Positions 1 through 64,000 of a stretch of 64,000 nucleotides of DNA are shown piece after piece. Numbering within the stretch: position 1 is the first letter of the stretch; the number at the start of each line of letters is the position of its first letter. Made by a program: the position numbers and the translations under genes. This DNA comes from Adineta vaga (taxonomy: Eukaryota > Animalia > Rotifera): contig CP075493.1 of the NCBI GenBank assembly GCA_021613535.1, positions 8,866,001 through 8,930,000 on the forward strand, written 5' to 3'. The notes below the pieces were generated by a model. That model searched no databases. It saw only the letters and a program-made list of their open reading frames with translations, and had not been told where the DNA came from.

Positions 1-427
1 ATTCTTGTCAGAAAAAATATCTCTATATTAAATCGTTTCGTCAAGGACTAGAACAAAATTTGACATCACACACTTATGTGTTCAAAGATATTACACGAAT
101 GCTCTTTTGTAGTATACATGTTCACTAGAAGGTTTTAGTATCAAATTACGGATCAATCATTCTATGTTTCATTGTACTTGTGTAGACATGCGAGGGATTG
201 TAATCTCGATATATGAGACACAAGGCTGAATAGTAAACTATTGTTTCTAAATATTTAATTAGAAAATTGTGCTAAATTATAATTTCGAGATTGTAATTTC
301 AATCTAAGATCCAGGTGTTGCCGATACTTTGAAATGCTTTCGTAACTTTCGATATATCACAGAAAAGTTCATAGTATTTATTTAAATCAAGCAATAAAGA
401 ATGCTAACATAATTCTTCTTTCTAAAG

Positions 428-3400
428 GTTCATTGTCGATATATTCTGTGGGCTTTTTTGATCAAGGTGATTATGTTTGTATTGCTTCCAATGCGTTTGG
501 TCGATCATATTCTAGTTTACGTTCATTGATTGTTTCTGGTAAGAATGCAATATCATCGAATGGAAGAATGATGTTTGCTAATGATTTTCGTTTTTGCATG
601 TATACAAATCTTGCTAGTATTTAGAACGCATGGTTTTACCACGTATACATACTAATGTACGAAATAATAGTGATATTGATCTTCAACATAGTGATATGAA
701 AACATTGACTTGCACCGCGGATGGTCATCCTTTTCCTGATGTTGCTTGGATTCGAGGTTTTCTTTCTAATTTTACTCTTCTTCTTCTTCTTTTGATACGT
801 TTTTTCTATTGATTATATCTCATAGTTTCTGATTCTATTCCTTTGGTACGTGGACAATCATTTGCTGTCCTGAAATTTGTCGATGAAATGCATGGATTGA
901 ATAAATATATGTGTGAAGCACGAAATAAGCATGGTGTGACACGAACTTTTATTAATGTTGTCATTCCAGGTTTGACATTTTACTTCTTTTGTTTTTTCTG
1001 GTTCTAAAATTATTCAAATATCTTGTTTGTAAAGATGTTCATATACAGCCGATATTGAATTACGATGATCTACAAAGTCGAAGTGTTCTTCTCAATTGGC
1101 ATGTACCGAATGAACGTGATGATCATTTCACTCATTTTATTATCTATTATCGTTGCCTAAATCATTTTGATATCGATATCGATGACCAAGATGAGTTGAT
1201 TGATATCGAAAATTATCAACAAATTCTTGTTGATCGAAGTCAAACATATTATAATCGTACCTATCGAGTAAGTAAATGCATGATGATAACAAAATTTCAG
1301 TTATTTAAATTGTTTAGGTGATCGATCTGATTCCACATGAGAAATATGAATTTCGATTGAAAGCTTTTACAGGTGTTGTACCATCTAATTATTCAAATCC
1401 AGTCTTTATGAAAACTCGAGAAAGTGTACCAGAAAAGATTGGAAAACTACATGGTTATGTTTGGAATCGAACATCCGTCGTGGTTCATTGGACACCATCA
1501 AAGTCAACAAATGGACCAAACTTTGTAAGATAAATTGAATTTGAATTTACTATCTGCGAGAGATCTGTTTGAGATTGTACTTGTAAACATCACTAGAATT
1601 GGTTATCCTATTTTTTGTTTCATGCCTATTGTTTATTTTAGTATTACATTCTCTACTATACGATCAATACATCCATTCCGTTTGAACAATGGCCACATGT
1701 TCGTATTCATTCTTATCCGTTCTATATTCTTCCATTAACAATTCCTTCTCATCTTCAACTATTTATTCGTGTAGCTAGTGTGAATGCAAAAGGTTCAGTT
1801 TTAAGTGACTTTCATATGATTAATCATAGTTTATCAATTACTTCTGTATTATCAGTCAAAATTAATAATTTTCAATGCTTCTCAGATGAACAAAATCAAG
1901 TGATTTCGTTAACTTGGTCTGTTGATCATAATTCTCGTATATTGATTAAAAAATATATTATCTATTATGTTGATTTGACACAAATTGACAATGATTTAAT
2001 TCAAACACATACAATTCCAATCGATTCTATTTCAATTCGTCGTCATTCATCTAAAGATGTATTGCAATATAAAATTAATACTACTTTATTGGAATTAAAC
2101 TATAATAAATATCATATTCTACGCCTACATTTAGCGATTATTGATCAAGATGAAAATCAATTATCAATGACATCTTTGCCTATTTATTCGACTTTTACAA
2201 GAAAATCTGGTAAGCACACACACACAGAAGTCTTGTTTTCTGATCGATCGATTTTCTGGTAGAAATTGATTGTCAAGGATGATACAAGATATCTTATCTG
2301 GTGTTCATAAGAGCACATATACATCTATGTACATATCATTGTCTCGGATACATAAAAGTTGACTTATTTGATCTTTACATGTGGTAATCAATACATGCAT
2401 ATGTAAATGTAATTGGCTAGTCTGCTTCTTGTCGGATTATGTCTTTTAAGTAACTTTTTTTTTAATTCTATTGGGATAATTATTTGTAGTGATAACAGTA
2501 AAGAAGTAATGTGTATGTGAAGGAGAAACAAATTTTGGATAAATTATAGAGAAAGACAATGATAATGATCGAAAGAAATTAATTATACGGTTCTCTTTTT
2601 TTTTGTTGTTTTTGGTCATGTATTATTATGTACATTGTACGATTTTATTGAAGAAGATAAGTAATGAACACGTGCTCGTTTAACATGCGATTAGCAAAAG
2701 ACATTTTGATCGCCTGATGTGAATCGATTTATCTTAAAAGGCGATCTACTGCATTACTTCGTCGCATGCAACTGTTGTTAGTTTATATAGAGAATAGGAA
2801 GCCTTGTGGCCAGTAGGAGACGATCCTATAGACAACATCTACAGTTGGCTAAACAATGTGTGAAGATAAATGACAGCCAGAAAGCTGAAATAAATAATGC
2901 TAGAGTAATTAGGCGACCATCGGTCGGCAATGATCTACTTCTTTTTCTTTCGTTCTCTCTTTCTTCCTCTTCTATTTCATCGTCCACTTTCAACATCTCC
3001 GTAGGACAATACAATGATATTCAAACAATCTCTCTCGTTTTCTTTCTCTCTCTCTCTCCCTCTCTTCGAGCCGACCAGACGATGATGATCGGATCGAGGT
3101 CGTGTTTCTTGTTTTTCTTCTATTCTCTATTTCCCTTTGCTGCTGCTTCTTCTTCTTCTTCGCTCTATTCTATACATGTCAGAAAAGAAAAGAAAGGAAA
3201 GAAATTTTCTTCGTTTTCTTTCACACTATCAAACAATTGTCCAGTTTGGCTATTTGTCTGCTTGTTTATTTGATCAACGGAATTACTAAATGACCGATCA
3301 TTTTCAATTAAAATAAACAATTAATACCAATTTTCAATGATTCTTCGAATTATTTTCTACATTATTTTCATCTTCATTGCGAAGAATTTCGCTCAAATTC

Positions 3401-6400
3401 CCACCAATATACGAATTGTAGCTACCGACAAAGATTTTATTCGCTTATCATGGACAAAACCTGATCGCTTACCGGCAGTTCATGGTTATACAATAAAATA
3501 TCGTCCAATTAATTCTAATCAATCATGGATTGTTCGACAAACGGAAGCTACACAAATCCTTTTAAATGAACTTCGTCCGATTACAAAATATGAAATTATT
3601 TTACAAGCTTATGCAAATTCTTCCTACACAGATTCTTCAGGACCATCAACGCGTATTGAAGCGATCACAGATGAAACAGGTAATTTCCTGTTCGTTGATT
3701 ATACTTCTGTCTAGACATCAATCGCATATTTTATTGATATTAATCATATTCAAGAAATGAAAATCTTAGTAACATAATAACAATATTTAGAACTATTCCG
3801 ACGACGTAGTTGTTTATTCATCGAAAGATTTAACAAGAGAAGAAAAAGAAGATCATTACATACGAATATGTCTGATTCTTAATCACACTCGAGATTGATG
3901 ATGATTTATTTCTGGTTATGACCATAAAAGAATCTTCGAATGGCTATTAGTGAAATGAGATCTGATCAACCTTTGAGAATTTCCCATTGATTTGTAATAT
4001 TCAATGTAAAGAGAAAAATCATCAATCATTCTTGAGTTTTACTGTTCATTTCTTTCTTGTTACTATTGAAAAAAGTTCATATTTATTGAAATCTGACTAC
4101 AGTCCTTTATCTTTTTGTCTGACACTCTAATCTATCATATGTGTGATTGAAAACAATTCTTCGTGTGACAATCACATCGATTGACAAGTATGAAAAACAT
4201 ACTGTTTCATTAATCATTTAGTATACATACACATATGTCAAATATTAATGAAAAAAAATTCTTCATATAGTAAAGATGCGTTTTCTCTTGATAGATTAAT
4301 TTAAAATTTTTGATACATAGACAAGAAGATTGTCTTTAAAACTTGTTTGTTTTCTTTTCCAATGTGTGTTTGTGTTAATAGAAAAAAAGACATTTAATCT
4401 TCTTTCCATAAATCATATATTGACGGTAGAAGTTTTGAATTAGTAAGGGATATTAATGATTAGTTAGTCAACATAGACGTTTTCTCTTATAATTAATTAA
4501 ACTAAATTTCATAGGAAACGATTATTCAACTTCATCATATAGATTCTTTCATCCATGAAGGTGAGATAGGATAACAAGATTTTTTTTTGTAGAGAAAAAA
4601 CTTTTTAATTATTGCGTAGTCAAATAGTATATCCAATGAAGGAAAATTTTAATTCATCTAAAACATCTGTACTCAATTTTATTAAAGAAAACTACATCTG
4701 CTTTGTTAGATCATCAGGTAACAATGTGCGTGACTATTTAAACAATAAGAATAGAAGGAAAAAAACCGAAGAAACCTCCTATACACATACGACATTTCTT
4801 GAAAGTAGTAGTAGTAGTAGTAGAGAGAGAGAGAGAGAAAAAAATAAATCCCCTGTAGAATACATACATTCCTCGTTGTCATCATCGGCATTTAACTTCT
4901 TTTTTTTTTCAATTACACCGAGTCGATTGAAAAAAGAAGAAGAGAAACAGACTCGATAGAGATATTAGTCGGTTTGATTACTGCCGACAAATGAGTTTAG
5001 TAACAACATGGTTTCTGAAACTATTCAAAGCAGATAGAGAGAAAGCGAGCAGAAAAAGGGAAGCGCAAGTAAAAAATAGATGACAAGTGGATTTGTAACG
5101 GAAGACAACGTTTTCAAGGTCGATTGCTTCTTTTCTTCCTTTTTTTTTGCATATAAAACAATATAAAAGAGCAAATAATTAGTTATTTTCCACTTAAAAA
5201 ACATGTCTTTCTCAACAATGGTAAATAAACTCTCAATAAGGAATTATATCCATGGTTGATGGTTGTTTTCTACAAATAAATGAATCATTGTCAAATCGAT
5301 CGAAATCAGTTGAATTGTAAAAATAAATGAAAATATTTTATTACATTTCTGTTATGTTTACATTTATTTGATTACCGATATCATTTCAATTGAAGAAGGA
5401 AACAGAATATTAGAAAGGAGAAAGTATTGTTTGAGATTTTAACCACGACTGAAAAAGAATGATGTACTTGTTCTACTAATAAGATAAACTGTTCTTATGT
5501 TCTGTAATGTATAAAAATGCGAAGAGAGACATAGAGAAAGAGAGACGCAGTATGAGAACAAGAGAGACAGAGAAGAAAAGAGAAAAATAAGTTCCACTGG
5601 AAAGAAAGAAAGAAAGAAAAAAGGGAAAGTAATAGTCGTTTAGTGTTGTAGAGTTTTGAACACCAACAAATTATTTCATATTCAAATGTGGTCATTATTC
5701 ATCATACTTTCGATTCTAGTTCCACTTGTTGCACCAATCAATGTAAGTGCACGTATGATTAATCAAACCACAGCAAATATATCTTGGATTTATCCATTGG
5801 ATTCCAATAATCCTGATGATATTGCATTACTTGGTGGAATGATCAAAGGATTTTATGTGATCGTCTTTGCACCTGATTCTATTCAACCACCTATTGTTCA
5901 TCGAAATTATGAAGGCACAATCGGTACTCAATATTGGGATATTGTTGGTAATTTAACACCTGGTACAACATATCATGCTCAAGTGAAAGCATTTACAAAG
6001 AAAGGTGATGGAAAACCAAGTGTACCATATATATTTACAGTCGCCAAAGATGATTTTGGTAAGTTAATGAGAAAAAAAAGAGTCTGAAAATGATCGATTA
6101 TATTCCTAATATGAAGTTACTTCATTTACATGTATATTCAACACTTAATAGATAGGAAAAATCAATAACGAACATTGTTATGTAATTGATGAAGTTTCTT
6201 TTTCCTGTTGATGAGTTATATATCGAGTAATAATTGTCTTGAAATTTTCCTAAGAAAAGATTTGTATATATGTTCAATGAAGATAAATGGGCGAGAAATC
6301 CAATTCAAATTACTAGATCGATAAATTGAATTGAAAGAAAAGAAACAAAAACTAGCAAATGCGTGTTTGTTATATAATTAATTTCATGAACGGCTGGATA

Positions 6401-9400
6401 TGTTTGTATCTAATTTATTAGTAGTGCTGCTGGGAAAACTTGTTTTTTTTTCCTGTTTTTATTCGCTTCGATCAGTTTTTACATCAGATGCACACATATG
6501 TCGTAAGGTCATTATCAACAGTAGTAGTCAATGAACGTAAACAACTGGTCGAAGTATTGCCCAATTTAACTTGCCGGAAGTATTGTCGTTTTTTCTATGT
6601 TATACGTGACAATCCTATCGACATGCAACTTGTTCTACTGTATATATGTCTTCATTGATCATATTTCTAAAGAGTTCTAATAAGAAAAGAAATCATAACG
6701 GATTCATTGAGTAAATGTTGATGATCTTTCAACACGAATGAATATCATTCTTATGAATAGTACTTGATCATAAGACCTTATCAACTGTCAACAATAGAAT
6801 AATGTTGATGAATATAACAAGGTTCTTTTACATATATATATGTGCATCATATTTGATGAGCTTCGTTCGATATTCTAAAGTGTTCATTCTAGCGTATTTA
6901 ATGGTTAGGACTAGACTTCTCTCTTGCTCTCGCTCTCTTTCTCTCTCTCCCTTTCTAGCTGTAGCTAAAAACAGTTTTGTTGTAATAATAATGCGATCAT
7001 CGATGAATGACATTGGATGAGAAATGAGCAAATGCATTGATAAGTGGAGTTACGCGACGAAACAAAAAAGGAAAAAGAGAAGAAGTGATCTTTTGAATTA
7101 GTCTTATTAGAAATAACAAGAAAGAAATGGAATGGATAAACCAGCCTTGGGCATTCTTGACCGGATGATGGACAATTCTTGATAAAGTAAAGATTGAATC
7201 GAACAATTGATTGATCAAGACAATGATTGAATTTTGTACTCTTAGACAAATGTTTCAGTCTGATATATCCGGTTTAATCAGATTTCTTAGGGAAATACTT
7301 TACAATGACCTATATCGAAGATTTAATCGAATAATCTTGTTTTTTCCTATATATTGGTTTGTAAATACTCAATAGAGATTGTAAAAAGAAAATTATCAGT
7401 TAATAAAACAAATGTGTCATGTTTTTCATAAACAGACTTATGATAAGTAAAATATAGAGATGATCATTATGTCAATGTCAAGATAACATGCAAATATTGT
7501 CAAGCGTTAATTAATACAATAGCGGAAAATATACTTCACATCCCTTTTTCACACTGTATTTATAAAATGTACATTGACTCTTCTTTTAAGATGAAAGTGA
7601 TATTGAAGAATATATTATTGTTTGATGATTCTAGAATGTCTAGGTTAAGAATAACTGATTACTATCAAAACATGTAACTTGAAGAACAATTTCATCATAG
7701 GAATTAATTATTTATGATAGCTTGAATGTTTTCTTGTCAAAACAAATATTTTTCTGTCTTTAGAACATCCATCACCAACCAATCTAATAGCATATGTTGT
7801 CGATGTTAATACGTTAAGCGTCACATGGGATTTACCAACGGATGTACATGATATTGATAAAATCTATGTCACAGTTACGGAGCTTGATGAAACCAATCGT
7901 ACGATTCAAATGCAATCATTTGATAAGTCGATTAAAAAATTCGATATTCAAATTAATGATAAAGATCCCAATAGTATTCATTCTAATACAACTGTACAAT
8001 TTTCTGCTCGTTATTCGGATCATAATGGTCAAAATTCTTCAATAATTGACTATCAACTTTACGTCAATACATTGAGTAAGTTTTCTTTTCCTTTTTTTAT
8101 GTAACTAATTGTGTCTGATGTTGACAGAATGACATCCTGTTAGAAAAAGCTTAGGCATACATTTTCATATATATATATATATATATATTGTCAACCTTAT
8201 TATACACGGCGAATGTGGGACTAACGATAGACATAGAGTGACTGCGAGAGGAAAAAAGCCGAAGGTTTTTTCAGTTTGTTTGTTCAGTAAAATATTCTAG
8301 TAGATAGCGCAATCAAGTAAATGTCTATGTATGACTAAAACTGCACGGAACATGCAAGAATTTGCCGTTCCTTTCATTCCAACACGCATTAGTTTTTTTC
8401 TTCATCTCTACATCCACATATATTTGCATGTTCGGAGAAGACAGAAAAAGCTGTAATAGAAGAATTAGATATCTCTTGTTTTTTTTCTTTTTTTTTTCAT
8501 TCTACGGTATTAACTATCCTCAAGGATCGTATGAATACAAAGAAAAAAGGAAAAAAAGAAAGAAGTTTTCTTTTTTAACATTGCACAGATGGGAGTATTT
8601 ATCGTTTTCTAAAGAGGACAAAAAGAAAAGGACGAAAAAGAAAAAGTGTCATGTATCAACTAACACTTTATTATATTATTCTCTTTATTTGTACTAATTC
8701 GAAACCAATTTATAATTCTATTGTACGCTCCAGTATCTATTATGTTCAAACACCGGGTTTATCCATTTGTAATTTTTGATTATTATTATTCATTTTTCAA
8801 TATTTTTTTTTCAATTGTTATTTAGACCCGTCTCCACGTGATATTCGTGTCATTCGTATCAATGATACGACAATTCAAGTCTTCTGGTCACCTATATATT
8901 ATCCACCTGTTGAACGATATCTTGTTCACTACAATGATAAAGCAGAAGATAAACCAGAAAATCAATGGTCACTCTATACACCAACAAATCAGAGTGCTGT
9001 AACAGCAGTCATCGGTGGTCTTAAACCAGCTGCAATGTATAATGTACGTGTTAGTGCTGAATTTTCAAATATGAATATTAAACATCCGACATATGCAAAT
9101 GGAATGAGTCCACGTGATGGTGAATTATCAGATGTTCATGTTGCCGATGTTTTTCGTCGTAAGTTCATTTTCACAGAATGATATTTTTTTACTTGATAAG
9201 TTAACTATCTAGGTACAAAACATATCATTCAATATGATAATCAATTAAGTCGACCCTATAATATGAGTTATACAGATGTAACATCAAGTAGTGTAAAAAT
9301 ACTATTTTCATTTAATGAAATGAATCTAGATCCACGTCGACAAATTCAAAAACTTGAAGTATGCTTGATTTAAATCTTTATCGAAAAAACTTTTTGTCAT

Positions 9401-12400
9401 TAATAATTTACGTTTTAGGTACATTACGAAGGTATACAAAACTATATTGATGGATTGGGAACAGCACGTTCAACATCTCATCATAATTCTGCTGGTCTTA
9501 TTACGCTTCCACCAACTCAGGGTGCTCGTGAATGGTTAGTACCTGGTTTAGTACCAAATACACGTTACACTCTCAATCTAACTGGTGCTTTAACAACATC
9601 AGACCAATCTTCCATTAAAATTTATAGTCAACCAGCAACAATTCAGTTTTCTACAGATTATGATGCTCCACCATATGTTGATCGACCGGAACAAGATCGA
9701 CGAGTTGTTCCGGATGGAAATAATCAGCAAGTCTATCTTCGTTTACATCGTGCGTCAACAAAAAATGGACCTATAGATCGTTATTACATCGTTGTTTATC
9801 TAACTGATTCTTCGACACTTCCATCATTTACTCCACAAGAAGTAAAAACATTGATAATAAAGAAAAAAAAATTTATTTTAAATTTTAGAATCGACGACAA
9901 TATTGTTATACTGCTGCTGTATTCAATGAATCTCAATTACCAGATATGTTTATATTGGGTAATGGAAAACAAACTCAAGATTGGGAACCATTCTCAGGAA
10001 ATGTCTATAATAATTCTCCATTGATTGGTGCAATTAGAATCAAACTTGTTTCATGGGGTTTTAATCGTAAGAGAGAAAATTTAACAACCTCAAGTTCGAC
10101 AATTCTTATTAATCTACCTTCGAAATCTCCTCAAACATCGAATGAAGAAACATTTAATAATCTATTATGGATTTTTGGAATTATTTTTCTATTATTTATA
10201 ATTCTTATTATTGTCATTATCTTTTCATTGAAATTTAATCGAGCGAAAAGAAAATCACTAACACCACCACCTGAATGTGTTCCATTTGATTTAACCCCGA
10301 AGGTTTTAACGATGGAAATGCAAATGCCAATTTTACCACCAACAATTTCGCCAGCTTCATCTGGTGAACCCGTCGAAATACGACGTATGCAGCCAGTAGC
10401 AAGTTATTCTCCAATACCAATTGAAGAATTCTCTACTCATCTCGAACATTTGAAAGCAGCTGATAATTACAAATTTTCACAAGAATATGAAGTAAGAAGA
10501 TGAAATTATTAGTGAAAGATTCTTTCTTATAAGAGACAATACAACAGAAAGAATAATTATCGAAACACTTTCCTAATTGTTTGCTGAAGTATGAGTAATT
10601 TACTCAGACTACGACTTTTAATTAACGAACGGAAGTATGGAAAAGAAAAGGATGTATATCTCCTGAGATGAAACAGTCTATCGAAGTTCCGGTGGCGTCC
10701 TACTCAACAGAATGTTTTCCAAACAAGTTACATTCTGTAAGGCTAATGAGAATAAGACGATATCTTCCTACGCAAAGTTTTTGTCACAACCTTCCTACGT
10801 AGATTATGGCAATCGTTAAAGATTAACATCGTTTCCTGTTGAAAAATGATCAATTATCAGAATCAGAAATTGACAATCCATGCATAATAATTGATTAATA
10901 TATCTATTAATTATTTAATTGTTCAGTCAGATTCGTTCGAAAACATTCTCTACTGGATACTTCTATCATGTAGTTAAATTAACATCTTTTTTTGAATTTT
11001 AGTCTATTGATCCAGGTGAACAATTTTCCTGGGAAAATTCTAAACATGAATGTAATAAAACGAAAAATCGTTATGCAAATGTTGTTGCCTATGATCATTC
11101 ACGAGTTATTCTTCGATCAATTGATGGGATCATTGGTAGTGATTATATTAATGCAAATTATCTCGATGGTTATCGAAAACAAAATGCTTATATAGCAACA
11201 CAAGGACCATTACCAAATACATTTGCTGATTTTTGGAGAATGATTTGGGAAACAAATTCAAATTGTATTGTAATGATGACAAAATTAGAAGAACGAAATC
11301 GTCTCAAATGTGATCAATATTGGCCAAGTCGAGGAATGGAAACTTATGGACCTATTCAAGTTACATTAACAGATTTAATTGAATTAGCTTCCTATAGTGT
11401 TCGAACATTTACAATAGCTTGGGTATGAAATTTTGATTTTGTTTTCTTTTTTGAAAGATGAAATTAATCTCATCAATTTAGGCTGGTCATCCAGAAAAAC
11501 GAGAGATTCGTCATTGTCAATTTACAGCATGGCCTGGTAAGATTCCTATTTCAAACAGAGGATATATTTCATCTCTATGATAAATTCTCTTTTTTAAATT
11601 TCAATAGATCATGGTATATTAGAACATGCAACGGCATTTTTAATGTTTGTTCGACGAGTAAGGACGCTCAATTCACCTGAAGGTGGTCCACTTGTTGTAC
11701 ATTGCTCAGCTGGTGTTGGTCGAACGGGTTGTTTTATTGTTATTGATGCTCTATTAGAAAAATTAAAATATGAAAAAACAGTTGATATTTATGGACATGT
11801 TACTCTATTACGTGCTCAACGGTAAGAAAATAGCTTTTTCTTTCATTCAAATCATTTCTATAAACAACTACAACAGAGATAAAGATATGATCTATGATCT
11901 GAGTATAAAAGATCAAATACGTCTACTGAATATCAACAATATTCATCCATTTGATTTGATAAACCAATATATCATTATGGATTTCTGTAATTTTGTTTTA
12001 GAAATTATATTGTTCAAACTGAAGAACAATATATCTTTATTTATGAAGCGATCAACGAAGCCATTCAATCGGGATATACCGAAGTCTCTGCTCGAAATCT
12101 CTTGACACATTTACAGAGACTTCTACAACCGTTGAATGATAGTTCTTTAACAGAAATGGAACTTGAATTTAAAGTAAAAGATCGCTTAAGTTAAAACAAT
12201 TCTTATTAGTTCGTGTTTTGTTTTATTTAGCGATTAGCAAATATTAAAGGACAACCATCGAAATTTATTAGTGCAAATCATCCAGCAAATAAATTTAAAA
12301 ATCGTCTTGTGAATATTTTACCATGTAAAAATGATTTTCTTTCGAACTTTTTTTGTCTTTTAAAACTTGTCATTTCTATTAGATGAAAATACTCGTGTAT

Positions 12401-13293
12401 GTTTATCTCCAATACGTGGAATTGATGGATCAGATTATATCAATGCATCGTATATTGATGTGAGTTAATGAATCTATCTTTAAAATATCTAATCTTGATT
12501 AATTGTAGGGCTATCGATTAAAAAATGGTTATATTGCCACTCAGGGACCATTAAATGAAACTATAGATGATTTTTGGAGGATGATATGGGAACATAATGT
12601 AACAATTATTGTTATGCTGACGAAATTAAAAGAAATGGGAAGAGAAAAATGTTCACAATATTGGCCAATTGATCAATCAATGCGTTCGGGATATTTTATT
12701 GTTGATCATTTAGGAGAATATCATATGACACAATATCTATTAAGTGAATTCAAATTAACTGATACACGAGTAAAGATTTTTAATTGAATCGAATGATTCC
12801 AAAGTTTGTTTTCTTTTTCAAGGATGGTCAATCTCGAACAGTTCGACATTTTCTTTATACAGAATGGCCAGAACAAGGCGTGCCCAAAGTCGGAGAAGGT
12901 TTTATTGATTTTATTGGACAAGTACATAAAACTAAAGAAGGTTTCGGTCAAGATGGACCTATTGTTGTACATTGTTCTGCAGGTATAATTTCTCTTCATA
13001 ATTTCTAACAAGAAAACAAGATTACTTTTCGTGATATGATTGTAGGTGTAGGAAGAACGGGAGTATTTCTAACATTAAGTATTGTTCTGGAACGCATCAG
13101 ATATGAAGGTATAGTGGATGTATTTCAAACGGTAAAATTACTACGTACACAGCGACCAGCACTTGTTCAAACCGAAGTAATGTCGAAATTTAAATTTATC
13201 TTTTTTTATCTGTTTCATTTTATCTAGGATCAATATCAATTTTGTTATCGTTCAGCATTGGAATATCTAAGTTCATTTGATAATTTGATATGA
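428..13293 (+). CDS. Lar: Receptor-type tyrosine-protein phosphatase, LAR/PTPRF-D-S family (multi-exon; 5' end upstream of the window)
   Basis: Ig exons ([14 protein letters not shown]; [15 protein letters not shown]) and several FN3 exons (1318, 3337, 5720, 7764, 8826, 9419). TM segment [23 protein letters not shown] near 10160-10230. D1 has KNRYANV, DYINAN, WPDHG and [10 protein letters not shown]; D2 has WPEQG and [10 protein letters not shown]. Ends [24 protein letters not shown] at 13291-13293. Linkage of the 428-2209 exons to the rest is inferred from phase-1 compatibility. Confidence 0.9.
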
Positions 13294-13963
13294 TCTTAAT
13301 TCCTAGTCAACACAGTGAGTCGGAGCTAAGAATTTTTTTGATATAACGACAATTTCATGTGATTTTTTACAAGAAATTTATTATTATTATTATTATAATT
13401 ATTAAACTAGAGCTTCTTTTCTTTTTCTATGTTCAATGTAAATATCTGTTTGCGTTTTTGATACTATTTTTCTAACCAGATGGTGGTTCAGCCTTTTTTT
13501 TTCTTTTCGTGTCTTAATTATTGTGTGACGAATGCGTTTTTTTTCCTTCTTTTGTGTACGTGTGAAATCTTTAATTATAAATTTGAATATTATTAACAAA
13601 TGATCGAATTATATGAAATAGAATAGTTAATTCATAAGCATTGATTCTATTCAATATTATTTTTGACGAAATGAAGTGAATGGCTCTTCAAACTACTTCA
13701 ATGTATTTCACGAGTCATTCACAATCACATATTTTAAATAGAATAATCTAGTTGTCTGAATCTGTGAAATATAATTTTTCACACTGAATCGATCGGATGA
13801 TTATTATTCATATTCTTGTGTAGATGTCATATTAGAGCGAAGACATTTTATTTATTATACACCAGCCATAAAAAACATGTCATTTTTTTTAAAATAGAGC
13901 ATAAAATGATTTATTATATTTACAGAAAATTTGTTTTTCTTTTAGAGAAAGTCAGATGATGTT

Positions 13964-14350
13964 TTACTGTTCACGAGATTCGACTTCTTCAACAAGACGT
14001 GTAATCCATTCGGGAACGATGGGTGTACGATAGGCAATATAATTACCACGATTTGTATGACAAATAACATAATCTCCATTCTCGCTATTTTTCATTGTCA
14101 TTGGACGTACACGTTCAACAACACCGTCTGATGTAAATTTGATCAATTGTGTTGAATCAAATTGTTTTTTGTGAACTGTCGGAAATGCAGATGACATGTC
14201 AGATTGAGAAACAAATGATGGCGATGATTCAATCAATGTTGACGAAGAAGAATTGAAACCATTCGAAGATGCGTTATCAACATCAATGCCAATACCAGAA
14301 TCATCATCGGTATATGGTATCGGAGAATCGTTGAAAGTTATTTTTGCCAT
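13964..14350 (-). CDS. Small uncharacterised protein (~128 aa, Ser/Asp-rich N-half)
   Basis: Open frame from ATG 14350 (MAKITFNDSPIPYTDDDSGIG...) to TAA 13964, preceded by a TTTTTAG acceptor near 14368. Protein-like composition; no family recognised. Confidence 0.65.
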   Translation of the reverse strand: MAKITFNDSPIPYTDDDSGIGIDVDNASSNGFNSSSSTLIESSPSFVSQSDMSSAFPTVHKKQFDSTQLIKFTSDGVVERVRPMTMKNSENGDYVICHTNRGNYIAYRTPIVPEWITRLVEEVESREQ

Positions 14351-15481
14351 TCCTTGTATTCGATTACTAAAAATAAGATTGAATGAATATATAGAAAAAA
14401 AAATGAATCGATCAAAAGTATGCAAGCTGACGTCAAATTTCGATTGTGTTTTTTCTATTACTCATTAATAGAACACCGATTGAATGAATGGAGAAAAATC
14501 AAGTTCCTACGCTGTTATATTCTAAGGTAAATTTATCACGTTCTGCTATTCTAAAAAAGGAAAAAGAAAAAGATCGTCGCATTAAAAAACATGCAAATGC
14601 GTGTGAAGTACATTCTATCTTTCTCTCAACAGAAACATGATTCATTGAATTGCTTGTTTTTGCATTATGACTCATTGATTTCCATGCGATAATAATCAAA
14701 TTCAATGTACTTATAGAAATAAAAAAAAGTGCAAACTACTGAAAGTTTGATAAATGTTAATATAATTGATCCATCAAGCTTTTGACAATAGGAAATGCAT
14801 TCTAAATATCAAATTTGAAAAGAAAAGTACTTTTCTCTATGGTAAATGAAAATGAAATTCTATGAGAGGATTTTCAATATTAATAGCGCACTTATACATT
14901 ATCTCGTAAAAATGAACTTTTCACACACGAACATTCACATGATAAACAAATGTTTTTCGAAGTTTATCGATCGAAACAATATAATTATCTATAGTTCTTA
15001 GAATCGGTCTTTTGTTAACGTTTGCAATAAATGAATCGATGTGTATATTTTTAGAAACTATTAACTCAATCAATGAAATAAGTAAAAAAACAATTAACAC
15101 GAAAGAAATAAAATAGTTATCTTTTGTCGGACGTAAGAAAAAGGAAATGAACGATTTTAAGTAAGCGGTGAGTTTGATCTGCTTTACTAAGCGAACATTT
15201 CTTCCAATAAATCATAATTTTAATTATCCCGTCACCTTGAATGAAAAATGATGTTTTTCTTTCAAAAAAAAACCATATAGAAAATGTGTTGATTCAACAA
15301 TAACTTATTTATTAAATTGACAGATGAAGTCATATGCATTGATGCACATATAATGATATATATATTTCAATAATATGAAGTCAGCCATAATTGAAAATCT
15401 TATATTTGATATTTATTTTAAAATACAAAGAAAAAGAATAAACATGGAAATAGGTTCTTTTTTTTTCTTTCAATCTCAATG

Positions 15482-16961
15482 TCAAATATTATTTATATTT
15501 GTATTAATTGTCAACGGATCAGACGAAGCGAGTAAAGGCTCTTCTTTTGAAGAACTCTGTTTAATTGATGCTAATTGAATCTTTTCTAAAGTATTTCTTT
15601 TCATATTATAACCGTTTGGTTTTCCATGTATAGATGAATCTCTTGGCATTTGATACGTCGATGCCCGTTCATTATAACCATCAGCTTCACCGATCACACT
15701 CGGAGTACCGTTTAATTGTTCATTATTAAAACAGGAACAAATTTTAAATAAACATGGAATCGTTTGTTGAAATTCTTTTCGAAAATTATCATTTAACCAA
15801 GAATATAAAAATGGATTATAAATTGTTGATGACATTGCAATAACATGTGTACTTAAAAATAATGCTCGATAATGATTTAATTCTTGTCGATGAAATTCAT
15901 TAACCATATGAACAATATTTAATGGTAACCAACAGATGGCAAAAATGACAACCATAGCAATTAACATTCGATTTGTACGTTTTTTACGACAAAGTTCAAC
16001 TTCTTCACGAACACGCGTACGACCGAGTAGAGAGCGACGTGCTAAAGCTACCCATACTTTATAATAACTAAATGATATGACTGAAAATGGTATGAGATAT
16101 TGTAAAACTAAGGATGAAAAATTGAAAAATCGTCGAGATGTATATTGTGGCCAATATTCCTATGGAAACGAAGAAAAAAAAAGTATTTCACCAACTGAAC
16201 TTTCCTTCTCTATACAAAGTCATACTTCACATTTATCACGATCTAATCGCATATAAATAGCTAATGGTAATGAAATTGATATACCGACAATCCAAATCAC
16301 AATAATTAATAATATACAAACACCTAAACGCATACGAGAACGAAATGGATGTACGATAACAAAATAACGATCAACAGCAATAGCTAATGAAGTTAATGTT
16401 GATACGTAAACTAGAAATAGAAAAATAAAATTTATATGACAAAATTATTTCTTTTTTTCTTTCTTACCTGATATTCCTAAAGACATTGGTACAATATGAC
16501 AAAGTATTTTACCCAAATACCATATATCTCCATAAGCTGATATGGGTGTAAATGGAACAGCTAAACAACACATCTAAACAAAAAGAGTTCCGATAAAATC
16601 GTTGAGTAATATAAAGAAAATCTTCTTACAAGAATGTCTGAAAGTGCTAAATTTGTAATAAATACATTTGTTACCGTTTGCATTGCCTTATTTCGGCAAA
16701 CGACATCTGATAAAAGAATAATTCGTTCATAGTTTGTATACAAATGAAAGAATCATATGAATACTTACAGACAACCAATGCATTTCCGGTTATACCGAAG
16801 AAAAAAATCAAAACGTACAATGATATAAATGTTGCCTTAACAATTGGTCGATTTTCTAAAGGCACCATTCGTTCAGTTGCTGTACTCGCTGTTACTAATG
16901 AATCTCTTGTTAAATCTGTAAGGTTCATTACTAGTTGACTATTACTGAGATTTAATGCCAT
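15482..16961 (-). CDS. Rhodopsin-class neuropeptide GPCR, PrRP/sNPF/NPY-receptor-like (5 coding exons)
   Basis: TM1 GITGNALV, MQTVTNVFITNLALSDIL, VPFTP, AIAVDRY, FAICWLPLNI and AMSSTIYNPFLYSWLNDNFRKEF. GT-AG introns near 16710-16771, 16576-16628, 16412-16467 and 16160-16225. Confidence 0.9.
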
Positions 16962-19154
16962 TAATAAATAGATTAATCTAAAAAATGAGCAAAATCTTCA
17001 TTAACATACGTGTAAAATCTACGCATATAAAGAAAAAGTCTTTGTGTCGATTCGTCAAAAATCGTGTCGTCAGTGTAGCATTTCCTCTTTTTTAATAAAT
17101 GTTTTCTTACTATTTTCTTTTCCTTCTTTTTCTCCGTGTAATATTATGTTTGATAGGATAGTTCAGTAAATATATGTATGCATGCAAGCCCGTCATCTTT
17201 TTATTATTGGACTGTTTTTGATAGAATTCTTCATCGTCTATGGAAGGTTTTCATCTCTTTTTTTCTTCTCTTTTTTCTTTTATCACTGTCATAGAATGTG
17301 ATGGAAAAAAAATAAAAGTATGAAGAGAACGACGAGATGAAGAATGAGGAAAAGAAAAGAAAGACGGTTCATATCTCTCCTATTGGTAAATAGAATCGAG
17401 TGTGAATGAGAAAACAGCGAAGCTCAACATTTTTATGTGTACCGACAGCCGCGGGACTGCTCTTTCCAAGATGAATATACTAAAAGATTGTCAAGATTAG
17501 AGCAAGATCTAACCTAATGTTTTAATGACAGTCAGATTTTACTACCTAACGTCTAGATTTCGTGTCATTCTTTCTTTTTCTTTTCCCCTCCTTATATAAA
17601 GAGAGAAGACAAGTTCATTGAATAATCTGAATACTTCTCTGAATAAGAAAAACGACATGACAGCTTGTTGCTGATTTTATTTAGCACCATAGAATATAGT
17701 TCGAACTAATATATGCATATTGTCGTCATTGTTCGTAACTCAAGTCAAAAGAAGATTATTTATTCATGATATTCACATTGTCTTGATGGTATTAGAATGA
17801 GCTTAATATTTCCATTTATTTCTCATGCTTATGCATGCATATCAGTTATCAAGAAAAGAAAAAGAATAGTTGATACTTTCTACCTTAATGCTCAATTTCT
17901 ATTGAGATTAAAACCGATGATACTAGACACACGCAAAATAGAGAATATAAGTTTAACTGTGTTTTCTTATCTGCGAAGAATAAAAATCATACTAACGATG
18001 AGGGTTTTTTTTCAGAATAAATTAAAAAATGCTTAACAATGTCCTCATCCTTGAAAAGAAAACCTTGTCAATGAATATCTATATGAAGAAGAAAAAAAAC
18101 TAAATTAAGAAGCAAAACATATGCTGATATGGACTCTAACGAGAAAGGAAACCGTTTATATAATCGTAATTAATTGAAAGTTAATATAACAAATATTGGT
18201 AATCCTGTTTACTAAATATTCTCTTTTAGCAGAGAAAGAATGTTTGTTTAATGAGTAAATATACATAAAAAAATAATTATTCAAATCCGTTTACGAAAAA
18301 ATACATTTACGAACTCTCTGACTCTATTCATTAGTTATGTTTCTAGTGAGAGCATGGAGGTAAAAAGACACGAAGTTTTCTCCACAAAGAGCCTTTTGAT
18401 CTTCGAGAATTTTGGCTAATGTAAGAATTGTAGAATAAACAATGATTCACATGAATAAAACCCGATAATTACATATTTAAATGTTAAATAACCTCGTGCA
18501 AACAAACCGCTCTCGTTCAACTATAATTAATTGTATCGTCGTCGCTGTTTTCTTTCATATAAATCACTGCTTTTAGAACAAAAAATTCAAGACATGCTCA
18601 TCTGAAAATGAACTTATTAGAACTAGTTATAACGAGCATCAGTTAAATTTCATTTAAAAGTGGATCAAAACTAGTATGTTTTAGATTTATCACTTGAATA
18701 TGAATAGTTGCTAATTTATATTTCCAGTAGAATATTCACAAAATCTAGTCTTGCAAGGCAACAGTAAATATTTAAAAAAAAACATCCATATGTCACGTTA
18801 CTTGTATTCATGTTGGAAAGAAACAACAGCATGCAAATGATTGATAACATTCGATAGAAACCGAGTTACAATCAAAACTTAATTATGAATAATAAAAATA
18901 GACTAAAGAATCTCTCTGTAGTCATGTTTCTCAATTTATATGCACATCATTTCATTTCTATCTACAGAAGAAGAATCAATTTATTTCTCGGAAAAAGTTA
19001 CTTGAGCACAAAGAAAAACAATCGTATCCATAAAACTTTAAAAAACGATACTGTGCATGATTAAACAAAAATAAAACGTGCATAGAATTACTGCTTAGTC
19101 TGAAATATTCATAACCAACATAGAAGTAACTTAAAAGAATGATTAAAAATGAAT

Positions 19155-22100
19155 CTACACCGCTGTTTGACTAGTTTTGGCTTTTACATCACGATGTATT
19201 AGATGTTCAGCTTCTTCCTAAAAAAAACAAGATCAACAAATATTTATCAATAAAATTTGTTTTATATATGAATCTAGCATTGATATTAGTAGTTCAAAGC
19301 GAAAGAAAGGATCTCGTGTGATTCGAATAACCTGTACTAGATGTTATACATAATTTGTTAGATTAGTTAAGATTTTCATGTATTTCATATGAATCAATTG
19401 CGGATATTTTCAATTGTGCCTGAAAACAATTATACGTGAAGTTTTCTCAATTTTGAAAGCAAGTATTTTTAGTATAAGACTGGAAAGAAATGAAAAAATA
19501 AAGTTTGAAATTTTACGATTATTTGTAGTGATGATATCTGATCGGATGTATCAATCGGTATATAATCATTATAGTAGCGTTGTTTTGATACCTAGATGGA
19601 TGGAAGGAGGAAGAGATGATTAATACATCATGCGTATTGAAAGTTTGTAAAGGTATCCGAGCTGAATTCATGCAATTTTTAATATATTAACACCGACCTC
19701 AATGATATTCGACAGACTATCTTCTACAGTATCACGTTTCACTTCATCAAAGTTATGAACTGATGCTGTATGAAGGGTATCGAATGGTATCTGCATATGA
19801 TATACTGTAAAAGTAACATTCAATGAATATGGAGATGACTTACTGATTTTCTTTGAGTATTGACACCTTCGGGTGTTTGTGGTATTCGTACATTTCGAGG
19901 ACAGAGAATCGACGAATTCGGCCAACATTAGTACCAGGTAGAATATCATCAAGCCAAAAGAGTTCTTCTTGTGTAAAAATTTTATCCATTAATTTACGTA
20001 CAAAACATGTTGCTAATACCTAATAAAGATATAGTTTTATTTTGATTATCTATGTAGTAATTATTCAAATATACTAGTAATGGAAAACAAATAGCAATGG
20101 ATTTGATGCTTTTCACGGCAAACATGCCAACTAATGCAATAACTTGAATAAAAGTAAATAGATGAACACGTCCAATTCGTACGTGTCGTAAATATGGATG
20201 ATCAGGTTGATGTTTTTGTGGCATGAAAAATAATAAAACACGATCAAAAATCTATATGTACAGAATAAATTTATAAATAGTAAATCAAGAAGAATCTATA
20301 TTTTACTTACTTGCATATTACGTAGAGCAGTTACACCCATAAACATAAAAACACCATAAAGAACAGGCATTGGAATGTACTAAATAAAGTATTGGTAAAC
20401 AAGTATAAAACATTTCGAGGTCTTTAAATTGATCAATCAAGTAGCTATAGTCTCTTAATACGAGATACGTATCATATTGTGTATTCCTACATATTGAGCT
20501 ACTACCCGTTCTATTATTTCGATAACAATCAGTGAAAAAGAAATTTATCCAAGTGACATGCTGCTTCATGTTGTGCTAAAAATTTGCAGAACTGATGTTT
20601 TCCTGTGATCAACGACGAAGAACGATATATATACTATTAGCTTCTTGTGTATATTCCTGACACTCATTGAACTTAAATTAAATCATGATCTATTTAGTAT
20701 TTTTACTTATTCAAAGAATGGTATAGGAATAATCTATTTATATTTCAATGTAAACAACTTACACCTAGAATATGTGTGAAAAAGACACTTAAACCAGTCA
20801 GAATAGCCATTAACAAAGCACTAGCACGTTGTTCACTGGAAGTAAAATAGATTTGACTTTTCTTTTTTCAGTTAGACTAAAATAAACATACAGAATTCCT
20901 TGAAATTTCGGTTTTTCTCCCGGAGCTGAATTTTCACTCATAATTTTCAATGCATTAACATGTGTTAAAGCTAATACTGTTGCTGCAACAAACCATGGTA
21001 AACCAAGTAAAGATTGGATTAAAATTGTAATTGATAAAATGAATAAATCAAGATGATAACCAAGTTTTTTCTATGAAAAAAAAACCAAAAAAACAAACAA
21101 TATTTGTAGAAAAATAGTTGATTTCTTCAATTACTTTTAATTTAAATTCTTTTCGATTAATAATTACAGCTGTTATTTGTTGATCCATAAAAATTAATAT
21201 TGTTGCTATCATAGCTGGAATGCTTGCTAACGGTATAGTCCAAAGCTGATTTTTTCCAAAAAATGGTATTAACCATCCTCGATCATGAGGTCGTGTGGGT
21301 ATAACATCAGTTGGAACATGTAATTTTGGTGTATTCAACCGTAAATATGCATCCCAAACAGACATTATTATAATAGCAATTAAAACAGAAAAATCACCGA
21401 GAATTGTTCGAATCTAGAAATGAAGAAATCGTAATCGAAATTAAATCATTTCATTTTACTTTGCTTGGAAAAAAGGTGCTTTGCCGAAATTCTTGTAAAC
21501 CCATACAAATAAAGAATGTGAAAACGAATAAAAGAACAGAGAAAAAGAATATATCAGCATGATAAACGGGTGTTGAACAACCAGAACCAATAACAAAACC
21601 ACCTGCTTGTATACATGCAGTTTGTGATGTTTTATTTAAGTTTATTCCATTAAATAAATAATCGACAATAGTAGTATCATTAATAGTCGTTTCATTATAT
21701 CCAATATCAGTAAATAAACATGAGCAAGAATAATCTAATAGAACATTAGGTCGATAATTGACAGGATAAATTTTACGAATTTTTAAAATTTCACGAATAG
21801 CATCGTAGATAAAAATTAATGCTACTAACGAAGCAAAACAATCTTCCGTAAAACGTGTGATGTATTTAACAAGAAAACTTAAATTAAATGTAACAAATAT
21901 AAGTAGGAAGAAAAAGATCCAAATACCAATCCATAAACGAAATTCTAGAAAGTTAACACGATAATCTCTAAAAAGAGATTTATAGTAAGTGTGATTTGAA
22001 AAATCCATAAAATCAATTTACGTACTTGCACATATGTTCTATAATACGTTCAAGAATTAACATTGGGCCAGTAGCAGAAAGAATATTAAGAGGTTGACCA

Positions 22101-24348
22101 GCAAATAATGCAAATAGAATACCACTAATCGACGCAGCAAGAATACATTCCATGGTAGCCTAGAATAAAATTATATCTTATGTGGTCTATTTATAACGAT
22201 ATCTATTATGAAATGATTATAACAATATTCACTAAAGAATGATCTTCCTTAAATTGTAACTATAATTCTTACCATATAATTTTCCGTTGCTGTTCCAAGC
22301 ATACCACCAAATGCAACAACTGAACAAAGACAGACGAGATAAAGATAAAGTGTAGCTGCTAAACATTGTAAACTAGCACAATCAGTAAAATCTGATAAAT
22401 AAAATGGTAATTTAGTTCGAATATCTCTAATTAATCCATGAAATGGTCTAAAACGAATTTGATTTGAGTAAGATATTACTTTCTCTATTTAATCGTTACC
22501 TTTTCGATGCTACTAAATTGGGATCTGTATGAGGAGTCAAATCAATTTCTTCAACTTCACCAACGATTTCTTCTGATGTTTGTGCTTGTCGTTCTTCCTA
22601 GGAAAGAAATATTAATCTCATCATAAAACTTCTTTTCAAATTACTTTGCTCGTATATTTTGGCGGTGGTTCAATACGAATTGTTGGATCCCATTCTGATG
22701 GTGGAATAACATATGTATCTTGCATAAATCGATCCATCATTTTAATAATATCATTTGAGTCTGTCGATAAATACGCATACTCTCGACAAATATCATCGGT
22801 TAAAATCGTTGCCATAGTTCTTCCAATTTGTAATAATTGTTTTTCACTATCTTCTGGACCAATAATAACAACAAGAAAACGTGAAGGAAGTTTGATTTCG
22901 AGCATGCCAGGTATTTCAAATGGTTTTTGTAAACGAACAAAAGCAAGTGTTGCTTTAGTAACGAAATCAACTGGACAAATGAGAATTGATGCACCTTCAG
23001 ATTTACCATCAATCTTCTTTTGTAATTTGACGTTATAATCCTAAAATAAACAGATCATTTAAATATTATCATCGAAAATCAATATAAAATTCTCAATTAA
23101 TAATCGAACTAGAATGTAGAATTCATGCAAAATTAGTAGAAATATTATTTTTAGTTTTCTTTACATTTATATCTCTTTCAACAGCAATTCTATTTAAACT
23201 TTTTAAAAGATTTTTATTGAATTTCATCCAATACTAAATGAAATTGATTCCGATGTATTTCTCTTATTTTTCTTCTCGATCATCTTACTTTCGATGATGG
23301 TTGTGACAAACTATGTGTATCTTCTTGATCAGCTGCCATCAGATCTGTAGAATTTGATGGTTTGCCAATCAGATGAGATGCTGACATTTCTGTTTCATCA
23401 CCTAGAGATTTCTGAAATCAATATCGAACAAGATGAAAGTAAAAATCAAACCTTGTCGATAGTGATTATTATTGATAACAAAACTAGGGCTGGGATGAAG
23501 ACCTTGCTTTGAAATACTAACTGAACTAGCAGTTTTTGTAACGGAACGTTTTTCATGATGATGAAAATGTGGTAAACCAAGAATCCACACAAGTTTTTGT
23601 GCATGTGCAGAATTTTGAAAATAGTTTGCCTCAATCATTGATTGAACAATCGTTTCTACGAAGATAAATAAATCGATATTGAGTTTTATGAAATGTTATT
23701 GGAAAAATATTCACGTGAAATTGTTGCTAAATCATTAGCTGGAATATTTAAAAGAATGACGCCATTTTGAAGGAGATTTTTTAGATCTAACAAAGCTGAT
23801 TGCATCAATGTAGCAACATGTGGTTTAGACCATCGACCAAGAACATTTTCTGCTATCTCTTCAAATCGTACCCAACTGAAAGATTCATATGATTTAAATA
23901 AATTCATCATCAGAAACATGTACATTACCGAGCTTTTTCCTTCCAATACGCATAATCAGCTTCTTCCGATCGACGAAGTATATCCAATTGACAAAATAAT
24001 TGTGGAACATCTTCTTCACTTGATTGAAAAGGTTCCAGTGATGACTAAGAGTGAAAAGTAACATAATTACTATCTCATCTGCATGGTAATTACAAATAGT
24101 TTTAGGTTCATCATTCAATGAACTGTCTATACAACATGAAACCTTACCTCTGTTCTTTTCGCAGAATGATGCTGTTGCACCATAGTGTCTGTATCAGAGT
24201 GACGTCGATTTGTTCCGTCTAACGAAATCAAGAAAAACGTAAATAAAGGTGAAATTCATTGTCATTTAAAAATCTCAGTTTTCTTCGTGAATTAAAAGAA
24301 TGACCTACAAATATCAACGTTGTCCTCTTCGCCATCGACGTTCATCAT
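19155..24348 (-). CDS. SLC4 family anion exchanger / Na+-bicarbonate cotransporter (multi-exon)
   Basis: ARWVRFEE, WSKPHVATL, EWDPTIRIEPP, FYLSDFTD, VKYITRFTEDCFASL, LIFMDQQITAVIINRKEFKL, GLPWFVAATVL, IPMPVLYGVFMFMG, MPQKHQPD and ELFWLDD. Last exon EEAEHLIHRDVKAKTSQTAV* ends at 19155. Exact start and terminal exon choice are uncertain. Confidence 0.9.
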
Positions 24349-27117
24349 CTTCGCAGACTCTCAAGAAAATTTGTAAAATGCCAAAATAATATATATGCAC
24401 TGTTTCTTTCTCTCTTTCTGCTTTTTTCATTTGCTAATTTATTTATTGACTGTTCTGTATATTAGAAAGAAAAGAAAGAGAAAAATTAATAACTAGATTG
24501 ATATTCAACTCTCAATAAAAAAACAAATCGAGAATTTTTATTCAAAGAATCATCTAAGATTTCACTTCGATACTTGCTGTCATGATCATGTCGATTAGAC
24601 AAAGTCAAAAAAGAATAAGATGTAACAAAAATAAAGAAAATGTCTTAACCTAATGTTTATTATTATTAAGCAAAAACGTCTCAAAATGTTCTTTTCTTTA
24701 TCAAAAGTTCGACACAAAATTCAGATTATTATTTCGACATTGTTCTCATCTTCAATGCCTTCCACTACTATAGAACATATGTGAATTCGATAGAATTGAA
24801 CACGAGAAAAATCGAAGCGGAAAATCTTTACCGTACCTATTCATATTTATCATCATTATGTCATGTTATGTTATGAATCAAACTTCGCACATTTAGTTTG
24901 TCTACGATCGATGTCACTGATTATTGTATATGATCTATCAAGCGATGCTAACTTTCAAAACATCATCATTATACGATTTATATCATTGATTGACAATAAT
25001 AAAAATATAATGATGAATATACTTTTGTCTTTCTACAAACATTGTACTTAGCTGGTAAATAAACCTATTACATCACAAAAGAAAAATATTGTATTTAATT
25101 GCAATAAACTAAATAAATTGAAGTTTCGATTTGTATCTTATGATTTATATATGTTTGCAAACCTTGCTTTTCTATCTTCAAATAACAAAAAAGAAAGAAT
25201 TTTGAAAAACACAGGTTCGAGTAAATATCACAGACACAAAACTATGTAAATAATGACAAATTATCAATTACATTCGATCTTTTGCTTTTTCTCACAGGAA
25301 ATAATACATCAATTTCTTTTTCAATAACAAAAAGAATTCACTCTGCTGATAAATAACCATATAAACTAGATTTTTTCCTAGTTAAAATATGACTGCTATA
25401 CTCTTTTTTTGGACGATAAGTTCGAATTATTTTCAAGCTTAGTATTTCTACCTGGAAGAATATGTTTCGCAATGATTTTTGTTACTCTATCACATGATAT
25501 ATAAAAACTAACTGAAATCTACTCGGTTGATACTTATCTTCGATGCATTCCTAGGCAGTAGTACGATAGCATATACTTATTGCAATTATGATACTTTATA
25601 TATTCTTTTAGCTGCTGACACTTATCAAAATACGCTATTAAGACTTCTGTTGTATCATCAACATATACTTACCATGATGTATCTTTGTATTACCAGTTAT
25701 AGTTGCATCACGTGAACGAGACATCTTAGATTAGTATTATTTCAATGTAAATGAAATTACTAAAATCGAGACTAGATATAAAAATTATTATCGTATAATT
25801 TGGATTATCTTACTTGTTGCATATAGCCGTTTATATTAAAGAAATTGATATAATTAACTTTATCTCTTTATATATATATATATATATTTTTTTTTCTTAC
25901 CTCTATTACCTGTAATCGACAATACAAAACTATGAATAGTACTGCTCATTAATCGAACGAATGATAGTGTTATATAAATGAAGGACTCGTTAGCTAGTGT
26001 AAAGAGCAATCATTCAGGTAGAAAGGTAAAATCCGAAGATATAAAACGCTAGTCGTATTTGGTCTCACGCTCGGTTTCTTTCTACACATACATGTATATC
26101 ATATAGGTATAATATCATATGCAATGAGATGGATGTTTGCAAACACTTAACAAAAAAGAAAAAAAAATCATAAGTAAACCTAACAGAAAATACAATCCAT
26201 TAATTTAATTTTTATTACCTTTGAACATTTTCTTGTGATAGTGAGTTGTTACTTTTTTTGTTATTTTATCTGAAACTAAACAAAAATATTTTTATGGTGA
26301 TCGATGATTTCGAGACGCATATTATACTGAAATGTTTTCGACTAATATGTTTTGACAGATACAACTAGAATTGGTCAATAATAATCAGTCAGTAGGTAAC
26401 TGATGTTTTACTATGTAAGATTAAATTAAACTTTTTATTTTTCATTTTTGACTAATTCTTATCCAACACAACTATAGAGTATATGTTCACTTATATGAGA
26501 TGAAAATCTTTCCCTTGACATTCAATTGAAGATATCATAAAAGCTTTGATCGCTCTACACGATACTAGGTGATAAAATTTGTTTTACAATAACTCAAGAT
26601 TTGTCGTCAATTAAATGAAATAAATATTTTCAGGAAATTAGTATAATTCTTTTGCATTTCTACTTTCAAAAAAAAAGATGACATTCTCAATATTATCAGT
26701 ATGAATCTCTATACTACTTTGTAATGGTGCGCTTTAAATAATATTTTTCCATACTAATTCTAAATCGATCCCTATGCTAGGAGAACGTTTGTCAATATTA
26801 TTTCAATCTGTAATAAACCGTCTTAACTATTTGTACAGATTTCGATGTTTGCCAATATGGTTACACGAACGAAACATCTGATATTCTGTTGTAATAAGAG
26901 CAGTCCTATTGCGCCATCTTTTCTTATTATTTTCGATGTTTTATATTGGTACTCCAATCGATTGCATTCGTTTAATTAAATATTTATTTTATTTTATTGA
27001 TTGAAACTTTGCAATTAGTCATTGCTTATTGAAATGAAGAATACAAAATATATGCAAAGATTATACTGGAAAAATTAATGATTGAAATAATAGCAGATTG
27101 ATTTTGAACAAAAGAAA

Positions 27118-28817
27118 ATGACGAACTATTTAGATAGTTATAAAAGTATATTTCTTGATATAAAATTACGAGATTTTTGGACGATATTTTCTTTGATACG
27201 CAATGAAAAACGACTTCCATCGTATGATGTTATAGCTGATAATATTGTCCAGTTTTGGCTGGAGAAAAATCATTATACAAAGCATTATTATTTACCATTA
27301 TTATGTGTTCGAACCGGTTTTGATTTATTTCTACGTGTTAATCAATTTCCTGAACAAAGTGAAATTATTATGTCAGCAATTAATATTCCATCTATGATAA
27401 CTTTAGTGCAATGTCATCGTTTAAAAGTTATACCATGCGATATTAATTTGGATACATTAGAAATCGATATAAATCATCTTAAACGTCTAATAACATCGAA
27501 AACCGTTGCTATTGTTTATGCACATATTTACGGTCGATGTGTCGATGTATCAACATTAGTTGATTTAGCCTATGAAAAGAATATTTACTTTATTGAAGAT
27601 TGTGCCGAAAGTTTCTCTGGATTTTGTTCGTGTTCAACAGAAAGTCAAAAGTAAGAATTCTTCTTTAGCAATGAGTAAAAAGGAAACTGTAGATATAATT
27701 CCTTAAAAAAAGTCTATATAAAAAACATAGTCACACTTACCTTCGGATCAATAAGATAATTCATGTCTTATATGTAGAAAATGATTCAGAATATATGTAA
27801 TTCACCTTTTTTTTCTCATGATACTCGTCTTAATTAAAGATAATTACAAAGATAATACTTTCATGTTACACGTCATTTACTAATCTTGTCAAAAAAAAAA
27901 TTTTTATAGTTCAATTGCATAAATAACACTTTTATTTGTCATCTTTTAGTTTTGCACTCGATATGTATTGTCCAACAAGACTGACAACTAATTATGAATC
28001 AACATGTTATACAGGCCATCCACGTTCTCATGTAGTTTTATACAGTTTTGGTGTTTTAAAATTTTGTACATCACTAGGTGGTGGTGTGGCGAAAATATCT
28101 GATTTTAATTTATATACGAAAATGTTGAATCTATCTCATCAAGATCCAATTCAATCAACAGAACAATATTCAATAAATGTGAAAAAATATTTTTATCTCT
28201 TTTGGTTATTAAATATTCCATATGTAATTAAACCATTGATGTATTTAGTACGTTTATTTAAATTAAATCATATGGAATTTGTTGTTAATCGTCTTCGTGC
28301 TTTTACAAAAGCTCCTCAATCTAACGAATTATTTCTTTCCTTACGTCGTCAACCATGCCGACCCTTACTTGCGTTTCTTTTACATCGTTTTCAAACTTAT
28401 AATTATCAACATTTACAAATTCAAAAACGAAATGCTTTATATGTTATTCAACATTTGACTAAAACATCTAATCTTCAATTTATTGGTATGAAATGTCCAA
28501 TACAAAACTTTTGGTTATTTCCAATTCTTGTTGCAAAACCTGATTTATTTGTGAAAATTCTTTCAAAACATCATATCGATGCTTATCGTGGTACAACACA
28601 ATTAAATGTTATTACAAAACAATTAACTGATACTGATAATATTCCCATAAGTATAGATGATTATCACAAATGTCCAAACGCTGAATATTTAATTGAACAT
28701 GTGATTTATCTTCCTGTACATTGTTATGTACCAAAACAAGTTTTAAATCAATTGATTGAAATTGTTAATCGAACAGCCAAAGAAATTGATCAATATCATT
28801 TAAAATCAAAATTATGA
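27118..28817 (+). CDS. DegT/DnrJ/EryC1/StrS-family PLP-dependent aminotransferase-like protein (2 exons: 27118-27650, 27950-28817)
   Basis: VRTGFDLFL, ITSKTVAIVYAHIYG, FIEDCAES (PLP-binding Asp), YSFGVLKFCTSLGGG (catalytic Lys) and C-terminal CPNAEYLIEHVIYLPVH. GTAAG...TTTAG intron at 27651-27949. Confidence 0.85.
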
Positions 28818-29546
28818 ATCTGTTTCTTCTACTTTTTTTTGTTTCATTGTTTTCTTTTTATGATCTTTATTTTTTTTACTGCTTTTTCTCTTGAACTTTC
28901 CGATTGCGATATCACCAGAGTGCGTTATATTGAGAACAAGAAAGAAAAAAACCATATGTGCTGTTGAGACTGTGATAGTGAATTGCTTAACCTGATAAAT
29001 TTTTATTGTAAAATTCTCCATCTATTTCTTTTTGTATATAGCATATTATCGGTAAAGAGAATTAAAAGAAAAAAAGCATTATAAGAACAAAAAGTTTTCT
29101 TTCAATTGATAGAATAACATTAAAAATTATTCATTATGAAAAGTAATAGAAGTTTTATGTGCAAGTAATTCTTAATTTCCGAATGAATTCGAACGGAAAT
29201 CCATTATCTTCATATGATCTCAATTGAGAAAATGTTCATAGGATTCTTATTTCAATAATCTGATGTCTCCTATATAATTTAATAACTTCAAATCATCAAA
29301 ATATCGAATGACTATGCTGATCAAGTTACCGAATTAAATTTGTTTGGGTGTCAATATCCTTGACATAAATCTTTTGTTGATATATTTCATTTGAAAATGA
29401 CACTAGGTTTGCTAGAAATCGGAGTAGACAATGTGAAGAAAGAAAAAAAAAGAAGACAGTACACGAATCACTCGATAACCCAATGGAGGAACAAGAAAAA
29501 AGAAACTAATAAAAGGAATAACAACGAATGAGATTAAAATTGTCCA

Positions 29547-32500
29547 TTACCATTTCATTAATTCAGGTATATTACGGTAATAATCGAGACAAGTTGGATT
29601 TGATAATGAGCCAGTTGCATGTATTGTTTGACCTTCGATAATACGACGAATCGGTACTTCCACTTTTTTCATATTAATTGTATACTAAAATATAAAAATA
29701 GGATTTGTTTGTGGATTTTTTTTGCGTAAGATAAAATAACATGCATATAGTTTTTAGTGAGCATTTGGAAGTGAGAACAGTGTGAAATTCGTTGTCTGAG
29801 ACTGTTACCTGACGAGTTGACTTATAGTTATAATGTCAATACAGGAAATAGCTTTTAAATTAAGAGGAAATATCATGTAAATTTTTATGTCTGTCTATTA
29901 ACTAAGTAACCGCCAAAGAAAGTCTTTTGTCATTAGTTTTATTCAAATGATTATTTAAATTTTTTTCTAGAGCTGTAACTTTAATCATCGTATTAATCTT
30001 CATATTCTTTAGGGTAGTGCGAAACTCTTAATTTCTTGATCTAATAATCATTATTATCAAAAGTAACTTCCCACGATGACCTAAGGCATTGCCGAATTCA
30101 TCCCATGAAATTTAAATATAATTCTTAACATTTTGATAAATAATTGAAATGATTATATTTACGGGTATTTCAGGTACTTGTACAATCACTTCAGGCACAT
30201 GTCTTGCTGATAATTGTTGTCGTATTGCTATTTTAATTCGATCAACTAATGTTTTTTCCAAATGAATAACATCTGCTGGTAGCTAAAATACAAAAAAATC
30301 ATGTTCATATTAAAAGTTTTCTTTCCTTGCTTTCGTATATATTAATTCATTAGTTGAGTGCAGCTCACACCCTCAGAAATATCCGTTAAGCTAATTGTCT
30401 TCTCCTTTTTAAAAGTCATTTCATGTCGTTTTTACAACTAACATAAATAATAATTAGTGAAGAAAGAAGAAATGTTCACTGGCAATAAATCTTCTACATC
30501 TATTTTCTTTTTGTTTTAGCTAATAGATAGATTCTTTCTTCTCACGAACTACAATCATTTTTAAGATAAGAAAAAATATCCATTTAAACCTATCCACAAA
30601 CGATGGTAATCATGACGTTTCTTAAGCGGTAAGTTTAGTTTCTTTTTCTTTTATTATTATCTTTATTATAAAAGAATGAAAATTAGACTTTTTCAATGGA
30701 AGTAGTCGATTTTCTTTTTAAAAAAAGATAGTGGAAACTTGTTAAGTCATTTCCTTTTTTTTCATACCATGTAAGATTTAATGAAGTGAAAAATAAGTTT
30801 TTATATTAAAAAGATTACTGTCATTTTAAATGAAGAAATATTATGCTTATATTCTTCAGCAATAGATTTTCTACTTCAACATGTCAGTTGGTATTTTTCC
30901 ATTAGAGAAGTTATTTCTTATCGGAAAGCATGAAAACCTCGTTAACTGTGATGTCTATACGTTTCCTAATCGATAGTATTTAGTCTGATATAGAAGTAAC
31001 CAATTATAGTTGATCTTAACACTCAATTGCTTTCCCTTCTTCTATATCCATTGAAAAACATCTTCCTTTTTCTCATATTTTTTTATCAGCCAAGTAGCGA
31101 TAACAAGCATAGTATTGACTAAAATTTTCTATTCGAAAAACCTTTTTCTATCCATTAGTGAAAACAAAGGTAAAGTATCTATTTCATTCAATGACTAATC
31201 TCCATGAAAAAAGTTTTAGGGTTTTCCTTTCTAATTAAATGAGAATAACTGTAGGCATTTATGAGTTCCTTTGCGTATAGTAATGCCATAAAACAAAACA
31301 GATCAATGAACACATTATAATTACTTAGTTTTGAAGTCGAACTATTGTTGGCATCATGTTGTTTTTCTATTTAACATGAAATCGTGCGGAAGCAATGCAA
31401 TCAAGTTTTGAAAAGGCGTGCTTAGTCATGCTTGTTTTTACTTTGATTTAATAGTCTTTAAAGGTTTTTCTTCTTTTTATAATTGCTTTTTCTCCTATTA
31501 ACTAGTCAGTGTAAAAATTCTATCCAAATACTTTTACTTGATTAGCAGAACTACGAATATCATCTTACACTGCTTAATAAGGTATGTAATTGTTGATCGA
31601 ATAGACGTCCCCATAGATTGAGAATAGTGGTTCTAAGTAAAATTTATGTTTCATCTTGATGCTTGAGAAAATCTTTTAGTATTCTAATGAAGAAGTTTTC
31701 TGGCTCATAGAAATATTGTAGAAAAACTATGAATCATCTAGTTGACATCTGTTCCATTAGAGCACAGATGACTAAATCTTTAAAAGATATTTCCAATAAG
31801 AACATTCATTGTACCCAGAGTCTTTTCTTAGCCATCGACGAAAGTTGGAATAACAGCAGAGTAGAAAACATCGAACAAACAGACTTTGTACTTCATTTTT
31901 CCTATCCTACTCGGATGATTGTAAATTCCATAAAATGATGATGATGATGATGATGATGAAATTTGGCAGAAGAAACAAACAGAATAATCAATCATATAAA
32001 AATCAGTTGCATTTCTTTTTTCCTTTTCATTGATAATTAAGTTTCGTCTATATTCTACTCAGTAACAATCAGTTTAGAAAAAATACTATAAAAAACAATA
32101 TAACATGACTAAAGCCCACGCTTCATTTGTTCTTTCTAATTCACAATACTCATCAAAAGAATACATGTATTCACATACATAAAGAAGATGAGATTCATTT
32201 CCTGCGATGTTTCTACTAGATGTTAGTTTCCTCAAGCTAATTGCGACTAAAGTAGGCGATTGTATTCATCGAAAGATTTTCCTTTTTCTTCTATAAATGC
32301 ATGGAGGAAGTTTAAACTAGGTTATTTTCTTCTTCAGAATGAACAATACGTGCATAATTCTCCTATTATTTATTGCGTTTGTTTCATGTGCTTTATCATC
32401 TTATCTTGATATCCCACCACCACCTGAACGACCATTACGTTTTAAAACTAAAGAACAAATTGAAACTTATCTCAAAGCTGTGAAAGATTATTATGACGCA

Positions 32501-35500
32501 TTTAAAATAAAACTTGTTCGTCGAGAAAATTCTCTTGATACTTATTCTCATATGAATCAATTGTCAGCTGATGATAGTAACGGAATGGATGATGATGATG
32601 ATGATGAACAACAACAAACAATTTATTATCTCAATCAATTACCCGCCAATTCATATTTTCGACGACGTTATAAAGTTAGACGTTTAATGAATATTTAAAT
32701 CAAAAGAGGAAAATTTTTGCATGATTCAAAATATACGAAATAAAATCTCATTTGTTCGTTTCAATTCTATCCAGTTCAAACGAAAGAAAAAACAACAACA
32801 TATATCTTTTATATCTAATTGGATTGAGTTAATTTTACATATTCGAATAAAGAATGAATAATCGTCATGTTTTATCTTTTTTTTGCTTTCTCACTCTCTC
32901 TCTCTCCCTCTCCCTCCCTTTCTATATTCTCTCTTCTTTTTTTATTTTACTTACTTTAAGAAAAAGAACAACACGTTCATTACCAGTTGTTGGATTCCGT
33001 TGAGCGACACATAAACTATCGACAATTTCACCATTGAATTGATCGACAATAGAATAAATTTCAGCGGAACCGAAACGAATGCCATTAGGATTCAGTGTAC
33101 CATCACTAAAGAAATCATAACTAGAGTTCGTTCATTCCATCAAAAATCAAACTAATAACCTTCGACCAAGCATTACAATACCACGAGTTACTGGATTGAT
33201 CAAACAGAAATCGGAATGATTCCATAAACCTAGACAAATGAAAGTAGACGAGAAAGTTAATAAAAAAAAACCCGCATGTACGAAGAAAATTAAACCTGGA
33301 TATTTATCGAAATAAGCTCGATGATATTTTTCACCATTCGAATCATTCCAAAAGGAAACTGGCATGGAAGGAAATGGTTTAACACATACAAGTTCACCAC
33401 TTTCGCCTTCTAATTTCGTTCCTTTATTACAGCAAAAAAACATAACAATATTAAAAATCGAAAGAAAGGGAATATCAATACCATCTTCCGCCCAACATTC
33501 AATTGCCATAGCTAAATGTGGAGATTGTATTTCTCCTTGATGAACACTTAATGTTGGATTCACACCGGCAAAACAAGAACTATTCTCATAACAAAAGGAA
33601 ATTTTTTATTGACGAATAGACAAACATTTGTTCTTACATTATATCCGTTCCACCAGTAATTGAACCTAATAATACATCGCTTTTAATTTCCTTGTAAACA
33701 TAATCAAATATTCGACCATGTAATGGCGAACCCGTTGATAAAATAGTATGTACTGTATTAAGTTTATTATGTGTACGAGGAGATACATTCTGTTCTTCCA
33801 AGGCTGCTAAATAACGTGCACTACAACCGAATATTGTTATTCTATATTGAAAACATCATAGAAATAGTATCGATTTAGTTCATATGAAGAATTCTACCCA
33901 ATTTCATCTGCTAAATCCCAAAGTCGATAACAATCCGGCACAATTGGTGATCCATCATACAGAACAATCGGTGTACCCAAGGCAATCGATGAGATTAACT
34001 AAATAAAACGCCATGTAATTACGTATTTATTTATCAACAAAAAAAAGTCTTCCGTTACCCAATTCCACATCATCCATGAAACCGCTAAATATCGGCAAAT
34101 TCGTTATTGAATAGTTAGATAGGAACAAAATAAATAGGATATTTTTGTTTACCTGTAAAATAAAATAAAATATCTCCATCTTTCATATTGCTTTGTAATC
34201 GATGTTCTTTCAAATGATTCAATAATGTTCCACCATGTCCATGAACAATACATTTCGGTGCACCGGTTGTACCAGATGAATACATGTGAACACATCAAAA
34301 AAGACAAATGATAAAGATTCGAAATATAAGATAAAAGAATACTTATAATAAATAAGGGATGATTGAATGGTACTTGTTCAAATTCTAATGGTATATTTGC
34401 ATCACCAGGCATCGAAAGAAAATCATCAACTGTAATACTAAAATTTAGATTGATGAAAACAAAATGAATGTTAAACCTATTGAAAATAAAACCTGTTCGG
34501 GATTGCACTGAGATCCATTGAATAATCAGGTAGAAATGGGATAACAACAACAAATCGTAATGATGGTAATGCTATAGGAAAAATAATATCAAAATGATTT
34601 ATTTCAATTTACAATGACAAGTAAGAATCCTACCAAGTACACTATCTTTAAGTTTGGTCAATGAATCATGTGTTTTTCGATTGTAAACAACAGCATTGCA
34701 GCCAAAGATAACTTTGGGTTCAATCTGACTGAAGCGTTCCGTTACACCCTACCAATTACGAATAGATCAATTATGAAAATATGAAAACAAAAACTTGTAT
34801 TTACAAGGACACCAAAATCTGCTGATGCAGAACTAAATATGGCACCGAGACTAGCCGTTGCCAGACAAATAATGAATGCTTCAGGACAATTTGGAAGATA
34901 AACTAAGATAATTTAGAATAGAATTTGTATCAATAGATGACCTTCGAATGTTTACCTGCGACACGATCACCAACTGTAACACCAATATGTTGCAATGCAG
35001 CACGATAACGACGAACTTGTTCATTCAATTGTGCAAATGTCAATCTTTTAATCGATGAATCTCCTTCACCTATAAAATTAAAATCACATTTTTCAAATAA
35101 TCTAATCAATTTTGTTTTGATCAGATAGATGAATCAACTTTATATGAGAATCCTTATTACAAATTATAAGCTGATCAATAGAATTCAAGATATTGTATAG
35201 AGAACAGAGACATGTTACCTTATATCTAACGATAGAATCAGTTTTAAAAAGCTGAAAGAATTTCTACTTTGATCTTACGATAAACAGAACTAACGTTAAC
35301 TTACTGCACGAATAAATAGCAACTCGATCATCTTTGAAACGAAGAAGATTTTCAGCATAATTCAAACGTGCACCCACAAACCAACGAGGAATTTCATTCA
35401 TTTTCTTATCTTCTTCTAAGACCTAGATAGATTATATATATAGAGATTAGTTTTCAATATACATTCAGAAATAATTTAATATAAATAGAACATACTTGTT

Positions 35501-35756
35501 CAAATGGTACAGAATGAATAATATCACTATAAATCCAAAATGTTTCCCAGAATTTTGAGATATTTTTTATTGACCATTCGTATAAATCCCAATAGGACTC
35601 TAAATTGATGAAACGCTAGCTAATCATATTCTGAGATGAACAGAAGAAAAAACGTTTTGTACCTAGTTTTACTTGATATTTATTCATAATAATCTCCCTA
35701 AACTCATCAATATTCGTTGGAATACCCGAAGGCGGCGACCAAAGTTTATGCGACAT
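29547..35756 (-). CDS. AACS: Acetoacetyl-CoA synthetase (multi-exon)
   Basis: MSHKLWSPP start, [96 protein letters not shown] and [11 protein letters not shown]. Stop at 29547-29549. Confidence 0.93.
31935..31958. repeat. (ATG)8 microsatellite
   Basis: atgatgatgatgatgatgatgatg read directly from the sequence. Confidence 0.9.
32339..32698 (+). CDS. Neuropeptide Y/F-like precursor (divergent), nested antisense in AACS intron 30283-32954
   Basis: Signal peptide [20 protein letters not shown], then PP-fold-like [27 protein letters not shown], dibasic RR and an acidic C-peptide. Acceptor TTCAG lies immediately before the ATG. Confidence 0.8.
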   Translation: MNNTCIILLLFIAFVSCALSSYLDIPPPPERPLRFKTKEQIETYLKAVKDYYDAFKIKLVRRENSLDTYSHMNQLSADDSNGMDDDDDDEQQQTIYYLNQLPANSYFRRRYKVRRLMNI

Positions 35757-35917
35757 CTAAATCAAGAAAACAGTAAGCATTAGCTTGTTAACATGTTTTA
35801 CTCTCTGAATTTTTATGAAAAAACATAAGGCAAGACACATAAACGTATAAATATAGACAAAAAGCACAAGTACATTAATAATAGCATATAGAAAGAGTAC
35901 AAGTTGAGTCAAGTATG

Positions 35918-36604
35918 TTATTTGTTCTTCTTTTCTTTTTTATTATCACGCGTTGCTTCTTGGTTATCTTCATTATCGTCACTTTGTGATTCATGATCAT
36001 CCGATTCTTGTTCGACCTCTGCTTCTTCTTCTTCTTCTTCGACTTTGACTGGTTTTTTGTGTGCACTCAAACGCTTTTCTCGTTGAGTTACTTGTCGATA
36101 GATAATCAAACGTGTTAATAATAACAGACTAAAGACAAGACCAGGTGCAATACGTTCAAATTTATCATTTAATGCATAATGAGAATAAACAGCACCTAAC
36201 ATAACTGCTAAGAGAACGACGTTTGCCACTTGTTTAAGCCGACCTATTAAAGAAAAAATCATAATAAACCAATAAAAGAATGTCTCAGATTTCATAGAAG
36301 AATTACCTGGTACAAAAGCTAGAATAGCTCCACCAATAAATTCAACGAAACCAACTGCTAAACGATAATTTCTTGCGAATGGACGCCAATATGTAAATTC
36401 ATACAATGGAAATACTTTATTGAGTCGACCAAATTCTCTTCTCTAAACAAAGAAAAAGAAGAAGATAATCGAATTGATGTTTACTATATTTACCATATCT
36501 TCATGTACATCAGGAAAAAATTTTGGTGTAACTTTAAAATGTCCCACGAACATGAAAAACATTCCAAGAGTTAATGTTAATACAGTTAAAGCTATGGAAC
36601 CCAT
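35918..36604 (-). CDS. TMEM35A: TMEM35/NACHO (novel acetylcholine receptor chaperone, DoxX-like), 3 exons
   Basis: MGSIALTVLTLTLGMFFMFVGHFKVTP...REFGRLNKVFPL...YRLAVGFVE...GAVYSHYALND...GLVFSLLL. Acidic tail ending in KKNK (ER-retrieval-like). Confidence 0.85.
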
Positions 36605-36675
36605 GATCTAGAAAAAAAGCAAAAGACAAAGTTCAAAAATTTTATTATTCCTGAAAAGAAAAAACAATTGAAATG
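36605..36675 (-). promoter_or_regulatory. Compact intergenic element: AATAAA, U-rich tract and unpaired 3' splice acceptor (candidate trans-splice site)
   Basis: Minus strand reads TAA...GAATAATAAAATTTTTGAACTTTGTCTTTTGCTTTTTTTCTAG ATC ATG. AATAAA at 36641-36646, AG at 36608-36609. Confidence 0.6.
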
Positions 36676-39055
36676 TTAAATATCAACAAAATTCGATGAA
36701 ATTGCTGTACAAATTTCAGTATCAAAATCATAATCAACTGTAGCGGATGAAGCATCTGACGTGGTACGTTCACGATTAATTAATGGCAATTCAATACATG
36801 GATTTATATCTGATTTATTATTGATCAGTAATAGATTAGGTATATCTTCGGATTTAACCCGTTCGGAAGAGAGTATCTGACTTGATGGAAGTTGATTGTC
36901 TTCAAGTTTAGGTTGAATTTGTGGATCACATTCGAATTTGAGTTTTTTATCTTGTATTTTTCGATTTTCTAATGATATGGCTAAGATGTAGAGAAAAAAT
37001 TTCAAAAACTGTCTGAATTGATTAATATACAAAACTTACATCTTATCGTTTGTTTACAATCATTTGTAGTGATTTTTCTACTAGAATCTTTTAATGAGTT
37101 CACTCGTTGTAAAAGTAATTTTTCTCCTTCATCATCGATATCTAAATCTAAATCGTCCTGTTCATCTTGTCTTTGACTTTGTTCTTTCATAAATTTCTTC
37201 TTTCGTTTTCTATCAGCTTTTGTTTGAAATGATTCATAACGATGTTTGATTTGTTGTTGATGATTAATAGGTTTTCGTTGAATTTTTTCATTCAATTTCA
37301 TTGTTGTTACCATTGTTGATTTCTTTGAATCTTGAATATAATGATCAACAATTTGAAAAAGACGTTTCGGAGTTAATTGAGATGTAAATGGAGCTGCTAT
37401 AGGTGTGACACGTTTTGGTTTCAATGTTTTTAAAACATCAGCTATTTCCGAAAAGGATGAATGAAGAGAATAACATAAACGGTAACTTGAATATTTATCA
37501 GTATAAGAAACATCAACACCTTCACCGCCATAATCTTGAAAACCAATAAAATAACGTTTATTAGATGTTGAAACACTTTGTTCAAAATTCGAATGATATT
37601 TATGATATTCAACTAATAATTCACCTGATTAACAACAATAAAAAGAAACAATATTTATCGAAGAAGATTTATTTCAATCATACCAGCAGCAATCTGATCT
37701 GTAAACCACATAATTGATAAAAGTACACGTATTGGTTTATCACAATTACGAAAAAATGAACATGGTTGAGCAAAATTGGATGCTGATGTACGACAAGCAT
37801 GTAAACGTGTTGTATTTGGATCAGTAGTTAAACATTCTTGAATAATAGGTATGCAGGAATAAAAATCATATTGACTTTGTTCAACATGTATACGCATGCC
37901 GAGACCATCGTATAAAGCACGATAGATTTGTTCATAGCCAACACGAGCACTAGAAAATGAAATAAAATATCATTCATGGCAGATTTTTATTATTTGCTCG
38001 ATGAGCTAGATCACACTGTTCAAATATATTTATGATAGTACTAATCAATCGCAACCATTTTCCGATGTTACAAACTAGATGAAATCGAGCTTATCAAACT
38101 GAAGCGTCTGATAATAGAATTACCATTCTAAAACTTGTATATGACAGGGGAAGGTCAACCTCACTCATACTCTATTTAACGGAAAGTACCATAAAATCAA
38201 TAGATATTATGTCTTTAAAAATAAAATGAATAAAAATGAATCATACTGTTCATATCAATATCTTAACAACACAGCGTATGAAATACTGTACCTTGTTTTG
38301 AAGTAAATATTAGCTGTATTTGATTTATCAGCAACTAAACTTTTAATCCATAGAATGAGCGCTTCACAACTAACTTCACGTGTTGGTATATGTAAAATAT
38401 CTGGTCGAAAAAAAGTCATATCAATATACAGATTCTCAATTGGTTTAAATATATGTGTTTCATCTTTGCCATCATCAGTTCGTCGTCGATGTAAATGTGT
38501 TATACGTTTTGTTTGTCCACGATAAAGTCGAAAATCGCCAGTAAATAATACATTTCCATGTTCACCTTCGATCCAAACCATCATGGAACCAGGACAATGT
38601 CCTGAACCAAAGCACGTTACCAAAATCGGTTCACCAACATTAGGTGCATGTGAAGATAATGTACTTTTCATACTATCACTATCTAAAATATGAATAATCT
38701 CTTAATCATTCGATGATTGTCCATATTTACCTGCGCCTTCTTTCTTCTTTGCTTGTATAGGATCATTGGATTGAATTGTTAATGCGAATGGTTGATCGAG
38801 TGGAACTGTTTTAAAATACGGAATTAAATGTCGATATGGTGCCATTGTACTTAGTAACTGTTTAGAAATGTCTGACATATAGATTGGTGCATTAATTTTG
38901 GCAACATATTTACCAAATTCTGGTCGTTCAAGACCAACAAGATGATCCATATGAATATGTGTAATAAAAAACATTGTACTCGTATAATTATGTGTTTCAA
39001 ATGAATCGATGGATATAAGAGGATACTCCTCCAATATACCATGATACGTACACAT
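36676..39055 (-). CDS. DCLRE1C: Artemis / DNA cross-link repair 1C (metallo-beta-lactamase/beta-CASP nuclease)
   Basis: N-terminus MCTYHGILEEYPLISIDSF, THIHMDHLVGL, GHCPGSMM, LFTGDFR, LYIDMTF, TRLHACR, SIMWF and YSLHSSFSEI. The exact terminal exon is uncertain. Confidence 0.88.
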
Positions 39056-39099
39056 ACTGGAAAATCTATAAAAAAAAGAATTATTTCTATTTGCTCTGG

Positions 39100-39250
39100 G
39101 TACATAATAAAATCATTGGAGATTGTAGTGATAACTCTGTGAGAGCCACGTAGAAAGGGTGTGTCAGAGAGAGATAGAGTAGTCATTCTTGTATGAAACA
39201 AAGAACTGATTGTGTGATTTGAAAATTGAATTGACCAATCAATCAGTCAT
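39100..39250. promoter_or_regulatory. CCAAT-box-containing putative promoter upstream of Artemis
   Basis: GACCAATCA near 39233-39241 and ATTGG near 39115, just downstream (on the minus strand) of the TMEM8 poly(A)-signal cluster. Confidence 0.3.
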
Positions 39251-39474
39251 TTTTGTAACTATAAGTTTGTGATTATGTTTTATTTATTATTATTATTCAT
39301 TTATTATTATTATTATTCACAAAAAAAGAAACCTTAGTTTTGTTAGAGAAAAAATGTTTCACAAAGTAGCGACATCTGAAGGCATGAAAATATAGGATAG
39401 ATGTGTTGAAAAGAGTTTTGCACCAAAAATATTGATAATAAAAGAACACATAATTAGTATCTTATCAGATCACA

Positions 39475-42400
39475 TTAAGCAATAGATATAGTCGTATCAA
39501 ATTGATTGTTTGACTCGGTAGTTGGTAATGCTGCACCATCGTTCACCACACCAACTGATCGATTAGATGTTGTATTTGAATTTAATTCAATAGATGATTT
39601 TCGTCCTATATTTTGTCCTAAAGCAACAACAAACGTATAATTCTTTCATTATCCTTCAAGTACATGAAGATACTCCTTCGAATATAATCAATACTCCTGT
39701 AGATATTTTTCATTTACTTTTCTTCTGTGGTAAGAAAAATAGAATTGAAATTGCCATAAACATATGCCATAAACTATGTATATACCAATAAGTGTCATCT
39801 GTTTCAAAGAATGCAAATAAAACAATTCCTGTAATTGAAAATGCCAATCCCAATAAAATGCATAGTAGACGTTTTCTCGTCAATTGTACACGACGTTTTT
39901 TAATCGAAATAACAATCTAAAAAAAATTTTGATTTTCTTTTCTTATCTTATTCACATCATTCGTAACATACCCATGTCACAAGAGTAAAACCAAATGTAA
40001 TCGCTATTAAAGCAATAAATTGTAAATTGTCAAAACGATCACGAGAATTAATCACAACACATGTTAAAACACCTAACATAAATAAAAAGACTTTTATTGA
40101 TCGTGGAATAATTGACATTGTAATTAATGTAATCACAAATGATGCATATGAACCAATAAAATCTGATAATTGTAACCCATCATATTTAAAAATACAAAAT
40201 CGTCGTATTTCTTGATCACATGCATGATAAAACTATACAAAATCATTGAGTTTTTTAAAGAAAATTTCTCCGTATTCAAAGGAAAAAACTTACAGTCGAA
40301 AAAAACATATTGAAAAAATAGACCAATGCTTCAATATATAAACGATTATAAAGTGCAAAAATCACTGCAGGAATAAACATTAAATTACTCAATGTTAAAA
40401 ATAATACACTTGGTAAATATCGTGATACATCTGAATATGTACTATCCGTACATCCATAACCACGATAACCTAAAAGAAAATTGAATACATTCAGATATTA
40501 AATAAAGAATTAAAGAAATTTTTCGTTTAAAATTTTTACTCACCAGCAACACATGTACAAGTAGAAAATATATTCTGTTGTGATGTCATTATTCGACAAA
40601 TTCCATAAATTCCACATTTTTGTCGAGTACACTGTGACGATAAGATTTGAAAGTTAATTACCATGGTTGTATTATCACATTCAGTTGTCGAACTAAATGT
40701 AAAGAATGTATTTAGATAAACAATTCGTATTTATCTTACTCATTACAACTATATTCTAATGTTAAATACCAAAGAGCCATTTCAGGATAAGGTAATGATC
40801 TGACTGTTAAAGAATTTGGTTTCAGTATGAGTTTATAATCCATTTCACAAGAATGATATCGTCGTGGTTGATTTTTGGATAAACAAACCAGAATGTTAAC
40901 ACTAGCATTCAATGAATTGAGCGACTAAAATAAGAAAAAGATTTATACAAATAATAAATGTTTCAAATTTACTTTTAGTTCTGTCTCAAAATCGAAATGA
41001 ATTGTTCCACCGATATTTTTTTCATCAACAATGAATTCATATGAATAGATAGAAACATTATTTCGATTGAATACTATTGAATGAGTACTACTATTTGTAT
41101 GTAAGGGTACATAGACGAAATCATAGTAATAATTATACATAATTCGCCGTGTTGGATAGGATTGAATACAATTAATTTCATCTGAACATAATGAACATTC
41201 TAGAAGAAGTGATTTTGAAATCAATAAATTACCTATTGAACGAATAAGCATATCACCGAAGAGAGGAGTATTTAAACATGTCGAATTATCTACTGTTATT
41301 CGAAAATAAATCCAAAGAAATGTAGCTAATTGATCGATTTCTATTGAACATAAACCATTCTTACAAACTACAAGAAAATACATTATTTCATAAAAAATAA
41401 AATTCTTTCACAAATACAAACTTGTTCGATAATCATATTGAAATGAATTCGGTAATCCATTGATACGAGCGAGAATGATAATATCACAGTTAGACGACCA
41501 ATTCGATAAAACTAATAATCGAGAATTACTTGTTGATGTATAATATCTAAATAAAAAGAATATTTATTACATATGAATGTCAATAAAAAATGGCGAGAGC
41601 TTGTGTATGATTGCTAATCTTAACGATCTTAGTCTGGCAATGTGTAATGAAATCAGGAGGTTATTCATGCAAGAAAAGAGCACAAGATGTGAAATATTTA
41701 CGATGTATAGACAAATGTTGTATTATTAGATAAAATAATTGACAACGGACGATCGATAGTTAGCGTTAGTAAAACTGGTATTGCTTGATAGTCAAGCCAG
41801 GTTGTTAGATAAATGTTACAGTTACTGGTAGATATCTGAATATTGTATAGTCCAAGAGAAAAAGAAATAGTCATCTATACTTGATTGACATACCTTAGAT
41901 TTCGTATTGATAGATGGACGTTCAACGAATATCTAAAAAGAATCATTTTGTAGAATAGAAATGTTTGTATTAAGTTTCGTTTTTACCATAGCAAACCATG
42001 TTCCACTCAATGGATTATCTAATTGAACTGTTCCATTCGAAATTGTTCGATTGAATGTTGTTAACATCAAATCATGACGTGAAGATATATATGTTTCAGG
42101 AAAAGATTCATTACGTGGAGCAATCAATGGATAAGCACCATACTGAAGATTACTGTTTGTAAAGAAATCAAGATTATTTTTATAGAAAGAAATTCATTCT
42201 CTCATACAAATGAATTGTGGGAAAATAATTGTTACATTGCCCATCAGTATTGAGTGTGATTGACCAATTAGCTAAAGTTGTCGGCGCATAGATATTAAAT
42301 TTAAGAAATTTTACATCTGAATAATCAGTGTATTCAAAAATACGAATTTGAGAATAATATTGTCCAACATCATATCCTTAATAAACCAAGAAAAATTGTT

Positions 42401-42513
42401 AAATCATATTTATCTTTTCAGAATTCAAACTATCGAATGCACTACTTACCAAATGAAAACTGATTTGTTGTTAAACCGTAATGTATACAAAGAACAAATA
42501 TTAAGATAATCAT
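39475..42513 (-). CDS. TMEM8: TMEM8/PGAP6-like EGF + 7TM (CREST superfamily) protein
   Basis: Signal-like N-terminus, YPEMALWYL, EGF-like CTRQKCGIYGIC...CTCVAGYRGYGC, LTLSNLMFIPA, YHACD, LQLSDF and YWYIHSLWHM. Confidence 0.85.
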
Positions 42514-42853
42514 TATCAATACAAATCATACTAATCACCATTCATTCTCATGTATTATTTTATCTAAAATATTAATTATAGAATAAAAAAAAAAGGAATC
42601 AGACAAGATTGTTAACTTGCTGCTTTTCTTTCTCTTTCTCTCTTTCTTTCTCGTTACATAAATTGCTATCTTTCTTTAGAAAAAAAAAATTCACAGTACT
42701 AGCAAGTAAAACATTTGTTTTGCAATGAAAAAAGAATAAAGAAAAGAAAACGGTTTCTATTAAATAATAAATAAAAAAACGAACCCAAAGAAAAAGAAAA
42801 ACAAATAGATGATTTGAATAATTAATATTTTTTTTCTTGTTACTTTCTTTCCT

Positions 42854-45800
42854 TTAAAATATATCATCACATCTTGACCAATCTTGTTTCGCTTTACATT
42901 CCCAATATTCATTGGTATAGACATAAATTTCTGATTGAGTAAGGGAATCATATTGCTTTTTGAACCATTTCGATTTGTATAGATCTTGTCCGCCTGCTTC
43001 ACTTTCGCGTTGTTTTCGTACTTGACGTTGTTTTTCTTCGAGACGGAGTTTTTCTTGATTAGCTTCGTCCCAATGCGCTTCTTCCATAAAACGTTGATCT
43101 GGACGACGACGAGAATCCGTTGGAGCAACACCTGGTTCATCTTCGTTTAATTCAATTGCTAATTCAGTAAAATTATACATCTTTTCTAAATATGCTGGTG
43201 GCATTCGACGTTGCCATAAAACTTTCATATTATGTGTTTCCATATGATGAGAATGTGCATGACGATGCGATGGTGATTCAACCGGACCACCTTCAATTTT
43301 TTCCGTCCATGTACCTATAGAATCAAATGAATCCGTATGTATTGGAAAAGATATGAATCTTCTATTGTTAATTTACCGGATAAAACCCATCGAGCTTGAG
43401 AATTGGAATCAGTTATAACACCGGTAACTTTATGTGGAACATCTTTTGAAAAATAACTGTATTGAAAATATTTTAATTTACAAACATCTTTTGTTGTATG
43501 ATTAATAATATCCATTTCTCCAACCTAGATCATGTAGATAAGTAGAGATTTGTCAAATAAAACTTTATTCTTCTATACATACATTATCTATCCAAAGTTT
43601 ACCAACAATAATATTATTGACTAGTGTAGTCACTTTTTTCCAAGTAATATGATTACCAGTATTTTTAAATATTAGATGAGAATAACCTGAAGTAATTCGA
43701 ATAAATAAATAAGCAACCATTTTCAAATTTGCAGCTGTGTTTTCTGATAGAATACGAATCTCTCGAACTTACCTAATGGTGTCACACTCAAATATTGTCC
43801 TCGAAATTTCGAGCCCATTGTAAATTCTTGATACAAAGTCCATCCTTGACCTTCGGCATGTGTTGCTAAAGCGGGTGGATGATGACTAACTTGTTCTAAA
43901 AATTTAAAATATTTCCAATAAAAAACAATCTATTCAATTGGAACTATTACCAGCTAATGCTCTCCATCCTAAATCATCGGTTCTATCACATTCGTATGTT
44001 TCACCAAGTAATGGATTAAAAGGTTTATTAACTCGTGTAGCTGTAGTCGAATATGAAGAAACAGTAAATGCAGCAACATAAGCTAATTGTTCCCAATTAT
44101 CATTTATTTTTGCTGCGATATCAAGAACAGAACTATATTCCAATTCTTCTGTTATACGTTGTAACATGGAAATAGGTTCACTGAAATTAACGGGTACGGG
44201 TATTTTGGATAGATCTTTTCCCACACTATTTTTAATGATACTCCATAGATTAATACTAAAAAGAAAGAAAATCATATCAATTTGATGATAATACAAATAA
44301 TCAAGAATGAAAAACTAACCTAAAATTGGGCCGTTCAGGAATACGATCACGGCGTTTTCGTTTTGATACAGTTGTTTTCGAAGTGTTGTCTATAGACTTT
44401 GTAACATTTGTTACTGTTGTTTGAGCATTATTAGTTGCTTCTATTTTTTTCGATCCTGAACATCATGAAAATGATGATGATCTATTTTTAATTCAATGAA
44501 AATATTTCTACATACTTTTAACAATTACAACAGGTAATTTTTCTTTTTCTCGTTCTTCTGATTCACTTCCATCGTCATCGCCATTATCATCATCACATGA
44601 ACTAACATTATCATCAACAATTTTTGCTGATTGTTTCTCATTAGTTGATGCATGTTGCAATCTAAAGAAGATCACATGTATTTTTGCACATTAAAAATAG
44701 CTTATATCACATACGGAATACGAAAGACACTTTCAGCATCATGAAATTCATCACTATCGGATGAATAACTATCTTCATTTGGAGTACGAAGTTCCGATGA
44801 TTTAATTGAAGTTTTATCTTTTCGTGATGCACGTTGAATTTGTTTTTCTAATTTAGCACTTTGAGATGCTACTTGTTCACACATACGTTCCATACGTATA
44901 CGTGCATCACGTTCAAATTGAACGGCTTTTTGCCATTTACGACCTTGATTTTGAATCAATTGAACTATTTCTTGACACGCATTAAGCATTGCTTAAAATA
45001 ATGAAAACAAATCAGTCTAATAAACTTTCAATTTTTCTTTTACCTGTGGATGTAATTCGAAATAATGTTGCACGTTCATTAACACTTTTAATTGTATTAA
45101 TCGTTCCTTCTGATTTATCAATTTGTTCAAGATCAGCAAGGGTACGTTGAAGTGCTTGATAATGTCGATTTATTAAATCCATACACATTTTAAGATCTTC
45201 TAATTTCGCATCAAATGTTTTATTCATAGTTGCTAATTCAGTTCGTTCATTTGTACTTGGTGATTGTTTTCTTGGATTTAGTGAATTATTTTGTGTTTGA
45301 TGTTGTTGTTGTTGTTGTTGTTGAGATGTTTGTTGTTTAGTGAAATCATCTGCTGTCGAAATTTCTTCATCAGAATCATGAAATTGTTTTCGAACTTTTA
45401 TTGCTCTTTGTTTAGCTAATTGTAATGCATTCATCCAACGTTGTCCATCATTTTCATTTGATGTACGTAGATGTATAACAGTTGAACCATTCGAAATAAC
45501 AAAATGACATGAATCATCTGACGATAAATGCGCTGATTCAAGATAAACTGTTCCACGACATGTATGAGTCATTTCATCTTGTGAACGATAATAAGATAAT
45601 ACACCAGCTTGTAAAACAAACCATCGTTTTTGATAACCTTTTAAATACTAAAATCACAAAAAAAAACTCTTTTGACTATAAATGAAGATTTTCTTTCTTT
45701 ACATTTGTCCATTTATATAACCAACCACGAATTTCATCTTTTCCATTCGCAACTGATGGTGTTGTTGATTGCATATGTTGTGATTGAGATTGCATTGGTG

Positions 45801-46621
45801 GTGTAACAATACCAGTACCCATAGTACTTAAATTAGGTGAACTAGTCGTATTTTGCATTGTCGAAAGTATTGCCAAATTATTTGAAGGTAATGAAGTCAA
45901 TTGATTATCTATGAAAGATCAAAAACAAAATAGGAATGAACAATATTTATTGAAATAATCGAATTTACCGAGATCTTTATTTGTAGAACTGATGGATATT
46001 TCTGATGGAGAGTTTGTTTGTGGATTCAACTTAACTGTTGCATCAACATTATCGGGAGTATTCAAATCCGAATTACTATCAGTAGTGTTTTTGTTAATGT
46101 TGTTATTTGAGTCTGAAAAATCGAAAGAAAGTCTCTTTTTGTATTTTTACATATATATTCAATGAGCAGCTGTGATAATAATTCTCATTGGTAAAATCAA
46201 GCAATTCAATAGCGCAAGGAAGTCTTTTGTATGTTTTCGTCTCATTTTTATCTGTTCTATTGTTGATATTGTCAACACACTTATTATGATTACATATGTC
46301 ATGCCTGAATGCATGTATAGAATATAATATTACCATATGTTTCAAATGAAGACAGATGAGCATATTGAAATTGAGAAGATGGAAAGCAGAAATCTTGTTA
46401 GAAGTTATTCACAAAGTGATCAAATGCAAAAAAAATGTCTATAGAATCTTGTAAAATCAATATTATATTTGAAATCAGAATAGAAAGAAAAAAGAAGAAA
46501 AAGAACAATTTCAACACGTACAATGATGATGCTGTGTGGAATCAAGTGTATATCGTTTATGACGTCGTCCGATGAATCGTGGTCGACATCTCGAAACAAT
46601 CTTGCGCATACGATGTGGCAT
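42854..46621 (-). CDS. OSBP: Oxysterol-binding protein (PH + FFAT + ORD)
   Basis: PH domain GWLYKWTNYLKGYQKRWFVL, FFAT-like DEFHDAE, NLWSIIKNSVGKDLSKIPVPVNFSEP, KPFNPLLGETYE, EQVSHHPP, APTDSRRRPDQR and C-terminal WSRCDDIF*. The first exon (ATG 46621) is inferred by phase. Confidence 0.92.
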
Positions 46622-47193
46622 CTTTTTTTAGTTTAGTTATCAACGACAAAAGAAATGAAGAAGAATAAGAGAAAGAGTCAAAGACTACGACAGAAATAAA
46701 GAAGAATAGACCAAGGCAAATAACAAGTGAGTAGACTGAGATAGAGTACGAAGGCGGTTGTATGGAAGAAAGGTTCGAAAAAAACACATACAGAACGTGT
46801 TCTTCTTCGTCTTCTTTTTTTCTTGTTCTTGTTCTTTTTTTTATTCGAAAAATATCTTACGACATTTGAAAGTCTATCAAACAAAGACTATTTTGTTTGA
46901 ATGAAAAACAAGATTACAAAGTATACATGTAGAGATACTGAAAGATGATGATAAATGTTAGTATTACGCCAAATTACGTTTTTATTTTCATTCATAATAG
47001 AAACAAACTCTATTCAGTTTCAGTTTTCCGTAATTAATACACATTTTCTTTAATTGAATATTAAAGAACATTTCTTTTGTTTAACATCATATATCCGCAG
47101 AGACAAACAACAGAATCTTATCTCTAAAGGCTCTGCTAGTAAAGAAATGTAACAGGTTTTCTTTTTTTATTAATGGAAATATGGTGCTATATA

Positions 47194-47229
47194 GAAGAAG
47201 AAGAAGAAGAAGAAGTAGAAGAAGTAGAA
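47194..47229. repeat. Imperfect (GAA)n microsatellite
   Basis: gaagaagaagaagaagaagaagtagaagaagtagaa read directly from the sequence. Confidence 0.85.
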
Positions 47230-48341
47230 TATGATCGGATTAGTTCTTTTTTATTCTCATGACATAAATCTCAAGAGAAGGCAAAACGTACAGTCGATTC
47301 TTTTGTTAACTAGTATTCAATGACTATGTTAAGTGTTCGTTTTTTGCTTACCTACCTTTTCTATTGGAGTGTAGTAATGAAAAATAATCAGATGATTTAT
47401 AAAAATAGTGACTACAAATGATCTAAAAGGAAAAGATATGAATTTATAGAGTATCGATTGCAGTTCGAAGATATGAATTTTTTTAATTTGTTTATCTTAG
47501 AATACAACATGTTTTGTGATATTCACAATCAATTCATGGGCCAAACGTTGATGATAAACTTTTGTTTGAATTTAAAATATAGTAAACCAAATAATTAGTT
47601 TTTTTTCTTCTGTATTGAAGTGTATTTGATAATTTTAAACCTTGAATTCAGTTCAGTTGAATGATTAACAATTAATGTTGAGTTTAAAATGTAATGTCCG
47701 TTATTATTCTAAAGAAAAGACGAAATAAAATTTATCAAACAGAAAAATTCGATGATTGTTACTTGTGAATCATTTATAATCATCTCATCTTCTTTCCAAA
47801 CTTATGATACGCAATTACATTAAAACATTACGCCTGAAGTTTAACAAAAACGAACATGTATTAACGTACCTTCGAATCTTAGTTGGAGAAAAGACATCTG
47901 ACCATAATTATTCTAATATATATATAATAACAAAAGCAAATATGAATTAAAATGTCAATGATAGATTTCTTACATGTAATATAAACGTTTCAATACTGTT
48001 CTATCCTATTCAGAATTGATAATGTATGTATTGGAAGATAATATAATTCAATAATCTCTAAAGATCATTTCTTCATGTTAAAATAAACATTGAATGTTTG
48101 TCTGTTGATGAGAGAAAAGTTACATCTGAAAAGAAGAAGGATCTGTTTTTTTGTTTAATTTTTTTAAATATCTGATAAATTTTTCTGAGCATATAATATA
48201 TGTCAAGCTGGATTAATGTTGTTAGTGTTTTTTTTTAAAGAAGAACGAAAAAAAAACGAGAACACCGGAATAGAAAAAAAAGGAGAAGGTAGATGAGTCT
48301 ATTCCTCTTCATGTTTATATACAGATGTTTTGGATCATAAA

Positions 48342-51194
48342 TTATTCGTTTGGCACTATTGTTGTTGTAGTTATCGTTGTTGTTTTTCGATAGACTTCAC
48401 CAGTATTATTATCATTACTTGTTTGTGCCTGTAGTAAGAAGAAAAAGAAAATTAAAAGTTAATGATCTGTAATGAATTCGATGTTTATTCGTAGATTTAT
48501 TATGAAATATCTGTACTATCTGGCACAGTGAAGCAGGAAAATGATTTCTTCTTCATATGCTATTTGGCATTTTCGATTAGGAAAATGTATCTACAGGTAA
48601 TACGTCTTTAGAAAGACTATGACTATTTCATTAAATTTGTTATCTTTGAAATAATGCTGATGAGAAAATGAAACATATGACATTTTGAAGGGAGTAGGAT
48701 CGATGAGAGCATTTTCTATAGTTTAATTAAGAGGAATTTTTGTAATTTCATTCAATCTTATTTAATGAAAAATGACTCTTGGTGATATAAAAGAATTTTT
48801 TTTATGTATCACAATTTGTCGATGTCAAATTCTGACAACTAAGATCCATAAATTCAGTACTTTGTTCATCAATAATTTTTCTACGTTTTCTAAGAATCCG
48901 TGTTTCTTATCCCTCAAAACAATGTCGAATCATTTGAGAATATTGAATTCAAGTTTCAGATTACAAAATAATGCGTAGGTGTACAGCAATGAATGCACGT
49001 TCATTTTGCTATCTAGACTCTCATAACGGTTTTTAGCCATTTTCTAGCATAGCAAACGACGTATTTATATAAAGAAGCAAGACTTCTCAAATTATTAAAC
49101 TTGAGAACATGCATCATTCAAGAATCTATTTAGGTTTCAATGTACACAAAGAAAAAACTGACCTTTGTAAGGATACGAAGTTCTCTTATGAATAAACCCT
49201 GATAAATAGAGCAATGAATATACGATAAAAACTCGATGATACATGTTAATTTCAGAGAAAAATGAAGAAGAACGTCTTACCGTTGGTGTTTCTTCAATTG
49301 TTTCAACAACTGTAACTGTTTGTGGTTCTGTAATTGGATCAAAAGTAAAATTATCTTTATATCGTGATAGACTCAAGGCAAATGCAATCGATGGATCATC
49401 TATAACTAATAATTCTCCAAGCTTAAATCAAAAAGAAAAAATTTCTAAAGACAAAAAGAAAACTTATTTGAATACGTTTACTTTAAATTGCAATGCATGA
49501 TCAAAGAAAAATTCATCTTCTGCACTAACTAATGGTGTTTCATATGTTAATTGATATGGAATATTAAATAGTGATGTATCCGTTTCTACCAATGGTAATT
49601 TAAAACATCGAAATATTGCTGAAACAAACTTGGTTTTGCCAATAGCTTTCTGAATCTCCTCATTTGCTATTACGTATGGTTTAGCAGTAACCAAACGTGG
49701 TTGAGTAAAACCTGCTTCTGTTGCATATAAAATTAAATCTTCCCAGCGAAGTGCACCACCAATATATTCACCTAGATATTTTCAATACAGACAATATCAT
49801 AACTTTTACTGAGTACAAATGAACTCTCTTACCAGATAATACTTCTTGATGTTCGACAGGTATTGGCCGATTCACATAAACATCTGAAAAATAAAACTCT
49901 CCGCCCGGCTAAAAAAAATTGTACACAAAATTTAATTTATTCAAGAAGTGTATATACGAAATGTTTACCTTAAGAATCTTGCAAGCACCTTCAATAATAG
50001 CCTTTTTATCTCTTTTATAATTAACAACACTATTTGATCTAGATATAAATTAAGAAATGTATTCAGGCTTAAAAATGATCTTTTTTTTACTAACACAACC
50101 ACATCAATCGAATTTTCTTTCAATTTTGTTTTTTCTAATTGATCAATTTCACCGTTAATAAATTCTATATTGACTTTAGATAAACCAAATTTTTTTATAT
50201 GATAATCAATATGGTCACGAGCAAATTGCAACTAAAAAGACAATAAATTATTTTCTTTTCTATTCAAATTTACATAATGTTGAATGCATATCAACGAACA
50301 ATCCAATACTCGCCCAAATTAAATGTTTAAAGATACTTCAAATCGATTGAAGTACTGTATGAACTGATTTCAGAGGAAATCAGTAATGTTTACATTACCT
50401 ATTAGCAAGGTCGTAAGTAGACGAAGGATCGGTTTCCAAGGAGACGTCAACACACATTTGAAATGTGATACGAATAAACCAATCTCGTGAAATCAACAAG
50501 TACTTTTCGAAATATAAATCATTTGAAAACGTTTTTCTATGAAATAGGACGTTCTTTAACAAACTATCAGAAGCGATTTGCATTAATTATCATATATTCT
50601 AATGGTTTCTTTTGAATTTGAAAAGAAAATTTTCGTCTCTCTTTAAACTTTAAGACTGATTAACAGCAGACAAATAATATTTATGTGGGTTCTTAAAAAA
50701 CCTTTCTCAACTCTTCATTAGTTTGAATTCGTATAATATGATTTTCTAATATATTATATATTTACTTGATCTTTGTCTGAATCAACTCCATGGACATGGC
50801 CATGTTCTCGGACAAGTTTGGATAAAATAAAAACATCACGACCAACTCCACATCCAAGATCAACGACCGTGCAACCTTCTAACTTTGGTGGAAATAAAAC
50901 AAAATTTGATTGATGTGATCTAAATATGAGATGCGAAAAAAAAGAAGTAAATGTAAATTTTTCTCATTGATTTCGTCGAGTAGTTCATTCGAAAACAAAC
51001 TTTGATATAACATCTGGATGGATTTGATCAATAATAGCATTTAAAATACTTGGTGTATGTAAAAGTTTGGGTTTCATTCGTGAAAAATGATCCGTTTCGG
51101 ATGTATCGTCTTCTTCTTCTTCTTCAACACTATACGTTGCTTCGGTTTCATTTCCTTGATTTTCAAGCGATTTCGGTTCAGTCGATGACGCCAT
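48342..51194 (-). CDS. AS3MT: Arsenite methyltransferase-like SAM-dependent methyltransferase (catalytic cysteines substituted)
   Basis: IHPDVISK, LEGCTVVDLGCGVGRDVFILSKLV, HIKKFG, ENSIDVVVSNSVVN, KPGGEFYFSDVY, GGALRWEDL, GFTQPRLV, FVSAIFRCFKL, FFFDHALQF and SRYKDNF. Last exon 48342-48428. Confidence 0.85.
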
Positions 51195-52704
51195 CGTTTT
51201 CTTTTGCGCAATTGATCTATAGCAAAATAGAATACATAAGATTTCTTCTTATTTTCGACAACAATGAGTGGGTTTTTATCTCTTGATAAAAGAAAACATA
51301 ATAATAGTCAAAGAAAAGCGAAATCTCATGTATCGTACATATCTATATTTTTTTGGAAAAAATATATTAAGAACATTTTTTCTTTTCTGCTTCTTCATCT
51401 TCGTCTGATGTTATTTATTAACCAATCTTTGATGTTCGAGTGACATCTATAAATATTCATAAATTTGTTTATTTTGTTTTCCAAAAGAATCCTTTCATAA
51501 AAATCGATTCTTTTGTAAAAGAAAATCATAAATTTAAAATAAATTCTATTTGCAATAACAACACTTTTCATTGGTGGAATAGCATCAATTGTTTACGATT
51601 ATTTTTTTCTTCTCTATTCATCTTTTGTCAGCTCTATCAACAATTCATATCAATCATGGTTAACCATACTCAACTAAGAAATACTTCTTTTCGTTTTTAG
51701 AATAAGTCTTTCAATAAAAAAAATCGATAGTTTTTAATATGATTCGTGTAGAGGTAAGGACAGAAATAAGTTTAATCTCTGATAAGATGATTAAGATGGA
51801 TATTGGCTTTGAGTAGTTATTTTTTTTCGACATTTTTTTATAAATAATAGGATCTTGTTGACGTCACACCTTCGATATTAATTGTTTAGAATTATTATTT
51901 ACAATCGTAAAGTGAAGTAAAATTATCATTATTTGTTACATTTTTCTTTCTATAATTGACATTTTGCCAATTCAAATCTTATTTAAACATGAATCGAATT
52001 CATTTTTGACATTTTTTATTTATTGATTACATAGGAAAAAGAAAATACAATTCTTTCCATTTCCTTTATTAACCTACTCACTAGAGTCTAATGAGTGGCA
52101 TGTGGACATCGAGACATAAAATAAAATGAATTTTTCTTTTTCCTCTTACATTCACAGAAATGAATGAAAAAAGAAAGAAAAATCGAACGTGTTAACTATT
52201 GGTCATTTCATTATGTTCTATTCAATACATAATCGACCTGAAAAGAAGAAGAAAAAAGACACGTATAGGTCATAGTTCGTTCAAATGAGACATGGAAAAA
52301 TATCTGACATTTTGTTGCTTTTTTTTCTGACGTAAGAATACAATTTTTTTGCAATGAAAACAAATGACGATGTATATATGTATAAAATATTTCGCTAATC
52401 ATCGTACTGTTATGTTGAATGACCCTTGAGAGTATGAAACATCTGATTTAAGAATTCTATTTCTTTTTTTTTCTAGATCAGTTTCAAATTATTTATAGAA
52501 GGGAAATTTATGAGACGTCTGTTTACTAATTCATGTAACTTTAAAAATGATGTGAGAATAACAATAATTTATAGATCTAGTGCCATTTGAATGACATTGT
52601 TATTGTTTATTCAGATTTTATGAATTCAATTACTTCCTTCTATCGATAGACTAGATATGAGTATGCTAAAATGCATTTATTAATATATAATTTATATTTT
52701 AGAT

Positions 52705-53967
52705 ATGACACGCGAAATTGTCACTTTACAAATCGGCAACTATGCTAATAATGTTGGTGTCCATTTTTGGAATCATCTGGATGTTGAACAATCAAATAAT
52801 AATACATTAATTGATTATAATACCTATTATACATTTAATAAAAAGACGAATATTCCATCACCTCGTGTATTAATTATTGATTATCGAAATACATTTGGTA
52901 ATTTATTAGATGAAAAAGAAAAGTATCTTCCACAAGAAAGAAATGATCCATCAATTGAAATCATTCAACGGTCAACAGAAACAAACTTTTGGTCAAATAA
53001 ATTACGAACACGAGCAAAATTTCATGCAAAATCTTTAATACCATTAGTAGATCATTGGTATTCACCAAATCCGGAAGAAAATCATTTCGATATCTATCCA
53101 ATAGGTCAACAACTCTACAAGACCATGTATGATCAGATTGAACATTCATTACATTATTTATTAGAATCTTGTGATTCTTTACAAAGTTTTCGTTGTTTAT
53201 ACGATGTTAATAATAGTTTTTCTGGTTTATTTACTTCCATTCAAGATTATTTACAAGAAGAATGTCCCAAACAACCAATGTGGTCGTTTGGTCTTGGAAA
53301 TCAATCAACCGAATTGAATCTGTTATCATCATTGATTCATTCATTAAATGAAAATCAAATGCCAACATTAACATGTTTAGATTCACCGGATACTTATCAA
53401 TTAGGTTTAGCGATTCAACATTCATTAATATCATCGAATATTACACTTGATCTTCTTGCTGATCGTTTATGTCCAATGAAGAAAAACTTTTTGAATCTAT
53501 TATGGAAAGTTCCATTTGAATTAAATCATGAAACATTATTTCAATATTTTGAAAATTCGGCCAATGAAAATTTATTTCCAATGACTCATCCACTTGCTTG
53601 TCATTATTTTCTTCGTGGAATTGAACGAACTCAATTATATAATCGATCTTTGTATAATTTGAATATCGAAACAGCTGGAGATTTAATCGCAACTTATCTA
53701 CAAGAACAATATGGTTCGAAAATATTCATATCAACTGATTCATGGAGAGAGAAATATGATCATATGTCAATATTAACTGGTTTAATCAATGATGAGACTT
53801 ATTCATTTGAATTTTTTGATAATTTACTAATGAAAATGAAAAAAATGAAATATAAATTATTATCAAAACGTTGGGAAGAAAATGATTTCGATGAGGAAAT
53901 GTATGAACAATTAATGAACGAATTGAGAAATTTACACGAACAGTATCAAATGAATACGTTCGGATAA
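52705..53967 (+). CDS. MSTO1: Misato (tubulin/FtsZ-like mitochondrial distribution regulator), single coding exon
   Basis: MTREIVTLQIGNYANNVGVHFWN, PRVLIID, FWS..LR..FHAKS, ESCDSLQSF and FSG...EECPK. Confidence 0.9.
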   Translation: MTREIVTLQIGNYANNVGVHFWNHLDVEQSNNNTLIDYNTYYTFNKKTNIPSPRVLIIDYRNTFGNLLDEKEKYLPQERNDPSIEIIQRSTETNFWSNKLRTRAKFHAKSLIPLVDHWYSPNPEENHFDIYPIGQQLYKTMYDQIEHSLHYLLESCDSLQSFRCLYDVNNSFSGLFTSIQDYLQEECPKQPMWSFGLGNQSTELNLLSSLIHSLNENQMPTLTCLDSPDTYQLGLAIQHSLISSNITLDLLADRLCPMKKNFLNLLWKVPFELNHETLFQYFENSANENLFPMTHPLACHYFLRGIERTQLYNRSLYNLNIETAGDLIATYLQEQYGSKIFISTDSWREKYDHMSILTGLINDETYSFEFFDNLLMKMKKMKYKLLSKRWEENDFDEEMYEQLMNELRNLHEQYQMNTFG

Positions 53968-55719
53968 AATCCACGGTGTTTTGTTTTGTTTTTGTTTTGT
54001 TTTTTTACACATGCATTTATAAGATCTGTTATAAAATATTCGTCATCGTTTTTTACTATTTCAGATTGAATATTTTTTTTATTTGAATGTGCGTGTATCA
54101 TCCAGTTGGGGACGGTCAAGTTTTCTAGTCGTCGAATCAAATTTCATATAAAGGTAATTGAACATAAAAAATTTTTTTTTAAACAATCTATGATTTTGTT
54201 CGTATGAAAATAGTTATAAGAATAGAAACTTATTCTCTGACTAACTACGAAAGCATATTTGTGAATGATATTAGTTGAATTAATTTGTTTACTCATTGAT
54301 CATAGGCCGAAATTCAATGTTTTTTTCTCATGCGATTAAATACCCTTTAGTTAATTATTCTTGTGGCGTAGAACTGAAGAACTCATTGCGAGAAAAACAT
54401 AATAGAATAGACGAATAGGACATAAATAGTCTACGTATATATACGAGTATGTCAAACGTTGAGTGACGAGAAAAAGAAATATTACAATAATAATCTAAGA
54501 TAAGAATAAAGCATGATCAACATATCATTTCATTGAGACGTAGAGAAAAAACTCTTCGACTATTATTTCATCAAACACTGCGACCGATTTTCAAGAGGTC
54601 TTTGTTCTATAGCTAGAGGCATTCGGATCTAAAATCTAACTCTTTAGCTTGATCCAATGGAGAAAAAAATCATGAAGAAAAATAATAACTTTAATCTCTG
54701 TTGCTTTATTCAGAAAACACAGTGTAATGTTGATTTTTTAAACAGAGAAAAAAAAATAGACGAGCACACGTTTCTATTAGATTTAAATAAATAGTCTATA
54801 TGATTTGTTATTCTATCTGTAGAATATGTTATATGAATATCACACTTTTTTTCTTGTGTTAATTGCTGAAGAATAGTGTAGTAAAAAAAGTATATGAAAT
54901 TCACTGAGCAGATGGCTACATATATTCTTACTTATTATATTCAATAGAAAAAAAGATGACAAGCAAAATAGAAAGCAATTTCTACCAACAGCTGATGGAA
55001 TATTTCTTTCTCTCTCTCTCTCCCTCTCTGTCGGTTTTTTCTCGACGATATATATGGGTAGGCAAAAAAAACTAAATGACACGAATAGAGAAAACTCATA
55101 ACAGTGTTGATGGTGATCGTGGCGTTAAATGAAGCGGGCCGCGAGACACAAACAAAGAAAAAAGTATCGTTGCTGAGTGTGTGCGTATGTGCTGATTGAA
55201 AAGCAAGAGATAAAAGAAAAAGACAACGATCAGCGTTAATAGCGGGTCTGTTGCTCTGAAACTCGATCCTTTATCTATCTGGTGACTCTAGTGTCGTAGA
55301 GATATGTTGAACAAGTAGTTTTCTTCTTCGTCTTTATTGTCGTCGCCTTCGTCGTCGTCGTCATTTTCCCCCTTCTTTTGTCATTCGTTGAGAACATCTT
55401 GCGGAGAAAGGAAAAGAAACCGGCATCTCTAAGCGTGAGCAAACAATGTTGATGTTGTGTAGTTCAATCGCTCTCGTTCTTATTCTTTTATAATTGTGTA
55501 GTAAGTATACGCACATTCACACACGCATATATATATATGAAAGAATTTCTGATATAATAAATAAAATGATTTATCATTTTCATGAGAAAAAAAATCGAGT
55601 GCTGATATTTCCTTACAATAGTGAATATTAATATCTTCGGGATGCTTTGGTTTTCTTAAAGTTTTCTTTTTCTTTGCTCTAGGTCTTTCCTCTTCTCGAG
55701 CTGATATTCGTCTACTCCA

Positions 55720-58136
55720 ATGAGTAACGAAACCTCGATAACTAAACTTGTACTTCCTGCTAATACAGGTAATAGTACATCAACAACACCAACATCATCA
55801 TCATCACCACCATTAGGACTGAATAATGATCAACAAATTAATATGAATGGTAATGGAATCGTTAATGATGGTAAATTAACATCAAATCATTATCAAAATG
55901 GTGTACTTCCTGATCTTCAATCGACATTCCAAGATTCATCATGGAGTCATGTTATTGATCCATTAAGTGGAGCAACCGGTGATCATCCATTTGATGTACC
56001 ACATAATGGTAGTCGAATGTTTGAACCGCAACCGACACCGCTCATGACAATGCAACAACAAATGTCTTATCAACAAGTAATGAAATAAAGAAGAGTTTCT
56101 TTTTCTAATATGATCGATCTATGTATATTTATTTTTAAAGGAAATGCAGAGGAGACCCATTACTGCAGCACACAATTTTCCAACACAAAACATTCGTGGT
56201 GGAAATAATATTCCACCCATAACATCAAATGGACGATGGAATAGTCAACAATCATCGATTGGACCACCACCTCATCTTCAACAACAACCGCAATCACCAA
56301 CATGGAATACATCACCTGCTTCACATGGTTTTCCCATGACATCGTATGTTTTGTTGATTTTGTTCTTCACTTTAACGTTTCAAATGAATATTTTCTTTTT
56401 CAAAGATCTCGTCGTCCGGTCTCTTCATTACCAAATTCCAATATTCCGATATCTCAACCAAAAAAAGGACCAAATAATTTCTTTCCATTTCTTCCATCAT
56501 CAACATCAACAACAGGTCAAAATCAACCAATTCGACCAACACCAGTCATGGGCAATTTTCTTTCAACACCAAATGGACAAACAACATCACAAATGATCAA
56601 CGGTGATATGGGACAAAATTTTCCGCCGATCAATGTAAAATAAATTCTCTACTTTATTTTCTGTCTCATGTCAATTCTTTTTGTCTTTCAGTCCGGTGAT
56701 GCATATGATATGAGTTCATTTCAACAACTGATGGATATGATGCGAAATGCTTCGAATGAAGGAGGAAAACGTGTTTACAATGAAGATTCAGGAATGGGTG
56801 GTATACTTGATACAGAAGGTTTAATGTCCGTTGGTGGTCCATCATCTTCATCATCAACAAGTTTATTTAATTCATCACCACGTGCAATGCAAATGGATAT
56901 GAACAAAGAAGAACGTTTTTCACGTAAAGTTTTTGTTGGAGGTTTACCACCTGATATCGACGAAGGTAAAGATCAAAGCATTATGATGTTGGCAGAGATA
57001 GATTTTTTATTATTTCTTTTTATTAATAGAGGAAATCATTGCACATTTTCAACGATTTGGTCCATTGATTGTTGATTGGCCACATAAACAAGAAAGCAAA
57101 TCTTATTTTCCACCAAAAGGTTATGCTTTTTTAATTTTTACATATGAACGATCTGTACAAGAATTAATTGATGAATGTGTTATCGATGATTCAAAACTTT
57201 ATATGTGTGTATCAAGTCCAAGTATGAAAGATAAAGCTGTACAAATACGTCCTTGGTTATTAGCCGATTCCGATTTCGTTATGGACGGAACACAACCATT
57301 AGATCCACGAAAAACTATTTTTGTCGGTGGTGTTCCTCGACCATTACGTGCAGGTAAGCAACATGTCATTTTCATATTTTTTTCTCTTTAACAGTTATGC
57401 ATTGAAATCGGACAAAGGAACAGGGAATTTATGAACCACAAATATTGCATGTCAACATGATCGAAAGACTAATGATATTGTTCCGATGTCTATATTTGTA
57501 GAATAATATCATTTGCTAAAACTAGATAGACTACTATACTTTTCTTGTAACTAGTAAAAGATACCTATCACAAATGTATACTTAGAGTAGGTTAGTTTTT
57601 AAAGTTCTTTTCCTTTTATCTTGATCTGCAATTTAAAGATGAGACTGAAAATCAAATGATTGTATTTGTCTTTAGTCGAATTAGCTATGATAATGGATCG
57701 ATTGTATGGCGGTGTTTGTTATGCCGGTATTGACACGGATCCCGAATTGAAATATCCAAAGGGTGCCGGCCGTGTTGCTTTTTCAAATCAACAAAGTTAC
57801 ATTGCTGCAATATCTGCTCGTTTTGTACAATTACAACATGGAGATATCGACAAACGAGTTCGTTCTTTTTGTTTTTCGTACTGTTTTTTTAATTTCATTT
57901 AATTGCTTTAGGTTGAAGTTAAACCATATGTTCTTGATGATCAATTATGCGACGAATGTGCAGGTGCACGTTGTGGTGGAAAATTTGCTCCATTCTTTTG
58001 TGCCAATGTCACCTGTTTACAATATTATTGTGAAGCATGTTGGGCATCAATTCATGCTCGTGCCGGTCGAGAATATCACAAACCATTGGTAAAAGAAGGC
58101 GCAGATCGTCCTCGTACATTACCATTTCGTTGGTAG
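55720..58136 (+). CDS. orb2: Cytoplasmic polyadenylation element-binding protein, CPEB2/3/4 (Orb2) class
   Basis: RFSRKVFVGGLPPDIDE, VDWPHKQESKSYFPPKGYAFL, DPRKTIFVGGVPRPL, GVCYAGIDTDPELKYPKGAGRV and ZZ-like CDECAGARCGGKFAPFFCANVTCLQYYCEACW...H...H. Ends PFRW*. The N-terminus is Q/N/P/S-rich. Confidence 0.95.
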
Positions 58137-59442
58137 ACAAAAAAATTTTCATGTCAAACATCACTACTAATCCATATATTCTTATTCTGATTGTTGTTTT
58201 CATTTGTGTACATTCGTTTTTTTTCTCTCTCTCTCTTTTGTGAACGTTGCGCATATGTATGTCTTCTTTTTTCCATAAGACCTGGCGCATTTTTCTTGGA
58301 TAAATGTTGTTAGTGGGGATAAGTCGTTGGATGATCTCGTATTGTTTTCTGATAATTAATTGAAGAAAAAGAAAATCGAAAACACATTTCCTCGTGTGTT
58401 TACTTGTCATAGTTGATTCTATACTTATGTTTTTTCTCTTATGTGCAATCTTTTCTTACATTATATTGTGGGCTTTTTTGTTAAAAAAAAACTAAAAAAA
58501 AACTTTCTCCAAAAAAAATTCTATTCGCTCTTTTCTTTTTTCTCTCTTTTGTGTTTCCGTTTATTTTGTACACAAGTTTTATTTTGTATGATTTTTTTTC
58601 TCCGCTCTCTCTTCATTCATCTCAGCTTGTCTTCTTTTTGGTTTTGTTATTGTCACTCCCTTTTTTTTCCTCTCTTTGTTGGTGGGAAGCATTCTCGTTC
58701 TTCATTTTCTTTTTGTTGTTGTTGTTGTTGTTGTTCTTCTTCTTCTTGTTGTCATTCATATTTAACCAGTTCGTCATTCTTCTTCATCTTCTTTTTGATA
58801 TTCGATTATATTTTTTGTTTATTTATTTTTTATCGTGTCATCATTATTTAGGCCGTGAAAAAAAAACATCGCTGGTGAAAGAGCACATCTTACCGGTGGA
58901 GTTGCTCTTTTCGTATTTTGTACCTTCAAATAAAACAGGCAATCTGGCGCGCAGATCTTCTTCTATTAACCAAACGCTTGTTTGTGTTTGTGGAGTCTTT
59001 TTTTCTCCTTCATTTTTTATATTATCATCACAAAGACGTTTCTTGGTTGGTATTTGTTTTCTTCTATGTCTCTGATTCATGATTGATTGTTGTCGTTTTT
59101 TAATTCGTACCTTTTTTTGTTGTACTAAACTATCATCACCTATTTCTTCTTTTCTTTTCTTTTTTGTTGGAATAAAAATTAAGAGAATCCAAAAAAACAA
59201 GATAGAGTTTATTATCTTTTGTTCTGTTATTACAAATCGTGGGAATTATATACACGCCACATCTTCTCAAAGTATTTACATCTTGAGTGTCGTTTGCGAG
59301 TAGCAAAACGAACGAAAAGAAGCACAGACAAGAAAAAATTTCGAGAAAAAGAATAGTTTTATAATCACTGAGAATGGGGGAAAATATATATATGGCTGTT
59401 ACTTCGTTTCTAAACTCAATTTATCTTGTAGATTAAAGAAAA

Positions 59443-59649
59443 ATGTTTCAGGGATCATCGAATGAATTATCTCGAAAAGGAACAAAATCAACAGACAATA
59501 TAAAACGACGTCTTCAATCAGTATGTGGTTGTAGTCCATATGTGGTTTATTTTGGTTTTATTCCATTGGTGGTCTATTTAGGATTTAAACTTGGGCCAGA
59601 TCCAGGCACACCTGACTTTTCATTATTAAATTTGTTACCTATTGGTTAA
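59443..59649 (+). CDS. TOMM7: Mitochondrial import receptor subunit TOM7
   Basis: YFGFIPLVVYLGFKLGPDPG.P..S..NLL matches the Tom7 signature (WGFIPLVIYLGFKRGADPG); 68 aa. Acceptor TTGTAG at 59431. Confidence 0.88.
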   Translation: MFQGSSNELSRKGTKSTDNIKRRLQSVCGCSPYVVYFGFIPLVVYLGFKLGPDPGTPDFSLLNLLPIG

Positions 59650-61137
59650 AAAAAATTATGTTAATCATATGTTTTTTTGTTATTGATTTTCATAGAAAAG
59701 AAAAATAAAAGAAACTACTCACCACCAGAACCCTTTTTTGGACCTCGTTGTTGCTGCTGTGGATGTTGATTTGATCCTTGTTGATTGTTATTCGTAGATG
59801 GATTTTTTTTCTGTTGTTGCTGTTGTTGTCCACCGGCATGAAAATTATGTTTCGGTCCAGAACCTTTCTGTTGATAATCATTTGGATGTGGAGCAAAAGA
59901 TGACGGAGACTGTGGATATCTATAGTGTTGTTGTGGTTGTTGCTGTTGCTGTTGCTGTTGACGTTGTTGTTGTGATCTTCGATCGACAAAATATCCACCA
60001 GCATTGTTTTGTTGATTTTGGTAAGTTGGATTCATATGATGACGAACATTTTGATTAGTTGGAAAACGTTGATTATTATAGATTTGTGATGAATTCTGTT
60101 GAAATGATGGCCGATTTGAAGGACGTCGATTATCATTATTCGGACGTTGTGAACGATATTGTTGTCCATTATTTGATCGAACAGACATTTGTTGCGAACT
60201 AGTCCGAATGCATTCTTTAGGCAACAGGATTATTAGACGTGTCAAACGTTCATAGAGAGAGCGATCAAGTAGGCAGGTTGAAACACGTTTTGTGACTTTT
60301 GTTTTAGTTCCATTCGTTTTTGAGCAGAACAATTGTCCCAATGGACTTGATTGATCTTTCCACATACAATCCTCGTCATTATGTAAAGATAATAAATTTG
60401 GGAAAAGTATCGATTCAATTTGAGGTTTGGTACTAAGAGGTTCATTTGTTACTGTAGAAAACATTAGTTTTGAAAGAATATTTGTCATTGGTGCAGATGA
60501 TATAGAAGTTTTAATAATATTGTCAAGTGTTGGATCAGGTTCGTTTGATTCACTACGAATTTTCTCCTTTTCATTTGATGAAGGTGGTGATGGATCATTT
60601 CGAAGGTATTCATTGGCAAGATCATCGAGTGAAAAATTACCATCATCATCATGATTCTTAGGTGGTGTAGATGGAAGAAGAGGTGTTGTTGTTGTTGTTG
60701 TTTCTTTAACTTCATTTGGTGAAGAATCTAAACGAATAAATAGGAAGGTTCTCAATGGTTATAATTCATCTGATTCCAAACTTATACATTTGTTTCTTTT
60801 ACTTGTTCTTACCGGTAGTTATTCTTAAACCAATTTCTTCATCATTACTTTGATTTTCATCATTGAATAAATCTTGTCCAATTGTAAAGAGATTATTAAG
60901 AAAATCTTGTTTATCACTGGGTGATACTGGTGACGACAGAAGTGTAAATTCCGCAATTTTAACTAATAAATCTGTTTGTTTTGATCGATTTTCTATAAAT
61001 TGTGGTTCATGTTGACATTTATCAATTACTTTTTCTAATAAGTCGATTAACTGTACACGTTTTGTTGCTATTTTATCTCCAGAAAAACCAGGTGGTGGTA
61101 GTGATGAAGATTCATTATCACGAGAATATGCAGACAT
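59574..61137 (-). CDS. Uncharacterised protein with Q/N-rich low-complexity C-terminus (exons 61137-60813, 60727-59723, probable 59638-59574)
   Basis: Long open frames joined by phase-compatible GT-AG introns; no family recognised. Confidence 0.7.
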
Positions 61138-62038
61138 GATATTTTCACTTTGTTTTTGTATTTTCGTTAAAATCTACTCTTTTGTAAATAGAATTTACCA
61201 GAATAGAAAAAAATCCCTGTTTTTTTTCTTCACTCGTCATATGAGTCATCTTGTCAATATCCTCTTTATATATTTACATATGTATGCTGATGTCGCTAGT
61301 GAATTCTTCATAGGGACAAAATAAAGTTACCTATGGAATGAATAAGACAATAGAATGTGTTGTCATCTACACATATGAGTAGGTGGTCACTGGTCGACGG
61401 TATATATGAAGAATAATTAGTTAAAATCATGATAAGGCAGAAAAAAAGTATTTATTTCAACAAAACCATATTTGTAGTCGCTGAGAATATCATATTGTGA
61501 GTAAAATGGACAAATTCGTGTATCTCGATCAGCTAATGCGATGTATAGATACAGTATCTAGCTTGATGTAATGATCTACTGTATAAAGTACTATCATTCC
61601 AACTAAAATATGCTTATATTTGTAACATCCATAATGACCAACATCATACACATATCATACTTTACATAAATTTTTAACTTTTCAATCCAGATAAATAACA
61701 GGGTTAAAGAAATTCATTTTAACTTATCAAAGATTAGATGATCGATAAAAAGACTATAATATGAGCAGTATTGTGACGTTTCTATCACTTGTTCAAGTAG
61801 ATTAATGATAGATACAATCCAGCAAAAGAATAAGTTGTACAATTTATCACAAGTTAAAGGAACATACGTACATTGGCGACCTCTGTTCTATCAATAGAAA
61901 CATTTCAAACAAAAAATGATGAATGGTTGATGTGAAACACCATCTTCTTCTTATTATATTTATTATATATATATATCGTCTTGACTCATAAGAACGGAAA
62001 ATTATTTCTTTTATTACAACACAAGCAAACAAATCAAT

Positions 62039-63027
62039 ATGGGAGGCGATGGTGGATCAATACCAAAACGAATTGAACTCGTGCAACAAAAGAAGAAACC
62101 TGAAACAAAAGATCGAGATGCTGCTAATATGGCTAAATGGCGTCATTGTACATTAAAACATGGTCCACTTAAACAACCTATTGTTGTTGATTGTAATGGT
62201 CTGCTGTATAATAAAGATGCCATCTTAGAATATTTACTTGATCGTCAAAGCTTTGAACATGGACCATCCTATATTAAGAAATTAAAAGATGTGAAAGAAT
62301 TAAAATTGACTGAGAATTCATCGTTTAAATCTAATCATAATGAATTTGGAAATGAATATTTAGATGTTTATACATCTCCATTTATTTGTCCAATAACATT
62401 TGTCGAAATGAATGGTAAATATAAATTTTGTGCGATATGGACATGTGGCTGTGTTCTATCGGATCGTGCACTTCGATCAGTTAATAAATCGACAAATGGT
62501 GAAGAAAAACTTGTTTGTCCACGTTGTGACAAAGAATATTCATCCAGTGATGATGTAATTATACTCAATCCTGAAGATGAAGATATAGTTTTCATGGACC
62601 AACGACGAGAACGATTAAATGCAAATCAGAAAAAGAATGGATCCACAAAACGAAAATTAATAGAAGCAGACGAACAATCCAATGAAAAGAAGAGCAAAGT
62701 TGGTGAGTAATCTTTTTATGACAATTAAATCTAATCAACAAATGATAATAATCAAATTAGAAAAATAACCCTTTTTTTTTCTTCTTTATTTTAGAATCAA
62801 CAAAGAGTACTAATGGTGCATCAGCATCTTCATCTTCATCGACAATTCCAAAAGCTACTACGTCAAAAATAGCTTCTGGATCAAAAGTAACAAATACTAA
62901 ATCGACCATTCAACAAGATCCAACTAAATCAGATCTCTATAAATCCTTATTTACAACTAGTGATGCTGCGAAAAAGAAAGAAAAGAATAAAGCACATTGG
63001 GTAACTTATAATCCACTTTATTATTAA
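62039..63027 (+). CDS. RTF2: Replication termination factor 2 (RTF2/RTFDC1), 2 exons
   Basis: MGGDGGSIPKRIELV, LYNKDAILEYLL, FICPIT.VEMNGKYKF, WTCGCVLS and CPRC. Exon 2 (62795-63027) carries IQQDP..S..YKSLF and HWVTYNPLYY*. Confidence 0.93.
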
Positions 63028-63175
63028 TTAAGTTTGATTGTAAAAATAAAAATAAACTTACTTGTTGGTTTTGTGTTGTATCGAATAAACTTACGTTGTA
63101 TCAAACTTTACGAATCTTGTTTTCTTTAGTTATTCTAGATATGTATGAATTCTATTGAATAAGTAAATCCAATCC

Positions 63176-64000
63176 ATGGAAACAAACAATGTAGATAATC
63201 ATTCTCCATTATCCACAAGTAATGGAATAGGTGATGAAGCTGAAGGTATTTGGAGTGCTGATATTGAACAAAGTTTTATGGAAGCATTAGCTATCTATCC
63301 TCCATGTGGACGACGTAAGATCATTTTAACGGAAGAAGGAAAAATGTATGGACGGAATGAATTAGTTGCACGTTATATTAAAATTCGTACAGGTAAAATA
63401 CGAACACGTAAACAAGTTTCCTCACATTTACAAGTACTTGCTAAACGTCGTTCGAAAGAAATTCAATTATTACGTAATGATAAAGCTGCACAACAAATCA
63501 TTCTCGAGCGATTAAAACAATATACATCGGCTGAAATTGTTTCGTTAAATAGTGAACAAATCAATACTGATAATGATTCATATTCTGATGATAATGAAGA
63601 AATTAAGAAACAAAAAAAACCTAGTCCTGTTAAGAATCTCCTTCAACCAATGTCAATGGATGAACATTCAATAAAAGTTATACCAACATTACCAAACAAT
63701 TTAGATCATATAAAAGCGAACGAAGATTTACCTTTAAAAACACCGGTTTTGAAAAAACATACGGTTAAAAAAGAAATACCTATAAATAAAATAAATGTGC
63801 CCATACCACCGATGACAAATAATTCTATGCCGCTTTATTTACAAAGTAAAGACATCTCTTATTATAGTATATCGTTTTTTTTTCAATTTTGTTTTCTTAT
63901 ATATAGCTTCTTCTACCGTTTATACTCATGGTACAGGTCGATCTCGATGTTCATCAAATGCATCATCATCATCACCGCTGTCTTCCGGTTCGACAGGTTC
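63176..64000 (+). CDS. TEAD: TEA-domain transcription factor (TEAD/Scalloped), 3' truncated by window end
   Basis: [67 protein letters not shown]. Intron 63846-63906. Absent from the ORF track because no stop is reached. Confidence 0.93.

Follow-up and report, generated by a model that had tools for sequence, protein, structure and literature searches.

The window, that is, the whole 64,000-nucleotide stretch of Adineta vaga DNA that was analysed, carries at positions 32339-32698 of the forward strand an intact open reading frame of 119 codons. On balance, we regard its product as a real and selectively maintained paralogue of neuropeptide F (NPF), so far found only in bdelloids, that would probably signal via a co-diverged partner. 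The predicted precursor consists, in order, of a signal peptide, a 40-residue NPF-like peptide ending in KIKLV, the dibasic pair RR and an acidic spacer. An earlier note had described this frame, with its signal peptide and KIKLV tail, and the sequence reads exactly so. The note had also proposed that the gene is an NPF paralogue; since the same genome holds canonical amidated NPF genes (types a and b, see below), this designation stands. The features of the gene, all on the forward strand, are as follows.

32292..32298: TATA-like box TATAAAT, about 45 nt 5' of the ATG, read from the sequence; putative promoter element
32324..32337: pyrimidine tract and AG (32336-32337, one base 5' of the ATG), a 3' splice acceptor
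32339..32398: signal peptide, residues 1-20, with predicted cleavage after A-L-S (-3/-1 rule)
32399..32518: predicted mature PP-fold peptide S21-V60, 40 residues, from the PF00159 match, conservation and dN/dS
32504..32518: replacement tail K56-I-K-L-V60, which in alignments occupies the place of GRPRF in canonical NPF
32519..32524: dibasic site R61-R62, presumed convertase cleavage site, invariant in 34/34 sequences
32525..32698: acidic C-terminal spacer E63-I119 and stop codon, frame kept, sequence divergent
32739..32744: first AATAAA 3' of the stop, found by pattern search; possible poly(A) signal
32846-32851: second AATAAA, found by pattern search

The signal peptide was called from a hydrophobic core recognised by eye, from an AlphaFold2 helix at residues 2-22 and from its alignment with the corresponding segment of known NPF precursors, which the predicted window precursor matches column for column in layout. 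An A/T box resembling TATAAAT lies at the equivalent position in the Adineta orthologues. The acceptor AG and the ATGA.C that follows it are invariant in 9/9 aligned sequences (Adineta, Rotaria, Didymodactylos, the ohnologue and metagenome contigs), suggesting either spliced-leader trans-splicing or an intron in the 5'UTR. The coding sequence is without an intron in the window gene and in its counterparts from Rotaria, Didymodactylos and A. steineri, as judged by a CDS length of three times the protein length, and the spacer contains a poly-Asp run encoded by a GAT repeat. When cDNA-like contigs were sought among four orthologues on short contigs, all four proved to be genomic or metagenomic from their flanking sequence or neighbouring genes.

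The peptide gene is nested in an intron of an acyl/acetoacetyl-CoA synthetase gene on the opposite strand, of which the following parts were located.

30262..32954, reverse strand: host intron, about 2.7 kb, low-end bound approximate
32955, reverse strand: exon/intron border, where the host exon ends ...VVLFLK and is followed by GTAAGT
30112-30261 and 29547-29672, reverse strand: C-terminal exons of the host gene

In Rotaria (L014) and in A. steineri (L018), the orthologue likewise lies between these host exons.

With regard to family membership, the earlier note had suggested a search with the Hormone_3 profile (Pfam PF00159). Residues 26-52 matched profile positions 1-27 of 36 (E 3e-5, 24.4 bits; 26.6 bits in a six-frame search), so the similarity was borne out, but the score stayed under the curated gathering threshold of 28.7 bits because the last nine profile positions were unmatched. 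Canonical rotifer NPFs score 45-51 bits against the same profile, and it is matched by 32/34 of the aligned homologues of the window protein. As read from the reported match coordinates, canonical rotifer and insect NPFs have their amidated F/Y and their Gly donor at the last positions of the profile; extending the ungapped match places V60 on the F/Y position and R61 on the Gly position. The spacing from the first Pro to V60 is identical to that of canonical rotifer NPFs, the alignment with canonical NPFs is gap-free from PPPP to YY, and in every aligned NPF type P29, P32, F35 and Y44 are unchanged, with Y51 almost as constant. The PP-fold residues and their spacing are thus preserved, as had been claimed. 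When 1.84 billion proteins were searched exhaustively with a profile, exclusively KLV-RR proteins were found at E <1e-10, and next in rank came canonical NPFs, including those of Seison nebaliae (P0104) and the 'Neuropeptide F 2' of Cydia pomonella (P0097, E 6.9e-5). The note had drawn its comparison with molluscan and flatworm NPFs; the family likeness holds, but the organism is a bdelloid rotifer.

An AlphaFold2 model of the peptide alone (pLDDT 78) predicts an extended Pro-rich arm and a helix at residues 38-59, and a full-length model (pLDDT 60) has a disordered spacer. The peptide-only model, with the full-length model left aside, served as query in a Foldseek search of 350,542 chains. 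The top two rows were 7x9a, in which NPY is bound to the Y1 receptor, and 7rt9, a PYY/NPY crystal, with TM 0.63/0.75 and an rmsd of 1.5 A at E values of 6-9, which are not significant. Two further rows, 1v1d and 5wha, are presumably designed miniproteins built on avian pancreatic polypeptide. A sequence-profile search of the PDB with the window family gave zero matches at E up to 10, the likeness to NPY being too weak for profile detection. The window peptide shares with vertebrate NPY, PYY and pancreatic polypeptide (PF00159) the PP-fold Pro residues facing Tyr residues of the helix and an equal number of residues between the first Pro and the C-terminus, whereas the vertebrate R-x-R-Y-amide and the intron in the Arg35 codon are both missing from the window gene.

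To our knowledge, a C-terminal R-x-R-[FY]-amide is regarded as defining and indispensable for every NPY/NPF ligand, from flatworms to humans. This pharmacophore is absent from the window family, in which all members have the tail K-[IV]-K-L-V. A Gly before the cleavage site, which the note had likewise reported missing, was found in none of the 34 aligned members, where V60 directly abuts R61-R62; since there is no Gly, amidation would be impossible, and on the evidence of the aligned sequences it is lost in this family. The codons are GTT CGT CGA in the window gene as against TTT GGT CGT in type b, with CGT of R61 aligned to GGT of the Gly. The tail codons vary synonymously among nine orthologues (ATA/ATC/ATT, AAA/AAG, CTT/TTA/TTG, GTT/GTA and CGA/AGA), and the new tail is conserved as strongly as the remainder of the peptide. 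The note had also considered that transcripts might splice after YY onto an RxRF-G exon. A three-frame scan for [FY]G[KR] on the forward strand from 30000 to 40000 produced three matches, none of them plausible: KFGRR at 31962 lies 5' of the ATG, inside an ATG repeat, and GQFGR* at 34890 and NPFGRE at 36862 lie within the body of the host gene. A hidden R-x-R-F-Gly exon within this interval is therefore most improbable, and the frame remains open and coding beyond RR in every orthologue.

Altogether 88 homologues of the window protein were found, and the named ones are all from bdelloids (Adineta, Rotaria and Didymodactylos); such a number, with an invariant KLV-RR among those aligned, greatly exceeds what chance would give. 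In the 34 that were aligned, covering these three genera, the invariant residues are R34, F35, K36, T37, Q40, I41, Y44, L45, K49, D50, Y51, Y52, A54, F55, K58, L59, V60, R61 and R62, and conservation ends directly past RR. The peptide gave dN/dS values of about 0-0.1 and the spacer 0.5-0.7. For the ohnologue, Rotaria and Didymodactylos, respectively, dN/dS was 0.032/0.43, 0.049/0.47 and 0.127/1.60 in the peptide as against 0.56/1.00, 0.39/0.83 and 0.92/1.62 in the spacer; towards two metagenome copies the value for the peptide was zero at dS 0.37 and 0.58. The spacer also has many indels and shows no relatedness when the two ohnologue lineages and Didymodactylos are compared, although lineage A keeps a second basic motif, RRRY[KR][IV][KN]RLMN, at its C-terminus. 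The orthologue comparison across bdelloids that had been proposed thus showed open frames and a purifying pattern in the peptide, in agreement with the claim that the gene is not simply decaying.

The canonical and Gly-less NPF relatives, types a, b, c and e, were examined exon by exon. In the same genome, type b, a canonical NPF (...HEYYAIIGRPRF-G-R), has copies at C1:5.74M and C4:7.41M that encode GRPRF-GR; the copies of type a, with ARPR-intron-F-GKR, lie at C1:9.63M and C4:2.46M. Both type b and the window gene encode a signal peptide with S-[YF]-x-D-[IV]-PPPP.RP.RF immediately behind it, and their peptides have 40 residues, align without gaps to YY, carry an equal net charge and are followed by a basic cleavage site. 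They differ in that type b has GRPRF and a Gly donor, two introns in the peptide-coding part and an EF-hand-like C-terminal piece, whereas the window gene lacks the Gly and any coding intron, ends its peptide in KIKLV-RR and continues into an acidic spacer. The family intron conserved at the penultimate-Arg codon is present in type a, between ARPR and F, and missing from the uninterrupted coding sequence of the window gene, as the note had stated for the RPRF codons.

Two further types are NPF-like and without Gly, namely type c (GRWR[SV]-RR; P0109 in A. vaga, P0110 in A. ricciae) and type e (KHLRYW-RR; P0103 in A. ricciae, and in this genome at C2:9.43M). Like the window gene, they belong to the same genome and family, have lost the Gly and have RR right after the peptide, and the type c copy on C5 even ends in V-RR; unlike it, type c retains G-R-W-R and a gene structure common to type b. 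Introns lie within the peptide-coding part of every one of types a, b, c and e. In a FastTree tree of 45 columns, which excluded type a and has weak deep nodes, type c nests within type b (support 0.91), and the window family stands apart, weakly joined with type e (0.59). The Gly losses in the window family, type c and type e look independent in this poorly resolved tree, which gives no support to one shared loss for type c and the window family, their common V-RR ending notwithstanding. An NP-HMMer preprint (10.1101/2024.07.20.604414) lists canonical NPFs that belong to type b, namely Adineta ricciae NPF_1-3, Rotaria socialis NPF_3 and a Didymodactylos NPF; the sole survey found in the rotifer neuropeptidome literature names canonical NPFs only, and not the Gly-less types.

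In the explanation that we favour, the signal peptide would be removed and a prohormone convertase would then cut at RR, after which a carboxypeptidase would trim both Arg residues to leave a 40-mer with a free-acid Val. The two Arg residues of the canonical tail, the aromatic residue and the amide with which NPY and NPF dock to their receptors are all gone, and the replacement tail is nevertheless invariant; the peptide therefore most likely acts as a secreted signal, its tail being recognised by a co-diverged partner, and the likeliest candidate for this partner is a duplicated NPF/NPY-type GPCR. The gene may have arisen as an old duplicate, possibly retroposed, that was already present before the bdelloids radiated and before their genome was duplicated. 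The changes from Phe to Val (TTT to GTT) and from Gly to Arg (GGT to CGT) would have taken one base each, the second turning the canonical G-R into RR. A retrogene would fit the lack of a coding intron in comparison with the intron-bearing types and the position inside another gene's intron, and the 45-column tree does not place a parent. However, the invariant acceptor before the ATG implies splicing at the 5' end.

A rather unlikely alternative is that the peptide is a competitive antagonist or decoy, whose PP-fold body still attaches to the canonical NPF receptor on its extracellular side, where the altered tail fails to activate it, and so damps NPF signalling. The body PPPP.RP.RF.T.EQ...YL.....YY, gap-free against canonical NPF and equal in length and charge, would suit such a role, as would the complete loss of the activating R-x-R-F-amide; the free acid of vertebrate NPY is inactive. 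However, the C-terminal residues that are replaced here supply most of the binding energy of NPY-type ligands, and a pure decoy has no obvious use for a K-L-V tail that is fixed in three genera with synonymous turnover. A passive decoy is accordingly less likely than a signal with a co-diverged partner.

We consider it improbable that the peptide has left receptors altogether and serves as a secreted amphipathic helix in host defence or as a protein-binding module. The NPY gene family offers a precedent in bovine seminalplasmin, whose gene descends from the PYY lineage and now encodes an antimicrobial, calmodulin-binding protein that is not amidated. Like the window peptide, seminalplasmin is a family member minus the amidated receptor-binding end, and it took another role; the helix at residues 38-59 is also amphipathic. 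Seminalplasmin is, however, recent, lineage-restricted and strongly cationic, whereas the rotifer peptide is of old standing in bdelloids, hardly varies and is no more cationic than NPF. With 40 residues, a net charge of +2 and a hydrophobic moment of 0.30, as against 40, +2 and 0.33 for type b, an antimicrobial-type gain of charge or amphipathicity is not seen, and near-total residue conservation is typical of receptor ligands and unusual for host-defence peptides.

Distinctly improbable, too, is the absence of a cut at RR, in which case the whole secreted protein of 99 residues, or a larger fragment, would be functional. Cleavage at RR is a prediction, and the second basic motif of lineage A is conserved, but conservation halts exactly at RR, and this stop together with the divergence of the spacer is the pattern classically seen in propeptides. 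Finally, that the mRNA splices onto a hidden amidated exon or that the frame is a decaying pseudogene is extremely unlikely: the canonical family intron does fall in this region in type a, but in all 88 homologues the frame is open for 57 further codons, which at 30% G+C has a chance of about 0.01 per sequence by our own arithmetic, and the peptide evolves under the constraint described above.

The favoured reading of a signal with a co-diverged partner can be taken one step further to the tentative proposal, which we hold with clearly less confidence, that bdelloids possess a second, amide-independent branch of the NPY/NPF system, in which a co-diverged receptor would have the invariant free-acid KIKLV peptide as its dedicated agonist. 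If so, a natural PP-fold ligand would for the first time be seen to work with its receptor in the absence of the R-x-R-[FY]-amide pharmacophore, and the separate disappearance of the Gly from types c and e would point to a retooling of these hormones throughout the lineage, once the bdelloid genome had been duplicated. The window peptide has dropped the pharmacophore entirely and kept its fold, its length and near-total invariance across the bdelloid radiation. It may thus serve as a natural experiment on what the PP-fold body does alone and on how a peptide-receptor pair re-specifies its contact surface after duplication, and it illustrates that surveys keyed to amidation motifs overlook conserved members of the NPF family.

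The peptide gene is a 119-codon ORF that runs without interruption at 32339-32698 (+), and its product is laid out as follows:

Residues 1-20: hydrophobic signal sequence
Residues S21-V60: 40-residue peptide segment
Residues R61-R62: dibasic site
57 residues after R61-R62: acidic tail (spacer)

A Pfam profile scan matched positions 1-27 of the 36 in PF00159 (Hormone_3, the NPY/NPF family) to residues 26-52 (E 3e-5). This check, which the earlier note had proposed, thus found the similarity to be present, though the score of 24.4 bits lies below the curated cut-off of 28.7 bits because nothing matches the last nine model positions. When canonical NPFs were scanned likewise, the final positions, as read from the coordinates, corresponded to the F/Y that is amidated and to the Gly that donates the amide; if the match of the window protein is extended without gaps, V60 takes the place of the former and R61 that of the latter. 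The earlier description of an NPF-like peptide with exact spacing but no amide donor was therefore correct.

A trinucleotide run, (ATG)n, is found upstream of the gene (31935-31958), and a (GAT)n run (32591-32611) supplies the codons of the poly-Asp stretch in the spacer; repeat length varies among orthologues. A basic C-terminal motif, RRRY[KR][IV][KN]RLMN (32660-32695), is shared by the Adineta and Rotaria members of one ohnologue lineage and is absent from the other lineage and from Didymodactylos.

To the 24.4-bit match can be added an exhaustive HMM search with the window-family profile against 1.84 billion representatives, in which all ten matches with E below 1e-10 were of the KLV-RR type. 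Canonical NPFs came next (E 1e-7 to 1e-4), among them P0104 from Seison nebaliae, bdelloid GRPRF-G proteins and the moth protein P0097, named 'Neuropeptide F 2 / pro-neuropeptide Y-like'. The window family and the canonical NPFs align without gaps from the PPPP motif to YY, with P29, P32, F35 and Y44 invariant and Y51 nearly so. The AlphaFold2 model of the peptide only (pLDDT 78) has an extended Pro-rich arm followed by a helix at residues 38-59. Its best Foldseek rows include NPY in the Y1 receptor (7x9a), a PYY/NPY crystal (7rt9; TM 0.63/0.75, rmsd 1.5 A) and the designed miniproteins 1v1d and 5wha, which we take to be based on the avian pancreatic polypeptide scaffold; the E-values of all these rows were non-significant, as expected for 44 residues.

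A word-based search yielded 88 homologues, the named ones all bdelloid (Adineta ricciae, A. steineri, A. vaga, several Rotaria and Didymodactylos carnosus). The peptide is nearly invariant in an alignment of 34 of these, K58, L59, V60, R61 and R62 being fixed in every one, and conservation ends at RR. Nei-Gojobori estimates were made on a set of seven coding sequences.

dN/dS relative to the window copy, for the peptide plus RR and for the spacer
Same-genome ohnologue: peptide plus RR 0.032/0.43; spacer 0.56/1.00
Rotaria: peptide plus RR 0.049/0.47; spacer 0.39/0.83
Didymodactylos: peptide plus RR 0.127/1.60; spacer 0.92/1.62

Against two metagenome copies the dN of the peptide was zero (dS 0.37 and 0.58). 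The tail codons differ synonymously with their residues fixed (Ile ATA/ATC/ATT, Lys AAA/AAG, Leu CTT/TTA/TTG, Val GTT/GTA, Arg CGA/AGA), which indicates that the KIKLV tail is translated and constrained as protein. This pattern and the low dN/dS of the peptide bear out the view that the gene is not simply decaying; decay is ruled out by the synonymous turnover, and since the tail is constrained as protein, a splice out of the ORF before codon 60 is very unlikely.

The peptide gene shares its locus with an acyl-CoA synthetase (ACAS_N/AMP-binding), one exon of which ends ...VVLFLK|GTAAGT at 32955:

29547-36500 (-): host gene, acetoacetyl-CoA-synthetase-like, with an intron at about 30262-32954
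30112-30261 and 29547-29672 (-): C-terminal exons of the host gene

With host exons on both sides, the peptide gene is nested antisense within this intron, which spans about 2.7 kb. Rotaria (locus L014) and A. steineri (locus L018) share this arrangement; at the Didymodactylos orthologue the downstream host exons alone were found, and the C4 ohnologue has no acyl-CoA synthetase neighbour at its locus. A pyrimidine tract with AG (32324-32338) sits one base 5' of the ATG and does not vary among the nine sequences compared, which come from three genera; this suggests either a 5'UTR intron or spliced-leader trans-splicing, a process known in bdelloids.

The 100.8-Mb genome (6 contigs) is that of a bdelloid rotifer rather than a mollusc or flatworm. 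It was searched with PF00159, the alignment of the window family with canonical NPFs (A2) and the A. ricciae protein P0103, and spliced paralogues were viewed exon by exon. Five NPF-like gene families were found, most as ohnologous pairs.

NPF-like gene families of the A. vaga genome
Type a, C1:9.63M / C4:2.46M: ...YYAIIARPR, intron, F-GKR; classical NPY-family intron
Type b, C1:5.74M / C4:7.41M: ...HEYYAIIGRPRF-GR; other introns; EF-hand-like C-terminal piece
Type c, C2:10.09M / C5:8.99M: ...GRWR[SV]-RR; no Gly
Type d (window gene), C1:8.90M, pair C4:3.47M: KIKLV-RR; no Gly; coding sequence intronless
Type e, C2:9.43M: ...KHLRYW-RR; no Gly; weak C5 relative reads ...LKHW-GR

Since types a and b stand beside c, d and e, the window gene is a paralogue, as the earlier note had held, in a genome that also carries canonical amidated NPFs; Gly loss is recurrent in bdelloids. 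Type c (G000:C2:10092431-10092748 (-) and G000:C5:8986910-8987099 (-); loci L006, L010) ends GRWRS-RR or GRWRV-RR and has the gene structure of type b; the word search returned two predicted proteins only (P0109, P0110). Type e (G000:C2:9431927-9432331 (+), locus L020; P0103 is its A. ricciae member) has at least three exons and Trp in place of Gly; its possible, weakly related C5 copy (G000:C5:8542594-8542677) retains Gly. In bdelloids, in Seison and in related metagenome sequences (P0092, P0104, P0093), the C-terminal flanking piece of the canonical precursor contains a loop resembling an EF-hand, D-x-N-x-D-x-x-I-x-x-x-E-F (23-24 bits with Pfam EF-hand models, slightly below the cut-off of 25); the A. 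vaga genes are at L008/L009 (G000:C1:5743919-5744200) and L005/L007 (C4:7412400-7412664). The metagenome protein P0091 is an NPF-like precursor with RPRF-T-R, Thr replacing Gly, and a second PP-fold-like repeat farther along.

The aligned codons read TTT GGT CGT (F-G-R) in type b versus GTT CGT CGA (V-R-R) in the window gene, so the step between them is small: a change from Gly to Arg both takes away the amide donor and makes a monobasic site dibasic. In a FastTree analysis type c nests within type b (support 0.91) and type d is set apart, joining type e weakly (0.59); the Gly losses in types c, d and e look independent on this weak, 45-column tree.

The literature search found one rotifer neuropeptidome survey, the NP-HMMer preprint (10.1101/2024.07.20.604414), and nothing further on bdelloid NPF variants. 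The preprint describes itself as the first to identify NPF in rotifers, and its five A. ricciae NPFs are all of type a or b; the motifs DYYDAF, KLVRR, GRWR and LRYWRR are absent from all 13 of its supplementary files.

Layout, conservation pattern and absence of Gly in the window family are evident at the sequence level, and the peptide is predicted to be an NPF with an exchanged tail. Once the signal peptide is removed, a convertase would cut at RR and a carboxypeptidase would trim the product to a 40-mer with a free-acid Val end. A re-purposed cationic helix was rejected, as the predicted peptide matches canonical type b in length (40 vs 40), net charge (+2 vs +2) and helical hydrophobic moment (0.30 vs 0.33). 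Among other explanations, antagonism of the canonical receptor is unlikely, a role outside receptors more doubtful still, and retention of the protein uncleaved slightly less probable again; an artefact is highly improbable. Because the exchanged tail is invariant, we favour its being read by a putative dedicated, co-diverged receptor, and the reading as a whole, a tail-swapped NPF released as a free-acid 40-mer for such a receptor, seems on balance probable.
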